Below the pieces are notes generated by a model that was not told the origin of the DNA, ran no database searches, and worked only from the letters and a program-made list of their open reading frames with translations. Shown piece by piece: positions 1-64,000 of a stretch of 64,000 bases of DNA. A program made the position numbers and the translations under genes. Source of the DNA: Longimicrobiales bacterium (GTDB lineage Bacteria > Gemmatimonadota > Gemmatimonadetes > Longimicrobiales > Gaopeijiaceae); the NCBI GenBank assembly GCA_965219445.1, contig CBDCNQ010000005.1:1504001-1568000 (forward strand), given 5' to 3'. Within the stretch, counting starts at the first letter, position 1, and every line of letters starts with the position of its first letter.

Positions 1-2
1 AT

Positions 3-530
3 CAGGGCTCACTCGCTGCCTCGGAGGGGCGCCACTTCCTCAATTTGGTTGGATTCGGATTCGACGTCGCGGTCATCGAAGACACGGCTGGTGCCCGATT
101 CCTGAGAGGAGAGTTGTTGTACAAGCTGACTGCCTTGAAGAATCTCTTTTTCTATTCCGGGGTCCCGTTGGTGCTTGAGAGTGATGGACCCCCGGTGGAC
201 GGCGAGCAGCTCATGCTCACGATCTCGAACGCGCCCTTCTTCGGAGGCGGTTTCCTGATCGCTCCGGAGGCCGGACTGACCGACGGGCTGTTGCACGCAT
301 GTGCCATCGGTAACACGGGGGCCTTCACCCGACTGCGTCTCTTCAACTCGGCGCCCAAGGGGCTGCACGTCCGCTCCCCACAGGTCCAGATGCGCGAGAG
401 CGGCCGCTTTTCAGCCCGCTTCGCCGCGCCACCGAAGTACGAAGTCGATGGGGAGCTCTGGCAGGCCGAGGGAGCCGAGGTGATCGTTGAGACCGTTCCT
501 CGGGCACTCCAGGTGGTGGTCCCAGACTGA
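3..530 (+). CDS. Diacylglycerol/lipid kinase family protein (YegS/BmrU-like), 5' end outside window
   Basis: Frame open from window edge; motifs HFLNLVGFGFD, ISNAPFFGGGFLIAPEA..DGLL, EVDGE. Confidence 0.85.
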   Translation, partial: QGSLAASEGRHFLNLVGFGFDVAVIEDTAGARFLRGELLYKLTALKNLFFYSGVPLVLESDGPPVDGEQLMLTISNAPFFGGGFLIAPEAGLTDGLLHACAIGNTGAFTRLRLFNSAPKGLHVRSPQVQMRESGRFSARFAAPPKYEVDGELWQAEGAEVIVETVPRALQVVVPD

Positions 531-569
531 CGTCTCAGGGTCTCTCGGCCACGCCGAGACACGACCGAT

Positions 570-1244
570 CTACGCCGATATGCCGTCCGCGGTAAGGCTG
601 CCCGCGACGAGTATCCAGCGCTCGTCGGCCAGGAGCTCGGCGTCATGCTCGTCGTGGCTCACGAGAACGATAGGCGTCCCGTTGTCACGGGCGAACGCGC
701 GTACCATGGCAGCGATCTCCGAACGAAGGGGCCGGTCGAGCGCCGAGAACGGCTCGTCGAGAAGCAGCATCCGGGGGACCGACAGAAGAGCCCGACCCAA
801 CGCCACCCTCTGGCGTTCGCCTCCGGAGAGAAACCGGGGACGCCGGTCGAGCAAGTCGGAGAGAAACAACGACTCGGCGATTCTCTCCACGTCTGCGTGG
901 CCGGCTCCGGCGTAGGCGAGATTTTCTCTGAGTGAAAGGTGAGGGAAAAGCAGGGCGTCCTGCGGCACCCATCCGATCCTCCGCTCCCATGCCGGCGTGT
1001 AGACCCCGGAGTCAGAGTCGAGCCAGACCTCGTCGCCGAAGCTCACGCGGCCCTCTGCGCCGGGTTCGAGTCCGGCCAACGCCCGCAGCAGCGTACTCTT
1101 GCCCGACCCCGATGGACCCACGATCGCGACGCGGTCGCTCTCGGGTCGCCAGTCGACGTCCAGCTCGATGGCGTCGAGGGGAACACGCACCCGTACGTGA
1201 AGCCCCCACGCCTCCACCTCCACCGTGCTCCCCTCAGCAGCCAT
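570..1244 (-). CDS. modC: Molybdate ABC transporter ATP-binding subunit
   Basis: Walker A GPSGSGKST, LSGGERQRV, LLLDEPFSALD; GAGGAG SD before ATG 1244; follows modAB. Confidence 0.85.
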   Translation of the reverse strand: MAAEGSTVEVEAWGLHVRVRVPLDAIELDVDWRPESDRVAIVGPSGSGKSTLLRALAGLEPGAEGRVSFGDEVWLDSDSGVYTPAWERRIGWVPQDALLFPHLSLRENLAYAGAGHADVERIAESLFLSDLLDRRPRFLSGGERQRVALGRALLSVPRMLLLDEPFSALDRPLRSEIAAMVRAFARDNGTPIVLVSHDEHDAELLADERWILVAGSLTADGISA

Positions 1245-1255
1245 GGGTGCTCTCC

Positions 1256-2839
1256 TCAGCGGCCATGGTGGTCTTCTATTCTGCGGCGCTGCCACCTCGT
1301 CAGCCTCTCGAATCCGAGGAGGGCAATCAGCGAAAGCATCACGCTGGCGATCACCAGAATCCAGGTGGCCCCCCGGCCCGAGGGTGACTCGAGCAATGAG
1401 TAGACCGCAAGGGCGATCGTGCGGGTCTCTCCCTCCATGTTTCCAGCGAGCACCACGGTCGCACCGAACTCCCCCAACGCACGAGCGAACGCGAGAACGG
1501 CTCCGGCCGCGATCCCAGGGAGAGCCAGCGGAAGGGAGATGCGACGGAATGTGGGTGCCTTCGGCACGCCCAGCGTCCAAGAGACCTCCTCGAATCGTCG
1601 GTCCACGGTATCGAACACGGCCCGGATCGCCATGACGTACAAAGGGAAGCCCACGACCAGCGCCGCCAAAGTCGCTCCCAACAGCGTGAACGGAATCGGC
1701 AAGCCCACCGCAGCGAGCAACCCTCCGAGGGCGGACTCCCGGCCCAGCACGCTCAGGAGCAGGAAGCCGGTGACCACGGGAGGGACCACCAAGGGCGCCA
1801 TGACGATCATCGAAACGAAGCTCTTCCCAAGGAAGTCCCGGCGGGCCAGCAACCAGCCCATCGCGACCGCCGGAACCAGCCCCAGGACGACGGCGCTGAA
1901 CGCGACGATTAGTGACAAGCGGACCGCCGACCACGGATCCAACCCCGTTGACGCATTCAAGGGGGGAGCAATGGTCTGCGCCACCGCCCCGCCGGCACTC
2001 GCTGTCCCGAACCCCGATGCTGAAAGCACGGCCGTTGCCTCCGCGCCACCCAGGAAATCGAGGAAGGCCTCTGCAGCCTCGCGGAATTCGGTCCGGGCCG
2101 CGACGGCCCCCGAATACGTGGGCGTAGGAAAGTCCCCACCCTCAAACGCGAAGGCCAGACTCACACGGTCCTCCGCCAACGCGTCCGAGCGATACACGAT
2201 GCCACCGTCCGCCTCGGCCCTTGCCACCCACTCCAGCGTCCCACGGACGCTGCCGCCGCGAATGACGCGCGGCTCGACCGAGCTCCAGGCGCCTACGCTC
2301 TCGAGCGCCGCCCTGGCGTATCGGCCCGCCGGGACGTTCTCTCCGGCCAGGGCGATCCGAGCGAAATCCGCGCGCGCTAAGGAACCGGGGTCGCCGGGCG
2401 GATCAGGCGAGCCCGTGGGCACCACGAACACGAGCTGATTCGTCGCCATACTTCGAATGGAGGTGCCGTCTACGCCACCCCGCTCGTCGAGCCATCGCAT
2501 CCATGAGTCGTCGGCCGAAATGAAAACATCGGCCGGAGCACCCCTGAGAACCTGTGGTGCCAGGCGCGAAGTCGCGTCGAAGCCGAAGCGTACCGGGACC
2601 CCTCCCTGAGCGTCCCAGGCTCGGGCTATGACGGGCAACACGTCCTGGAGACTGGATGCCGCCAGCACAACCAACGCCTCCGGTGTTTGCTCGGTCGCCT
2701 GTTCCGGCCTCCGGTCGGTCAAGGCGACTGGCCCAACCGGCTCGGTCCCTGGCACACCATTTGCACTGTTTGGCTGCGGCACGAACAACTGGACAGCAGC
2801 GACAAAGATGAGCCATTCTGTAGATAGGAGAACTGGCAA
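1256..2839 (-). CDS. modAB: Fused molybdate-binding protein (ModA) and permease (ModB)
   Basis: ModA motifs AASSLQD, ADVFISAD, VPAGRYA followed in one frame by ModB motifs PLVVPPVVTGFLLL and ARALGEFGAT; start codon uncertain. Confidence 0.85.
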   Translation of the reverse strand: MPVLLSTEWLIFVAAVQLFVPQPNSANGVPGTEPVGPVALTDRRPEQATEQTPEALVVLAASSLQDVLPVIARAWDAQGGVPVRFGFDATSRLAPQVLRGAPADVFISADDSWMRWLDERGGVDGTSIRSMATNQLVFVVPTGSPDPPGDPGSLARADFARIALAGENVPAGRYARAALESVGAWSSVEPRVIRGGSVRGTLEWVARAEADGGIVYRSDALAEDRVSLAFAFEGGDFPTPTYSGAVAARTEFREAAEAFLDFLGGAEATAVLSASGFGTASAGGAVAQTIAPPLNASTGLDPWSAVRLSLIVAFSAVVLGLVPAVAMGWLLARRDFLGKSFVSMIVMAPLVVPPVVTGFLLLSVLGRESALGGLLAAVGLPIPFTLLGATLAALVVGFPLYVMAIRAVFDTVDRRFEEVSWTLGVPKAPTFRRISLPLALPGIAAGAVLAFARALGEFGATVVLAGNMEGETRTIALAVYSLLESPSGRGATWILVIASVMLSLIALLGFERLTRWQRRRIEDHHGR

Positions 2840-3026
2840 GCGACGACCCGCTCTTAGGTCCCCTGCGGGGCCATTCTAACGGGCCCACGGAAGGGGAGTT
2901 ATTGATCCCTGGAAGTCGCCCAGGTTAGGTACCCGCCCGAATGCCGGCAAGGATGTCGGCCGGGCGCGCATACACGGGAATACTAGAGATGGAAGCCAGC
3001 TTGAGGCAGATCAGACCCGGTTTGGC

Positions 3027-4817
3027 ATGACACCAGCTCTTATCATCACTGCGTTCGCCTTGGTCCTGGCCGCCGGATGGGCTCTTTTGCGCTCCCGCAA
3101 GAAACCCACCACGGAGGGCGCAGCTATGCGTGGAGCCCATCCCCTGCTGGATCATTCACCGGTGGGCGCGCTCCTCCTCGACCCCTCACTTCGCATCACC
3201 TGGGCCAACGAGGCGTTTTGCGTTCTTTTCGGCCTGATTGACAGCGACTTGATCGGGCGCGAGCTGTCGGAGGTCGTTGAGCAGGAGCTGAAGGGCTTGG
3301 TCGAGGAGCCGGACGCGGTTGAGGCGGGCCTGTTGGAAGCACACGGGTCCGCGGCAACGGCCTCTCCCTTCGAGTTCTACGTCCGGGCACGGGACGATCG
3401 GGGTGAGCGCTGGATCGAACACACATGCCAACTGATCCAGCAGAAGCCACTCGCCGGCGGCCATGTCGCTTATTTCGTGGACGTCACGCCCAGGGACAAC
3501 CTCGGCCCCGCTCAACAGACCCGGAACGCCCACCTCCTCGAGCTCGACCAGATTCTGCTCACCCTGGCTCGCAGGAGCGGCCGCGACCCTGCAGATGAAC
3601 CGTCCGTGCTGCGCGCCGTCGCAGAGTCGGCTACCCCCGCATGGACGCGCGACCGATGGGAGCTCTGGTCTCTCAGTGAGGACCGGGCCCGATGGACGCT
3701 CGACTATTTGAACTACGCGACGCAAAGACAGAGGGATGCGACGACACCAGCGATCTCAGTGACGCAGACGGGCCCGTATCTTCGAAAGCTCGAGCAGGTC
3801 CGTGTGTTGATCACCCCGGACGTCCTGAGTGACTCTGATGGTCCTGTCCTCTTGGGCCAGGGGACGATCGCGCCCGACGCCGCGAGTCGCTTGGATGTCC
3901 CCATCCGGGTCCGCGGGAAAGTGGTCGGCGCGTTCGTCATCGCCCATCACGCGGCTCGCCCCTGGACACTGGACGAAAGTCGCTTCGCCGCCTCGATCGG
4001 AGACCATATGTCCTTCATCGTGGAAACTGGGCGAGCGAGGGAGGCGGTGGGTGAGTTGAAGGTCCAGGTGCCCACCTCGTTCCCACCTGAAGCATCCAGC
4101 AAGATCGATGGTTTCGTCAATCTCGATGAGAACCTCTGTTTCACGTTCCTCAATCCGGCAGTCCTTCAGTGGCTCGAGGAGCGGGAGATAGATGGCGGCG
4201 CCCTTGTAGGCTGTACCCTCGACGAGTCGATGAAGGGTGTCAGGGACAGGTCGATTGTTGCCGAGGTTCGTAAGGCGGCACGTGGCGGGGGGCCCGCTCG
4301 GCTCCGCCGGCAGTTGGACCGCGACGGGCCGTGGCTCGACCTGTATGTCAATCCCTCGGCGACGGGTGTGTCCGTCACGATCCAAAACAGGGCGCGCCGG
4401 AAGGAAAGGGAATCCGAGCGGTCCTTACTCGATTCGGAGACTCGCTTCCGGTCGGTAGTCGAATCGCTGCGTGAGGGGTTGGTCATCACCGACCTAGACG
4501 ACCGCATCGTGTACGTGAACTCCCGCATCACCGACCTGACGGGCCACCGCCCCGAAGAGCTGGACGGAAAGCAAGCCCAGGATCTGCTGTTCGATACCGC
4601 GAACTGGAAAGATCGTGATTCTCGGATGATGGCTCGGCGAGAGAGGAAGCGCACTCGGTACGACGCTCCGCTTCTCGATAAGGACGGCAAGGTTGTTTCG
4701 GTAGAAGTGATCTCCACGCCTCTCCGGGATGCGGACGGCGCCGTGACGGGCGTCGTCGACGCGATCACCGCCGTGGAGAGCCAAGAGGGATTGCGGACCG
4801 CGACTCTCGCGACCTGA
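3027..4817 (+). CDS. Membrane-anchored PAS/GAF/PAS sensor protein with no output domain
   Basis: N-terminal TM; PAS (WANEAFC), GAF (LDVPIRVRGKVVG..HHAARPWT), PAS/PAC (FRSVVESLREG..YVNSR..PLRDADGAVTG). Confidence 0.8.
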   Translation: MTPALIITAFALVLAAGWALLRSRKKPTTEGAAMRGAHPLLDHSPVGALLLDPSLRITWANEAFCVLFGLIDSDLIGRELSEVVEQELKGLVEEPDAVEAGLLEAHGSAATASPFEFYVRARDDRGERWIEHTCQLIQQKPLAGGHVAYFVDVTPRDNLGPAQQTRNAHLLELDQILLTLARRSGRDPADEPSVLRAVAESATPAWTRDRWELWSLSEDRARWTLDYLNYATQRQRDATTPAISVTQTGPYLRKLEQVRVLITPDVLSDSDGPVLLGQGTIAPDAASRLDVPIRVRGKVVGAFVIAHHAARPWTLDESRFAASIGDHMSFIVETGRAREAVGELKVQVPTSFPPEASSKIDGFVNLDENLCFTFLNPAVLQWLEEREIDGGALVGCTLDESMKGVRDRSIVAEVRKAARGGGPARLRRQLDRDGPWLDLYVNPSATGVSVTIQNRARRKERESERSLLDSETRFRSVVESLREGLVITDLDDRIVYVNSRITDLTGHRPEELDGKQAQDLLFDTANWKDRDSRMMARRERKRTRYDAPLLDKDGKVVSVEVISTPLRDADGAVTGVVDAITAVESQEGLRTATLAT

Positions 4818-4829
4818 GGGCGAAGGAAA

Positions 4830-5261
4830 CTGAGCGTCGCCGAGGTCGTAATCGAGGCACGCGCCTACGAGCTGGACTCCTTCGGACACGTCAATCACGC
4901 CGTTTATCTCAACTATTTCGAGCAAGCCCGCTTCGGGGCCCTGGCCCGTTGTGGCTTTACGTATGACGTACTCGCGCAACGGGGATGGGCGATCCATGTT
5001 GTGCGCATCGAGGTGGACTACCTGAGCGCGGTGCTTCTTGGAGACCGGCTGCGGATCAGAACCTGGACGGAGGAGTTCCGCCGCACGAGCATGGTCATGC
5101 TCCAGGAGGCCCGGCGAGACCCCCGAGCAGGCGAGTCCGATTCAACGCCGGTGGCGCGAGCTCGCGTCGTGGCCGTGTGGATCGGGGAGAGCCGCCGTCC
5201 GATTCGGGTTCCCACGGAGGTCCGTGATGGGCTCGGAAACCTCGAGGCACCTCAAGCCTGA
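4830..5261 (+). CDS. Acyl-CoA thioesterase (YbgC/4HBT hotdog family), probable CTG start
   Basis: RAYELDSFGHVNHAVYLNYFEQAR lies upstream of the first canonical start (5001); in-frame CTG at 4830. Confidence 0.8.
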   Translation: MSVAEVVIEARAYELDSFGHVNHAVYLNYFEQARFGALARCGFTYDVLAQRGWAIHVVRIEVDYLSAVLLGDRLRIRTWTEEFRRTSMVMLQEARRDPRAGESDSTPVARARVVAVWIGESRRPIRVPTEVRDGLGNLEAPQA

Positions 5262-5333
5262 GGGTGTGATCACGCGCTGGACGTAGCTGATTGCACGACG
5301 GCTAGAACGAAATGGCATGATGGATCTAGCTAG

Positions 5334-5942
5334 ATGAAAGAGGCGAAGAACGAGATGAACCAGCCGAAGGACGATCGGGAGCGCCTGAAAGACCTACTTC
5401 TGGAGCGCTCCGTGCGCCTTGGCGACTTTACGCTCTCGAGCGGAGCCAAGTCGGCGTACTACGTCGACGCTCGGCAAACCACAATGACCGCCGAGGGGCA
5501 ACGGCTCACCGGCAAGATCGGATACGATCTGATCGACGAGGCCGGCTGGGACGTGACGCACGTGGGGGGCCTGACTCTGGGCGCCGACCCCGTGACCTAC
5601 GCGATCGCGCACCACAGCATCGCACGTGAGCGCGTGCTCGATGGCTTCACGGTTCGCAAGGAAGCCAAGGGCCATGGAACCGGGCGACAGATCGAAGGAG
5701 GCCTCCCTACAGATGCCCGCGTGGTCATCGTGGAGGACGCTGTGACGAGCGGTGCGAGCGCAATCCGAGCGATCGACGCGGTTCGCGAGCACGGGGCCAC
5801 GATCGCCGGCGTGATCTGTATCGTCGATCGGGAAGAGGGCGGTCGCGCCAAGCTCGACGAGCTCGGGGTACCGTTACTGGCGGCATTTACGGGATCAGAG
5901 CTTCTCGATGCTGCGAAAGAGGCGATAGCTGGCACCTCTTAG
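5334..5942 (+). CDS. pyrE: Orotate phosphoribosyltransferase
   Basis: GDFTLSSG, YYVD, VRKEAKGHG, PRPP loop VVIVEDAVTSG. Confidence 0.95.
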   Translation: MKEAKNEMNQPKDDRERLKDLLLERSVRLGDFTLSSGAKSAYYVDARQTTMTAEGQRLTGKIGYDLIDEAGWDVTHVGGLTLGADPVTYAIAHHSIARERVLDGFTVRKEAKGHGTGRQIEGGLPTDARVVIVEDAVTSGASAIRAIDAVREHGATIAGVICIVDREEGGRAKLDELGVPLLAAFTGSELLDAAKEAIAGTS

Positions 5943-5958
5943 ATGGCACTTTCTCTTT

Positions 5959-6726
5959 CTATCTGAGGCCCAAAGCCTCACGGAGCTGGGCCGCCGTCAT
6001 GTTGGTCACGTACACCGGTGAGCCTTGATCGAATTCTCGCGCCCGAGCGAGCGACCCGACCACGACCGGATCGAAGCCGGCGTCCACCACGAGGTCCGAC
6101 ACAATCCGAAGGGCATCCTGGTCGTCGCCCGCGACCGGAATCCCGACCTTTTCTCCCTCACGGTGAGCCTCCCGCTCCACCGACCTGTAGTTGATCGCGT
6201 TGAACGCCCGTACGAGGCGGACGCCCGGAACGTATTCGGCCGACGCAACCCCAGCCCCCTTGGCCAATGCCTCCTCCGCCATGGGTCCGTCGCGCCCCGG
6301 GTAGGGATTCCCGCAGTCGATGACGACCTTGCCCTGCATCAAGTGGGCGTAGTCCCGGCCCACCTGCGGGAGCGCGGCGTAGGGCACCGCGATGAAAACG
6401 ACCTCTCCGTAGGCTGCAGCCTGTGCTGGGAGGCCGGCGATCGCGTTGGGGCCTGCCCGCTCGACAAGCTCCGTGAGCTCTTCGGGATGGCGGGAGGAGA
6501 AGAGGATGTGGTGTCCGGCCTCCGCCCACTTGAGGCCGACCGCCCCCCCGATATTTCCCGACCCGATGATGCCGATCCTCGAGCCGGCTTGCTGTGCCTC
6601 GGACGCCGCAAGCCTTCCTGGTAACAGCGTGGGCGCGAGGACCAATCCGGTCGCCGTCGCCCCCGCCCTCAGAAGAAAATCGCGGCGTGACTGCTTGTTC
6701 TCAATCTCCGGTTCCGGTCTGGTCAT
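5959..6726 (-). CDS. NADPH-dependent F420 reductase-like oxidoreductase with Tat signal
   Basis: SRRDFLL leader, IGIIGSGNIG, IDCGNP, VRAFN, AGDD. Confidence 0.85.
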   Translation of the reverse strand: MTRPEPEIENKQSRRDFLLRAGATATGLVLAPTLLPGRLAASEAQQAGSRIGIIGSGNIGGAVGLKWAEAGHHILFSSRHPEELTELVERAGPNAIAGLPAQAAAYGEVVFIAVPYAALPQVGRDYAHLMQGKVVIDCGNPYPGRDGPMAEEALAKGAGVASAEYVPGVRLVRAFNAINYRSVEREAHREGEKVGIPVAGDDQDALRIVSDLVVDAGFDPVVVGSLARAREFDQGSPVYVTNMTAAQLREALGLR

Positions 6727-6851
6727 GCCTGCCTCCTACGTCGATTCCACTGATAGACCCTCCACCGCCAGGCACCGTATCCGTTGGCGGCGGAATGGAC
6801 AAGTCGCCGGTATCCGTCCCACTTGTTGGCCGGCTCCGTCACAAGAGACCC

Positions 6852-8039
6852 TCAGAAGTACGTGGCGAACCCCAGTTGGAAGCCCGCCGTTCGGATCGTG
6901 GGGTTCCCCACGAAGTCCCGCGTCCAGTGGTAGCGATAGTTGGCACGGAACACCGTGCCCGCAGTCGGGCGAAAGCTGGCTGTGAGGACAATGGCTGACA
7001 CCTCGTCGAAGATCTTCCGGCCCGTCGAGTCGAATGTACCTGTGTTGTAGTCGATGTGCTCCAGCCGTAGGCCCGCGCTCACCAAAGCGTCGTCGTAGCC
7101 AAGGAAAGACGGCCGCCAGACCGGCGCCACGAGATCGAGGTACCCGCCCCACTGTCCTTCCCCGAAGACCTCCTCCATTCCAGGAGGCACGTCCACGGAC
7201 GTGAGGGCCAGCTCACCCCTGACGGTCAGCATGCCCACGGTCGTCCCCAGGTCCAGGGCGGCAATCCCAAGCCAGCGCCGATCATCCACCTCCTCCCCCT
7301 CGACCCGAAATGCATTGTAGTAGCCACCGTAGTACGACAGCCCGACTTCACCCAAACTGCTGTCGTGGAACGCGATGCGCCCCGTGACGGCCGGTGAACC
7401 GTTGTTGTCCTCCTCGAGCATCTCCTCGCTCTTGCCGCTGGAGATGTCCGTGCGACCCAGATCATTGTCGACCACGCCGTCCTGGAGCCCGTTGGTAAGG
7501 TAGACGTCGTATGAGAACGTGCGCGAGCCGAAGAAGAGCTTTCCGTATGCGCCCCCACCCACCTCCGACAGCGTCGAGGGGACGATATCGGTCGTGACGA
7601 GAGGGCGCTCCACAAAGTCCCACCGGGGGCTGTCGTGGTTCTGATTGAAGTAGCCCAGGGGGGGCAGGATCACACCCACCCGCAGGACAAAGGCAGGGTC
7701 TAAGATCACGTCGACCAGAGCCGTCTCAAGGGCGATCTCCTCGGTGCCGTGCTCGAACTCGAGCTCGGACAAGAAGCGCACGCGCTGGCTGATGGAGGAG
7801 AAAAAGAAGAGGTTGAACCGGCGCAGCTCCATGGAGAAGCCGTCGGTGACACCGTCTTCCACGAAGTAGTTCGTGTTCCCCTCTATGTAGCCCCCGATGG
7901 AGGTGGCACTCACGGAGCCGATGAAGGGCCGGTTGTAGATGCCCTCCTGGCCGATGATCGTGTCGGCCTGTCCGGCGGCGTGGCCGGTGATAAAGGCCTG
8001 GAGCACGACGCAGAGGAGCCAGCCTCCCTTCCCCCTCAC
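6852..8039 (-). CDS. Outer-membrane beta-barrel/porin-like protein
   Basis: Signal peptide from GTG 8039 (GTGA overlap with Rieske stop); SELEFEHG, amphipathic strands, C-terminal GFATYF. Confidence 0.75.
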   Translation of the reverse strand: MRGKGGWLLCVVLQAFITGHAAGQADTIIGQEGIYNRPFIGSVSATSIGGYIEGNTNYFVEDGVTDGFSMELRRFNLFFFSSISQRVRFLSELEFEHGTEEIALETALVDVILDPAFVLRVGVILPPLGYFNQNHDSPRWDFVERPLVTTDIVPSTLSEVGGGAYGKLFFGSRTFSYDVYLTNGLQDGVVDNDLGRTDISSGKSEEMLEEDNNGSPAVTGRIAFHDSSLGEVGLSYYGGYYNAFRVEGEEVDDRRWLGIAALDLGTTVGMLTVRGELALTSVDVPPGMEEVFGEGQWGGYLDLVAPVWRPSFLGYDDALVSAGLRLEHIDYNTGTFDSTGRKIFDEVSAIVLTASFRPTAGTVFRANYRYHWTRDFVGNPTIRTAGFQLGFATYF

Positions 8040-8476
8040 GACGTCCCCCTGTCGACCAGCCAAATAGTGATCGAGTCTCGGTCGTGGCTGACGCGGAAGC
8101 GCGTCAGCGGCGCCTCGGCGGGCCCCTGCAGCACCTCCCCCGTAAACGCGAACTCGCTGCCGTGGCAGGGACAGACCAGACGGTCGCCTTCGGGCTCGGG
8201 CTGACACTGCCTGTGCGTGCACTCCACCAAGACCGCTGAGTACGCCCCCGGATCGGTCGTCCGCAAATAGACAGGTTTCGGCGTGCGGCTGCTCTCCACC
8301 AACACCCCAACGTCTTCGCCCAGAGCGGCGCGGGGCAGGACCAGGCGCCCGGGCTCTTCGGTCGCCCGGACGTACCTTAGGCCCACGCACCCTCCCGACG
8401 AGGCTACAAGACACGCACAAGCCGAGACAACGGGGAAGCGGCCCAGAAAGTCGCGCCGATCCATGGGCGCCCTCAT
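8036..8476 (-). CDS. Rieske [2Fe-2S] protein with Tat (lipo)protein leader
   Basis: DRRDFL leader; CTHRQC and CPCHGSEF boxes; GPA..PL. Confidence 0.9.
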   Translation of the reverse strand: MRAPMDRRDFLGRFPVVSACACLVASSGGCVGLRYVRATEEPGRLVLPRAALGEDVGVLVESSRTPKPVYLRTTDPGAYSAVLVECTHRQCQPEPEGDRLVCPCHGSEFAFTGEVLQGPAEAPLTRFRVSHDRDSITIWLVDRGTS

Positions 8477-9744
8477 CAGAGGGACCTCAAGAAGGTAAGG
8501 AGCTGTCCTTGCGAATCCGGCGTCAGCCCGCGGAAGGCGTCTCGGCTGGCCGCACCCTCACCGCCGTGCAGCTCAATGGCGTCCCGAAGCGTGCCGGCCC
8601 GTCCGTCATGGAGGTAGAAAGCCTTACCTCCTTGGAAGTTCTGTTGGATCCCGATGCCCCAAAGCGGCGGTGTCCTCCATTCGCTCGTCAGGGCGGATCC
8701 CTCCGTGTATCCGTCATCCAAGTCGGGCCCCATGTCGTGAAGGAGCAGGTCCGTGTAGGGATGGAAGACCACTTCGCTCAGAACCGCGATGTCCGAGAGG
8801 CCCGTCCTGAGGGTCGGGAAGTGACAGCCGGCACAGCCGATGTCGGTGAAGAGCTGCTCGCCGGCGCGCACGTCGGGGTCGTTCTCGTCCCGGCGGGCCG
8901 GGACCCGGAGGGTCTTCAGATAGAACACGACGTTCGCCACCACGCTGGACGCGACCTCGGGGTCCGGTGCGTCGTCCGACGTGCGAGCGCCTTGCAGGGG
9001 GTTGAACAGGTCCTCCACAAGAAGATCGCTCGTGACGCCCATGTCCTGCAGGTAGGCCCCCACCGTCTGATGGAGAAGGTTGACCGTCAGCGCCTTCTTG
9101 CCGAAGCGGCCGATGTAGCGACCGTCCACCAAGGTGCCCCTGGCGGCGGGACCAGGGCTGGACTGGGCCTCGAGCGCGACCACGTTCTCGATGAGGTCCG
9201 ATGGTTCGTGGAGCTGTACGCGACCGCTGATGCCGTCTCCGTCCAGGTCGTCCGGATCTGCGACGGCGAGGAGCGTGGCGTCGTCAACAGCATCGAGGAA
9301 GCCCAGGCCCGTTACCGCAGGAGGCATGAACGTCGCCACCCCGGTGGCCGCCGCGGGTAAGGTCTCCGGCGGATGGCCCGCGATGGATCGATTCTGGAGT
9401 TGCGGACCGCCGAACCCAGGCATCGGATCGAAGCCGTTGACGGTGGACCGGCCGAAACGTCGGAAGTTGAAGGCCGGGTGCCCCTTTCCGTCGCCGACGT
9501 GACACTGCTCGCACGACGTTGCGACGAAGATCGGGCCCAAGCCGTCGGAGACCGAGAATCGGCGTCCGAACTCCTCGTCGCCTAGGAGGTGAAGTCGGAT
9601 CTGGCCCGAGGTGAGGCCCTCGACGGTACCATCGAGGGCCTCGTTGTCGGGCGGAAGACCGGGCGTGACGATATCGCAGGCCGACAGGGCGACGACGAGA
9701 ACGGGCAGAACGGTGACCCACCCGGCGCGGTGGTGGCCCATCAT
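8476..9744 (-). CDS. Di-heme oxidoreductase (DHOR / thiol oxidoreductase) family lipoprotein
   Basis: Lipobox LSAC; CEQCH and CAGCH; GLGP, DGDGISGR, GRFG.KA, TDLLLHDMG, WRTPPLWG, LHDGRA. Confidence 0.9.
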   Translation of the reverse strand: MMGHHRAGWVTVLPVLVVALSACDIVTPGLPPDNEALDGTVEGLTSGQIRLHLLGDEEFGRRFSVSDGLGPIFVATSCEQCHVGDGKGHPAFNFRRFGRSTVNGFDPMPGFGGPQLQNRSIAGHPPETLPAAATGVATFMPPAVTGLGFLDAVDDATLLAVADPDDLDGDGISGRVQLHEPSDLIENVVALEAQSSPGPAARGTLVDGRYIGRFGKKALTVNLLHQTVGAYLQDMGVTSDLLVEDLFNPLQGARTSDDAPDPEVASSVVANVVFYLKTLRVPARRDENDPDVRAGEQLFTDIGCAGCHFPTLRTGLSDIAVLSEVVFHPYTDLLLHDMGPDLDDGYTEGSALTSEWRTPPLWGIGIQQNFQGGKAFYLHDGRAGTLRDAIELHGGEGAASRDAFRGLTPDSQGQLLTFLRSL

Positions 9745-9753
9745 ACTTCCAAG

Positions 9754-9794
9754 TTTAGGCTAGCCTCAAAGTAGAAAGTTTAGGCTAGGCTAAA
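9754..9794. promoter_or_regulatory. Two tandem 16-bp near-palindromes, DtxR/IdeR/MntR-family-like operator
   Basis: TTTAGGCTAGCCTCAA (9754-9769) and TTTAGGCTAGGCTAAA (9779-9794), each 1 mismatch from TTTAGGCTAGCCTAAA, directly upstream of the DHOR start. Confidence 0.7.
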
Positions 9795-9806
9795 TTGAGC
9801 GCCACG

Positions 9807-10078
9807 TCAACACGGCTGCGCGAGTCCCACACGCCCGAGGGGTATCCGCTCCAGGTTGGGGTGCGCGACGTAGGCTCCCGGGACCACGTGGTTCACAAGG
9901 ATGTCAGCACGGCCGCGCGGCCGAGGTTCCGGCCGGACCCCGTGACTAGAGCGACCTTCCCCTCGACGGGCCGAGCGGACGTAGACAGCGTGGGACCGAC
10001 AAGCGGCAGCGCCATCGCCGCCCCCATTCCGCGTAGAGCCGTCCGTCGTGAAAGCGGTTTCCCTCTGCCGATCTCCAT
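9807..10078 (-). pseudogene. Collapsed short-chain dehydrogenase remnant with Tat leader
   Basis: SRRTAL leader and VALVTGSGRNLG, then in another frame DILVNHVVPG..IPLGRVG; most of the SDR core is missing. Confidence 0.7.
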
Positions 10079-10109
10079 GACTCGACTCCTGTTAGGCCGG
10101 CATCGGTCC

Positions 10110-10736
10110 TCAAGGAAGCTCGATAGCCGGGTTGACGTAGTCGGCCGCGAGGACCCGGTCGGGATCAGGACGCACGCTCAGGTAATCCACATGGTCGGGG
10201 ATGTTGGACCAACCATGCGGCACACCGGCTGGGATGATGACGACGTCGCCCACCTTCACGTCCTTGCTCTGCACATCACCCACGATTGTTCCGCTGCACG
10301 ACGGTCCGTTCAGAATGGTCGCCCCACGGCCGCCCGGTGCGGACTGGCGCCCGTTCATGATCTGGCCGCCGGTGACAAGTGTTCCACCGCCCGAGATGAT
10401 GACGTACGTCTCGGTCTGATAAAAGTGCAGGCCCCCCCTCGCGCCGCTCGGCGGACCATCGGATATTCCGCAAATCCGGGCCGGTGGCAGGGCTGCACCA
10501 CCACCACCACCGCCACGTCCGGCGCCGCCCGTGGCTCCTCGGTGAATCACGCCCACGGCGAGGTTGAGCTTCCCGATGTCCCGGCTGATGATCTGCCGAT
10601 CGGTCCCTGGAAGGGCATTCACCACCTGGACCTGCTCCGCAGTGATGTAGGTGGCAGACATGAGAGTCTGGGCAGTCACGCCGACGGGCAGCGCGAGAAG
10701 CGGTAAGACAAGCGTTGACCACGCTAGCGTTCTCAT
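10110..10736 (-). CDS. Secreted cupin-domain protein
   Basis: AAGGAG SD, signal peptide, H.YQTETYVIISGGG..GDVVIIPAGVPH. Confidence 0.8.
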   Translation of the reverse strand: MRTLAWSTLVLPLLALPVGVTAQTLMSATYITAEQVQVVNALPGTDRQIISRDIGKLNLAVGVIHRGATGGAGRGGGGGGAALPPARICGISDGPPSGARGGLHFYQTETYVIISGGGTLVTGGQIMNGRQSAPGGRGATILNGPSCSGTIVGDVQSKDVKVGDVVIIPAGVPHGWSNIPDHVDYLSVRPDPDRVLAADYVNPAIELP

Positions 10737-10921
10737 CGAACCCTCCTTGCTGAGTGGGAGGCCCAAGCTACGGGGCATGAGAAGGCGGGTCAAACGGGTG
10801 AGCTGAGACGCGTTCGGGGCGGTGGTGAGCAAGCTGTGGTTTCCTTGCTCACCAACCGTGTTGGTCGTACCCTGACTTCAGCGATCGCCTTCTCACTGAG
10901 CCGTACGAGCTGCCCCCAAAG

Positions 10922-13225
10922 ATGCCAGCACTGAGGAAGTTCCTCGACGAGATCCGCCACCCCTCCCTGTGGCAGGTGCTAGGTGTTTACCTAGCCGGTG
11001 GATGGGCGGTCTTCACGGTGATCCTCGACGTGTCCGAAGCGCTGCTGCTCCCGACGTGGGTCGTCCGGTACTCGCTAGCGCTACTGCTCGTCGGGCTGCC
11101 GATCACCCTCGTCACGTCGCACGTGCAGCAAGGGCTCTCGAAACGTGGCGTCGTGCCGCACAAGGGTATCCGACGCCTCTTCACGTGGCGGAACGCGCTC
11201 GTCAGTGGCGTGCTGGCTTTCGCGGCACTGGGGTTCGTTACGGCCGTGCGGATCGTGATGCCCGCCGCGCCGCCACAGCTTCCCGCGGGGAGTGCCGTGC
11301 CGCAGCTAGCGATCTTCCCAGCCACGGTCCGAGGGGGCGCCGACCCGGTCCTGCACGAGGGAATCGTAGACCTGCTACGTGGGAAGCTGGCAGTGATCTC
11401 CAACCTGCAGATCGTCGACCCCGGGACCGTGATCAAAGCCGCCGGCATGCAGTCGCAGGAGGTGGTGGTCGATGTGGCCCGTGCAGCTACCATCGCCAGC
11501 GAGCGTGGCTGGACTCTCTTCATACTCCCGGTAATCACGGCAAGCGGGGGAGAAATCCGCCTCCAGGCGTCTCTCTTCGACGTCGAGTCCACAGAGGAAC
11601 CGTTGGTCCTCGCCGAATCCGGGGGTGACGCCCTCGAGGTCTTCGCGCATATCGACGAGCTCGCCGTCGATCTCGTTCTCGCACAGTTCGGTCGGGCGAG
11701 CGCGCGGCTGGTGCGTTCCGCATTCCAGATGACCACTTCCGTTACCGCCTGGGAGAACTTCCTCCGGGGCGAGCAGGCGATGCGGAACTCACAGCACGAT
11801 GTGGCGGTCGAGGCGGACAACACGTTCGCGCTGGCGGAACTCCGGACCGCGATCGTCGCTGCCCTCATGGAAACGGACGGATCGTTCACGCATCTCGTGG
11901 GATCGGCGCCAAACGCGCTTCCGAGGGCTAGTGCACTCGTTGATCGACTCGACGAGCGTGACAGGGAGTTCCTCGCGGCTTACGAAGCGTTCCGTGCCGG
12001 CGAAGGCGACCGCGCCGAGGCGGCGTTCGAGGCTATGCTCATCGAACGGCCCGGAGACGTCGAGGCCCGTTTCTTTCTTGCGCAAACGCTCATGCGACTC
12101 AACCCAGCCCGGGGGCGCTCGGTGTTCGAAGCGCGGGCCGTATTCGAGGAGGTGCTGCGAGCCGACCCCGGCTTCACGTGCCCTATATGACCACTCTTAC
12201 AGCTCGTCGGGAGCGAGCATGACGCGGTAGCCTCAGACAGCCTCAACGCAATGCTTAAAGTGGTCCGCGGCTCGGGAAGACCCAATCATAATGACATGAT
12301 CAATACCGTCATGCGGGGTGACGATCAAACAGCCGAGGTGCTTTTCGCTCGCTTTGACGCCCGGCCGGCTGCCGTCAACTTGGCGTTTCCGATTCACGTC
12401 GCCGCCTGGGGCGGAGACTTTTCCATGGCGGTCAGGCTGGCCCAGGGATACACTCGGTCGGCGAACGCCGATCCGATCCGGCTCGCGGGGCACCTCAACC
12501 TCGCACGGCTCTTCGTGGCCCACGGAAGGTGGCGAGCCGCCGACGTCGAGCTCGAACGGGCCGCCGACGTCGACCTCGAGCAGGCACGCATGACACGAGC
12601 CGTCCTGGTGACCTTGCCTTTCCTATCCATCCCGCGCGACGACCTCGTGAGTGTGATGGAGGAGCTGCAGCGCTGGGCACCCTCAGTCCCGGAACAGGGA
12701 TCACCGCCAGAACGCGCGTACGATCAGCACGCTCGCCTCTATTTCATGGGTTTGCTGGCCTCGAAGTTGGGCGACGAGACGGGGGCTCTGGAATACGCGG
12801 ACGCGATCGAGGAACTCGGCGACGTTGCCGGGACCGCGGTACCTGGAGAGCTGGCGACAACGCTTCGGGCGGATGTCGCGTGGCGGCAGGGGAGCTCTCC
12901 TGCAGACGTTCTGCGCGCTCTCGAGCCCCTGCGCGGACAGGTCCCCGCGGTCCTCTGGGATCACCCGGCTTTCGGACAGGAGCACGCTCGGTATGTGCGG
13001 GCTTCGGCCCTCCACCGGGCCGGAGAGGACGCTGAGGCGCTTCGATGGCTCGAAGACACGTTCACCCTCACTCCTGGCACGGTGTACTACTTGGCTCCTA
13101 CCCGGTACCTAGCGGCCCAAGTGCTGGATGCCTCCGGTCGGGGCGAGCAGGCAGGCGAAGCCCGCGCAACGTACCGCGAACTTTGGGCGGATGCCGACGG
13201 GGGGATTTCGTTGCCCGGAGGCTGA
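10922..13225 (+). CDS. 3-TM membrane protein with TolB-like/FlgO-like domain and TPR-like repeats; in-frame TGA at 12188-12190 (candidate selenocysteine, 767 aa if read through)
   Basis: ORFs 10922-12190 and 12251-13225 share a frame and are separated by only one TGA in FTCPI-TGA-PLLQL; no SD before ATG 12251; helical repeats on both sides. Confidence 0.7.
12202..12218 (+). promoter_or_regulatory. Candidate bacterial SECIS hairpin
   Basis: GCTCG(T)-CGGGA-(G)CGAGC stem-loop beginning 11 nt after the in-frame TGA. Confidence 0.45.
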
Positions 13226-13266
13226 AATCCTCCCCGTCGGACCTGTATTGAACGGGCGGCCGGCGC

Positions 13267-14496
13267 CTAGTTACCGTTCAGACGGATGAACTTCTGGATC
13301 CGGTGGCCGGTCTGCACCTCGCCGGTGTAGAGATTTCCCTGGGAATCGAAACCCATGTAGTGGAGCCAATCGAAATGGCCGGGTTGTTTTCCACCCGTAC
13401 CCCAGGAGTAAACAGGCTCGAGCGTCGCCCTATCCAGAGCCCACACCTTGTTGTTGGTACCGTCGGGCACGTAAAGGAACCGCTGCTCGGTATCGAGCGG
13501 GTCGAACTCGGCGCCCCACGTGGATCCGGGCCCGTACGTCTGCGGAGCGAGTTCGTTCTCCATGATGTAGGTCCCGTCCAACTCGAAGACCTGGAAGCGG
13601 TTGCTGGGACGGTCGCTCACGTAGACCCGCCGGTCGTTGGAGATAGCCAATCCGTGGACGGGTGTACGCCACGTGGTTGTTCGGGGAGCGTTCGGGTCCC
13701 ACGGGCCCGGATTCTCGTCCTTTGGAACTTCACCATAGGCTCCCCAATGTCGTTTGTACTCACCGGTATTCGCATCGAAGACGACCAGCCGCCGATTGCC
13801 GTAGCCATCCGCTACGTAGATTTCGTCGGTCTCGGGGTCCACCTCCATGGTGGCGGCTCGGTTGACCGAGTTCGGGTCATTGCTGCCCTGGCTCACACCG
13901 ACGTCCCCGATCTTAAGCACCAACTCGCCGTCCTGCGTGAACTTCATCATGTGATGGTCGTCGCCTCCGTTCCCGGCGACCCACACGAATCCCTGGTAGT
14001 CCACATGAATTCCGTGCTCGCTGTTGAACCACTGGTATTCCCCGCCGGGATCATCGCCGCCCCAGGCTTGGATGACTTCCCCCGCCGGGTTGAACGCCAA
14101 CACGGGTGGCGCCGTCGTGCAGCAGAGCGATTGGACCGGATCGCTGCCCCACGATTGGTCTCGGGTGGTCATCGGCGGCGTCGAGCCGGCATTCGTACCC
14201 TGCACGGTGAACGGCCTGTGGATGATCCAGAGGTTGTCATTGCTGTCGATGGAGGTGCCGGCGACCTGCCCTATGATCCAGTTGTTGGGAAGGGGTTGGG
14301 GCCAGAACGGGTCGACCGCGAACTGCGCCACGCCTTCCGGCACCCCGGGGCCCGACGCGTCCGCGGGCATATTGGGCATGGAAGACGCCATCGCGGAAGA
14401 CGACATCCCGCCGTCGTCCATCCCGCATGCCGATGTGGCGAGGACCATTATCGATGTTACCAAGACTGCGCGAATCCAAGCTTGAGATCGGTTCAT
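13267..14496 (-). CDS. NHL-repeat beta-propeller lipoprotein (peptidyl-hydroxyglycine lyase-like)
   Basis: Lipobox TSAC; VDPFWPQPLPNNW, EHGIHVD, YVADGYGNRR, VYVSDR, DSQGNLYTGEV. Confidence 0.8.
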   Translation of the reverse strand: MNRSQAWIRAVLVTSIMVLATSACGMDDGGMSSSAMASSMPNMPADASGPGVPEGVAQFAVDPFWPQPLPNNWIIGQVAGTSIDSNDNLWIIHRPFTVQGTNAGSTPPMTTRDQSWGSDPVQSLCCTTAPPVLAFNPAGEVIQAWGGDDPGGEYQWFNSEHGIHVDYQGFVWVAGNGGDDHHMMKFTQDGELVLKIGDVGVSQGSNDPNSVNRAATMEVDPETDEIYVADGYGNRRLVVFDANTGEYKRHWGAYGEVPKDENPGPWDPNAPRTTTWRTPVHGLAISNDRRVYVSDRPSNRFQVFELDGTYIMENELAPQTYGPGSTWGAEFDPLDTEQRFLYVPDGTNNKVWALDRATLEPVYSWGTGGKQPGHFDWLHYMGFDSQGNLYTGEVQTGHRIQKFIRLNGN

Positions 14497-14607
14497 TGTT
14501 CGTCACCATGCAGAGGAATTTTTCCAAACGAAGCAGGACAAAGTAAGGCGGATATCGCCCCCTGCCAACCGACCGGAGGGATTTTCTGGGGGGCCCCGTT
14601 CGGGGCC

Positions 14608-15723
14608 TCAGTCGAGCAATCGCAGTGGCATCACCAGGCAAAGATAGTCTTCCGCCTCTTCGCCCTCCGCCGGAACCGGCTCGATGGTCGCGGCCCGCTC
14701 TGGAGCCTTGAGCGTGATTTTTACCTCGTCGGTGGACATGTACTTCAGCACCTCGAGTAAATACGCCGCATTGAATCCGATTTCGATTCCCTCTCCTTCA
14801 TACGTCAACTCCAGCTCGTCCTCTCCCTCGCCGAGATCCGGTGTGAGGACGTTCAGATGGACTCGATCGGACTCGAAAGCCATGCGGATCCGGTGCGTTT
14901 GGTCGCTCGCAACCACCGCCATACGGCGGACCGCGGATGTCAGCGCACCCTTTGCGACGATCGCAAACTTATCGTTGTCCTTCGGAATTACTTGTTCGTA
15001 GTTGGGGTATGTCCCTTCAATGAGCCTGGTATAGACTTCGGTGCCATCCGCCCGAAATCCGAGATGGTTACCGCTCTTGGCGACCTCGAGGGTCTCCTTA
15101 CTCTCGAAGAGACGCTGAACTTGCTGAAGTGCGATCGGGGGTACTATGAAGTCTTCGCTAGGGGCGCTAGACGAACCCGCAGCGACGCCCTTCCTAGCAA
15201 GGCGGTGCCCGTTCGTCGCAACCATACGCATGTGCCCGTCTCTCAACTCCCAAAGCACACCATTGAGGATCGGCCGGCTCTCCTCGGAGGAAACCGCAAA
15301 CGCGGTGTTCTTGATCAAACCGTGGAGGTCTCCACCTTGAACGCTCCATCCCTGCTCGAAGTCCACCTCCGGCAGTGTGGGAAAGGCATCACTTGGAAGA
15401 CCATTGAGCTTGAAGTGGCTCTTTCCGCACCTCAATTCGATTTGATCGCCTCGGGTACTCAACTCCACGGGTTGCTCCGCTAATTCCTTCACGATTTCCT
15501 GGAGCTTCTTTCCAGGCGCAGTGATGCTCCCTTGCTCCTTCACTTCCGCGGGAACCCATACGCGAACTGCTACATCCAGGTCAGTGCCACTCAACGAAAT
15601 CCCGTCTTCTCCGGCTTCGAAAAGGATATTCGAGAGAACGGGAAGAGTTGTCTTCGTCGGAATGCTCGCAGAAACGGCGGCAAGCCCCGTATGCAGGTTC
15701 TGCCGAGTGATCAAGCAATTCAT
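14608..15723 (-). CDS. dnaN: DNA polymerase III beta clamp
   Basis: LPVLSNI, GTDLD, SRPILNGV, ATNGHRLA, RLIEG.YPNY, MPLRL. Confidence 0.98.
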   Translation of the reverse strand: MNCLITRQNLHTGLAAVSASIPTKTTLPVLSNILFEAGEDGISLSGTDLDVAVRVWVPAEVKEQGSITAPGKKLQEIVKELAEQPVELSTRGDQIELRCGKSHFKLNGLPSDAFPTLPEVDFEQGWSVQGGDLHGLIKNTAFAVSSEESRPILNGVLWELRDGHMRMVATNGHRLARKGVAAGSSSAPSEDFIVPPIALQQVQRLFESKETLEVAKSGNHLGFRADGTEVYTRLIEGTYPNYEQVIPKDNDKFAIVAKGALTSAVRRMAVVASDQTHRIRMAFESDRVHLNVLTPDLGEGEDELELTYEGEGIEIGFNAAYLLEVLKYMSTDEVKITLKAPERAATIEPVPAEGEEAEDYLCLVMPLRLLD

Positions 15724-15984
15724 CGAGCCTCCACGGCGTCCTGGTTATGAACAGTGCCTAAATAGAAAATACTGAGTTATAGAAAAAAACTAGTAGTAGT
15801 AGAGAGTGTAAAAATGTTTAGAAACCGGCGTTCGTTAATGGTGGCAAGGAATCCGAATCTTTCCTCTTTTTGTGGAAACGAGAGAATATCAGTATTTCCA
15901 TCCGAGCATGTGGAAAAGGAGTAAGAAATCCTCGGATTTTCCACACACCGTACATGCTTCAAGCGAGTCACGTCCCTCGTCCAG
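15724..15984. other. oriC: Chromosomal replication origin oriC
   Basis: AT-rich dnaA-dnaN spacer; DnaA boxes TGTGGAAAC 15871-15879, TGTGGAAAA 15909-15917, TTTTCCACA 15937-15945; (TAG)4 at 15791-15802 next to an A-tract. Confidence 0.85.
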
Positions 15985-17364
15985 TCAAGATCCTCTCCCG
16001 ATTTCTGCACGTACGCCCTCAACCGTTTGGCGGAACTCGGCGTCGACGCTCATCGCGTCCTCGACTTTGCGAATCGAGTGGATTACCGTCGAGTGATCAC
16101 GGTCCCCGAATAGCTGACCGATGTGTACGAGAGAGTAGTCCAACAGATCTCTGATCAGGTACATGGCAACCTGGCGAGGGACCGTCAAGTCTTTGGTCCT
16201 TCGCTTCGAACTGAGAGCTTCTTCGCGGACTTGCCAGCGTGTCGCGACCGCTCTGCGGATGTGTTCGGCACCCAACACGGAGCCGGTGTTCCCCGAGGCA
16301 CTCCCGAAGCTTCCATGTAGCGCCTTGCGTGCAAGATCCACGGAAATCTCTTGATTCGTAATGGATGAATAGGCCAGTAACTTGATGATCGCCCCTTCGA
16401 GTTCGCGGACCGAGGACGTACAAAACTGTGCGATGAAGTCCATCACGTCGTGAGAGACCATGAGTCCGTCGTCGGCGGCCTTCTTGCGTAAGATGGCAAC
16501 CCGGGTTTCGTAGTCGGGCGACTTAATGTCGGCGACTAGGCCCCACTCGAACCTCGAAATGAGCCTCTCCTCGAGGCCGGGAATCTCCTTGGGAGGCCGA
16601 TCGCTCGTGAGTACGATCTGCTTTCGGGCATCATAGAGGGCGTTGAACGTATGGAAGAACTCCTCCTGGGTGCGCTCCTTGCCCCTGAGGAACTGAATAT
16701 CGTCGACGAGCAGGAGGTCCATCTGGCGGTATCGCCGACGGAACTCGGCCGTGGTTCCCTGCTGAATGGCAGTGACGAGGTCGTTGGTGAACTGTTCGCT
16801 TGGGACGTAGGCGATCCGCATGGTGGGGTCGGCCAGTAGCACGGCGTTCCCGATCGCGTGCATGAGGTGCGTCTTTCCGAGACCTACACCGCCGTAGAGG
16901 AAAAGAGGGTTGTATGTGAGGGCCGGTTGGTCGGCGACGGCATGGCACGCGGCCGTGGCGAGTTGATTGTTGTTTCCCACAACAAATCGCTCGAACGCGT
17001 AACGCTCGTTCAGTGACGGGGGAGGTCCGTCCCGGTCGGCCCCAGGTGCCGGCGGGCCGGCTCCAAGTGCGTGCGGGGTGACCTCGATGGTGGGCATCGG
17101 GGGCGCCGCGGCCGGGTCGGCGCAACGGAAGGTAAGGGTCAGAGGGCGACCCAGGATCTGCTGAATCACCTCCGAGAGGAGGGGTCCGTACCTATGGCCA
17201 ATCCACTCGACATGGAATTGGCTCGGTACCTCGACAAGAATCTCCGAGTCGGTGACCCCCACCGCGGAGGTGCCGGCGAGCCACGTGCGGTATGTCTGTC
17301 CCTGGAGTCTGTCTCGGGTTGCCTCGAGAACCCGGGACCAGAGCTCGTCGGCCGTGAACTCCAT
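15985..17364 (-). CDS. dnaA: Chromosomal replication initiator DnaA
   Basis: YNPLFLYGGVGLGKTHL, LLVDDIQF, QEEFFHTFN, RDHSTVIH. Confidence 0.99.
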   Translation of the reverse strand: MEFTADELWSRVLEATRDRLQGQTYRTWLAGTSAVGVTDSEILVEVPSQFHVEWIGHRYGPLLSEVIQQILGRPLTLTFRCADPAAAPPMPTIEVTPHALGAGPPAPGADRDGPPPSLNERYAFERFVVGNNNQLATAACHAVADQPALTYNPLFLYGGVGLGKTHLMHAIGNAVLLADPTMRIAYVPSEQFTNDLVTAIQQGTTAEFRRRYRQMDLLLVDDIQFLRGKERTQEEFFHTFNALYDARKQIVLTSDRPPKEIPGLEERLISRFEWGLVADIKSPDYETRVAILRKKAADDGLMVSHDVMDFIAQFCTSSVRELEGAIIKLLAYSSITNQEISVDLARKALHGSFGSASGNTGSVLGAEHIRRAVATRWQVREEALSSKRRTKDLTVPRQVAMYLIRDLLDYSLVHIGQLFGDRDHSTVIHSIRKVEDAMSVDAEFRQTVEGVRAEIGRGS

Positions 17365-17437
17365 GCGCTCCTAAGGTGAACGTTGACGCTTGCTGACGAA
17401 TGCGGAATGACGTCGGCTCAAGACGCTAGATTCCGAA

Positions 17438-17446
17438 TGTGGAAAA
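17438..17446 (-). promoter_or_regulatory. DnaA box in the dnaA promoter region
   Basis: TGTGGAAAA (TTTTCCACA on the minus strand) between dnaA and rpmH. Confidence 0.55.
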
Positions 17447-17617
17447 GTCAATTTCCCCTCTCAGCACGGTGGTCCTTGCCAGTCTCGCCCACCTTGACCG
17501 GCGCTCGCACACTCGGATATTTTAATATGCTCTGCATTCTGCTGCGCGGCCTATCCACGTGGCCGTGGGACGACGACCCACTGTACTTCTTCAACTGCCT
17601 TCTAGGCGCCGAACGTT

Positions 17618-17767
17618 ATGAAGCCCACATACAGGCCACGGAATCGGAAGCGCTTAAACAAACACGGTTTCCGGGAGCGTATGAAAACTCACGGTGGGCG
17701 AAAAACGCTTGCGAGGAGGCGGGCCCGGGGGCGCGGCCGCCTCGCGGTGAAGATCGGGTCGAAGTAA
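17618..17767 (+). CDS. rpmH: 50S ribosomal protein L34 (not in ORF track)
   Basis: [39 protein letters not shown]; canonical position. Confidence 0.97.
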
Positions 17768-17786
17768 TCAGGCTCTAAGTAATCGG

Positions 17787-18191
17787 ATGATGGCAGCCCA
17801 TTCGGCTGCGGGGACGGGCCTGGGAGGAGGAGGATTTCGCTTACCTCGCTCGGGGCGGATCCGAAAGGCCCGAGACATTCGATCCCTTCTCAGGGACGGA
17901 TCGAGGAAGAAGACGCCCAGCTTGGACGTCTTCTTTTTATCTTCACCCACGGCGCGCAGCCGTTGGGGCATCATCGTCCCCAAACATCGACATTCCATCG
18001 TGGAGCGGAATCGTGTCAAACGACGTCTACGCGAGATCGGCCGAACCCGTGTGCTACCACGACTCAGGGAGCAGGGGCTGGCCTTGGACGTGTTGGTGAG
18101 GGCACGACGTGAAGTCTATGGGGTCGGGTATCGCAGACTGAGTGATGAGCTTCAGTCGATGACGGAGGATCTGTGTTCAGACGTGGGATGA
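17787..18191 (+). CDS. rnpA: Ribonuclease P protein component
   Basis: [20 protein letters not shown]; synteny. Confidence 0.95.
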
Positions 18192-18472
18192 TCCGAGCCA
18201 TCCGCTTTTATCAACGAGCCCTCTCTCCGCTCACCGGGCCCTCCTGCCGCTTCACACCCACATGCTCCGAGTTCGCGGTCGGCGCCATCGACCGGTACGG
18301 GGCGCTTTCTGGGGGGTGGCTGGCGTTCAAGCGGATCCTGCGCTGTCATCCGTTCGGAGGGCAAGGCTATGACCCGGTTCCCGAAGTCACAGCTACCGAA
18401 TCGATTGCGGGGGACACGCGCATACAGAACACATACTCCCGGGACGTGCATTCACGTGAGGGCATGAGATAG
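18173..18472 (+). CDS. yidD: Membrane protein insertion efficiency factor YidD
   Basis: [29 protein letters not shown]. Confidence 0.95.
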
Positions 18473-20227
18473 ATGCCGCAAGAAGCACGGTTCCTGCTGG
18501 CCATCACGCTGATGATTCTCGTTCTCATCACGACGAACATCTTGTTTCCGCCGGTCCCCCCCCAGGAGGGAGTCGGATCGGAGGGCGATGCACCGGGACA
18601 GCTCGACAGTTCTGGGGCCGCTGGTGCACCGAGCATACCGCTGGGAGAGCCGGACACCGGGACGGGAGCGAGCGCGGATCAGCCCGATGCCCCTGCGGGC
18701 CAGCCAGGGGCGGTGCCGGGTCCGTTCGACCGGCCTAGGGACCCCGCCGCGGGGGCCCGCGGGGATACGGTCGTCGTCGAGGGCCCTCTGTACCGGCTCG
18801 AGTGGAGTACGACTGGGGCCCGGCTGATGTCGGCTCAATTGCTTCAATTTCAATCGTTCGATCAAGAGGGTGTCGTCGAGCTCATCGTCCCCGGAAGCGA
18901 TGGCGCGTTGGCAATGCAACTTCGGGTCGCCGAGGGCGCACTCGACCTCGGTGCAGAGGCGTTCGAAGTCGAGCCGGCCGATGGTCTGCGACTCATCGAG
19001 GGTGATGGGCCTCGGACCCTGACTTTCCGGTATCGGCACCCCTCGGGCGCTCTCACGCTCGAAACCGCCTACACCTTCGAGCCCTCGTCGTACGTCGTTG
19101 ACGTGCGAACTGAGGTCGTGGGTGCGGATGGTGCGTTGATTCTCACGTCGATGGGCTCGGGGCTCCAGTATAGCGAGCGTAACCGCGCCGAAGAGTCACG
19201 GATAATGGGGTACGTTACGAACCACCTGAGTGAGGGGATCGACGATGAGATCCTCAGTCGGGTCGACTCCGACCGCACACTTGAGGGACCCCTCCTGTGG
19301 GCTGCACTCAAGAGCAAGTACTTCATCTTCGCGTTCGTCCCGGGCCGCGAAGGCAATGAGGAGTATCTGGGAGGGTTGATCGCGAGCCCCGCTCCGGGCG
19401 AAGACCAGGCGGCGATCGCCGTCACTCAGGCTGTGGGCAACAGCGGCGTGTTGGAGCACCGAATCTTTCTCGGGCCACAGGAGCGCGACCTCCTGATCGC
19501 GTTCGAGAACGATCTGGAAGAGGCGAACCCGTACGGCTACCGCTGGATGCGGCCGGTCGTCCGACCCGTGGTGGCGGTCGTGTTGTCGATCCTGACCTTT
19601 TTGCACACGAATCTGGCCGTCGGGTACGGCTGGGTGCTCATCATCTTCGGCGTCATGATGCGCGTTCTGACCTTCCCGCTGAACCAGAAGGCGATGCGCG
19701 CGCAGATGCGGAACATGGCGGTGCAGCCGTTGCTTCAGGAGATCCAGAAGAAGTACAAGGACCAGCCGGAGAAGCTCCAGAAGGAGATGATGAAGCTGTA
19801 CAAGGACCACGGCTTCAATCCGTTGGCCGGGTGTCTGCCGATGCTTCTTCCGTGGCCCGTGTTGATCACGTTGTTCTTCGTGTTCAGAAACACGATTCAG
19901 TTACGTGGGGAGAGCTTTCTTTGGCTGCCGAACCTTGCGGACGCCGACCCGCTCTACGTCCTCCCGATCCTGCTGGGCGTGTCAATGTTCTTCATGCAGT
20001 GGATCTCGGTCCGATCCATGCCTGAGCCCAATCCGCAGATGAAGATGATGCTGTGGATCATGCCTATCATGATGACCTTCATCTTCTTCAACTTTGCGTC
20101 CGGCCTGAACCTCTACTACGCCACGTCCAATGTGGCGACGATCCCGCAGCAATACTTGATAGCCAAGGAGCGTCAACAGCTCCGGGAGACGACACCGATG
20201 CATCAGCCCGCAACGAGCGGTGACTGA
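18473..20227 (+). CDS. yidC: Membrane protein insertase YidC
   Basis: KSKYF, YGWVLII, NPLAGCLP, LWLPNLA.DP, GLNLYY. Confidence 0.97.
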   Translation: MPQEARFLLAITLMILVLITTNILFPPVPPQEGVGSEGDAPGQLDSSGAAGAPSIPLGEPDTGTGASADQPDAPAGQPGAVPGPFDRPRDPAAGARGDTVVVEGPLYRLEWSTTGARLMSAQLLQFQSFDQEGVVELIVPGSDGALAMQLRVAEGALDLGAEAFEVEPADGLRLIEGDGPRTLTFRYRHPSGALTLETAYTFEPSSYVVDVRTEVVGADGALILTSMGSGLQYSERNRAEESRIMGYVTNHLSEGIDDEILSRVDSDRTLEGPLLWAALKSKYFIFAFVPGREGNEEYLGGLIASPAPGEDQAAIAVTQAVGNSGVLEHRIFLGPQERDLLIAFENDLEEANPYGYRWMRPVVRPVVAVVLSILTFLHTNLAVGYGWVLIIFGVMMRVLTFPLNQKAMRAQMRNMAVQPLLQEIQKKYKDQPEKLQKEMMKLYKDHGFNPLAGCLPMLLPWPVLITLFFVFRNTIQLRGESFLWLPNLADADPLYVLPILLGVSMFFMQWISVRSMPEPNPQMKMMLWIMPIMMTFIFFNFASGLNLYYATSNVATIPQQYLIAKERQQLRETTPMHQPATSGD

Positions 20228-21632
20228 CGAAGCCTCCAACCGGCCTCCCGAGCTGGCGGTGGACTCCATCGCGGCGTTGGCTACCGCCGCGGGGCCAGGC
20301 GCGATCGCTTTGGTGCGTATTTCCGGACCCGAGGCCTTCCAGATCCTCGAGGCCCTCACGTCCGACCAGGACGAGCCAGCCCCGCGGACAGCCAGTGTAC
20401 GTTCGATAACTGCGGGCGAGGGCGGGGATCTCCTGGACCGGGCGCTCGTGACCACGTTCCCGCGGCCGGACAGCTACACCGGTGAGGACATGGTCGAGAT
20501 CTCCTGCCACGGCGGTTGGCTGGTGCCCCGGTTGATCCTGGATGCGTGCATTGCGGGAGGGGCTCGCTTGGCCGAGCCGGGTGAGTTCACCCGCCGGGCG
20601 GTCCTGTACGGGAAGATGGATCTGGTGCAAGCCGAGGCCGTGCTCGATTTGATCGAAGGGCGGAGTAAGGCCCAGCACGACGCGGCTCTGTTCCAAGTCG
20701 AGCGAGGTCTGAGTCGACGGATCGCGGAGCTCCGAGAGCAACTCGTCACCCTCGAGGCGTACCTGGCCCATCACATCGATTTCCCGGAAGAGGACGAAGC
20801 GCCCATGCCGGTGGATGCCATCGTGAATGCGGCCGCGGCACTGCGGGAAGCTCTGGAGGAGCTCCTGGAGACCGCGCCGGAGGGGGAGCTCCTCAGGGAG
20901 GGGGCCCTGACGGTGCTCGCCGGTCCACCGAACAGCGGTAAGTCTAGTCTGTACAACACTTTACTGGGAGAGGAGCGAGCCATCGTCACCGAGGTACCCG
21001 GCACGACCCGGGACGCCCTCGAGGCCGTGATCTCGGTTGGGGGCTTTCCCTTCCGCTTGGTCGACACCGCCGGGCTCCACGATTCGGATGATCGTGTGGA
21101 GGAGCTCGGGATCGAGGTGGCGCGTCGGTATCTCGACCGCGCGGATCTCGTGCTTTTCTGCGTAGAATCCCATACGGAGGTGGGGTCGGCCGAGCGGGAG
21201 TTCTTGGCGGGGTTGGGGGATGTCCCGACGGTTTTGCTAAGGACCAAGGCCGATTTGGCGTCCGGAGCAGGCGCGTCCCAGGGTCTGGCATCGGGGAATG
21301 GCGCCAATGTGAGTGAGAGTGTCGAGCTGTCTGTGGTCGACGGAACCGGGCTGGGACGCCTTCATGCGCTTCTTCCCGAAATGGTCTACGGGGGGCTCGC
21401 TCGGACGGGTGTATCTGTGCCCGCGCTTACCCGAGCCCGGCAGTCGGAGGCGGTCCGGAGGGCTCGCGATCATGTGGTGGCGTTCATGACGACGTTGGAG
21501 GGGGGTACGCCGGTTGCGGTGGCGTCGGCCCAGCTTCGGCCTGCGGAGACGGCCCTGGAGGAGTTGCTCGGACTGATTTCGACCGACGAGATTCTAGATC
21601 GGGTCTTCCGCGAGTTTTGTATTGGCAAGTAG
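20220..21632 (+). CDS. mnmE: tRNA modification GTPase MnmE
   Basis: SYTGED, GEFTRRA, GPPNSGKSSL, PGTTRD, DTAG, FCIGK. Confidence 0.97.
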   Translation: MTDEASNRPPELAVDSIAALATAAGPGAIALVRISGPEAFQILEALTSDQDEPAPRTASVRSITAGEGGDLLDRALVTTFPRPDSYTGEDMVEISCHGGWLVPRLILDACIAGGARLAEPGEFTRRAVLYGKMDLVQAEAVLDLIEGRSKAQHDAALFQVERGLSRRIAELREQLVTLEAYLAHHIDFPEEDEAPMPVDAIVNAAAALREALEELLETAPEGELLREGALTVLAGPPNSGKSSLYNTLLGEERAIVTEVPGTTRDALEAVISVGGFPFRLVDTAGLHDSDDRVEELGIEVARRYLDRADLVLFCVESHTEVGSAEREFLAGLGDVPTVLLRTKADLASGAGASQGLASGNGANVSESVELSVVDGTGLGRLHALLPEMVYGGLARTGVSVPALTRARQSEAVRRARDHVVAFMTTLEGGTPVAVASAQLRPAETALEELLGLISTDEILDRVFREFCIGK

Positions 21633-21694
21633 AGTTTTGTGGCAAGGAAGGGACGTCGGCGAGGACGTTGGCACGGGACGGGGATGTACCGTAC

Positions 21695-21982
21695 ATGAGC
21701 GATTCCGAGTCTGAGTGGCAGCAGCGGGGCTTTCGAGTCCGCGGACGGGTACAGGGGGTCGGTTTCCGATGGTGGACGCGCGGTAGAGCGTCGAAGTTCG
21801 GCCTACGGGGTACCGTCGCGAACCGACCTGACGGTACAGTGGAGGTTCACGTGGTCGGGGACATCGAGACGCTCGAAGCCTTTGCCGCCGAGCTGGAGGT
21901 CGGTCCGCCGATGGCACGAGTCGAGGGAGTCGACGGCTTTCGGTCGGACGCGAGCCTCCCGACCCATTTTGAGATCATTTAA
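21695..21982 (+). CDS. acyP: Acylphosphatase
   Basis: GRVQGVGFR, V.NRPDGTVE, GPPMARV. Confidence 0.93.
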   Translation: MSDSESEWQQRGFRVRGRVQGVGFRWWTRGRASKFGLRGTVANRPDGTVEVHVVGDIETLEAFAAELEVGPPMARVEGVDGFRSDASLPTHFEII

Positions 21983-22001
21983 TGCAGCGGGTTTGTGATC
22001 C

Positions 22002-23924
22002 ATGACGGATTCTCAATTCAAGAAGCTTTCCTACGATGTGATCGTCGTCGGGGGTGGCCATGCCGGCTCCGAGGCCGCAGCCGCGGCCGCACGGATCGGA
22101 GCTAGAACGCTGTTGATCACGCCCGATCTCGCCCGGGTCGGGCAGATGAGCTGTAACCCCGCGATCGGAGGAGTAGCGAAAGGCGTGGTCGCGAGGGAAG
22201 TGGACGCGCTGGGTGGAATCATGGGCCGTGCGACCGATGCGGCGCGGATTCAGTTCCGGATGTTGAACCGCTCGAAAGGGCCGGCCGTGTGGAGTCCCCG
22301 AGCCCAGTGTGACCGGGGCCTCTATCCCCTGGCTGTGCGAAAGGCGCTCGACCAGGTCCCCGGCCTTTGCCTCCATGGGGACATGGTGACGGGCCTGCTC
22401 ATGGAGCAGGGTCGGGCGGCCGGAGTGCGGACAGGTGGAGGCCTCGAGTTCCGTGCGCAGGCGGTCGTGGTGACGGCCGGTACGTTCCTGCGAGGCAGGA
22501 TCCATATTGGGGGCGATGCCAGTGTGGGGGCGGGCCGGGCCGGAGAGGCGCCTTCGGTCGAGTTGGCGGAGGAATTGGAGGCGCGTGGTCTCGAAATCGC
22601 CCGGTTCAAGACCGGTACGCCTCCCCGCATCGACGGACGGAGCGTGGATTTCACCCGCACGGAGCGGCAGGACGGTGATCCGCAGGACTTCCGTTTTTCC
22701 TCCTATACAAGGGAGAGTATCCCCGAGCAGCGGCCCTGCTGGATCACGTGGACCGGGGCGGGGCTTCGTGAGGTTGTCGAGCGTAGTCTGGACCAGAGCG
22801 CTCTCTTTGGAGGCGAGATCTCCGGGCGTGGGCCACGGTACTGTCCCTCGATCGAGGACAAGATCGTCCGGTTTCCGGACGCGCCCCGTCATCAGGTCTT
22901 CCTGGAACCGGAGGGGTTGGAGACCACCGAGCTCTATGTGAACGGCCTGTCGACGTCGCTACCTGCCGACGTTCAAGTGGAGTTTCTCCATACGGTTCCC
23001 GGCCTCGAGCGTGTGGAAGTGACGAGGGTCGGGTACGCGATCGAATACGATTATTTCCCACCTCACCAACTGAGGCATACCCTGGAGTTGAGGGAATTTC
23101 CAGGCCTCTACTTCGCGGGGCAGATCAACGGGACGACCGGGTACGAGGAGGCTGCAGGCCAGGGACTGATGGCGGGGGCGAATGCCGCGCTGAGGGTTCT
23201 TGGGCGGGCTCCGTTCGTGCTCGAGCGGGACGAGGCCTATATCGGTGTCTTGATCGACGACCTGATCACCAAGGGGACGGACGAGCCGTACCGTCTGTTC
23301 ACATCCCGAGCCGAGTTCAGGCTCTTGCTCCGACAGGACAATGCGAGCCGACGCCTCGGCCCCCGAGCCAGAGAAATCGGTCTGCTGACGGAGATGCAGA
23401 GCGAGGCGCTCGCCACAATCGAAGAACGAGAGGCTCGAGTCCGAAAGTGGTTCGTCGAAACCGTGATCGATCCGGCGAGCGTCAACCCGTTGCTGCAGGA
23501 CCGTGGCAGCAGTCCCGTGACGCAGTCTGCGCGAGCGTCCGAGCTCTTAAAGCGTCCGGAAGTACCGGCGAGTGGGCTCGCGAACGCCGGAGGGGCCGCA
23601 TTCGACCCCATTGCGGATGCGGACGCGCTGGCCGCGGTCGAGATCGAGCTCAAATACGAGGGATATGTACGGCGTGAGGCCGAGCGCGCCCTGAGCCTAC
23701 GAAGGCAGGCGGACTTCGAGTTGCCCCATGAGCTTCCCTACGAAGGGCTGCTGAGCCTCTCCTCCGAGGCGAGGGAAAAATTGGCGCGGGTCCGTCCCTC
23801 CTCTCTTGCGCAGGCAGGCCGGATACCGGGCGTGTCCCCGGCGGATTTACAGAGCCTGATCCTAGAGGTCCGGCGATGGCGCCGGGACGGATCGACGGAG
23901 GCGGTGGCGAAGAGCGGTGCCTGA
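22002..23924 (+). CDS. mnmG: tRNA uridine 5-carboxymethylaminomethyl modification enzyme MnmG (GidA)
   Basis: GGGHAG.EAA, MSCNPAIGG, RFKTGTPPR, GPRYCPSIEDK, AGQINGTTGYEEAA. Confidence 0.98.
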   Translation: MTDSQFKKLSYDVIVVGGGHAGSEAAAAAARIGARTLLITPDLARVGQMSCNPAIGGVAKGVVAREVDALGGIMGRATDAARIQFRMLNRSKGPAVWSPRAQCDRGLYPLAVRKALDQVPGLCLHGDMVTGLLMEQGRAAGVRTGGGLEFRAQAVVVTAGTFLRGRIHIGGDASVGAGRAGEAPSVELAEELEARGLEIARFKTGTPPRIDGRSVDFTRTERQDGDPQDFRFSSYTRESIPEQRPCWITWTGAGLREVVERSLDQSALFGGEISGRGPRYCPSIEDKIVRFPDAPRHQVFLEPEGLETTELYVNGLSTSLPADVQVEFLHTVPGLERVEVTRVGYAIEYDYFPPHQLRHTLELREFPGLYFAGQINGTTGYEEAAGQGLMAGANAALRVLGRAPFVLERDEAYIGVLIDDLITKGTDEPYRLFTSRAEFRLLLRQDNASRRLGPRAREIGLLTEMQSEALATIEEREARVRKWFVETVIDPASVNPLLQDRGSSPVTQSARASELLKRPEVPASGLANAGGAAFDPIADADALAAVEIELKYEGYVRREAERALSLRRQADFELPHELPYEGLLSLSSEAREKLARVRPSSLAQAGRIPGVSPADLQSLILEVRRWRRDGSTEAVAKSGA

Positions 23925-23925
23925 C

Positions 23926-23941
23926 TGTTTCACGTGAAACA
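23926..23941. promoter_or_regulatory. parS: parS centromere site 1
   Basis: Perfect palindrome TGTTTCACGTGAAACA. Confidence 0.95.
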
Positions 23942-23961
23942 GACGGAGGAGTCCCGAGACA

Positions 23962-23977
23962 GGTTTCACGTGAAACA
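23962..23977. promoter_or_regulatory. parS: parS centromere site 2
   Basis: GGTTTCACGTGAAACA, 1 mismatch. Confidence 0.9.
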
Positions 23978-24009
23978 CCCCGCCCCTCGGTCCGGGTGCT
24001 CGCGGGAAG

Positions 24010-24489
24010 CTACCTGGGGATCAGCACCTGTCTGAGCATGGCCGGTTCAGGGGTGCGGTCGAGGTTGAAGTCGAACTCGCTCTCACCCTCCAGAATGACG
24101 GAGTCGCCCACTCGCTGCCACAGGGCCCGTGACTCAGGTCCCGCGGGCGACTCTGGCATGAGGACGACGAACGCACCGTCGACCGTGAGTTTCCCGATTT
24201 CGCTACTGGATTGCCCGCCCCCCTCCAAAATCGCCGTGTAGCGTCCAGACGGTTGGACCAAGAGTGTGAAGACCGCCCCGAGTGCTGTCAGATCCGTGGA
24301 CACGTCTGGATTCGCCAGGCTCGTCATCACCATTGAATCGGCCAGCCAGTCACCCACCATGAAGTCGGGGTTCAGGTCCGGATCGGTTGGGTCGCTTCCG
24401 CACCCGGTCGCACCAATGGCTACGGCGCCAATAACGCTGAGCACTCGCAACCCGTTTCGTATGTGAACGAGAGGACTTTTCGCGTTCAT
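24010..24489 (-). CDS. Hypothetical lipoprotein (lipocalin-like beta fold)
   Basis: Lipobox ATGC-GSD, MVGDW strand; start uncertain (24489 or 24516). Confidence 0.65.
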   Translation of the reverse strand: MNAKSPLVHIRNGLRVLSVIGAVAIGATGCGSDPTDPDLNPDFMVGDWLADSMVMTSLANPDVSTDLTALGAVFTLLVQPSGRYTAILEGGGQSSSEIGKLTVDGAFVVLMPESPAGPESRALWQRVGDSVILEGESEFDFNLDRTPEPAMLRQVLIPR

Positions 24490-24677
24490 GACAGTCCATT
24501 GGGGGGAGAAGAACATGAAAGGCGACGATGCCAGACAATCGCTCCGCCGCGCCTGAGTTTCGGCAAGCCATCACGCGTCGGCAAGAGGCAGCGGAACATG
24601 TCCTTGCGTTTTGCTCCCGCTTGGACGACCGTTTATTCTAGACGCACCCCGAAGGTTCATTCCAACGGTTTGTTCGC

Positions 24678-25460
24678 ATGTCCCGCGTCATCGCCATCGC
24701 CAACCAAAAGGGCGGTGTGGGTAAGACCACGACCGCCATTAACCTGGGCGCCGCAATCGCGGTGGCCGAGGCTCGGACGTTGGTCGTCGATCTGGACCCG
24801 CAGGGGAACGCCTCGAGTGGACTAGGGCTTTCACCGGGCGACGACGAGCGCGTCACGATCTATGACGTTCTCATGAGTGGTGGGGATGCCAAAGCAGCTG
24901 TACGTGCGTCGGTTCAGTTCCCCCTTCTTGACCTCATGCCGAGTACGAGGGACTTGGTGGGTGCGGAGATCGAGCTCGTCGGCGCCTTGAGCCGGGAGAC
25001 GATTCTTCGCCGAGTCCTGGAGCCGATTCGGTCCGACTACGATTTCATCCTCCTGGACTGTCCGCCCTCACTCGGGCTTCTGACCCTGAATGCTCTTACG
25101 GCTTCCGACTCTCTGTTGATTCCGATCCAATGTGAGTTCTATGCCCTGGAGGGTCTCAGTCAGCTGCTCAACACCGTCCGGCTAGTCCAGCGGGCGCTCA
25201 ATCCGCAACTCGAGATCGAAGGCGTGCTGCTCACGATGTTCGACGGGCGACTCAACCTTGCGAGACAAGTGGCCGCCGAGGCGAAGGAGTATTTCGGAGA
25301 CCGTGTCTACAAGACATCCATTCCGCGAAATGTTCGGTTAGCCGAGGCCCCGTCCTTCGGGCAGCCGATCCTCCGTTACGACGTTTTGTCCAACGGGGCC
25401 CAGAGCTATCTGTCGCTCGCCGAGGAGCTCATGGCGGGTCACGAACCGACGGCGGCGTGA
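24678..25460 (+). CDS. parA: Chromosome partitioning ATPase ParA/Soj
   Basis: ANQKGGVGKTTT, DLDPQGNAS, DCPPSLG, IPRNVRLAEAPSFG. Confidence 0.97.
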   Translation: MSRVIAIANQKGGVGKTTTAINLGAAIAVAEARTLVVDLDPQGNASSGLGLSPGDDERVTIYDVLMSGGDAKAAVRASVQFPLLDLMPSTRDLVGAEIELVGALSRETILRRVLEPIRSDYDFILLDCPPSLGLLTLNALTASDSLLIPIQCEFYALEGLSQLLNTVRLVQRALNPQLEIEGVLLTMFDGRLNLARQVAAEAKEYFGDRVYKTSIPRNVRLAEAPSFGQPILRYDVLSNGAQSYLSLAEELMAGHEPTAA

Positions 25461-25515
25461 TGGCACGGCGGCCCGATGGCGGTGCTCCGTTCCTTCCTAC
25501 GGAGGATATAGGCGA

Positions 25516-26415
25516 GTGAGTCTGCCACCGAAGAAGGCACGTCTCGGCAAGGGGCTTGGCGCCTTGCTCGGTGAGTATTTGGACGAGGCCCCGAGGCACG
25601 AGGCGCAGCTCGTCGACGTGAAATCGATCGGCCCTAACCCACAACAGCCCCGCAAGACCTTCTCTGCGGAAGAGTTGGCAGAGCTGGCCCAATCCATCGA
25701 GGAGAATGGCCTCCTTCAGCCGCTCTTGCTCCGACCGGCTCCGAAGGTCCTGGGTAAATACGAGTTGGTCGCTGGCGAGCGCCGCTTGCGCGCCGTCCAG
25801 AAGCTTGGCTGGAAGCAGGTCCCGGCGGTCACCCGGGACGTCGACGATAACACGCTCCTGGTCCTTGCTCTCGTGGAAAACCTTCAGCGCGAGGCGCTGA
25901 ACCCCATGGAAGAGGCTGAGGGGTACCAGGTTCTCATGGACAAGCACGGACTGAGTCACGGCCAGATCGGGCACTCCGTCGGCAAGAGCCGCTCGACGGT
26001 GGCGAATGTGGTCCGCCTTCTTCAGTTGCCGGTGTCGGTGCGTGGGTATGTGGAGTTGGGATCGCTCACGAGCGGACATGCCAGAGCGCTGCTCGCTCTC
26101 GACGATGAGAAAAAGATGGTGGGGCTCGCCCGGAAGGCCATCAACGAGGGTTGGTCTGTCCGTGAGATGGAGGGTCATGCCGGGGTCGAATCGGTCAGGA
26201 AAACGAAGAAATCGAAGCGGCGCCCGTCCAAGCACCGGGATCCGGTGGTTCGGGCTCTCGAGGAAGATCTGCGGGCAGCGCTCGCGACCAAAGCGAGCGT
26301 CCGGCTTCGTCGAGGCGGCTCCGGTGTGATTGAGGTGCCGTTCCGCAATCACGAGGACTTCGAGCGAGTCTTCCAACTGATCACGGGCCGAGAGGCGTCG
26401 GAGGTCGTGTCATGA
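25516..26415 (+). CDS. parB: Chromosome partitioning protein ParB
   Basis: LGKGLGALL, QPRK.F, AGERRLRA, ENLQRE.LNP.EEA, GHARALL. Confidence 0.97.
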   Translation: MSLPPKKARLGKGLGALLGEYLDEAPRHEAQLVDVKSIGPNPQQPRKTFSAEELAELAQSIEENGLLQPLLLRPAPKVLGKYELVAGERRLRAVQKLGWKQVPAVTRDVDDNTLLVLALVENLQREALNPMEEAEGYQVLMDKHGLSHGQIGHSVGKSRSTVANVVRLLQLPVSVRGYVELGSLTSGHARALLALDDEKKMVGLARKAINEGWSVREMEGHAGVESVRKTKKSKRRPSKHRDPVVRALEEDLRAALATKASVRLRRGGSGVIEVPFRNHEDFERVFQLITGREASEVVS

Positions 26416-27167
26416 AGGGCCCCGTCATGCGGATCATTTTTGTGCCGGCCACCAGCCAGAGCCGGACGTACGAGGTCTCATACAGGCGCCTGCGCGTGCT
26501 CCGCGGTCTCGCCCTCGGCTGCGGCGTGGCGGTGGCGTTCTTGATCGTGACGTGGGCGTACATGGCCTCGCGTGTCGCCCACGTGGCGGAGCTTGAGGCA
26601 GAGGTCGCATTGATGCGTGCGGATCGAGAACGGATTCCCGGACTGATGCGCCAGCTCAATACCGTCGAACGTCAGTATTCGGACATTCTTGGTCTCTTTG
26701 CTCCCGATGGCGCGGGGGCGCCCTCGGAACTTTGGCTCCCGCCTCCGGGCTCTCTCAGCCGCTCCTCGGGTGGTGACGACGGGCGCGACGGCCAACCCGA
26801 TAGCTGGCCGCTCGCCGAGCGTGGCTTCGTGACCCGGCGCATCGATGAGGGTGGACAACCCCACCCGGGCCTGGACATCGCAACGCCCACTGGCTCATAT
26901 ATTCGCGCCGCGGGTGCGGGCCGAGTCATCGAGGTCGGCGAGGATTCCACATACGGAAAGTATGTGAGGATCGATCATGACAACGGGTACGAGACCTTGT
27001 ACGGCCATGCGTCCGATACGTCGGTCGAGCTCGGGGAGGAAGTACGGAAGAACGAGGTAATCGGGCTGAGTGGGTCGACCGGCGAATCGACGGGGCCTCA
27101 CTTGCACTTCGAGATCCTATTCGAGGGAGAGGAAGTTGATCCTCTCGGGTTGGTACAACAACCATGA
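26412..27167 (+). CDS. M23 metallopeptidase with TM and coiled coil
   Basis: HPGLD, YGH, STGPHLHFE; ATGA overlap with parB. Confidence 0.92.
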   Translation: MKGPVMRIIFVPATSQSRTYEVSYRRLRVLRGLALGCGVAVAFLIVTWAYMASRVAHVAELEAEVALMRADRERIPGLMRQLNTVERQYSDILGLFAPDGAGAPSELWLPPPGSLSRSSGGDDGRDGQPDSWPLAERGFVTRRIDEGGQPHPGLDIATPTGSYIRAAGAGRVIEVGEDSTYGKYVRIDHDNGYETLYGHASDTSVELGEEVRKNEVIGLSGSTGESTGPHLHFEILFEGEEVDPLGLVQQP

Positions 27168-27188
27168 ATCACAAAGGATTAGGACGAT

Positions 27189-27812
27189 ATGGCCAAGCCT
27201 CCCCCCACCTCTAACATTCCCCCCGAGGCGGTGATTTCGATCATTGGCGCAGGCATGACCCTGGACGGCGACTCGGAGACAAATGGCTCGCTACGCGTCG
27301 AGGGTACGATCCGTGGCAATGTTCGGGCCGGCAAGTCTGTGGTGATCGGCAAGGATGGCCTGGTGGACGGGAGCATCTTCACCCAGGATGCAGTGGTTGC
27401 CGGTTGTGTTTCGGGTGGAATTCACGCCGTATCTCGCCTCGAGCTTCTAGCGACCAGTGAAGTTTCGGGCGAAATCGAGGCCCCCAGGATGCAAGTCGAG
27501 GAGGGTGCCAAGGTCCAGGGACAGGTAGCAATCGGTGAATCGAGTGGGCCGGGGGCTTTCAAGGCTCCGCGGCCAGAGACCCGGAGTGGCGAAGGAAAAG
27601 ACGAGTCGGGGACGGAGCCGGCGGATCCAGAACCGGGCGACGCAGACCCAGAGGACCTGGAGGCGCTGCACGCTGAATCGGGGGAGCCTGAGTTGGAGGA
27701 GCCGGAAGGGGAGGAACTTGAGGCGGTGCAGCCTGAAGCGGAGGAGCCGGAGTCAGACGAGCTCGAACCCGAGGAACTCGAAGCGGCTCAGCCGGAACGC
27801 TCCCGGGATTGA
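27189..27812 (+). CDS. Bactofilin (polymer-forming cytoskeletal protein) with acidic repeat tail
   Basis: SIIGAGMTLDGD..GSLRVEGTIRG..V.GEI....QVEEGA. Confidence 0.92.
   Translation: MAKPPPTSNIPPEAVISIIGAGMTLDGDSETNGSLRVEGTIRGNVRAGKSVVIGKDGLVDGSIFTQDAVVAGCVSGGIHAVSRLELLATSEVSGEIEAPRMQVEEGAKVQGQVAIGESSGPGAFKAPRPETRSGEGKDESGTEPADPEPGDADPEDLEALHAESGEPELEEPEGEELEAVQPEAEEPESDELEPEELEAAQPERSRD
27651..27797 (+). repeat. Degenerate 60-bp (20-aa) tandem repeat in the bactofilin tail
   Basis: GAGGACCTGGAGGCG / GAGGAACTTGAGGCG / GAGGAACTCGAAGCG at 27651, 27711, 27771. Confidence 0.75.
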
Positions 27813-27879
27813 TAGGGGACGGGCCCGGACCCGTTGGAGCGGCAGGGCCACCCCGGGATCGGCGATATGCAGGGGCTAT

Positions 27880-27991
27880 TTATCCACAGAACGTGGACAA
27901 TTGCCTTAATCCATTACGTGACAATGATTTACACCGGATATGACCCGGGCGACACCCCTGCGGGCAGTCGTTTTACGGGTACTTTTCCACA
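27880..27991. promoter_or_regulatory. DnaA-box cluster
   Basis: TTATCCACA 27880-27888, CGTGGACAA 27892-27900 (reverse box), TTTTCCACA 27983-27991. Confidence 0.65.
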
Positions 27992-28009
27992 TTTCAGCCC
28001 GACGACACG

Positions 28010-28762
28010 GTGAAGATTGAATCCCTTGTCCAATATCTGGACGAGTATCTCTCGATCGACGGGTTCCCCGACTACTCGCCCGCCCAGAACGGCCTTCAGG
28101 TGGACGGACCCGCGGAGGTGCAGCGAGCAGCGGTGGCCGTGGACGCCAGCGAGGCAGTGATCCAGGAGGCTGTGTCCCGGGGCGTGGACATCCTGATCGT
28201 CCACCACGGGCTCTTTTGGGACGAGCAGGCCAAGATGGTTGGTCCACGTTTCCGAAAGCTCCGAGCCCTGATCGAAGGCAAGGTCGCGCTCTATTCGGCG
28301 CACCTGCCCTTGGATGCCCACTCTGAGGTGGGCAACTGTGCAGTACTGTGCCGGGCGTTAGGGTGGAACCCGAAGGAGCGATTCGGAGGCCATCAAGACC
28401 ATGACATCGGGTGGTGGTGTGAAGTCGATTACGAACGAGATGAACTGGTGGAGCACGTCGGTGAGGTGGTGGGTGGTCCGGTAAGGCTCATCCCCGGCGG
28501 CCCCGAGCACGTCTATCGAGTGGGGTTGGTCACCGGCGCCGCTGCGAACCTCATCCCGGAGGCGTTCCGGCAGGGTCTGGATGCGCTCATCACGGGCGAG
28601 GGACCTCACCACACATACCACGACGCCATGGAGTATGGGGTAAATGCTTTGTACGCGGGACATTACGCTACCGAGACATGGGGGGTGAGAGCGTTGGGAG
28701 CTCATCTGGAGGAGCGATTCGAAGTCCAGCAGGAATTCATCGACAGGCCCACCGGCCTTTAG
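28010..28762 (+). CDS. Nif3-like dinuclear metal centre protein (YbgI family)
   Basis: NGLQVDG, IVHHGLFW, HLPLDAH.EVGN, TGE..HH, AGHYATE. Confidence 0.93.
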   Translation: MKIESLVQYLDEYLSIDGFPDYSPAQNGLQVDGPAEVQRAAVAVDASEAVIQEAVSRGVDILIVHHGLFWDEQAKMVGPRFRKLRALIEGKVALYSAHLPLDAHSEVGNCAVLCRALGWNPKERFGGHQDHDIGWWCEVDYERDELVEHVGEVVGGPVRLIPGGPEHVYRVGLVTGAAANLIPEAFRQGLDALITGEGPHHTYHDAMEYGVNALYAGHYATETWGVRALGAHLEERFEVQQEFIDRPTGL

Positions 28763-28879
28763 CCGCCCCACCCGACCTTCTCGGGCACCACCTCTCGGAG
28801 CCCTGTGAGCTTGTCCTGGGTACCGCTCCTGGGTACGATCTTCAGACGCTTTCGCTCAACACGTCTGGGAGGCAACTCC

Positions 28880-31231
28880 ATGCTGCATAGGGTCCTGACG
28901 GGTCCGGGCCTCATCCTTGCCGCCGTTGGCCTTCTGTCGGCCCAGGACGTTCCGACACCCGAGTCCCATTTCGGCCACCAGATCGGCGCTGAGAAGACTC
29001 TGGCCAATTGGACGGAGCTCACGGGGTACTATGAGGTGCTTGCAAACGCGAGCGAGCGAGTGAAGGTCGATACCCTCGGCCTCACGACTATGGGCCAGCC
29101 ATTCGTGATGGTGACGGTTACGAGCGAGGAAAACCAAGATCGTCTCTCCGAGCTTCACGACATCCAGATGCGGCTCGCGGATCCCCGCCGGGTGTCCGGC
29201 GAGGAGGAGCTTCAAGAGCTCATCACTGCGGGGCGCACCGTGGTGCTCATCACGCACGGTATCCACTCGACGGAGGTGGGTGGGTCCCAAAGCGCCGCCC
29301 GGCTCCTTTACCGGTTGGCATCTTCGAATGAAGAGCGAGTTCGCGAGATTCTGGACAACGTCATCCTGCTGGACATTCCGTCCCTGAATCCGGACGGGAC
29401 GGAGTGGGTGGCGGACTGGTACAACGAGTGGCTCGGCACCCGGTACGAGGCTTCGTCCCTTCCCTGGCTCTACCACTACTATGTCGGCCACGACAACAAT
29501 CGGGATTGGTACGCGTTCACGCAAAAGGAGACGCAGCACACGGTGCTCGGGGCCCATAACGCTTGGCACCCGCAAATCGTGCATGACATTCATCAGATGG
29601 GCGGTGGGGGCGCTCGCATCTTCTTTCCGCCCTATATGGATCCGATCGAGCACAATGTCGATCCGGCGATCATCAGTGCCGTGAATATGCTGGGTATGGG
29701 GATGGCCGCCGAGCTCACTGCCCAGGGAAAAAGCGGCGTTGTGACCAATGCCATCTATGATGGCTTCTCCCCGGCCCGGGCCTATCAGCATTATCACGGC
29801 GGTGCTCGCATTCTGTCGGAGACGGCCTCGGCGGGCATCGCGACCTCCGTATACGTCTCGCCTTCGAGCCTCGAGGGGGGACTAGGGTACGACGCCGCGA
29901 CTGCTTCCGTGAACTACCCCGATCCGTGGACCGGCGGGGCGTGGGGTCTGCCGGACATAGTCGATTACATGGAAGCTGGAGCGATGGCTCTGCTCAGCAA
30001 TGCGGCCAAGAATAGAAAATATTGGCTGGAGAACTTCTACCGGATCAACCAGCGAGCGGTGAACGGATGGGACGCGTGGCCCGCCGCGTGGGTCATTCCC
30101 GCCGACCAGGACAACGAGACGGGCCTGGCGTACGTGCTACGGATCTTACGAATGGGCGACGTAGAGGTGTACCGCGCACCGCAGGCCTTCGAGGCCGATG
30201 GGGAGTCGATGCCGCCCGGCACGTACGTGGTTCCGATGAACCAGCCCTACGCGTCCTTTGCCCAGACGCTCCTGGAGGTGCAGCAGTATCCGGACCTGCG
30301 TGAGTATCCCGGCGGTCCACCTCGCCGGCCGTACGATGTGACGGCGCACACGTTGCCACTGCTCATGAACGTTTCGGCCATTGCCGTGGAGGATCTGGAT
30401 GCGAGCGTGGCCGACATATTCGAGTCTGCGCCGATCGAGACACCTGATTTCGTTTTTCGCTTGCCCGAGGCCCTTCAGGGTGCGGCGGCGCCACGGATCG
30501 CTCTTTATAAGTCCTGGCGAGAGCCCATGCAGGCCGGCTGGACGCGCTGGCTTTTCGATCAGTATCAGCTCTCGTACGACACGCTCAGAGACGCCCGTGT
30601 TCGGGCCGGAGATCTCGGCCGCGATTACGACGTGATCCTCTTCCAGGGACAGACCCCGGTATCCATCGCCTCGGGTTTTCGGAGTGGGTTCGTTCCCGAA
30701 CCCTACGTGGGAGGCTTGGGAGGCGAGGGTGAAAGCGCGCTGGACCGCTTCGTACGCGAGGGGGGGCGCATCGTGGCGATCGAGGAGGCGACCGAGTACA
30801 TGACCAATCTCTTCGACCTCGGTGTCTCGAGCGCCGTGGAGAGGCTCGCAGTGACGAACTTTTACATACCCGGATCGATCCTCGAGATGCGTCCGGAGCC
30901 CGGCTACGCGCTGAATGAGGGGCTCCCCGAGTCGCTAGGAGCCTGGTTCTCTCGCGAAAGCAGGGCGTTCGATGTGTCCGATCCCTCCGTTCGGGTCACT
31001 GCTCGATTCAGTGCCGGGAACCCCTTGCGGTCCGGCTGGCTGCTCGGACCGGAGCATGTGGCCGGGAAACCTGCGGTCGTCGAGGTTTCGGTCGGTGAGG
31101 GCTCGCTCGTGCTATTCGGCTTCCAGCCCAATTACCGTGCACAAACGGTGGCAACGTGGCCGATGTTGTTCAACGCGTTGGCTCCTCCTCCGGATCACCG
31201 CCCCGGGCTGGACCTCGGGGATGATGGATGA
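28880..31231 (+). CDS. Secreted M14 zinc carboxypeptidase-like protein with C-terminal GATase-like domain
   Basis: GGGAGG SD, signal peptide, GIHSTEVG, NPDG, DNNRDW, DIHQMG. Confidence 0.88.
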   Translation: MLHRVLTGPGLILAAVGLLSAQDVPTPESHFGHQIGAEKTLANWTELTGYYEVLANASERVKVDTLGLTTMGQPFVMVTVTSEENQDRLSELHDIQMRLADPRRVSGEEELQELITAGRTVVLITHGIHSTEVGGSQSAARLLYRLASSNEERVREILDNVILLDIPSLNPDGTEWVADWYNEWLGTRYEASSLPWLYHYYVGHDNNRDWYAFTQKETQHTVLGAHNAWHPQIVHDIHQMGGGGARIFFPPYMDPIEHNVDPAIISAVNMLGMGMAAELTAQGKSGVVTNAIYDGFSPARAYQHYHGGARILSETASAGIATSVYVSPSSLEGGLGYDAATASVNYPDPWTGGAWGLPDIVDYMEAGAMALLSNAAKNRKYWLENFYRINQRAVNGWDAWPAAWVIPADQDNETGLAYVLRILRMGDVEVYRAPQAFEADGESMPPGTYVVPMNQPYASFAQTLLEVQQYPDLREYPGGPPRRPYDVTAHTLPLLMNVSAIAVEDLDASVADIFESAPIETPDFVFRLPEALQGAAAPRIALYKSWREPMQAGWTRWLFDQYQLSYDTLRDARVRAGDLGRDYDVILFQGQTPVSIASGFRSGFVPEPYVGGLGGEGESALDRFVREGGRIVAIEEATEYMTNLFDLGVSSAVERLAVTNFYIPGSILEMRPEPGYALNEGLPESLGAWFSRESRAFDVSDPSVRVTARFSAGNPLRSGWLLGPEHVAGKPAVVEVSVGEGSLVLFGFQPNYRAQTVATWPMLFNALAPPPDHRPGLDLGDDG

Positions 31232-31977
31232 AGTGCCCGAGTTGCGGTGCGGCTTCCGAGGAGGGACGGTTCTGCTCGAACTGCGGTGCGGCGTTGGCGA
31301 CGCCACAGTGCCCGACGTGTGGACATCAGCCTCCTGCCGGGGCCCGATTCTGTAATCAATGCGGAAACGAGATTGGCGGCTCTCCGAGCCGTCCCGGGGG
31401 CTCAGGAAATCAGGTGGCGTGGTGGATGGCCGGTGCTCTCTCGTTGGGACTGATCTTGGTGTTCGCATATCCCCTGTATGGCCCTGCACGGCAGGCCACG
31501 CCCCCGGTCGCCCCACCCCCAGCGACAGGAGCGGCTGGTGTCGATCTGTCGTCGATGACACCGCGTGAGGCGGCGGATCGCCTTTTCAATCGTGTGATGA
31601 CTGCCGTATCGGCGAATGACTCCACCGAGGTGGCCGGCTTCCTGCCCATGGCCATTCGTGCCCTCGAGCTCGCTGAGCCGTTGGACACCGACGGCAAGTT
31701 CCACCTCGTGCTGCTTCGTCTGACGGGCCAGCTCAACGTGGAGGCCCTGGAGGGTGCGCAGGAGATTCTCTCGGAGCAGCCGAACCATCTGCTCGGGTTG
31801 GCCATGGCCGGGGACGCGTCACTGGCCATGGGTGACAGCGCCAGTGCCCGCGCGTATTACCAGCGCTGGTTGGATGCGTACGAGACCGAGGCGGAGAAGG
31901 ATCTCCTCGAGTACCGGGACCACAGTCCGATGTTTTCGCAAATGCAGAGTACGGCCGAGGCACTGGGACGAAACTGA
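31228..31977 (+). CDS. Double zinc ribbon-TM-helical repeat protein
   Basis: CPSC..CSNC..CPTC..CNQC, TM segment, TPR-like C-terminus; ATGA overlap. Confidence 0.8.
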   Translation: MKCPSCGAASEEGRFCSNCGAALATPQCPTCGHQPPAGARFCNQCGNEIGGSPSRPGGSGNQVAWWMAGALSLGLILVFAYPLYGPARQATPPVAPPPATGAAGVDLSSMTPREAADRLFNRVMTAVSANDSTEVAGFLPMAIRALELAEPLDTDGKFHLVLLRLTGQLNVEALEGAQEILSEQPNHLLGLAMAGDASLAMGDSASARAYYQRWLDAYETEAEKDLLEYRDHSPMFSQMQSTAEALGRN

Positions 31978-33011
31978 ACGACCTGAGCGATCGGGCTCCG
32001 TCGTCAACCGAGCCATCCCGCGTCTTCCTTACGGGGGGATCCGGCTTGCTCGGCTCCCACATCGCCGAGCGCCTACGTGGTGAGGGCCATGAGGTACTGG
32101 CCCTGCACCGGCCAGAGTCCGACACCAGTTTCCTGAAAGAGCTCGGTTGCACGCTCTCCGAGGGAGATCTCGGGGACGACCCCAGCGAGTTGGCCGATCG
32201 GATCGAGGGATGCCGTTGGGCCGTCCACTGTGCCGCACGCGTTTACAGCGGCAAGGACTGGTCTGCGGTTCAGGCCGTCAACGTCGAAGGCACTCGGAAC
32301 GCGCTGGAGGCTGCGGCGCGGGCTGGCGTGCGCCACACGGTGCATGTTTCCTCGGTAGCGGTGTATGGTAAGACGTCTGGCCCCATGGACGGGATGGAGC
32401 CGCTCGATGGGACCATCCGCTCCGACAACCTCTACGGACGGTCCAAGCGGTTGGCTGAGGAGGTCGCCACCGAAATTCATGAGTCGGGCCGAATGGAAGT
32501 GACCATCGTGCGTCCCAGTGCCGTGTACGGCGAGAGGGATCGTCTGTTCGCTCCGAATCTGGCTCGCCTCCTACAGATTCCAGTTGTGCCACTGCTGGGC
32601 CGCGGCGACAATACGGTGCCGGTGGTGTACGCTGGAAACGTGGCGGCAGGTGTGGCCTCGGCGCTGGACGGGAGGGGGTCTGGGAGCGCCTTCAATTTGG
32701 CCATGGATTATCCTCTGACCCAGCGGGAGCTTCTACAGGGACTCGCCCAGGGGCTCGGCCGGTCCCCGATCTTGGTTTCCTTACCGGCGGCACTCGTACG
32801 GGTTGGGGCGCGGTTGGCAGACGGTGCCCGTTTTGTGGTGCCTGGCGTCCACGGGCCGTCTGGAGCGAGGGTAGCGAGACTCGGACTCGGCGATAACCCG
32901 TATTCGTCCCAGCGGGCCCGAGATCGGCTCGGTTGGCGACCTCCCGTAACGCACGAGTCCGCCTTAGATAGGACGGGACGGTGGCTACTCGCCGCCTCGA
33001 CAACGAGGTAA
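31974..33011 (+). CDS. NAD-dependent epimerase/dehydratase, probable CTG start
   Basis: RVFLTGGSGLLG begins upstream of the first canonical start (32046); HVSSVAVYG, YGRSK; CTG at 31974 (CTGA overlap) or 31983. Confidence 0.85.
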   Translation: MNDLSDRAPSSTEPSRVFLTGGSGLLGSHIAERLRGEGHEVLALHRPESDTSFLKELGCTLSEGDLGDDPSELADRIEGCRWAVHCAARVYSGKDWSAVQAVNVEGTRNALEAAARAGVRHTVHVSSVAVYGKTSGPMDGMEPLDGTIRSDNLYGRSKRLAEEVATEIHESGRMEVTIVRPSAVYGERDRLFAPNLARLLQIPVVPLLGRGDNTVPVVYAGNVAAGVASALDGRGSGSAFNLAMDYPLTQRELLQGLAQGLGRSPILVSLPAALVRVGARLADGARFVVPGVHGPSGARVARLGLGDNPYSSQRARDRLGWRPPVTHESALDRTGRWLLAASTTR

Positions 33012-33018
33012 CTGAATC

Positions 33019-33786
33019 GTGACCGAAGACAACGAAAAAGATGGACCCAAGGAGGTTGTTCCGCCTCCCCCATACTCGAAGGAGACGGAGGACGAGCGGT
33101 TTCTTCAGTCCACCGTCGCCGAGTTGCAGGAGAGAGGGCTCTTCCGGGGGGGGAAGGAGTCCTGGCGCGTGTTTCGAATCATGGGCGAGTTCGTCGAGGG
33201 GTTCGACGAACTCAGCGATCTCGGCCGGTGCGTGTCGGTGTTCGGTTCGGCGCGCATGACCCAGGCCGACCCCGTATATGAGCGCTGCGTCGAGACGGTG
33301 CGCCTCCTGGGGGAGGCCGGATACGGGATCATCACCGGGGGTGGCCCCGGGATCATGGAGGCGGCGAATCGCGGCGCCCAGGAGGCCGGCAAGCCGTCAG
33401 TAGGGTGCAACATCGAGTTGCCCTTCGAGCAGGGGGTGAACGAGTTTGTCGATATCGGCATCGACTTCCGCTATTTCTTCGTACGGAAGACGATGTTTGT
33501 GAAATATGCGGAGGCTTTCGTCATCTTTCCGGGGGGATTCGGTACACTCGACGAGCTGTTCGAAGCGCTGACGCTGATTCAGACCAGGAAAGTCAGGAAT
33601 TTTCCGGTCGTCATGTTCGACACGAAGTATTGGGCGGGCCTGATGGATTGGATCGGAGGCACGCTGCTTGAGGAGGGTAAGATCTCCAAGGAGGATCTCG
33701 ACCTGATTTTTCTTACCGATTCCCCCGAAGAGGTGGTTGCCCACGTCGTGTCGTGTCAGCCCCAGCCCAGGCGCTATGGGGCTTAA
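33019..33786 (+). CDS. LOG family (TIGR00730-type) nucleotide phosphoribohydrolase
   Basis: VSVFGSAR, TGGGPGIMEAANRGA, FFVRK, PGGFGTLDELFE. Confidence 0.93.
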   Translation: MTEDNEKDGPKEVVPPPPYSKETEDERFLQSTVAELQERGLFRGGKESWRVFRIMGEFVEGFDELSDLGRCVSVFGSARMTQADPVYERCVETVRLLGEAGYGIITGGGPGIMEAANRGAQEAGKPSVGCNIELPFEQGVNEFVDIGIDFRYFFVRKTMFVKYAEAFVIFPGGFGTLDELFEALTLIQTRKVRNFPVVMFDTKYWAGLMDWIGGTLLEEGKISKEDLDLIFLTDSPEEVVAHVVSCQPQPRRYGA

Positions 33787-33881
33787 TGGGGTTGTGACCG
33801 CCCCCGATCGGCGCTTTCTTTAGGTACCTCCAGGAAAGCCCAACGGGCCCCTCCTCAGACCATCCCAAAGACAGGTATCAG

Positions 33882-34937
33882 GTGCAGAAGACGCTCATGG
33901 AATCCTCCGGGGGCTATGCTCCCGGCAGTAAGGATACCGGTCTGGTCAAGCCCAAAGGGGGCTCGAGCATTCGAGCCCACGAGGGCTTGCAGACTGTGCC
34001 CATACGCGCCCGAAAACCGGAGTGGCTGAAAGTCCGGTCGCCAGGGGGATCGGAGTATCTTCGGCTCAAGGGCCTCATGAGAAGCCAGTCACTCCACACG
34101 GTGTGTGAGGAGGCGGGTTGTCCCAATATCGGAGAGTGTTGGGAGGCCGGCACAGCCACTTTCATGATCCTCGGAGACGTCTGTACCCGCGCGTGTAAGT
34201 ACTGCGCAGTAGCCCATGGGCTCCCGACCGAGCTAGACCTCGAGGAGCCCATCCGCGTCGCCGATACGGTGCGTGCCATGGAGCTGGAACACGTGGTGAT
34301 CACGAGCGTGAATCGGGATGAACTCTCCGACGGGGGTGCCAGCATCTATGCGGAGACCATCAGCCGCATCCACGATGCCGTGCCCGGTTGTTCGGTCGAG
34401 GTACTCATTCCGGACTTCAAGGGCGACGAAGACGCGCTCCGGGTCGTCATGAAGGCCGATCCAGCGATTCTTGGACACAATCTGGAGACGGTCGAAAGAC
34501 TTCACCCGGATGTGCGCCCGGGCGGCCGTTATTGGCGCTCCATCTCCTTCCTCGGGGCGGCCAAGAGGATCGACGCGTCCGTCCTGACGAAAACGGGCCT
34601 GATTCTCGGGATGGGTGAGGAAGCCACTGAGATCCGCCAAGCTATGAGCGATCTTCGCGAGGCGGCGGTCGACATCCTCACGTTAGGCCAGTATCTACGG
34701 CCGTCGATGCAGCACATTCCCGTCGCGCGCTGGGTGACACCTACCGAGTTCGCGGATTGGAAACGCGTGGGTGAGGAGCACTTCGGATTCAAGCATGTAG
34801 AGGCGGGTCCCCTCGTGCGCTCCAGCTATCACGCTAAGGAACAGGCCAGGGAAGTCGAGGCCGGCGCGCCCGGTGTTGAAGGGGATGCTCGAGGAGCCCA
34901 CGGCGATCCTGGTTTAAACCGGCCCGCTTGCTCCTGA
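33882..34937 (+). CDS. lipA: Lipoyl synthase
   Basis: CEEAGCPNIGEC, CTRACKYC, HNLETV, GQYL, RSSYHA. Confidence 0.97.
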   Translation: MQKTLMESSGGYAPGSKDTGLVKPKGGSSIRAHEGLQTVPIRARKPEWLKVRSPGGSEYLRLKGLMRSQSLHTVCEEAGCPNIGECWEAGTATFMILGDVCTRACKYCAVAHGLPTELDLEEPIRVADTVRAMELEHVVITSVNRDELSDGGASIYAETISRIHDAVPGCSVEVLIPDFKGDEDALRVVMKADPAILGHNLETVERLHPDVRPGGRYWRSISFLGAAKRIDASVLTKTGLILGMGEEATEIRQAMSDLREAAVDILTLGQYLRPSMQHIPVARWVTPTEFADWKRVGEEHFGFKHVEAGPLVRSSYHAKEQAREVEAGAPGVEGDARGAHGDPGLNRPACS

Positions 34938-35131
34938 CGCCCTCTCCTGCTCCTGACTCGCTCCCCTGCGTCCTTGGGGGCCGTCGACTCCCCAATTTCC
35001 GGAGGGCGGTGCGGCAAGCTCCTTGTAACCTTAGGTTGCTTTCCTCCCCTCGAGGCAGGGAGTCGCGCAGGTGGCCGATACCGTATCACGCATCCTGAAC
35101 ATTAAGAAGGAAGAATTGTGAGCAGAGCCAA

Positions 35132-36499
35132 GTGAGCACGGCTATCGGGGCTCTACTCAGGCGGGCGGTCGACGTCCGGGAGGACGAAGTCGCGGCAGTG
35201 GGTTGGTCCTTCGTGTACTTCTTCCTCGTCCTCGCGTCCTACTTCGTTCTGCGTCCCATCCGGGACCAGATGGGGGTAGCGGGCGGGGTGGGGAACCTCG
35301 CCTGGCTCTTTAGCGGCACACTCGTGGGGATGCTTCTGCTGCACCCCGTTTTCACATGGCTGGTGTCTCGGTACCCCCGCCGGACCTTCATCTCCTGGAT
35401 CTACCGGGTCTTCATCCTGATGCTCGTCACGTTCTTCCTGCTCTTCACGGTCGCGGACGCGACGCAGAGCATCTGGGTAGGACGGATATTCTTCATCTGG
35501 GTGAGCGTCTTCAACCTGTTCGTCGTATCGGTCTTCTGGTCCTTCATGACCGATACCTATCATCCTTCGCAGGGGAAGCGCCTCTTCGGGTTCATTGCGG
35601 CCGGTGGGACGATCGGGGCTGTCACGGGCTCGTCAATCACCGCGATCCTCGTGGGGATCTTGGGACCGATCAACCTCCTGCTCGTGTCTGCAGCTCTCCT
35701 CGAGCTCGCGGGACGGTCGGCCCTGGCGTTTGAGCGGCACGAGGGCAAGCTGGCGCGGGTGGTGGCCGAGGCGCCGGAGTTCGAGGCGCCTTCGGCTGTC
35801 CCGGTCGACATCGAAACGGAAGAGAAGCAGGACGAGGTCCTCGGTGGCGGCATCCTGGAGGGCGTGGTTGAAGTTGCCCGGTCGCCCTATCTACTTGGAC
35901 TCGCGGCGCTGATCGCGCTCTTCGCGATCGTCTCGACCTTCCTCTATTTCCACCTGATTGCGATCGTTGCGGATGTCATGGCGGGTGACGACGAGGGTCA
36001 GACGCGGCTCTTCGCGGTAATGGAAGTCGTAGTCCAGTCCCTCACCCTCGTCACGCAGGTGTTCCTTACCGGCCGGATCCTCAAGTGGCTCGGTCTGGGG
36101 TTGGCGCTGGCCTTCCTCCCCGTGGTCAGCATTGTCGGCTTCGGGATCCTCGCGACTGCGCCGATCCTGATAGTCGTGGTTGTCTTCCAGGTCCTGCGCC
36201 GCGCCGGCAATTTCGCGATTCAGCGCCCGGCGCGTGAGGTTCTCTACACCGTGATCCCGCGGACCGACAAGTACAAGGCGAAGAACTTCAATGACACCTT
36301 CGTCTACCGCGCCGCCGATCAAGTAGGGGCATGGTCGTACACCGCCATGGGTTGGGTGGGCCTCGGCCTTTCGGGGCTCGCGCTCACGATGCTCCCGGTT
36401 TCCGCGGTGTGGCTGTTTGTCGCCTTCTGGCTCGGGAAGAAGCACAAGGAGTACGGTGCTGCTACCACGGTTCCGGCTGCGACCGTGCCGGCCCCTTAG
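35132..36499 (+). CDS. NTP/NDP exchange transporter-like MFS protein (TLC/NTT family)
   Basis: YFVLRPIRD, FNLFVVSVFWS, RPAREVLYT, KYKAKNF.DT.VYR. Confidence 0.85.
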   Translation: MSTAIGALLRRAVDVREDEVAAVGWSFVYFFLVLASYFVLRPIRDQMGVAGGVGNLAWLFSGTLVGMLLLHPVFTWLVSRYPRRTFISWIYRVFILMLVTFFLLFTVADATQSIWVGRIFFIWVSVFNLFVVSVFWSFMTDTYHPSQGKRLFGFIAAGGTIGAVTGSSITAILVGILGPINLLLVSAALLELAGRSALAFERHEGKLARVVAEAPEFEAPSAVPVDIETEEKQDEVLGGGILEGVVEVARSPYLLGLAALIALFAIVSTFLYFHLIAIVADVMAGDDEGQTRLFAVMEVVVQSLTLVTQVFLTGRILKWLGLGLALAFLPVVSIVGFGILATAPILIVVVVFQVLRRAGNFAIQRPAREVLYTVIPRTDKYKAKNFNDTFVYRAADQVGAWSYTAMGWVGLGLSGLALTMLPVSAVWLFVAFWLGKKHKEYGAATTVPAATVPAP

Positions 36500-38280
36500 A
36501 ACCCGCCCCCCCCACCACCCCCGAAGCCGCCTCCGCTGAACCCCCCTCCCCCGCTGAAGCCTGAGCCTCCGCTGCTTCGCGGCTGCGAACTCATCGCACT
36601 GCCGACGCGGTGGGACATGCCCGCCAGGTCCGTTACGAAGATCGTCGGTCTGAATCGCCGCCCCCGCGGACCGGAGTACCAGTCTGGACGCTTCTTGTAC
36701 ATGTCCTCGAATGCTCGGGCCCACTTCGTCTCCACCTGGAGCGCCATGGCGTGCGGAAGGTACCGCTCGAACATCTCGGGGGAATCGATCATGCGCTTGA
36801 AGTGGTCCGCTTCAACCCGGTCCAGAAACTCTTGAAAACCGAGGACGTGCTCCAATTGGCGGGCGCCCTTTACGGTCCGGACCGGCATGACCATTCCGAA
36901 TCCGATGATGGGAATGGCCGTGAGGACGGCCACCACGATTACCGCGCCTAGCGGAAAGTAGAAAAGCTCGAAGCTCTCTCCAACGAACACCAAGCCCAGC
37001 AGCAGGAACGTGGTCGTCGCGATACCACCGCCCATGTAGGCACTCCGGACCTGGTCCGGGCGATGGTGGTAGAATCCGAGCTTAACAAGTCGGTTGAATA
37101 TGCCTTCCTTGATGTCCCCCATGTGCTTGTAGAACTCGTGCTCCAGATCGTCGAGGTCCACGACCTTGCGGAGCCCTCCCTCGAATAGCCCGCTCATGAG
37201 CTCCCGCTCATGGGGTGTCAGTTCCGACCACTCCTCCGAATCCTTGAGCAGTTCGAACGAATAGGTGTTTCCCTTGAGCCAGGCGACAATGCCCTTTTGC
37301 TCTCTTTCCGCAATCTTTAGATAGCCTCGGACGGCGAGGTCTACGATGGACGCCGTGATGTCGCACATATCGGGGCTGTTGTCGATCAGCGTGCCGATTT
37401 CGGCAGGTGTCATCCCATCGGGCGGCTCGTATTGAGGGGTAACGGCCAGGCGCGAGGGATCCCGTCCCCGAGCGTTCCAAAGACTGTACATGAGGATCAG
37501 GGTCACGATGGGTATGAGGAAGATCCAGTTGGCCCGCAGAAAGCGCACGGTTGAGGCATAAGACGCGGGGCGAGCGATTACACCGGGGGCCCACGCCAGG
37601 GAAACGGTCATGCCTTCGCGCGGGGCGAGGAAGTCCGTCATCACGAAATAGAATCCTGATTCTATTTCTGTAGCAGTGGCATTAGTGGTGGTGCTCGAGC
37701 CGATCGGACCCGTGTAGACCCGAGCCGCGAGGCCCGTCACTTCAGGAGGCACCTGAACGATGGCGGTGGCAGCCTGAATCGGGATCTCCCATTCATCGCC
37801 CGTGACGTTCCAATAGAGCTCGTCGTGGCCGGCCTCGAAGTCACTGTCTTCCGCATCGATAAAGCGAAGGGCATTCTCGACCGAGTATTCGATATGCACC
37901 GTTCGAGCCTCGTCGCTAGCGCCGGGTACCCAAATCTTGACCCTCCTGTACTGTCCTTCCCGGCTCTCCTCATATTCGAGGGGCTGTCCACCCTGGTCCG
38001 AGACCGAGTTCACGTCCAGATCCAGGTTGAAATTGAATCGCTGGGGAGTCTCGTAGCGAACGGGAATATCACGGAAGACCCCGTTCCAGGATCCGGTGAA
38101 GCGGAATCGGATGGCCTCTCTCACCTGAATTCGGCCACTGGGCATCACATTGATCTCAGCGTCGAACTGTTCGATCACGAGCGACCTGGCTTGGCCTGCG
38201 ACCGGTGAGGCAGTAAAGGGATTACCGAGAAGGAATAGCGCGAACACCAGACTAAGGGGGCTGAGGCATCGTCCCATCAT
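36496..38280 (-). CDS. DUF2207 family membrane protein
   Basis: ELYWNVTG..W, DLAVRGY, FERYLP.A.AL, Gly-rich tail; downstream of lemA. Confidence 0.88.
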   Translation of the reverse strand: MMGRCLSPLSLVFALFLLGNPFTASPVAGQARSLVIEQFDAEINVMPSGRIQVREAIRFRFTGSWNGVFRDIPVRYETPQRFNFNLDLDVNSVSDQGGQPLEYEESREGQYRRVKIWVPGASDEARTVHIEYSVENALRFIDAEDSDFEAGHDELYWNVTGDEWEIPIQAATAIVQVPPEVTGLAARVYTGPIGSSTTTNATATEIESGFYFVMTDFLAPREGMTVSLAWAPGVIARPASYASTVRFLRANWIFLIPIVTLILMYSLWNARGRDPSRLAVTPQYEPPDGMTPAEIGTLIDNSPDMCDITASIVDLAVRGYLKIAEREQKGIVAWLKGNTYSFELLKDSEEWSELTPHERELMSGLFEGGLRKVVDLDDLEHEFYKHMGDIKEGIFNRLVKLGFYHHRPDQVRSAYMGGGIATTTFLLLGLVFVGESFELFYFPLGAVIVVAVLTAIPIIGFGMVMPVRTVKGARQLEHVLGFQEFLDRVEADHFKRMIDSPEMFERYLPHAMALQVETKWARAFEDMYKKRPDWYSGPRGRRFRPTIFVTDLAGMSHRVGSAMSSQPRSSGGSGFSGGGGFSGGGFGGGGGGGF

Positions 38281-38320
38281 CGTCCGGAGACCTCCCGTAG
38301 GGGTCGTCAGCTGAGAAGGG

Positions 38321-38878
38321 TCAGCTGGCCGTACCGTCAGTGAAGCTCACTTTGGGCACTGCCTTTTCGCCGTCTGGTACCTCGAAGAACTCCCGCTCAC
38401 GAAAGTTGAAACTACTCGCGATGAGGTTCGAAGGTACCTGATGAATCTTGGTGTTGAAATCTCGCACGACCGCGTTGTAATACCGCCGCGCGTTCTGAAT
38501 CGAGTCCTCCAATTTGCTGAGCGTGCCCTGGAGATCCCGAAAGCCGTCGGCCGCTTTGAGATCCGGGTAAGCTTCGGCGAGGGCGAACAGCGATTTGAGG
38601 GCTCCGGTTAGCATTCCTTCGGCCTGTCCCTTTTGTGCTGGGCTCTGGGCTGACATTGCCGAAGATCGTGCCGCGACGACGGCCTCGAGGGTCTTCTGCT
38701 CATGAGCCGCATATCCCTTTACGGTCTCGACCACGTTGGGGATCAGATCGTAGCGACGCTTGAGCTGGACATCGATATCCGCCCATGCCGCATCCGCCTG
38801 CTCTCTGAGTTTTACAAGCCCATTATATAGACCAATTCCACCTATAAAGACCACGCCGACGGCGAGTAATGCCCACAT
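38321..38878 (-). CDS. lemA: LemA family protein
   Basis: YNGLV, IDVQLKRRYDLIPN, AEAYPDLKA, RRYYN. Confidence 0.95.
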   Translation of the reverse strand: MWALLAVGVVFIGGIGLYNGLVKLREQADAAWADIDVQLKRRYDLIPNVVETVKGYAAHEQKTLEAVVAARSSAMSAQSPAQKGQAEGMLTGALKSLFALAEAYPDLKAADGFRDLQGTLSKLEDSIQNARRYYNAVVRDFNTKIHQVPSNLIASSFNFREREFFEVPDGEKAVPKVSFTDGTAS

Positions 38879-39182
38879 GTGAACCTCCGACCGAGTCGGA
38901 AAACGTGATGGGACTCCTACAGTGCACAATACGCACAAGCCCCTTGCGAAGTAAATAAATTTCGCTTCGCCCATCGGGGCCTGTACCCTGTGTACACAAG
39001 GGCTTTGGGTACTTCGCCACCATCTCCTCGGGCCCTCTCAAGAGGGTTTACCAGCGTTGGTGCCCCATCTAACTTTGCCGAGCCATCCCCCGGGAGCCGA
39101 GCGCAGCTCTCCGGGGGTGGGACATCTCATTCTCCGCCCGCCCATTCCTTGGCGATCGGACGACTTTTCGAAAGGGTAAGGC

Positions 39183-40586
39183 GTGCCAGAAAACAACTTC
39201 GACGTACTTATCATAGGCGGAGGACCAGGAGGCTACGTCGCGGCCATCCGTGGAGCACAGCTCGGATTGAAGGTCGCTTGTGTCGAAGCCGACAAGCTCG
39301 GGGGTGTTTGTCTCAACATTGGGTGCATTCCCACCAAGGCGCTTCTGACCAGCGCCGCCCTGGTGAATGACGTCAAGACTGCCGGGGCGCACGGCGTCAC
39401 TTTTACCGGGGCGAACGTCGATCTCGCGCCGGCCCAGAGGCGCAGCAGAGCGATTTCGGAACAGCTGGCAAACGGCGTTGGCCATCTATTCAAGAAGAAC
39501 AACGTCACACACATCGAGGGACGTGGCCGCCTCTTGGGCGGGGGCGATGTTGAGGTCGAGGCTTTGGACGGCGGTCGGCAGGCATACACGGCCGGGCACG
39601 TCATTCTGGCCACCGGATCCCGGCCGCGAGACATCGCAGTCCTACCCATCGATGAGGACCGCATCTGGTCCTCCACCGGGGCTCTTTTTCGAATCGAGGC
39701 ACCAGAGACGCTGGCGATCGTGGGGGCTGGTGCGGTTGGGATGGAGTTCGCTGATATCTATAACGCCTATGGCAGCAAAGTGACGGTGATTGAAGCGCTC
39801 GACCGTATCCTACCGCTCGAAGACGCCGATTCGTCAGCCGCGATTGAGCGGAGCTTAAAGAAGCGCGACGTCGATTTCCACACGGGAGCAGCAGTGGAGG
39901 GCGCGAAGGTCGCCAAGCGCTCCGTCACGCTCGAGTTCAAGGACAAGGCGGGCGAGCTGCAGACCCTGAAGGTCCAGCACGTCTTGTCAGCCGTTGGACG
40001 CGTACCGAACACGGACGACCTGGGCCTGGATGCCGGCGGGGTCGCACTCGATGATCACGGATTCTTCGTCGTGGACGAGTTCATGCGCACCAGCGCCGCG
40101 GGTGTCTACGCCGTCGGTGACTGCGCGGGCAACCAGTTGCTAGCCCACAAGGCCATGCACGAGGGGGTCGTCTGCGTCGAGGCGATCACCGGCCAGGCAC
40201 ATGGCTCCGTCGACTATGAGAACGTTCCGAACTGCACTTACTGCCATCCCGAGGTCGCGTCGGTCGGACTTACGGAGGAGCAGGCCAAGGAACAGGGACT
40301 CGAGATCGACATCGGGAAGTTTCCGTGGGTGGGCAACGGTCGCGCGCTGGCCAGCGGCCACTCGGAAGGCTTCGTAAAGGTCATCCGTGGCTCCCAGTAC
40401 TCCGAGATCCTCGGAGCCCACATCGTAGGCCCCCATGCCACCGAGTTGATCGGAGAGTTCGTGGTGGGGCGCCACCTGGAAGCCACCGTCGAGGAGATGG
40501 ACCGTGCCATGCACCCGCATCCCACCCTGTCGGAGGCCATCGCCGAGGGTGCTTTATCGACCCTGGGACGGGCGATCCACATCTAG
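39183..40586 (+). CDS. lpdA: Dihydrolipoyl dehydrogenase
   Basis: GGGPGGYVAAIR, GGVCLNIGCIPTK, LAHKA, HPHPTLSE. Confidence 0.95.
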   Translation: MPENNFDVLIIGGGPGGYVAAIRGAQLGLKVACVEADKLGGVCLNIGCIPTKALLTSAALVNDVKTAGAHGVTFTGANVDLAPAQRRSRAISEQLANGVGHLFKKNNVTHIEGRGRLLGGGDVEVEALDGGRQAYTAGHVILATGSRPRDIAVLPIDEDRIWSSTGALFRIEAPETLAIVGAGAVGMEFADIYNAYGSKVTVIEALDRILPLEDADSSAAIERSLKKRDVDFHTGAAVEGAKVAKRSVTLEFKDKAGELQTLKVQHVLSAVGRVPNTDDLGLDAGGVALDDHGFFVVDEFMRTSAAGVYAVGDCAGNQLLAHKAMHEGVVCVEAITGQAHGSVDYENVPNCTYCHPEVASVGLTEEQAKEQGLEIDIGKFPWVGNGRALASGHSEGFVKVIRGSQYSEILGAHIVGPHATELIGEFVVGRHLEATVEEMDRAMHPHPTLSEAIAEGALSTLGRAIHI

Positions 40587-40618
40587 CGGCGCATGACGAT
40601 CGGAGCCGGATCGAGTCC

Positions 40619-41545
40619 CTACGGGTCCGCCACGACCCCAGGAGGTGGTGTCACTGCGAACCAGGCCACCGCGTCGACGATACCGCGTGCTGCACGCTCC
40701 GGGTTGTTCACGATCACCTGGCGATCCCTCGAGCTCGTGAGGAACCCCGTCTCGAGGATCACCGCTATCGTCATGGGGTGGAGCGCGTGCTCGTACCGAC
40801 GAAAGTTGAACGCATAGTAGTTTCGCATGCGGCGTGTGACAGTCCCCAGCCGTTTGAGGCCTGTAGCGTCCCCGTAGCTTTGGTCAAGCAGCGCTGCGAT
40901 TTGGGACGCCCGGCCAGTGGCATCTCGCCGTGGGGCGGCGACCCGATACCCTGATGCGTTGGGGTCGTTACTCCCGTCCGCATGGATGGAGATGAAGAGA
41001 TGTGCCCGGTAGCTCGGAGGAACGACTGCGGGAAGGATGTCCACTTCATAACCCATCCCCTTGAGCATCGCACCTGCCTGTTGAGCGATCGCGAGGTTCA
41101 TCTCCCACTCGGCCGTCCCCTTCCACTTCGTGCCATTGTTCCTCAGGCCGCGGAGCTCCTGGGGCGCCTCGTCCGCTTTCCAGTGGCCTGCCTGTAGCCC
41201 GATCCGCACTGGTCCTTCGGGTGGCGCCCAGTCGGCGGGCGTGGGGATAGGCCCCGGATAGCGGTTACGTCTCCGACGACGGAAGCTTCTTCTGCGTGGG
41301 GAAGGAGGAGCGATCGTCTCCGGCGTGCCTTCCGAGGGTTTGTCTGCTTCGGCGGCCCCCGTCCCTACCGGCTCGTCAACCCAGATCGGTTCCGGTGCAG
41401 GTGGGGGCAGAGGCTCCGAGACCAGACCTGAGGCGAAAGGATCCGGAGGGGCGACGACAGGTGGAGCTTCAATCCCGGCATGCATACGGAACGCTGCGAG
41501 CGCCGCCACCAAGACGCCCACGTAGGCAAGCCCGAGCAATCTCAC
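40619..41545 (-). CDS. N-acetylmuramoyl-L-alanine amidase (Amidase_3) with Pro/Arg-rich linker
   Basis: LQAGH, E..MNL, ISIHAD, ILETGFLT. Confidence 0.85.
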   Translation of the reverse strand: MRLLGLAYVGVLVAALAAFRMHAGIEAPPVVAPPDPFASGLVSEPLPPPAPEPIWVDEPVGTGAAEADKPSEGTPETIAPPSPRRRSFRRRRRNRYPGPIPTPADWAPPEGPVRIGLQAGHWKADEAPQELRGLRNNGTKWKGTAEWEMNLAIAQQAGAMLKGMGYEVDILPAVVPPSYRAHLFISIHADGSNDPNASGYRVAAPRRDATGRASQIAALLDQSYGDATGLKRLGTVTRRMRNYYAFNFRRYEHALHPMTIAVILETGFLTSSRDRQVIVNNPERAARGIVDAVAWFAVTPPPGVVADP

Positions 41546-41685
41546 ATGTCCCTCCCTATGAAATGGTTGCCGGGGAAGTGTTCAGGTGGTGGACGGCCTC
41601 CCCGCCGGACGAACTATGCTAGTCGTAAGGGGGTAGCGATGCAACGGATTTCTGTCGACGCCTGATGGAGGGAGGGTGGAGCTTG

Positions 41686-42090
41686 ATGTCGGCTGAGTTT
41701 CCAGTTGATGGTGTCGAGCTCACTCTTCTCTTGGTTGTAGAGGACATCGCACGCTCCCTCGTGTTTTACACCGATGTCGTCGGGGCCAAGCTCTTTCGGG
41801 AATATGGGGGCACGTCTGCGGTTCTGGAGTTTCAGGGCAGCTGGCTCCTGCTCGTCACTGGGGGCGGTCCAACCGACGACAAGCCGACGGTGACGTTCGC
41901 CCCGCCCGCAGACCCGGACCGGGTGAGTTTTCAGCTGACTATGCGAGTCCCCGACTGCCACGCCGCCTACGTCGTCCTGAAGTCACGCGGCGCCGAGTTC
42001 TTGACACCCCCTGTGGACCGGGGCGGTGAGATCCGTTGCTTCTTTCGAGATCCCGACGGGCACCTGTTGGAGATCAGCGAGGTGACGTGA
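41686..42090 (+). CDS. VOC/glyoxalase family protein
   Basis: VEDIARSLVFYTDVVG, FFRDPDGHLLEI. Confidence 0.9.
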   Translation: MSAEFPVDGVELTLLLVVEDIARSLVFYTDVVGAKLFREYGGTSAVLEFQGSWLLLVTGGGPTDDKPTVTFAPPADPDRVSFQLTMRVPDCHAAYVVLKSRGAEFLTPPVDRGGEIRCFFRDPDGHLLEISEVT

Positions 42091-42596
42091 TGGGATTTCG
42101 GGCCACCCTGGGGTCGAAGCGCCTGCGTCGTCTCGATGTGCAGGGATTCGACACGGTGGACGAGGACCTCCTCGCCCGAGTTGCACCGTGGTTGCGTATG
42201 GCATTTGGATTTTGCGCGACCCTGGCGATCGTTGGCACCGCGCTTGCTTCGACGCCACTTCTGTTGACCCTTGCCGGGATCGCGTTTGTTGCTGCGTTGT
42301 CCCCGGTCCATCCGTTCGACCTGATCTATAATTACGGCGTCCGTTACGCGACGGGAACGCCACATCTTCCGAAACGGGGCCCGCCAAGTCGATTCGCATG
42401 CGGGCTTGGCGCTCTCTGGCTGATCGTCACGGTTGGGGCATTCGACGCTTCGTTGACGATGGTCGGCTATGTTCTCGGTTTCACACTGGCTTCGGTAGCC
42501 GTTCTGGTAAGCACCCTGGACATCTGTATTCCGTCCATGATCTTCCGGGCCATATTCGGCGCTCCCCTGGCCCGGACAGAGAGCGAGGACGAGTAA
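42090..42596 (+). CDS. DUF4395-like membrane protein
   Basis: HPFD..YN, P.RFAC.LG, DICIPS; TGATG overlap. Confidence 0.7.
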   Translation: MGFRATLGSKRLRRLDVQGFDTVDEDLLARVAPWLRMAFGFCATLAIVGTALASTPLLLTLAGIAFVAALSPVHPFDLIYNYGVRYATGTPHLPKRGPPSRFACGLGALWLIVTVGAFDASLTMVGYVLGFTLASVAVLVSTLDICIPSMIFRAIFGAPLARTESEDE

Positions 42597-42708
42597 GACA
42601 GTGAGGTCGCGGGGCCTCCTGTCAATCGCCGGGATCTAGATCGTCTGTATCGATGGTGAGCCCTGAGGCCATGATTTGCGGCGGCCGACGTGATTCGACT
42701 AGGCGGAG

Positions 42709-44148
42709 CTACAGCTCCCTTGAACGAATCACGACCAGCTTCCTGATCTGCATGTCCTCCATCGTATATGGGATTCCCCCCACCCCGAGACCCGACTCTC
42801 TCAGACCGGCGAACGGCATCCAATCCACACGGAAAGCGGGGTGATCGTTCACCATCACGGCGGAGGCGTCGAGCCGACGGGAGGCCCGTAGGGCCGTATC
42901 GAGATCGCTCGTGAACACCGACGCCTGGAACGCATACGGAAGGGAGTTCGATCGGGCGAGCGCGTCATCGATGTCGTCGTATGGATAGACACATACCACG
43001 GGGCCGAATATCTCCAACGTGGAGACCTGAACGTTGCCGGGTGGGTCGTACAGGACGGTGGGCGTGTAGCAGGTTGCGGAGGGGGCTCCGCCGCCGGCGA
43101 GCAACTCGCCACCCTGATCGACCGCCTCCCTCACCCACTCTTCTACGCGCTCCACTTCGGCGGGACGGATGAGGGGCCCCACTTCGGTGTCCGGGGAGGT
43201 CGGATCGCCCACATTAAGGGCAGTCGCCGCTTGGGCAAGGCGCTCGGCTACATCACGAGCGATGCTTCGGTGGGCAAAGACGCGCTGAACCGAGACGCAG
43301 ACCTGGCCGGCGTGATAGAATCCCCCCTTGCTGATCAGCGGGAGCACCTGGTCGAGATCGGCGTCTTCGGCCACAAGAACAGGCGCCGCGCCTCCGTGTT
43401 CCAAGGCACAGCGAGTGCCGGGAGCGAGCTTGGAGCGCAACATCCAACCTACACGAGCGCTTCCAACGAAGCTGAAGAAACCCACCCTTCGATCCGTGGC
43501 CAGCGATCCGGCAACATCCAGATCAGTGGTCATGAGGCCCTGGCACCACTCTTCCGGGAGACCGGCCTCGCGGAGAATTGCGACGAAACGCATCCCTGAT
43601 AGGGGCGTGGCCTCTGCTGGTTTGACGATGCACGGACACCCGGTTGCGACGGCGGGCCCGACCTGGTGAACGATCAGGTTCAGCGGATGGTTGAAGGCGC
43701 TGAAGGCGACGACCACGCCTATGGGCTCGTGCTGGGTGAACGCCAAGCGGTTGGCCGACGCGGCATTGAGCCTCATCGGGATCTCGTTGCCGTGCTGAGT
43801 GCGCAGGAATTCTACACACTCATGCACGCCGTCGACGGCGCGATCGACCTCGACGAGCGAGTCCATCAAAGGTTTTCCACCCTCTCGGGCGGCTTCGACC
43901 GCGAGCTCCTCTCGTCGCTCCTGCATGAGGGCAGCCGCGCCCCGCAGGACCTCGATCCGATAGGCCGCGCTGAGCCAGGCGTCCTTGTCACGGAAGAGTC
44001 GGTAGGCCGTGTCCAGCGCCTTTTCCGCGACCTGCGGTCCTCCGCGCTCGACGGTAGCGATCAGGCTCCGATCGTAGGGCGCATGGACGTCCATGGGCTC
44101 GCCGTCCGGCGTTGCGCCGGGCACCATGAGTGGGAACCGCTCGGGCAT
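42709..44148 (-). CDS. Aldehyde dehydrogenase family protein
   Basis: EPIGVV, FNHPLNL, VKPA, LEHGG, GQVCVS, EIFGP. Confidence 0.92.
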   Translation of the reverse strand: MPERFPLMVPGATPDGEPMDVHAPYDRSLIATVERGGPQVAEKALDTAYRLFRDKDAWLSAAYRIEVLRGAAALMQERREELAVEAAREGGKPLMDSLVEVDRAVDGVHECVEFLRTQHGNEIPMRLNAASANRLAFTQHEPIGVVVAFSAFNHPLNLIVHQVGPAVATGCPCIVKPAEATPLSGMRFVAILREAGLPEEWCQGLMTTDLDVAGSLATDRRVGFFSFVGSARVGWMLRSKLAPGTRCALEHGGAAPVLVAEDADLDQVLPLISKGGFYHAGQVCVSVQRVFAHRSIARDVAERLAQAATALNVGDPTSPDTEVGPLIRPAEVERVEEWVREAVDQGGELLAGGGAPSATCYTPTVLYDPPGNVQVSTLEIFGPVVCVYPYDDIDDALARSNSLPYAFQASVFTSDLDTALRASRRLDASAVMVNDHPAFRVDWMPFAGLRESGLGVGGIPYTMEDMQIRKLVVIRSREL

Positions 44149-44471
44149 GCTTCTTTCTCCGGCTATTCGGCTGCCCTCGCGAGGCAAACCACCCCTCCGT
44201 CCGTCAGGCTGCTCCTCATCCTGATGAAGTAGGGGCCCGTGCAGGATTCTAAGCTTCGCGGTCGACCGGGGCATCCCCCCCATGGAATTATGGGTGAGAG
44301 GGCTCCCGGGAAGGCCTGGCCCATGAAGTGATGCCATGTGGCTCTGTCACGTCAGCGAATCCTTGCCCGGTGGCGAGTGTAATAATTCCCACCCTTCGAG
44401 CACTCACGGGAGAGTAGCAGGACGTCCCCGCCGCCCATGAACCAGCGGCTAATCATGCCTCTTTTGAGAAG

Positions 44472-44909
44472 ATGACTCCAATGACAAAGCGCACTATTTA
44501 TACGGCCGTGCTGGCTCTCCTAGTCGGAAGTTCGACGGCAGTGGCATTAGAGGGACAGACTCGGGAAGAGGGCGCCCCAGCTGTCCAGAACGAACATATT
44601 GATGACCGATCCAGGGAGCTCGTCACAGTCGACGTGAGCAACAACAGCTTTTCGGATATGCGGATCTATGTTGTGGAAACCACGCTGGGCCGGCGCTCGC
44701 GGCGCCTTGGTTACGTCACGGCGTTGACCAAGGCCCGCTTCGAGATTCCCGACTTCCTCGGGGCGGAGCTGGGCTACGTGGTTCTTGTAGCGGTGGCCCT
44801 CGGTTCGGGCGAAGCACAGTCCACCGGAAATCTTCCGACGTGGCCGGGAGCCTTGGTGGATTGGCGTATCGCTTCCACACGGGACCAATCGTTCGCGGCG
44901 ACTTACTAG
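44472..44909 (+). CDS. Hypothetical secreted small beta protein
   Basis: Signal peptide; V.V.NN...DMRIYVV...RLG.V pattern. Confidence 0.6.
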   Translation: MTPMTKRTIYTAVLALLVGSSTAVALEGQTREEGAPAVQNEHIDDRSRELVTVDVSNNSFSDMRIYVVETTLGRRSRRLGYVTALTKARFEIPDFLGAELGYVVLVAVALGSGEAQSTGNLPTWPGALVDWRIASTRDQSFAATY

Positions 44910-44967
44910 GCTGAAGAAATGCCCCCTTCGCCCACTCACTGGCAAGTGACGGAATCCGGTTCATGAT

Positions 44968-45075
44968 CTCGCTGCCGCCGCTGCTGCGGCCATGCTCCCC
45001 AGCTTGGTCGGTCACCTGGTGTACGGCGGTGTGCTCGGCCTGGCTTACGCCTGGCTCCGTCACCGCGATGTCGGC
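44968..45075 (+). pseudogene. C-terminal remnant of a membrane protein
   Basis: LAAAAAAAMLPSLVGHLVYGGVLGLAYAWLR hydrophobic helix with no upstream gene body. Confidence 0.45.
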
Positions 45076-45080
45076 TCGGT

Positions 45081-45926
45081 ATGGCGGCGAACACATTCGC
45101 GCTCGAGTCGGTCGCCGACCTCGCGTCGGCGATGGCCGACGAGGGAACGTTTGATATCCGTCTCGAGGCAGCCGTCGCCAAGCTCTACAACTCGGAGGTG
45201 TTCTGGCAACTTGCGGACGACACGCTACAGATCCGTGGCGGCCGAGGATACGAGACGTCCGAATCCCTCCGCGCCCGGGGTGAGAAGCCTATTCCCGTGG
45301 AGCGAATGCTTCGCGACGCGCGCATCAATCGCATCTTCGAGGGAACGACCGAGATCATGCACCTCTTCATCGCCCGTGAAGCGGTGGACACGCATCTCTC
45401 GGTCGCGGGTGATCTGATCGATCCGAGGGCTTCGTTTGCGAAAAAGCTCAAGGCGCTCCTGCGTGCCGCGGCGTACTACAGCTGGTGGTACCCTACGCGC
45501 TGGATCGGTTGGGGTCTCTGGCCGCAATACGGCGAGTTTGGGAAGCTCGCCAAGCACATGCGCTACGTGAACCGCGCGTCCCGCCGCCTCGCCCGCACGT
45601 TGTTTCATGCGATGATGCGGTTCGGTCCCAAGCTTGAAAAGCGGCAGGCAGTACTGGCCCGTTTGGTGGATATCGGTGCTGAGCTGTTTGCGATTGCTGC
45701 GACCAACGCCCGTGCCGTGGCAGTGGTGAAGGCCGATGCGTCGAACACCGGGCCGATCGCTGCGGCTGACCTGTTCAGCCGTCAGAGCCGGCGCCGCATC
45801 GAGGCGCTGTTCAGCCAGGTCTTCAGGAACGACGACGTGGCCACCTATCGCTTCGCCCAGGATGTGTTGCAGGGCGAGCACCACTGGATTGAGGAGGGGC
45901 TTCCCGTGGATCTCTCAGGAACTTAA
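45081..45926 (+). pseudogene. Acyl-CoA dehydrogenase, C-terminal half only
   Basis: AAVAKLYNSE, LQIRGGRGYE, ERMLRDARINRIFEGT.EI; N-terminal and middle domains absent. Confidence 0.8.
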
Positions 45927-46065
45927 AGATGCCCTCCCAGCGCCTAACCTAAAGTGCCCACAACACGGAGCATAACAGAACGGTTCTCGAGGCCTGCCAC
46001 AGCGCGGGTCCCAAGCATGACGTGGCGAGATAGATTGATTGGGTCGCAGAACAGGAGTGAAAGCT

Positions 46066-47151
46066 ATGTGGCCTGATCGCAGGCTGCTCGATCTAATCGG
46101 TATTGACTTACCGATCATTCAGGCGCCGCTGGCGGGGGCGAACGGGTCGGCGATGGCGATTGCAGCCAGCGAGGCGGGTGGACTCGGGTCGCTGCCTTGT
46201 GCCATGCTCGACCCAGCCAAAGCGCGGGCAGAGATCAGGGTCATACGGCAACGCACGACCAAGCCCTTGAACGTCAACTTCTTGTGTCATTCACCGCCCC
46301 AACCGGACCTCGGCCGCGATGCGGCATGGAAGGAGCGGCTGGCAGCGTACTATAACGAGCTTGGTCTGGACGCCTCCGCCTCCGCCCCTGCCGTCAATCG
46401 CGCCCCTTTTGACGAGGCAATGTGCGAAATCGTCGAAGAACACGAACCGGAAGTTGTGAGCTTTCATTTCGGGCTACCCGAACAGGCGCTCCTTAGCCGC
46501 GTGAAGGCGTCCGGCTGTCTGGTACTCAGCTCTGCGACCACTGTGGAAGAAGCGCGGTGGCTCGAAGACCATGGTTGCGATGCGATTATTGCTCAAGGGT
46601 ACGAGGCGGGCGGTCATCGTGGGATGTTTCTGACGGACGATATCGCGACGCAGCCGGGAACTTTCGCCCTGGTGCCGCAGGTCGTCGATACGGTCAAGGT
46701 GCCGGTGATCGCCGCAGGCGGGATCGCGGATGGGCGGGGTATTGCAGCGGCTTTCGTTCTTGGTGCGGCAGGCGCTCAAATCGGCACCGCTTACCTTTTC
46801 ACGCCGGAGTCGTTGATCACGGATCTATACCGCGCTGCACTACGCACCGCGCGTGACGATCAAACTGCATTGACCAACGTGTTTTCCGGCAGACCGTCGC
46901 GGGGGCTGATGAATCGAGTCATGCGGGAGGTCGGGCCGATGTCGGACCGGGCGCCAGCGTACCCGACAGCTGGCAGGGCCCTGGCGCCGCTGAAAGCAAG
47001 AGCGGAGGCGGCAGGGTCCAGCGATTTCTCTTTGCTGTGGTCGGGACAGGCGGCAAGTCTCGGCCGCGAAATCGGCGCCGGCGATCTGACCCGGCAACTA
47101 GCCGCGGATGCGGAGCAGCGTCTCAAAGCGATGGCGTCGACAGCGCTTTAG
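46066..47151 (+). CDS. Nitronate monooxygenase / NAD(P)H flavin oxidoreductase
   Basis: PIIQAPLAG, VSFHFG, QG.EAGGHRG, AAGGIADG, LWSGQ. Confidence 0.92.
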   Translation: MWPDRRLLDLIGIDLPIIQAPLAGANGSAMAIAASEAGGLGSLPCAMLDPAKARAEIRVIRQRTTKPLNVNFLCHSPPQPDLGRDAAWKERLAAYYNELGLDASASAPAVNRAPFDEAMCEIVEEHEPEVVSFHFGLPEQALLSRVKASGCLVLSSATTVEEARWLEDHGCDAIIAQGYEAGGHRGMFLTDDIATQPGTFALVPQVVDTVKVPVIAAGGIADGRGIAAAFVLGAAGAQIGTAYLFTPESLITDLYRAALRTARDDQTALTNVFSGRPSRGLMNRVMREVGPMSDRAPAYPTAGRALAPLKARAEAAGSSDFSLLWSGQAASLGREIGAGDLTRQLAADAEQRLKAMASTAL

Positions 47152-47230
47152 GCCATCTATCTGCTACAATGACGAATGCAGCTCCAACCCACGAGGCCCT
47201 CGGCGTGGCCCTCCTTGGCAGGCCGGACGA

Positions 47231-47872
47231 TTAGCCGACCTTCTCGAAAGGCTTACAGTCAGCACTGCTAAGCTGGCTCGGAAATGGCTCGGGGCAACGA
47301 TTCCAGTGCAGTAGTTTGGCTACGCCCTTCCCCAGCCCTTCGACTGATGCCCGTCTCTTTTCATCAACAAGGTTTCCATCGGGTCCAAACGCCTCATGAG
47401 CTTCCCCAATGGCCACCTGATCCGGAATGACGAGCACGCCGATGTTCGAGAGGATGGATCGTAGGTGAACCAGGCCCCGGAGACCGCCCAACCTTCCCGG
47501 AGAGGCACTCATGATTGCAGCGACTTTCCCTTCATAAGCGGTTAACGCCTTTTCACCATTGCCTGGTCTGGACACCCAGTCGATGGTGTTCTTCAGCAAG
47601 GGAGTGATTGAGCTGTTGTATTCAGGCGCAGCGATCAAAAGGCCGTCGTGTTTGAGCATGATCTCCTTCAACTCGCGAGCATTATCCGGCAGCCCTTCCG
47701 CCGCTTCGAGGTCTTGGTCGAACAAGGGCAGTGGATAATCACGAAGATCGACCAAAGTCACCTCGGCTCCAGCGCTGCGAACTCCCTCCGCGGCCACCTT
47801 CACTAGCTTGCTGTTATAGGAATCAACGCGGGCACTGCCAGGAAAAGCGAGAACACGTGGTGTGCGATCCAT
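47231..47872 (-). CDS. NADPH-dependent FMN reductase
   Basis: GSAR..SYN, PEYNSS, LKNTIDWVSR, GGLRG. Confidence 0.92.
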   Translation of the reverse strand: MDRTPRVLAFPGSARVDSYNSKLVKVAAEGVRSAGAEVTLVDLRDYPLPLFDQDLEAAEGLPDNARELKEIMLKHDGLLIAAPEYNSSITPLLKNTIDWVSRPGNGEKALTAYEGKVAAIMSASPGRLGGLRGLVHLRSILSNIGVLVIPDQVAIGEAHEAFGPDGNLVDEKRRASVEGLGKGVAKLLHWNRCPEPFPSQLSSADCKPFEKVG

Positions 47873-47992
47873 TGGGTCCTCTCCAGTTTTGACTGTTAAC
47901 CATCATCGCCGCCGTAGGGATAAGAAAACGGAAAACGCTCGTTTCATTTCACATTTCTTATCACCGGGACTAGGGCTGCCGCCCCACAAGGG

Positions 47993-48667
47993 TCAGGAGA
48001 TGTCGCGGCGGGTCAGCTCGATGTTCAGGTCGCCTCGGATATAGATCTCGATGAACTCGGGCAGCCACACGTCGTTCGCCATGAGTGTGAACCGCTCGAC
48101 CAACCTATGCTCGGGCCTGTCGGTGAGGTGAACGATACGCCACCTGTTCAATGGTCGTGATTCGTCGCCGCCAACCGAGTGCTCGACGTGAAACAGAGGC
48201 TGTCTCTCGCCGGCGCGAAGAAGGTTCCCGTCGCGACTGGGAAGTTCCGCTGCTCCGATGAAAGTAACCATCTGCTGCGTAGGGTTGAGGCAGACCGGTT
48301 CAAGGACCAGCCCATATTCCGTGGGCTCGAGCCAAAGGCGCTGCTGCGATGACCGTACGAAGGATTCGGTTCCCTCAATCGCCGAACGCCGGCCCCAAGC
48401 GTGGGCACTCCGCTCCCTTACAACGGAGGGGATGTAGCGATCGGGCCTCCATGCCTTTCGCACCTCCATGTCCCACAGCATGGTGCGGGTGAACGTGAGC
48501 GGTTCGCTCGTGCGGTAGTGCTCGGCGAGCACCCGATTGACGTCGACCGGAGGCAGCTCGAGTCGCGTGTTGCTGGGATCGGCCCAGGCCCGCTGAAACT
48601 CGGCTTCATGATTAGGCAGTAGCAAACCTGGGTCCTGCGTTCTGTGGTGGATGATTGACGTGTTCAC
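47993..48667 (-). CDS. Hypothetical protein, weakly AtaL/DUF1857 (SRPBCC)-like
   Basis: AAAGGA SD before GTG 48667; TRTMLWDMEVRKAWRPDRYIP resembles the DUF1857 N-terminal motif. Confidence 0.55.
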   Translation of the reverse strand: MNTSIIHHRTQDPGLLLPNHEAEFQRAWADPSNTRLELPPVDVNRVLAEHYRTSEPLTFTRTMLWDMEVRKAWRPDRYIPSVVRERSAHAWGRRSAIEGTESFVRSSQQRLWLEPTEYGLVLEPVCLNPTQQMVTFIGAAELPSRDGNLLRAGERQPLFHVEHSVGGDESRPLNRWRIVHLTDRPEHRLVERFTLMANDVWLPEFIEIYIRGDLNIELTRRDIS

Positions 48668-48694
48668 GATTTGTTGTCCTTTCCGTTTACCCAG

Positions 48695-48712
48695 TATCTG
48701 TGGCAACAGATA
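48695..48712. promoter_or_regulatory. Putative MarR operator, copy 1
   Basis: TATCTGTGGCAACAGATA inside an 11-bp perfect inverted repeat (48691-48716). Confidence 0.7.
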
Positions 48713-48728
48713 CTGGTCTGAAAAAAAA

Positions 48729-49196
48729 CTACTTCTTTTCCGTTTGTGCCTCCTCCAACAGCTCGCTCAACAATCGGAGCTTACGAACACCAAGGCGACC
48801 CAGCTGCTTCCGATGTAACATCATGACAGGTCGATCCAGCTTGTCCACGAGCTTCCTTCCTGTGGTTGTCAGGTTAACCCAAACAACCCGCCGGTCGGCT
48901 TCGCAACGAGTCCGCTCAACCAACTCTGCTCGAACCAATCGGTCAAAGAGTCGCGTGATGTCCGGCTCCCGTGTCAACATTCGCTCTGCGACCCGATAAA
49001 CCTGAAGAGGTTTGGCGTTTCCACGGAGAATTCTAAGGGCATTGTACTGCGGTTCGGAGAGACCGAGCTCTTTGAACAACACCTTGAACTCAAAGAGTAA
49101 GGCCTCGTGGGTGCAAAAAAGAGTCAGATAGACTTCTTGCGCGAGCTTTTCCAAACTTAGGTGGTGCTTCCCGCGACGTTGTTTTTCCGTCTTCAT
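48729..49196 (-). CDS. MarR family transcriptional regulator
   Basis: LSEPQYNALRILRG, PDITRL.DRL, DRRVV...T..G. Confidence 0.93.
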   Translation of the reverse strand: MKTEKQRRGKHHLSLEKLAQEVYLTLFCTHEALLFEFKVLFKELGLSEPQYNALRILRGNAKPLQVYRVAERMLTREPDITRLFDRLVRAELVERTRCEADRRVVWVNLTTTGRKLVDKLDRPVMMLHRKQLGRLGVRKLRLLSELLEEAQTEKK

Positions 49197-49219
49197 GGAG
49201 ACACTATACCGCTCAACAT

Positions 49220-49237
49220 TATCTGTGTCAACAGATA
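49220..49237. promoter_or_regulatory. Putative MarR operator, copy 2
   Basis: TATCTGTGTCAACAGATA just upstream of the marR start, 17/18 identical to copy 1. Confidence 0.7.
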
Positions 49238-49326
49238 TTTATCAGGCTTTTCATGCCTCGGGGCTCCTGGTGCCGGATGTCGGCCATGTGATCTCCCTCC
49301 TTTCATGTGTTCGTTCGTGGGGGAGG

Positions 49327-50330
49327 CTAAGCCCACGGCAGGAGCACCACGCTGCCGGTGACCTCGTTATCAGCGATCAACCGATGTGCCTCTGCCGCCT
49401 CGCTCAACGGAAGCGCACGGTCGAGGATCGGTTTGATGTGGCCGGCGGCGACCAACTCGAGACCGTACTCCAGATCTTCCTTGTCGCTCGCCATCGAGCC
49501 GAGCAGCCGCTTCTGCGTGAAGAACACGCTCCTCACATCGAAGGTCGTCTCTGTACCGGCCGTGAACCCGTAGACCACGATGGTGCCCAGGGGACGCGCC
49601 GCTTCGATGCTCTTCGGCAGCACGACGCCACCCAAGCTGTCGATCACGACGTCGACCCCCTGACCATCCGTCCACTCCTTGACGCGGGCGACGAAGTCGT
49701 CGGTGCTCGTGTCGATCACGAAATCGGCACCGAGCGACCTCGCGAAGTCCGCGTCTTCCTGACTCCGCACCGTTGTCGCAACCCTTGCACCCAGTGCCTT
49801 GGCGACCTGTACCTGCATGCTTCCAGCGCCACCCGAGCCGGCGTGGACCAGCACCGTGTCGCCCGACTTCACGCCGCCTACCGTCTTTACTGACCGCACT
49901 GCGGTTGCCAAGACCATGGGCAATGTTGCCACGAGCTCCGGCGATAGCCCGGTCTGGTCTTTTACCGTGAACTCGGCCGGAAACTCGACGTACTGAGCGT
50001 ACGTGCCCGGCCGCCCGAGCCCGGGGAGCGTGAAGCTGGCGGCCGTCCCGGCCGGCCGGATGCCCCACTCGTCCTCGTCGAGCGGGTACCCAGGCACCGG
50101 AATGACGGCGTCGCCGATCTCGAAGCCAGTGACGCCGGCACCGATGGCTGCCACTTCACCGGCGGCATCGGTGCCCAGGATGTGTGGCCATGGAAGCTCA
50201 GGGGCGATCTCGCCCTGGCGGATGTAGTGATCGAACCGATTCAGGCCGGCAGCGTTCACCTTGATGAGCAGATGACCAGGCTGCGGCTCCGCGACCGGGA
50301 CTTCAGTGGGCTCGAGCACGTCGGGTCCGC
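49327..50330 (-). pseudogene. MDR-family quinone oxidoreductase / alcohol dehydrogenase-like, apparently 5'-truncated
   Basis: GPDVL, PHILGTD.AG, HAGSGGAG; in-frame TAG at 50338-50340 just upstream of GPDVL, so the usual first strand and start are missing. Confidence 0.65.
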
Positions 50331-50378
50331 GTGATATCTACGTAAGACGTTGTCGGTAAATACGTTAGCGATTTCAGA

Positions 50379-50437
50379 GGTATCACGAAATGTCGTGATA
50401 CCACGAACTATCGTTGCCCTCGGCACGATTTATCGTG
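50379..50437. promoter_or_regulatory. Palindromic sites, possible enhancer (UAS) of the neighbouring sigma-54 activator
   Basis: GGTATCACGA-AATG-TCGTGATACC (50379-50402) and CACGATTTATCGTG (50424-50437). Confidence 0.45.
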
Positions 50438-50464
50438 ATTTTTGTTGCAAAGCCACCCAGGTCT

Positions 50465-51549
50465 CTAGTGCTGTGTAGCCAAAGTCTCTTTCGCTTTGCT
50501 GACCTTGGCGATGATGGATTGTGCAGAGGCGGTCCAGACAAAGGGTGTGGGGTTATCGTTTCTGCGATCGATGTAGTGGTTGATCGCCTCGATTAGTTGG
50601 TCCACGCTGGTGACGGCGAGGCGCTTGAGCTGACGAGTCGTGAGTTCGCTGAAGAAGCGCTCGACGAGATTGAGCCAAGAGGATGAAGTGGGAATGAAGT
50701 GGAAGTGGACCCGAGGGTGTTTGTCGAGCCACGCCCTGACGGCCGGATGCTTGTGGGTGGCGTAGTTGTCGAGAATCACGTGGATGTCGAGTTCGGAAGC
50801 CACGCTGCGCTCGATCTTGCGGAGGAACCGCAGAAACTCCTGATGCCGGTGGCGCGGCAAGCACTCGTGGACGACCTCCCCGGTGGCTACGTCGAGGGCA
50901 GCAAAGAGTGTCGTCGTGCCGTGACGTTTGTAGTCATGGGTCATGGTTCCAGCGCGCCCCTTCTTGAGGGGAAGACCTGGCTGGGTGCGGTCGAGGGCTT
51001 GGATCTGGCTCTTCTCGTCGAAAGCGAAGACAACGGCCCGCTCCGGGGGATCGACGTAGAGACCCACCACGTCGCGCAACTTTTCAACGAAGTGAGGATC
51101 AGTGGACAGCTTGAAGTACTCGATGCGGTGGGGCTGTAGTCCATGAGCCCGCCAGATCCGCGAGATGGTGGTCGGATGGACGCCCACTTCCTTGGCCATG
51201 AGACGGCAACTCCAGTGCGTGGCGTCTGCGGGCTTCTCCTCGAGGGTCTTGCGGACGATCTCCGCTTCGTCGTCCGGAGTGATCTTGCGGGGTCGACCCG
51301 AGCGTGGTCGGTCCTCGAGCAGCTCTTCAACGCCACCTGCCTCGTACCGGTCGAGCCACTGCGTGACCGTCGGCCTCGATACGCCCACACCTCCCGGCAG
51401 ATCGCCGACCACGACCGTCCCTCGGCAGAGCAGAGAACGATGTTGGCCCTTTCGACCACGCGTTGCGGTGTGGTCCGTTTGTTCACCAATCGCTCCAAGC
51501 GCCTGCGTTCTCCTCGGCGCAACCGAATCCTACGCACTGGAAGTCCCAT
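50465..51549 (-). pseudogene. IS630 transposase with frameshift near 51386-51390
   Basis: DDE motifs FDEKSQIQAL, ILDNYATHK, SWLNLVERFF; N-terminal HTH (RANIVL..ICREV) is in another frame; removing an extra TG gives a 360-aa ORF. Confidence 0.88.
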
Positions 51550-51606
51550 GCGAGGAATCTACCGCATGTATCTATTAGGCATAAGATTTCTGCTACACTA
51601 CACTTA
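50466..51606 (-). mobile_element. IS630-family insertion sequence
   Basis: Imperfect terminal IRs AGTGCTGTGTAGCCAAAGTC / AGTGTAGTGTAGCAGAAATC (15/20) with TA at both ends; encloses the transposase. Confidence 0.9.
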
Positions 51607-51615
51607 GGAGGTTGC

Positions 51616-53082
51616 ATGCCCAGAGAAAGTCTAACCCCGGATCTGATCAACGAGCTCGAGCAGTACCGGCGGATACTCAACAACATCCCGGCGGAGATCG
51701 GCGTTCTCGACACCGATGGGCGTTACCTATTCAACACACCGTCCGGAATTCGGGACCCCGGGGTTCGAGAGTGGATGCTCGGCAAGACGAACCACGAGTG
51801 GGTGCGGGAGCGCGGTCATCCGATCGAGATCGCGGACAAGCGACAGACGGCCGTCGATCACTGCGTGACTCAAAAGGAGTCGGTGACGTTCGAGGAGATC
51901 TGGACCGACAAACAGGGGCGCCGCCTCTACTACGTTCGGACGTTCAGTCCCGTCGAAGACGAAGCCGGGGCGGTAACGCACGTTCTCGGATACGGCCAGC
52001 AGATCACACAGCTCAAGAAAGCCGAGGAGGAGCTAAGGACCGCACTGGCCGAGGTCGAGGCGCTCAAAGACCGACTCCACCACGAGAATCAGTATCTCCG
52101 TGAGGAACTCCAGGCGGAGTACAACTTCGAGGAGATGGTGGGCGAGTCCGCGGCAATGGCGAACGTGCGTGCCGCGATTGAGACCGTGGCGCCGACGGAC
52201 GCCAATGTGGTAATCAGCGGGGAAACGGGGACCGGCAAGGAAGTGGTTACGCGGGCGATCCACGCGCTCAGCAGCCGGCGTGATCAGCCGCTCATCAAGG
52301 TGAACTGCGCGTCCATCCCGCGCGAGTTGTTCGAGAGTGAGTTCTTCGGTCACGTGAAAGGTGCCTTCACCGGAGCGATCAAGGATCGTGTCGGCCGCTT
52401 CCAACTCGCCGACGAGGGGACGCTGTTCCTCGACGAGATCGGCGAGATCCCGCTCGAGATACAGGGCAAGCTACTCCGCGTTCTCCAAGAAGGTGAGTTC
52501 GAGCGGGTCGGTGAGGCCAAGACACGCAGGGCCGATGTCCGGATCATCGCCGCCACCAATCGAAATCTCAAAGAGGAGGTCGAGGGTGGCCGCTTCCGCC
52601 AGGACCTCTACTATCGACTCAATGTCTTCCCCATCGAGGTGCCGCCTCTTCGCCATCGCGGCGAGGACACCGCGCTCCTCGCGACTCATTACCTCGGACG
52701 AGCCGTGCGGAAGCTCAGTCGAGGGCCGCGGTCGCTCACCCCCACGGAGGCCTCGCAGCTTCTGTCCTACGATTGGCCCGGAAATGTACGGGAGTTGCAG
52801 AACGTGATCGAGCGGGCTGTAATCACAAATCGTGGCGGCCCGCTCAGCTTCGATCTTCGCTCGTCTGAAGGAAGTGGGCCCGCTACGTCCGGGACCGTAA
52901 CGGACGCCGAGGTCGGCGTGGTTTCCGAAGCGGAGATGCGACGCCGGGATCGCGACAACTTGCTGAGCGCCCTTGAGCAGACCGACTGGCGGGTCTACGG
53001 ACCTGCGGGTGCCGCAGCGCTACTCGGGGTCAAGGCCACCACGCTGGCGTCGCGGATCAAGAAACTCGACCTTGGCCGATGA
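51616..53082 (+). CDS. PAS-domain sigma-54 enhancer-binding protein (FhlA-like)
   Basis: [52 protein letters not shown]. Confidence 0.93.
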
Positions 53083-53154
53083 TGAGGGCTGACACCTTTG
53101 CTTTGCCGCCAGCCGTCGAGTATCGTGAAAACCCACGCCCCGGGAGCCTCAGCT

Positions 53155-54519
53155 ATGCGTCATTTCCAACACGTGATACTCGGGACCGGCCAGGCGACTG
53201 GCACCCTACTGGGCACCCTCCTGCATACCGGAGAATCGATCGCCGTCATTGAAGGAGATCGAGTAGGCGGCACCTGCGTGAACACGGGCTGCACCCCCAC
53301 CAAGGCACTTGTGGCCAGCGCGAAGGTCGCTCACATGGTGCGGCGCGCACCGGAGTACGGCGTCCAGCCAAACGGGGTCGAGATAGACTTCGAAGCCGTT
53401 CGGGCGCGCATGAACGCCATTCGCGACAACACGGGGATGGTTTCGCGGATCTCCTCGGCGGAAAGTGTTTCGTTTTTCGAAGACTGGGGCCGCTTCGAGG
53501 GTCCGCGGCAGATTCGTGTGGGCGACGAGGTCATCACCTCCGATCGGATCTATATCAACGCCGGAGCACGCCCGAGGGTCCCCGAGATTCCAGGGCTGGA
53601 GACGGTTCCATGGCTGGATCACAGCCGACTCCTCGAGCTGACTGAAGTTCCGGAGCACCTGATCATCCTGGGAGGCAGTTACGTCGCTCTCGAATTCAGT
53701 CAGATCTTCCGAAGATTCGGAGCGCGGGTCACCGTTCTCGAGCGGGGACCACAACTCGTTTTTCGAGAGGATGCCGACGTAGCGGAGTCCATCAGGGACA
53801 TTCTCGAACTGGAGGGCATCGACGTCTGTCTGGACTCGAGCGCGGTGCGGGTTGCCCCCGATGGAGCCGGCGTGGCCGTTACGATCTTACAGAGTGGTGA
53901 AGAGCGCCTGTTGACCGGCTCACACTTCCTAGTCGCCGTGGGCCGGGTCCCGAACTCGGACTTGCTCAATGCTGAAGCGGCCGGTATCCAGCTCGACGAA
54001 CGGGGGTTCATCGAGGTCGACGACTTTTGCCAGACCGGCGCGGAGGGTGTTTTCGCCGTGGGCGATATCAACGGCCACGGTGCCTTCACTCATACTTCGG
54101 TCAACGACGCCGAGATCGTCCTCGACCAGATGCACGGTGGCACCAGGAGATTGTCAGACCGGATTTCCGTATACGCGCTATTTATCGATCCCGCGCTCGG
54201 CCGAGTCGGAATGACCGAAAGGGAGGCGGTCGCGAAGGGTCACAGGGTAATGAAAGCCACGCGCCCGATGTCTCGAATTAGCCGGGCCAAGGAGATGGGA
54301 GAGACGCTGGGATTCGCCAAGCTCCTGGTCGACGGCGATACGGATCAGATTCTGGGTGCCGCAATTCTGGGACCCGGCGGTGACGAGATCATCAACATGT
54401 TCGCGGCCTACATGTACAGCGGTCTGCCCTGCATGGACTACCGGAAATCAGTGCTCGTTCACCCGACTGTATCTGAACTCATGCCATGGATACTGGACAC
54501 GCTCGAGCCGGTCCCGTGA
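53155..54519 (+). CDS. Pyridine nucleotide-disulfide oxidoreductase (RclA/mercuric reductase-like)
   Basis: GGTCVNTGCTPTK, GGSYVALE, GD.NG...FTH, HPTVSE; no C-terminal CC pair. Confidence 0.88.
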   Translation: MRHFQHVILGTGQATGTLLGTLLHTGESIAVIEGDRVGGTCVNTGCTPTKALVASAKVAHMVRRAPEYGVQPNGVEIDFEAVRARMNAIRDNTGMVSRISSAESVSFFEDWGRFEGPRQIRVGDEVITSDRIYINAGARPRVPEIPGLETVPWLDHSRLLELTEVPEHLIILGGSYVALEFSQIFRRFGARVTVLERGPQLVFREDADVAESIRDILELEGIDVCLDSSAVRVAPDGAGVAVTILQSGEERLLTGSHFLVAVGRVPNSDLLNAEAAGIQLDERGFIEVDDFCQTGAEGVFAVGDINGHGAFTHTSVNDAEIVLDQMHGGTRRLSDRISVYALFIDPALGRVGMTEREAVAKGHRVMKATRPMSRISRAKEMGETLGFAKLLVDGDTDQILGAAILGPGGDEIINMFAAYMYSGLPCMDYRKSVLVHPTVSELMPWILDTLEPVP

Positions 54520-54539
54520 CGCTACAGGGGGACGTGATC

Positions 54540-55010
54540 ATGACCTTGCAGTCCCTTCGCAGAACTCGAGAGGACCGAGTCGCCAGCTGGATCCGAATAG
54601 CGTTGGGAATCCTATTCGTCATGACCGGCGTCATGAAGCTCGTCGTCCCCAGCTTGGGAGCGGCGTTTTCAGGACAGTTGGCAGGGGCTAACATCCCGCT
54701 CCAGGAACTGAATCGCTGGCTCGTGCCTTTCATAGAGATCGGCGTCGGCGGTGCGCTGCTGATCGGCTTCTACACGCGAATCGCTACCGTGCTTGTTTTC
54801 AGCATCATGATCGTGGGGACCTATGTGCACCTCGTGGTGGACGACCCCTCTCTGTTTCCCCTCCAGCCCGAGGAGCCGATCATTCCGGCCGTCGTGATGA
54901 TCCTGTCGATCTACATGCTTCTACGGGGAGGGGGTTCCGGAAGCTTGGACCTGAAGGCGTCGGTGGGAGCAGCTTCCTCCTCATCTGCGGAGCCGAGTAG
55001 CGACCACTAA
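54540..55010 (+). CDS. DoxX family membrane protein
   Basis: RIALG.LF...G..K, E.G.G..L..GF.TR, G.G..SLD. Confidence 0.85.
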   Translation: MTLQSLRRTREDRVASWIRIALGILFVMTGVMKLVVPSLGAAFSGQLAGANIPLQELNRWLVPFIEIGVGGALLIGFYTRIATVLVFSIMIVGTYVHLVVDDPSLFPLQPEEPIIPAVVMILSIYMLLRGGGSGSLDLKASVGAASSSSAEPSSDH

Positions 55011-55075
55011 CCGGTGCTCCAAGCCCACGGCCCCTGCCCTCGGAGCAACGTGACGACGGAGAGGAGTGAACCTTC

Positions 55076-55183
55076 ATGACCCGCGACTTCGAGATGAAGC
55101 GTCGTGACGCGAGATACGGGCTCGTGAGCATCTGTGCGGCAGGTGCCCAGGCGTCAGCGATGATCCTCGAGCGGGACGTGTAG
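55076..55183 (+). pseudogene. Thiolase C-terminal remnant (35 aa)
   Basis: MTRDFEMKRRDARYGLVSICAAGAQASAMILERDV matches the thiolase C-terminal Cys motif. Confidence 0.7.
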
Positions 55184-55217
55184 CGCCCGAACCCACGATC
55201 ACAAGGAGTAATAGGCC

Positions 55218-55652
55218 ATGGCGGTTGTGACCGGTGTACTGCGCGAAGGCACGCAAATATCAATCCGGGCCCGCGACTTCACATGGCTCGGCGACGAGCC
55301 GACCCGCGCCGGGGGCACGGACACCGGCCCCACACCGTACGAGATCTTGCTGGGAGCCCTTGTGGCCTGCATCGCGATCACGTTGCGGCTCTACGCCGAC
55401 CACAAGGGTATCCCGCTCGACGAGGTCGGCGTCGAGCTCGAGTACGATCGAGTGCACGCCGACGATTGCGTGGGCTGCGACGAGCGGGCGGATGGCTGGA
55501 TCGAGCGGATCCAGTCGCGGGTGACCCTCCGCGGAACGTTCGACGAGCCCCAACGCAAGCGGTTGACACAGGTGGCGGAGCGCTGTCCAGTTCATAAAAC
55601 GCTGGCGAACGGGGTTCGTATCGTCGACTCCGTTGCCTTCGAAGCCCGCTGA
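55218..55652 (+). CDS. OsmC family protein (YhfA-like)
   Basis: DEP...GG.D.GPTPY..LLGAL.AC..IT, H..DC..C, RCPVHKTL. Confidence 0.92.
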   Translation: MAVVTGVLREGTQISIRARDFTWLGDEPTRAGGTDTGPTPYEILLGALVACIAITLRLYADHKGIPLDEVGVELEYDRVHADDCVGCDERADGWIERIQSRVTLRGTFDEPQRKRLTQVAERCPVHKTLANGVRIVDSVAFEAR

Positions 55653-55674
55653 GCGGTTGCCAAGAGAGGACCAA

Positions 55675-57261
55675 GTGGACGCCGATGACCGAGAAGTGAC
55701 GACGGGGAGCGAGCCCGGTGAACTCCGGCCGACGCTCGTCCTGGTCCATCTCTCGGGGAGCCGTCGGGGGCACTCCCACCGCCTCTCGGGGAACGAGATC
55801 AGGATCGGCACCGGGGCCGGGATGGATCTGCGACTGCCCCTCGATACAGAACCCCTTCCCGCGCCTCACCACGCGACCCTGCGCTGTCGGGGCGCCACGT
55901 ACGAGGTGGTGGCCGAGGGTGATGGCGAGGTTTGGGTCAACGGTGAGCAGGTGAAACGGTTCACCCTCGCCTCGGGGGACGTCCTGGAGATCGGTCGGGA
56001 CGGCGCGGTGTTGCGCTACCGTATGTACGACGCCGGCGTCGCCCCCTACAAGACGATGACGCAGGTCTTCTCCGACTGCCTCGACTGCGTCCGGAACTCC
56101 CATCGGGGTCCCGTGGGGAAGGCAGCCATGGTCCTCACCGACCTCCCCAAGCAGTTAGCGACCGAAACGACTCGTACGTTCCGCGTCGGCGTGCTGACCC
56201 TATTAATCCTCCTGGGATTCGGCACCGTGTTGCTGGCGAGCCGGAGTGTGCGGCTCGAGCAGCAGCTCGCCGACGAGATGACCCGGGTGGCGGGACTCGC
56301 GGAGCTGCTCGAGCGGACACAGACGCAGGTTCCCACATCCGAAGACCTCGCGGACCTCTTCGCCGAGCTCCAGTCCAGCGTGTCCACGGCAGGAGATCGG
56401 CTGGACGCGTTGGAGGAGCGGAGCGGAGCGGAGGCCCGGGTCGTCGGAACCGCTTCCCGCTCGACGGTCTTCGTGCAGGGGAGTTACGGGTTCGTCCAAC
56501 CCGAGAGCGGGCGTCCCCTGCGCCTGGTCCTGGGTCCAGGCGGCCGGCCCATCAGGAACGCAGCCGGCGAGCCCGCCATCACCTTGGAGGGCGAGGGGCC
56601 TCCCCTGGAGGTCTTCCTCACGGGCACGGCCTTCGTGGTCAGTCCGGACGGACTCGTGCTCACGAACAGGCACGTCGCGAGCCCCTGGGAGTTCGACACC
56701 GTCGGCAGGGCCATGCTCGCCCAGGGCCTCGAGGGAAGGATGACGCGCTTCGTCGGCTACCTCCCCGGGGTGGCCGGGCGCTTCTATCTGGAGCGGGTCT
56801 TGGTGAGCGATGAGGCCGATCTGGCCATGCTGTGCTGCGTCATCAGTGGCGAAGCCGACTACCTACCGCTGGCCGACGGGCCGCCCGAGCCGGGTGAGGC
56901 CGTGCTTGTCATCGGCTTCCCCCTTGGGATCCGGGCACTCATGGCCCGCACCAGCCCCGAGTTTGTGGAAGGCCTCGGCGAAGCCGGCATCACGGACTTC
57001 TGGGAGGTCGCCGAGCGGCTGTCGCGAGCCGGGTACGTCACGCCGCTGGCGAGTAGGGGCATCGTCGGGCAGGTGACGACGCAGAACGTCGTCTACGACG
57101 CCGAAACCACCAGTGGAGGAAGTGGCGGTCCGGTGCTGTCGCTGGACGGCCAGGTGGTAGCGATCAACTCGGCCATCCTCCCGGAGTTCGGGGGCTCGAA
57201 TCTGGGCGTTCCTGCCGCGCGGGCGCGGGAGCTGTTGTCCGCGGTCAGACAACTTCCATGA
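55675..57261 (+). CDS. FHA domain-TM-coiled coil-trypsin-like serine protease
   Basis: HHATL..WVNG..L.SGD.LEIG (FHA-like); TM; LTNRHVA, DLA, GGSGGP. Confidence 0.82.
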   Translation: MDADDREVTTGSEPGELRPTLVLVHLSGSRRGHSHRLSGNEIRIGTGAGMDLRLPLDTEPLPAPHHATLRCRGATYEVVAEGDGEVWVNGEQVKRFTLASGDVLEIGRDGAVLRYRMYDAGVAPYKTMTQVFSDCLDCVRNSHRGPVGKAAMVLTDLPKQLATETTRTFRVGVLTLLILLGFGTVLLASRSVRLEQQLADEMTRVAGLAELLERTQTQVPTSEDLADLFAELQSSVSTAGDRLDALEERSGAEARVVGTASRSTVFVQGSYGFVQPESGRPLRLVLGPGGRPIRNAAGEPAITLEGEGPPLEVFLTGTAFVVSPDGLVLTNRHVASPWEFDTVGRAMLAQGLEGRMTRFVGYLPGVAGRFYLERVLVSDEADLAMLCCVISGEADYLPLADGPPEPGEAVLVIGFPLGIRALMARTSPEFVEGLGEAGITDFWEVAERLSRAGYVTPLASRGIVGQVTTQNVVYDAETTSGGSGGPVLSLDGQVVAINSAILPEFGGSNLGVPAARARELLSAVRQLP

Positions 57262-58225
57262 CGATCTTACCACTGGCCAGGTTCGCGTCCATAGTGGTGT
57301 GCGCGTCCCGGAGCTTCTCGAAAGGAAAGTTCGGTCCGAGCTTGAGCCCGAGCTCACCAGATTCGACGAGAGAGACATAATCTTGAAGCTGCGCGGGTGT
57401 GATATCGGACGACTCACCGGCGTATGAGGTCAACTTTACGCCGGTTGGCACATCAGCCATTGGGCTAAATTCCGGTAGAACCCACGCACCTCCAAGAATG
57501 CCGGTCATGCACACGATCCCGCCTCGTCGTGCCGCCTGCAGTGAATCCCGCAGTGTAGTGGCCCCCACCAATTCGAGGACGCGGTCGAAACCATTTGGGT
57601 AGATCGCTCGGGCTTGATCCGCTATGGATCCGTCGTCCACGAGCACGTGAGTGGCTCCTGCCGCTACGAGTTCCTCGGCCTTGGTCGCACTTCTAGTCGT
57701 CGCCGCAACCTCGAGACCCGCTGCTCGCGCGAGAGCAATGGTCGCGAAGCCGACGGACGATGTCCCGCCTCGCACGAGGAGGTTCTCGGCACGCTCGATC
57801 TCGAGGCCAGTACGGAGCGAGCCATGGACGGTCTGCAGCATCTCGGGCAGCGCTCCGAGGATTTTCCAATCCAGGTCCGTCTCCAATGGGAATACGTGCT
57901 GCCGCGGAACGAGGACATACTCGGCGTAGGAGCCGTCGAACTGTCGCCCCATGCCACCCATCATCGCTGCGACTCGAATCCCGTGAGACAGGTCGGAGCC
58001 AGGTGCGGAAACCACTTCACCGACGCATTCGATGCCGAGCACACGAGGAAACTGAACGTCGGGCGACTGCCCCCGTCGTGTGAACCATTCTGATCGGTTG
58101 AGCCCGAATGCCCTGTTGCGAATCAAGACCCAGCCGTCGCGAGGCTCTGGTCGGCGTATCTCTCGGAGCTCGAGCTTTTCCGGGCCGCCGGGCTCTTCGA
58201 TCACGAACGCGCGCATTAATTCCAT
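57245..58225 (-). CDS. MDR-family oxidoreductase (zinc-binding dehydrogenase-like)
   Basis: GGPEKL, AFGLNRSE, LGIECVG, RGGTSSVG, GKIV. Confidence 0.9.
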   Translation of the reverse strand: MELMRAFVIEEPGGPEKLELREIRRPEPRDGWVLIRNRAFGLNRSEWFTRRGQSPDVQFPRVLGIECVGEVVSAPGSDLSHGIRVAAMMGGMGRQFDGSYAEYVLVPRQHVFPLETDLDWKILGALPEMLQTVHGSLRTGLEIERAENLLVRGGTSSVGFATIALARAAGLEVAATTRSATKAEELVAAGATHVLVDDGSIADQARAIYPNGFDRVLELVGATTLRDSLQAARRGGIVCMTGILGGAWVLPEFSPMADVPTGVKLTSYAGESSDITPAQLQDYVSLVESGELGLKLGPNFPFEKLRDAHTTMDANLASGKIVMEVV

Positions 58226-58238
58226 CGCTCGGGGACTG

Positions 58239-58892
58239 CTACGCCTCCAACCTCTCGAGTTGGTGCTCGAAGTACCCGGACCAGCTCTCGGGTAGTGCGG
58301 TTACCGCGATGGCCTTTCTCAAGAGCGCGACGTTCCCCCTCTCGGTCGTGTACAAACTCGTGACGTCGGCGACCGATAACCCGTCGGGATGCTTCGAGAG
58401 CAGCTCGAGGGTGTCGCCCGCCTCAACCTCTCCCTCTTCCACCACACGAAAGTAGAATCCGGTCCGCTGACTCTGGAGAAACCGTTTCGGCATGTCGGCC
58501 CTGCCGAAGCGAACGCTCAGCTTGAAGCATGGCATGCGCGGCTCGGTCACCCCCAGCAGGGCCGTCCCCACAGTGAACTCGTCGCCGATGCAAATCGATG
58601 CTTCGTCCATGCCGTCGACGCTGAAGTTTTCACCGAAATGGCCCCATCCCAACTCCACGTCGGGTAACTCTCCCCGCCAATAGTCATAGTGTTGAGTGGG
58701 GTAGACGTAAACCGCCTTGGTTGGTCCGCCGTGGACGGACAGATCGGCCTGCTGGTCCCCGTCTAGATTGTGTCTGCGCACGGCGACCGGGCCGTCTACC
58801 GGACTCTTGAAGATGCCGGTGGTGACGGGCTGGTCCCTCCACTGGACGGTCTTGGGAAGACCCACGTTCACGGAAATCAAGGACATCGTCAT
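58239..58892 (-). CDS. MOSC domain protein (YiiM-like)
   Basis: TGIFK.PV, HGGP.KAV, FGENF, PR.PC.K, G.Y.RV. Confidence 0.92.
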   Translation of the reverse strand: MTMSLISVNVGLPKTVQWRDQPVTTGIFKSPVDGPVAVRRHNLDGDQQADLSVHGGPTKAVYVYPTQHYDYWRGELPDVELGWGHFGENFSVDGMDEASICIGDEFTVGTALLGVTEPRMPCFKLSVRFGRADMPKRFLQSQRTGFYFRVVEEGEVEAGDTLELLSKHPDGLSVADVTSLYTTERGNVALLRKAIAVTALPESWSGYFEHQLERLEA

Positions 58893-59275
58893 CGTGCTGC
58901 TCCTGGAGCGTCAGGAGTGAGTCGAGAACTGGACCCAACACTGCAGGATGTGACCTTTCAGCGCGAGCCACCAGGGCGGGCATCGAGTGTTCTTTGGGAT
59001 CGCCTTCATACGCTGGACTTGCGGTGCGTTGCACCCGGGTCTACGGATGTGCGACGATGACCGGAGCCGAAGCCTGATTCGGCTTGATCGACGTCGAGGT
59101 GCTTCGGAGCGACTGACCGGGAGACGCGAGAACGCTCGGTACGCCGACCCACCCGCACCGTCTTGCCTCCGCGCCCCTGCAAGCTCACTGTGAGGGGCCT
59201 GATCATGCGTCGCAACGCGGCCCACTGTACAGCTTCAACAGCCTTCTAAATCAACCAGAGCCCCGAACAAAATCG

Positions 59276-60931
59276 ATGTCATCTGCGCGACGGCGGCGTG
59301 CCCGTCAGAGGAGCCGACAGAAAGGGAGGCAAGTAGCAGCGGACAGTAGCCGACGACGCCCCGCCCGCGATGCCTCGCCCGATTCGCGAGTCCCGTCACC
59401 CCACCGCGTGTTCTTGATACCGTTGGCTCTGACGCTGGGTCTCGCCCTTCTCTCGTTCGTGCCCCGTGTGTCGGGCAACCCGATTCTCGCACGCTCTTTC
59501 TGGGGTGCGGCCGTCGTGCTGCTCGTATGGCAGGTGGCGCTCTTCCTGCGGCTGAAGGGTGCGTCCGAGGGCCGATCGCTTATCACGGTGTTACGCCCCC
59601 AACATTACGTGCAGGCGCTCGTTCAAGTAGCGGTGTTCGCGTACTGGGGCTGGTATTGGCGGCCGGTCTACGACTTCGCCTGGCTCCTCGTGGCTCAGTT
59701 GGTGTTCGCCTACGCCTTCGACATGCTCCTGGCCTGGACGCGGCGCGAAAATTATGTGCTCGGCTTCGGGCCATTTCCGATCATCTTCAGCACAAACCTG
59801 TTCCTGTGGTTTCGGGACGACTGGTTCTACCTGCAGTTCCTCATGCTCGCGGTCGGGTTCATGGGCAAGGAGTTCGTGCGGTGGCAACGGGAGGGCAAAC
59901 GGGTACACATCTTCAACCCGTCCGCCTTTTCGCTGGGGCTGTTCTCGCTGGTATTGATTGCCACGAACACGACCCAGCTGACCTGGGGGCAAGAGATCGC
60001 CTCGACCCTGACCCTCGCTCCCTACATCTACTCGTTTCTCTTCCTGACCGGCCTGGTGGTCATGTACTTCTTTTCGATCACGCTGGTCGCCGGCTCGGCA
60101 GCCATTATGCTGTTCGGCCTGAGCGCCCTGTATGCCGCCGTCACAGGCGTCCCCTACTTCGTCGACTCCGAGATCCCCTCGGCGGTATTCCTCGGACTGC
60201 ACCTGCTTGTGACCGACCCGTCGACCTCACCGAGAACGCCGTTCGGGAAGAGCATTTTCGGTGGCCTGTACGGTGTGGGTGTCTTCGTCCTCTACGCTCT
60301 CCTGGGTGCCATTGGCGCGCCGACCTTCTACGACAAACTCTTGTGCGTACCACTCCTGAATATGAGCGTGCAGGCGATCGACCGCCTGGTGCGTGGCATT
60401 CAGACGAGTCCCGGCTGGAGTCGTTGGCGAGTGGACTGGGCTCCGGCGCACGCCAACTTGGCCCACATGGCCGTGTGGATCGTCTTCTTCGGTGCCATGA
60501 CGGCGATGGGACGGACCGACGGGCGTCATCCCGGTGACAGCCTTCCCTTCTGGCAGCAGTCGTGTGAAGACGGGCGGCGAAATGCGTGTGAACGCCTGAT
60601 CCAACTGGAGGCCTCGTACTGTGGCGACAACTCGGGATGGGCGTGTAACGAGTTGGGCTATCATCACATGGAGGGCCAGATCATCGGCGCCGACTCCGAG
60701 CTCGCGACCGCGTATTTCTCGAGGGCCTGCGAAACCCGGTTTCAGGCCGGATGCGTCAACGTGTTGGAGCCAGCGGGTCCCAGCCGAGCGGACCCACGCG
60801 TTATCGACCTCCGACTGCTCTTGCGCGAGGGGGGGCCGAACCTGATGGGTATGGCGGAGCCAGATTTGTACACTCGGGCCTGCCATCATGGTTGGACCTT
60901 CGCCTGCGCTGGGGGCGCTCAGTCACTGTGA
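59276..60931 (+). CDS. RnfD/NqrB-like polytopic membrane protein with C-terminal Cys-rich Sel1/Hcp-like repeats
   Basis: HIFNPSAF, TDPSTSP, many TM segments; four C-x7-C pairs. Confidence 0.7.
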   Translation: MSSARRRRARQRSRQKGRQVAADSSRRRPARDASPDSRVPSPHRVFLIPLALTLGLALLSFVPRVSGNPILARSFWGAAVVLLVWQVALFLRLKGASEGRSLITVLRPQHYVQALVQVAVFAYWGWYWRPVYDFAWLLVAQLVFAYAFDMLLAWTRRENYVLGFGPFPIIFSTNLFLWFRDDWFYLQFLMLAVGFMGKEFVRWQREGKRVHIFNPSAFSLGLFSLVLIATNTTQLTWGQEIASTLTLAPYIYSFLFLTGLVVMYFFSITLVAGSAAIMLFGLSALYAAVTGVPYFVDSEIPSAVFLGLHLLVTDPSTSPRTPFGKSIFGGLYGVGVFVLYALLGAIGAPTFYDKLLCVPLLNMSVQAIDRLVRGIQTSPGWSRWRVDWAPAHANLAHMAVWIVFFGAMTAMGRTDGRHPGDSLPFWQQSCEDGRRNACERLIQLEASYCGDNSGWACNELGYHHMEGQIIGADSELATAYFSRACETRFQAGCVNVLEPAGPSRADPRVIDLRLLLREGGPNLMGMAEPDLYTRACHHGWTFACAGGAQSL

Positions 60932-61896
60932 GCGGAAAGGAGCTAGAGCGGCAGAGCGAAGGTGGACCGCCACCATCCACGGGCGGGATGGCGTTCGTGG
61001 CCGTTCTTGTTTTGGCCGTTGCGGCATGGATGGCGTTCCAGCGTCCGCAACCCGAATCGGCGGTCAACGCGGAGCGTTTTTCGGGGTTGACGGACAGTTT
61101 TGGGGATCCCGCGGGCCTTCGGTCCGACGCATGGTTTCTCCCGGATGAAGAGCTCCTCGGTTTCGTTGAGGTTCCGGCCGGCCCGTTCTTGATGGGAAGT
61201 GATCCAGCTATCGACCGGCTGGCTTTCGACAATGAGTGGTGGCCGGGTGCCAGTCCCCAGGAGACGGTGGATCTTCCGGCGTTCTTCATAGGCAGGTACG
61301 AGGTCACGGTGGCGCAGTTCGGGGCGTTCGTCGAGGAAACGGGATACAGGGCTAATGATGAGGCGTTCCGGGCACGTCCGGATCATCCCGTGGCCACCGT
61401 TTCCTGGACCGACGCGCTCGCTTATGCCCGATGGCTCGAGACGACCCTTAGGGAATGGCCGGAGACGCCCCCCGAGCTCGGCCGACTGCTCCGCGACGGA
61501 TGGCGGATCACCCTACCGACCGAAGCCGAATGGGAGAAGGCGGCACGGGGGCTCGACGGGAGGGTCTATCCATGGGGAAATGAGCCGAGACAGGATCGGG
61601 CCAACTACGGGAGGCGGAGTACCGCTCCGGTTGGCAGTTTCGCATGTCCGGAATGCCCCTTCGGCCTTCTCGATATGAGTGGCAACGTTTGGGAGTTGAC
61701 CCGGAGTCCGTACCAGGCCTACCCCTACGACGAGTCGGACGACCGTGAGGGGCTCGACGCGGACGCCCTTTGGGTGATGCGTGGCGGTTCGTTCGACGAT
61801 TCTGAGCAGAACGTGCGGACGGCGATCCGGGGGGGTGCGGACCCGGGGGTGCGCCGGCCCTCCATCGGGTTTCGCCTGGTGATCACACGGTTTTAA
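60928..61896 (+). CDS. FGE-sulfatase-fold (SUMF1/EgtB/PvdO family) protein
   Basis: F.MGS, YEVT..QF, HPV..VSW.DA, LPTEAEWEKAARG, DMSGNVWE, RGGS, GFRL; GTGA overlap. Confidence 0.9.
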   Translation: MSGKELERQSEGGPPPSTGGMAFVAVLVLAVAAWMAFQRPQPESAVNAERFSGLTDSFGDPAGLRSDAWFLPDEELLGFVEVPAGPFLMGSDPAIDRLAFDNEWWPGASPQETVDLPAFFIGRYEVTVAQFGAFVEETGYRANDEAFRARPDHPVATVSWTDALAYARWLETTLREWPETPPELGRLLRDGWRITLPTEAEWEKAARGLDGRVYPWGNEPRQDRANYGRRSTAPVGSFACPECPFGLLDMSGNVWELTRSPYQAYPYDESDDREGLDADALWVMRGGSFDDSEQNVRTAIRGGADPGVRRPSIGFRLVITRF

Positions 61897-61920
61897 TGGG
61901 CCGCGGGGGGTGACACCACA

Positions 61921-62442
61921 CTAGGGAATCGCGTGCTCCACTCCCCGTATTTCCAGGATCCGCAACAGCGCCTCCCCGATCTTGTTGTTGGGCGTCGATG
62001 CTCCGGCGGTCATCCCCAGATCGAACAAACCCTCGGGCAGCCAGTCGGCGACCACGTCCTCGGGCGTGTCACTCCCGACATCCGGCTTGTGCCGGATCGT
62101 CCCGTTCTCCAAGTCGATACATGCCGCGTCCTCGATGTGATACGTGGTCGTGAACTGACGGCAGAGATGGGCGAGGTGATCGGTATTCGATGAGTTGTAG
62201 CCGCCTATGACGATCATGACGGCTGGGGGCCCCTCGTCCATCATCGTTTCGATGGCGTCCTGTCGGTCAACCCCGTAGCAGAATCCGAATTCCTGTGCTA
62301 GGCGCACAGTGATGTCGCCGAACACTCTCCGATGGCCCTCGGAACGGATGCCCTGGACGAGCGCGGATTGGTATTCGAGATCGATCAGAGGTTGCAGCTG
62401 AGACCTCAGACCGAATCCCCGTCTAATGTAAGTTTCTTCCAT
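61921..62442 (-). pseudogene. ispH: HMBPP reductase IspH with large in-frame internal deletion
   Basis: FGFCYGVDR joined directly to QDA..VIGGYNSSNT..TAGASTP; only 173 aa. Confidence 0.85.
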
Positions 62443-62574
62443 ACTCGTTTGTACGATGCCAGGTCGGTGGCTCCGTTGAGCCACCAATATGAAAGCTAAC
62501 GGTGGGCGTCGAGGACGCGAAGAACTCGCCGCCTGGCAGGACCGATCCCCCGTCGGTCGGGGTATTGTGGAGTC

Positions 62575-62991
62575 ATGAGCATTCTTGGGCGGCTTGCCCT
62601 CCTCTTCGTGATCGTTCCCCTGCTGGAACTTGCACTTCTGATTCAGATGGGCCAGATGGTTGGGTTCTGGCCCACGATTGCGTTGGTGGTCTTCACCGGC
62701 GTCACCGGTGCCTGGCTGACGCGCGCGGAAGGACTCCGGACGATATGGAGGCTACGCGATGACGTTGCCAATGGGCGTGTGCCGGGGCAGGCCATCATGG
62801 ATGGTATGGCCGTGCTCGCGGGCGGTGCGCTTCTCCTCACGCCGGGAATTCTCACCGACCTGCTTGGGTTCGGCCTGCTGGTCCCGGTGACGCGCCACGC
62901 CATCCAAAAACGGATCATGGCTCGACTCGAGCGCAGTATCGAAGAGGGCGCAAACCGGGTGAGAGTAGCCGGGGGCGAACTGCCCTTTTAG
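62575..62991 (+). CDS. fxsA: FxsA family membrane protein
   Basis: F..VPL.EL, EG, GG.LL.TPG..TD..G..LL.P..R. Confidence 0.92.
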   Translation: MSILGRLALLFVIVPLLELALLIQMGQMVGFWPTIALVVFTGVTGAWLTRAEGLRTIWRLRDDVANGRVPGQAIMDGMAVLAGGALLLTPGILTDLLGFGLLVPVTRHAIQKRIMARLERSIEEGANRVRVAGGELPF

Positions 62992-63022
62992 CCCCGTCCC
63001 GGAGCTTATAGCTTTTCCCACC

Positions 63023-64000
63023 ATGAGCGACTCCCCCCCTTTTCTCGCTAGCCTCCTAGACGCTGTCGGCCCCTCCGGATTCGAGATTGGGGCGGCTCGA
63101 CTTTGGCGAGCGGAGGCGGAGGACTTCACGGACTACGTCAAAACGGACGTCAGCGGGAACACACTCGCCACCGTCAATCCGAATGGTCGGCCACGCGTCA
63201 TGCTTGCCGGTCATATCGATGAAATCGGCCTCCAAGTCACGCACGTCGACGAGGAGGGGTTCCTCTACATGGATCGAATTGGAGGATGGGATCCCCAAGT
63301 ACTCGTGGGCCAACGTTTGAGAATATTGGGCTCGGCGGGCGATGTCTGCGGGGTTGTGGGGAAGAAGGCCATTCACCTTCAGAAGGCCGATGAACGCAAG
63401 AAGGTCTCGGAGATCAGTAAACTCTGGGTGGACGTCGGGGTGGCATCGCGGGCGGAGGCGACGGAGCTTGGCCTAGGAGTTGGCGACGCGATGGTTATCG
63501 ACGCGGCGATGGTGAACTTGGCGGGCGACCGAATCGCGAGCCGCGCCATCGATAATCGGATCGGGGCGTATGTCGTGCTCGAGGCCCTGCGGTTGATCTC
63601 CGACACGTCACCGATAGCGTCCGCCGTTGCAGTCGCAACGGTACAGGAGGAGATCGGTGGCGGGGCCGGCGGGGGAGCGCGCACCAGTGCTTTCGATCTG
63701 GAACCGGACGTAGCTCTCGTGGTCGACGTCACTTTCAGTACCGACGTTCCCGATATTGAGAAGAAGGAGTTGGGGGAGCACCGTCTGGGAGGAGGCCCTG
63801 TGTTGAGCCGGGGATCGGCAGTCCACCCTGTGGTTTTCGAGCGCTTGGTGGAGGTAGCGGAGGCGGAAGGAATTCCCCATACGGTTCGAGCTGCGGCGCG
63901 GTCTACGAGTACGGATGCAGACTCGATCTACCTGACTCGATCCGGCGTCCCTACTGGGCTCGTGTCTGTGCCGAATCGATACATGCATTCGCCGAATGAG
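63023..64000 (+). CDS. M42 family metallopeptidase, 3' end outside window (not in ORF track)
   Basis: GPSGFE, MLAGHIDEIG, IGGWD, RAIDNRIG, VQEEIG, VDVT, TDAD, P.RYMHSP.E. Confidence 0.93.
   Translation, partial: MSDSPPFLASLLDAVGPSGFEIGAARLWRAEAEDFTDYVKTDVSGNTLATVNPNGRPRVMLAGHIDEIGLQVTHVDEEGFLYMDRIGGWDPQVLVGQRLRILGSAGDVCGVVGKKAIHLQKADERKKVSEISKLWVDVGVASRAEATELGLGVGDAMVIDAAMVNLAGDRIASRAIDNRIGAYVVLEALRLISDTSPIASAVAVATVQEEIGGGAGGGARTSAFDLEPDVALVVDVTFSTDVPDIEKKELGEHRLGGGPVLSRGSAVHPVVFERLVEVAEAEGIPHTVRAAARSTSTDADSIYLTRSGVPTGLVSVPNRYMHSPNE

Follow-up and report, generated by a model that had tools for sequence, protein, structure and literature searches.

A candidate CxxU selenoprotein on a membrane-anchored TPR scaffold in Gemmatimonadota

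The window, the 64,000-nucleotide stretch of Longimicrobiales DNA analysed here, holds two open reading frames, 10922..12190 (422 codons and a TGA) and 12251..13225, that lie in the same frame and are split solely by the TGA at 12188-12190. The question is whether this codon ends a protein or is read through and, if so, as which amino acid. A preliminary description, made from the sequence alone, had proposed a new selenoprotein carrying a CxxU motif. On the evidence of the computational tests reported below, the UGA is most likely decoded as selenocysteine (Sec), giving one 767-residue membrane-anchored tetratricopeptide repeat (TPR) protein (Table 1). Our frame check and the read-through translation agreed with the preliminary description that the TGA is the only interruption, that the 20 codons from it to the ATG at 12251 (12191-12250) are open and that the cysteine three residues before the TGA is the only one in the whole 767-aa product. 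The further argument that the second frame lacks a Shine-Dalgarno sequence holds literally, as no GGAGG-like sequence precedes ATG 12251, but it carries little weight because the main start codon at 10922 lacks one as well. The product of the joined frames is homologous along its full length to proteins of three genomes of the same genus (residues 1-767) and to distant members of the family (residues 4-760). The flanking genes lie on the opposite strand and the gene context offered no operon partner; operon context is therefore uninformative. A di-haem oxidoreductase gene lies approximately 1.2 kb upstream, on the other strand.

Table 1. Predicted features of the candidate selenoprotein gene. 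Positions are those of the window; residues are numbered in the read-through product.
Feature	Position	Strand	Details
Probable complete selenoprotein gene	10922..13225	+	767 codons including Sec423, then true stop TGA 13223-13225
N-terminal membrane anchor	10967..11257	+	residues ~16-112, three predicted TM helices; hydropathy, AlphaFold2 helices
Alpha/beta domain (possibly TolB_N-like)	11303..11629	+	residues ~128-236; model strands 128-131, 135-138, 199-236, helices between
TPR / alpha-solenoid domain	11630..13183	+	residues ~237-754, unbroken across the UGA; Pfam TPR_19, model, Foldseek
C-P-I-U motif, Cys420 to putative Sec423	12179..12190	+	TGC CCT ATA TGA; context ...DPGFT-C420-P-I-U423-PLLQL
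Probable Sec-UGA codon	12188..12190	+	in-frame TGA, conserved across loci and contigs
Spacer, UGA to hairpin	12191-12201	+	11 nt
SECIS-like hairpin	12202..12218	+	17 nt; arms and loop below, pair counts in the text
Hairpin 5' arm	12202-12207	+	GCUCGU
Hairpin loop	12208-12212	+	CGGGA
Hairpin 3' arm	12213-12218	+	GCGAGC

Independent assemblies from two studies keep the TGA, which speaks against a base-call error. Contigs of runs X1 and X2 (one study; X1 is possibly the source sample) and of run X5 (a second study) span 12188-12190 with no difference. Furthermore, another contig of X5, which is diverged, has changes at 12184, 12199 and 12226; each is synonymous when the frame is read through, and two of them fall after the TGA.

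The homologues were examined at this column for a conserved TGA or a cysteine flanked by homologous sequence, and both were found. All 21 verified loci, which come from 19 genomes, have an in-frame TGA inside a [C/U]PIU motif; the protein is homologous before and after the codon, and identity ranges from 83% down to about 30%. Besides the window gene, the carriers comprise three genomes of the same genus (G005, G008 and G010, with 83%, 81% and 74% identity), six of the same order at approximately 30-40% identity (two of them with two loci each) and nine from other families of the same class. At two loci, one in G079 of the same order and one in G496 of another family, a second TGA replaces the Cys codon and the motif reads UPIU. 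A second G514 locus, G517 and G034:C21 were left out of the 21-locus count. G034:C21, where one TGA was flagged, is not a Sec form: there is no [C/U]PxU in its open frame. Across the 21 loci the junction frame is never shifted or gapped, even at 30% identity, and the codon before the UGA is invariably the rare ATA. Among 133 full-length representative homologues, 9 have CxxC at columns 420 and 423 (CPIC, CPRC, CPVC, CVVC, CALC, CVYC twice, CIHC and CIRC), and the other 124 lack any Cys at the site; a further genomic locus reads CPTC, with TGC at the UGA column. In a FastTree phylogeny of 142 rows a single clade, with SH-like support of 99, unites 9 Sec rows with 8 CxxC rows and contains no other row; in this clade column 423 holds TGA or Cys codons only, never Trp. 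The residues specific to this clade are F418, C420, P421, U/C423, A387, P675, A689, D236, D293 and R154, the last being Gly in the window protein.

The same break recurs in public protein sets. In a set of 5.8 billion proteins, 10 of 11 near relatives are calls of 428-429 aa ending in ...CPI, and in a set of 1.84 billion, 11 of the best 150 representatives stop after CP[I/L], at query residue 422. A search for relatives with the window protein gave one close relative, a Longimicrobiales MAG; two weak Kiritimatiellales TPR matches from that search are not members of the family.

A SECIS-like hairpin follows the UGA. Its stem spans 6 bp and its loop 5 nt, the loop lies 17 nt from the UGA, and the fold energy across the loci ranges from -9.2 to -16 kcal/mol (nt 9-45). 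The loops read CGGGA, CGUGC, CGGGC, GGUCG or CGUGA, all with G as first or second nucleotide and G or U next. According to the Fig. 2 legend of PMC13188914, a consensus bacterial SECIS has a loop of 3-9 nt, a stem of 4-16 bp, G within the first two loop positions, 16-37 nt from UGA to loop and a minimum free energy of at most -7.5 kcal/mol; the hairpin fits these constraints, although its loop does not suit the optional N1-N2 pairing of the commonest loop pattern. Over the 21 loci 125 of 126 cells are paired, against 32-58% in slid registers, with a single locus, in G555, keeping 5 of 6 pairs. Two of the six pairs vary in a compensatory manner: at 30-46, 15 rows have CG and 6 have GC, and at 31-45, 20 have CG and 1 has UA. 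Since only these two pairs change and the rows are related, shuffle statistics overstate the significance of the covariation. The 12 TGA loci tested all have the six pairs, whereas the 30 homologous loci that lack the TGA reach 5 at most. The hairpin is not unusually stable in thermodynamic terms, as the shuffle test over 12188-12235 gave an MFE of -12 kcal/mol, where shuffled sequences averaged -12.3 (z = 0.12). The weight rests on conservation, covariation and restriction to the members with a TGA.

The genome carries the machinery to decode such a codon. In agreement with the preliminary description no selABCD genes lie in the window; all four are found elsewhere in the genome. We identified selA (526 bits), selB (330 bits), selD (375 bits, with its own in-frame TGA, reading GAG-U-ACK) and a tRNA-Sec with anticodon TCA (selC; 69 bits), all above curated cut-offs. 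TGA is also the commonest ordinary stop, closing 517 of 959 long ORFs; hence the code is not reassigned. A selA gene above cut-off was present in 10 of 10 TGA-carrying genomes tested. As selA occurs in 282 of 401 genomes of the order, this co-occurrence is weak evidence. In a family where selA is rare (5/71) no TGA form was seen, and homologues of the module are present there (23/71). The machinery, the homologues and the base call, on each of which the preliminary description had made its proposal depend, thus all came out in favour of a selenoprotein.

Three other accounts of the TGA have to be weighed against this. A lone in-frame stop resembles a recent nonsense mutation, and frameshifts do occur in one relative (P0009) and in the G010 orthologue; nevertheless, a pseudogene or a sequencing error in one genome is effectively refuted by the presence of the same codon in 19 genomes and at least 11 separate 50%-identity clusters, by the agreement of contigs from two studies and by purifying selection on both halves. 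The TGA could also be a true stop that maintains a conserved split into two subunits, a 422-aa membrane TPR protein and a 324-aa TPR protein started at ATG 12251. Public protein sets do annotate products of 428-429 aa and about 324 aa, TGA is the preferred stop of this genome and some truncated product is expected even with Sec decoding. We consider this split very unlikely all the same, as it leaves unexplained why the frame is unshifted and ungapped at the junction, and why the 20 codons between the TGA and the ATG are conserved as protein and change synonymously. Moreover, distant members do not keep the downstream Met and the start assigned to the C-terminal product varies between gene calls, the UPIU variants would terminate three codons sooner, the CxxC homologues are unbroken, a hairpin at SECIS distance is specific to the TGA forms, and the structural model gives one continuous solenoid. 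Finally, stem-loops downstream of leaky stop codons are able to stimulate read-through, and the hairpin might merely slow the ribosome while a near-cognate Trp or Cys, or some other recoding event, fills the position. Read-through of this kind, with no part for selenium, is hardly to be expected at a column that holds only TGA or Cys codons in its clade and never Trp. It is likewise difficult to reconcile with hairpin geometry and a G-containing loop that fit the bacterial SECIS consensus of PMC13188914, with selA in every TGA-carrying genome tested, and with the lack of TGA forms in the selA-poor family, which does have the module. Selenocysteine thus remains the reading that we prefer for this UGA.

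What kind of protein would carry the residue? The preliminary description of a 767-aa protein with three TM helices and a repeat domain holds in the translation, in hydropathy and in the AlphaFold2 model (pLDDT 87.3, pTM 0.79 overall). Hydrophobic stretches at about 16-34, 41-59 and 94-112 read as TM helices, and the model places helices at 14-40, 46-73 and 89-112; many paralogues of about 800 aa share 40-50% identity with the N-terminal ~75 aa. For the alpha/beta domain no TolB_N (PF04052) match was obtained in Pfam with the window protein at E ≤ 1, and in one homologue (P0017) the family scores 21.6 bits, below the cut-off of 22.4, over the equivalent of residues 127-225; the TolB-like label of the preliminary description thus has weak support. 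TPR_19 (PF14559) was matched with 32.2 bits at residues 357-394 (cut-off 25). In the model residues 237-754 are all-helical, with pLDDT mostly above 85, and the helical repeats run on uninterrupted across residue 423, as had been proposed. The motif sits between TPR helices 403-414 and 422-431 (pLDDT 90-93), with Cys420 in the loop and Sec423 in the first turn of the second helix. A Foldseek search of the PDB with the whole model returned generic TPR superhelices only (48 matches at E ≤ 0.001, TM 0.13-0.28) and no functional lead. The Pfam and NCBIfam scans of the read-through protein gave no thioredoxin-family match. The protein does not qualify as a thioredoxin-fold CxxU/UxxC oxidoreductase, as in the model the motif lies between two TPR helices and no beta-alpha-beta fold surrounds it; the placement of the motif in a TPR scaffold is borne out by Pfam, the model and Foldseek alike. 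TIGR04510, a putative peptide-modification-system cyclase, matched only partially, over residues 158-373, with 47.7 bits against a cut-off of 400; the window protein shares a sensor module with that family and is not a member of it.

The proposal that the repeat domain is extracytoplasmic finds indirect support in the relatives, in which a single TM helix joins the module to cytoplasmic Ser/Thr kinase, CHAT or BTAD-ATPase (BTAD-AAA) domains. This arrangement suggests, through predicted topology, that the module is an extracytoplasmic sensor. In the mechanism that we propose, SelB with its Sec-tRNA(Sec) would recognise the hairpin at the moment when the UGA occupies the ribosomal A site and would insert Sec, and failure of insertion would release the 422-residue truncated product. 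The three N-terminal TM helices would put the module of alpha/beta and TPR domains on the outer side of the cytoplasmic membrane, where Cys420 and Sec423 are predicted to form a reversible selenyl-sulfide that could act as a redox- or thiol-reactive switch of the sensor module. We put forward this switch function, taken by itself, as a tentative proposal that falls somewhat short of probable. It is conceivable, if doubtful, that a whole class of Gemmatimonadota transmembrane receptors senses the outside via selenocysteine, with a CxxU or UxxU selenyl-sulfide switch in a TPR helix, in three-TM and kinase forms and perhaps in CHAT or BTAD-ATPase forms. If so, selenium supply would set the ratio of full-length receptor to the truncated 422-residue form, because Sec insertion competes with termination, and the family would be the first among selenoproteins to serve signal perception and not catalysis.

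Two other functions would leave the protein a selenoprotein. The Cys-x-x-Sec pair may be a soft-metal or metalloid site (Cu(I), Hg, As or Zn) through which the receptor senses or sequesters an ion. CxxC, CxxU and UxxU motifs outside thioredoxin folds are found among the metal-binding selenoproteins in Table 1 of PMC13188914, which include a putative mercuric transport protein, a metal-binding protein with UxxU and a cation ATPase. UPIU variants exist in this family too, and the predicted location is one in which a dithiol would otherwise be oxidised. On the other side, our search for conserved residues found no further clade-specific ligand (His, Met or Cys), no metal-resistance genes adjoin the gene, and computation gives nothing to separate a metal site from a redox switch; we see a metal site as possible and rather unlikely. 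An improbable alternative is a catalytic CxxU, by which the protein would be a periplasmic thiol-disulfide oxidoreductase whose peptide substrate lies in the TPR groove, by analogy with CcmH (RCxxC) and CcmI (TPR). Several homologues do match the CcmH/CycH TPR family PF23914, and the di-haem oxidoreductase gene upstream might point the same way; however, all of these PF23914 matches (20-25 bits) are far under the cut-off of 42, and 124 of 133 family members lack any Cys at the site. The module is typically fused to signalling outputs, so a sensor fits better than an enzyme.

To our knowledge, the prokaryotic selenoproteins described so far are with few exceptions redox enzymes, and most have a thioredoxin-like fold. 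The family described here is missing from the selenoprotein lists checked. A scan against NCBIfam release 20.0 gave five weak unrelated families and no match to a selenoprotein-specific model, and no TPR, receptor-kinase or similar entry stands among the 119 prokaryotic selenoprotein families of a 2026 inventory, as far as its Table 1 goes (PMC13188914). No paper on a TPR or receptor selenoprotein was found in the literature searched; the supplements of PMC12013277 and of metagenome selenoproteome papers could list this one under a generic name. Because the genes stand as two truncated ORFs in the public protein sets searched, a systematic mis-annotation, the family is invisible to protein-level surveys. 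Sec in the TPR scaffold of a receptor module that is joined to kinases elsewhere would point to selenium-based sensing at the cell surface, and the natural Sec, Cys and double-Sec variants provide material to test what Sec contributes.

With the thioredoxin-like CxxU/UxxC selenoproteins (SelW-like, AhpD-like and Prx-like in Table 1 of PMC13188914) the window protein has in common a Cys in a loop, a predicted Sec in the first turn of a helix and the alternation of Sec and Cys forms among relatives. It differs in being a large, membrane-anchored, all-alpha TPR solenoid that is predicted to be extracytoplasmic, and in that most of its homologues lack any Cys at the site. The FCYXU TonB receptor (NF049945), another envelope receptor, is likewise a selenoprotein by recent prediction; its CxxU follows Phe and lies outside the classical redox folds. 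That receptor, however, is an outer-membrane beta-barrel with the motif F-C-Y-x-U, whereas ours would be an inner-membrane TPR protein with F-x-C-P-I-U, and in NCBIfam NF049945 did not match it. In cytochrome c maturation, CcmH (RCxxC) and CcmI (TPR) offer a membrane-anchored, periplasmic precedent for a non-thioredoxin CxxC-type motif that works with a TPR domain. In contrast to them, the window protein has another architecture and no ccm gene context at its locus, and the only sequence link is that of homologues to PF23914, below significance. The uncharacterised Ser/Thr kinase-TM-TolB_N-like-TPR receptors of Gemmatimonadota and related bacteria (Pfam Pkinase plus TPR) contain the same module at 28-34% identity over residues ~90-760. 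Five kinase-fused members, one of them at a G079 locus, have a CPIU, UPIU or CxxC site; the window protein lacks the kinase and has the three-TM N-terminal anchor instead.

In its decoding the gene resembles those read by SelB with a SECIS inside the ORF, of which E. coli fdhF is the prototype: the UGA is in frame, a stem-loop lies just downstream within the coding region, there are homologues with Cys, and the genome encodes selA, selB, selC and selD. With its length of 17 nt and its start 11 nt beyond the UGA, the hairpin is one that we take to resemble the minimal fdhF SECIS. Unlike the genes of that group, the one described here does not encode an enzyme of a known selenoprotein family, its hairpin is short with no evident lower stem or bulged U, and the rare AUA precedes the UGA at every locus. 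Such a very compact putative SECIS, together with the invariant rare codon, might serve the study of Sec decoding outside Proteobacteria.

The gene at positions 10922 to 13225 consists of two open reading frames in one frame (10922-12190, 422 codons, and 12251-13225), between which lie only the TGA at 12188-12190 and 20 open codons. Reading the TGA through as residue 423 yields a 767-residue product with the sequence DPGFT-C-P-I-U-PLLQL around the junction and with Cys420 as its sole cysteine, an arrangement that the preliminary description had given accurately. It had further pointed out that the second frame has no Shine-Dalgarno sequence; none precedes the ATG at 12251, and the main start likewise lacks one in the window sequence. 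A base-call error at the TGA is countered by contigs from two studies, as the codon is spanned with zero differences by those of sequencing runs X1 and X2 (study P1; the window possibly derives from the X1 sample) and X5 (study P2). A second, diverged contig of X5 has substitutions at 12184, 12199 and 12226; each is at a third codon position and synonymous when the TGA is read through, and two of the three lie 3' of the TGA.

Conservation of the TGA was followed across genomes compared (G numbers) and loci fetched from them (L numbers). The nearest named relative's protein, from a Longimicrobiales (Gemmatimonadota) MAG, is 82% identical along the whole protein. Among 61 relatives, matches to residues 1-767 with one in-frame TGA each were found in G005 (83%), G008 (81%) and G010 (74%), and G050 and G060 have copies at approximately 31% identity that also bear the TGA. 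When 401 genomes of the order were sampled, TGA loci also came to light in G140, G079, G195 and G094, along with another copy in each of G050 and G060. Sampling 301 genomes of the phylum brought nine further loci, which belong to different families within the same class (G462, G514, G496, G597, G419, G555, G436, G552, G431). G034, flagged at first, was not a member on inspection. All 21 loci so counted, from 19 genomes, translate as F-x-[C/U]-P-I-U, and neither gaps nor frame changes occur; a further locus in G514 and one in G517 are not part of the count. In G079 (L050, with a Ser/Thr kinase-like sequence at the N-terminus) and G496 (L084) the Cys codon itself is TGA, giving the double selenocysteine (Sec, U) motif UPIU, and the reading of TGA as a stop codon therefore cannot fit these loci. 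The Ile codon directly 5' of the UGA is ATA in 21/21 loci (12185-12187 in the window; L023-L027, L049-L051, L055, L076, L077, L082-L090), although ATA accounts for only 6% of the Ile codons that long ORFs use in the window's genome; this suggests that the 5' context of the UGA is constrained at the nucleotide level.

Protein databases hold the TGA family solely as truncated calls. Ten of the 11 calls of near relatives are 428-429 residues long and end in CPI, the 11th being frameshifted, and among the best 150 representatives from a set of 1.84 billion, 11 have CP[I/L] as their last residues, aligned to query residue 422. The N-terminal part in the window has 422 and not 429 residues because it lacks seven residues (LEAFQAA) present in the closest relatives, within a TPR helix at approximately 11795-11815 (residues ~292-298). 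Frameshifts in database protein P0009, just before CPI-TGA, and in the G010 orthologue (G010:C127, L025), near residue 550, may reflect misassembly or decay of these copies.

A 17-nt hairpin with a 6-bp stem and a 5-nt loop (CGGGA, CGUGC, CGGGC, GGUCG or CGUGA) starts exactly 11 nt after the UGA in 21/21 loci. The hairpin agrees with the bacterial SECIS consensus in the Fig. 2 legend of a 2026 review (PMC13188914), namely a loop of 3-9 nt with G in its first two positions, a stem of 4-16 bp, 16-37 nt from UGA to loop and an MFE of -7.5 kcal/mol or lower; its UGA-loop distance is 17 nt and its MFE values are -9.2 to -16 kcal/mol. In the 21-row nucleotide alignment A4, 125 of 126 pair cells hold standard pairs, and sliding the 3' arm by 1-3 columns leaves 32-58% paired. 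At the closing pair, 15 rows have C-G and 6 have G-C; the next pair has 20 C-G and a single U-A, and the innermost 17 C-G and 4 U-G; covariation thus concerns two pairs only, among related rows. The G/C swap involves a third codon position on one side and a first position on the other, and the residues encoded there are unrelated; it is not accounted for by protein constraint. In the same register, 6/6 pairs formed in 12/12 TGA loci tested and in 0/30 homologous loci without the TGA (one with 5, the rest with at most 4). The window hairpin showed no excess stability over shuffled sequence (z = 0.12).

The 4.56-Mb genome encodes the machinery whose presence had been left to be established: selA (526 bits), selB (330 bits), selD (375 bits) and a tRNA-Sec (69 bits, anticodon TCA). 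The selD gene has an in-frame TGA of its own; a hairpin approximately 30 nt 3' of it bears a GGUCC loop, similar to the GGUCG of the G050 and G060 receptor copies. A reassigned code is excluded, since TGA serves as an ordinary stop more often than any other codon (517 of 959 long ORFs) and also terminates the gene itself. All 10 TGA-carrying genomes tested have selA above the cut-off, yet the gene is frequent in the order regardless (282/401 genomes, the one tally here that takes in the unpublished genome G127; 209/256, 5/71 and 69/73 in families f1, f2 and f3). The TGA form was not seen in the 71 f2 genomes, although 23 of them have homologues of the alpha/beta and TPR repeat module (residues ~90-760).

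Cysteine occupies both columns 420 and 423 in 9 of 133 full-length representatives aligned to the query (CPIC, CPRC, CPVC, CVVC, CALC, CVYC twice, CIHC and CIRC), and a genomic member, L053, reads CPTC with the codon TGC; the expectation that TGA or Cys would be kept at this column, with homology on both sides, was thus borne out. The other 124 have no Cys at the site and typically read [AS]-L-x-H-L. In a quick, unrooted FastTree of 142 rows, nine Sec and eight of the nine CxxC rows form one clade with no other row inside (SH-like support 99), within which Sec and Cys forms interleave; CxxC row P0040 is placed elsewhere. The non-Cys majority has a conserved His directly after the Sec column (column 424, 114/134 rows), absent from the Sec/Cys clade; the site therefore seems to matter for function in proteins of either kind. 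Glu at column 689 (81/124 non-Cys homologues) is also lost in that clade, and the two residues may contact each other as a pair or form a functional site of another sort.

Pfam assigned only TPR families to the window protein (TPR_19, 32.2 bits, cut-off 25), and an NCBIfam scan gave neither a match over cut-off nor any selenoprotein model. The AlphaFold2 model, made from 55 sequences (pLDDT 87.3, pTM 0.79), begins with three long helices, which are followed by an alpha/beta domain (128-236) and a helical solenoid (237-754) running unbroken across the junction, as had been proposed; hydropathy supports the three helices as transmembrane (TM), in line with the 767-residue, three-TM protein described. 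The loop that follows helix 403-414 holds Cys420, and helix 422-431 has Sec423 in its first turn; pLDDT around the site is 90-93. Foldseek with the model found generic TPR superhelices and nothing else. In relatives, the module is preceded by a single TM helix and, upstream, by a Ser/Thr kinase, CHAT or Trans_reg_C-BTAD-AAA_16 unit, with kinase-fused Sec forms (P0034, G079) and CxxC forms (P0031, P0033, P0040); the kinase-fused CxxU forms fall in the Sec/Cys clade as well, of which the window protein is a kinase-less, three-TM member. Because the kinase must face the cytoplasm and one TM helix intervenes, the module is most simply placed outside the cytoplasm. In the order, many ~800-residue paralogues per genome open with a segment 40-50% identical to the first ~75 residues, which include two TM helices; this suggests a large paralogous receptor family with one common membrane anchor. 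Both flanking genes lie on the opposite strand, so the gene has no operon partner, and dnaN and dnaA (14608-17364) indicate that the window probably takes in the chromosomal replication origin region.

Coordinates of the hairpin, neighbouring genes and selD
Feature	Position	Strand	Remark
DHOR (di-haem oxidoreductase/peroxidase)	8476-9744	-	E 3e-60; upstream
Cupin-domain gene	10110-10832	-	neighbour, upstream
SECIS-like hairpin	12202-12218		window copy
NHL-repeat gene	13267-14496	opposite to window gene	neighbour
dnaN	14608-15723	-	just downstream of window gene
dnaA	15985-17364	-	just downstream of window gene
selD (L001; window's own genome, G000)	G000:C5:87120-88043		selenoprotein, GAG-U-ACK

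We regard the gene with high confidence as a real, conserved selenoprotein gene, and the comparative case for Sec decoding is complete as far as such analysis can show. The hairpin would be read by SelB with Sec-tRNA(Sec) to insert Sec, and failure of decoding would release a truncated form of 422 residues. The C420/U423 pair would form a reversible selenyl-sulfide, acting as a redox- or thiol-reactive switch in the sensor module. Two other roles for the pair are live alternatives: a metal-binding site, for which comparison of clade residues found no extra ligand specific to the Sec/Cys clade, and a catalytic oxidoreductase acting on a TPR-bound client.

A search of literature listings turned up nothing relevant on such a selenoprotein. 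Searching passages of PMC13188914 and of the deep-Sep paper (PMC12013277) by term gave no occurrence of 'TPR' or 'tetratricopeptide', and 'kinase' came up for PSTK alone. Table 1 of PMC13188914, with 119 prokaryotic selenoprotein families and subfamilies, has no TPR, receptor or kinase-linked entry matching the window protein. What appears to be new here is Sec within the TPR sensor scaffold of a putative membrane receptor, and the entry of that table nearest to it in spirit is the FCYXU-type TonB-dependent receptor.
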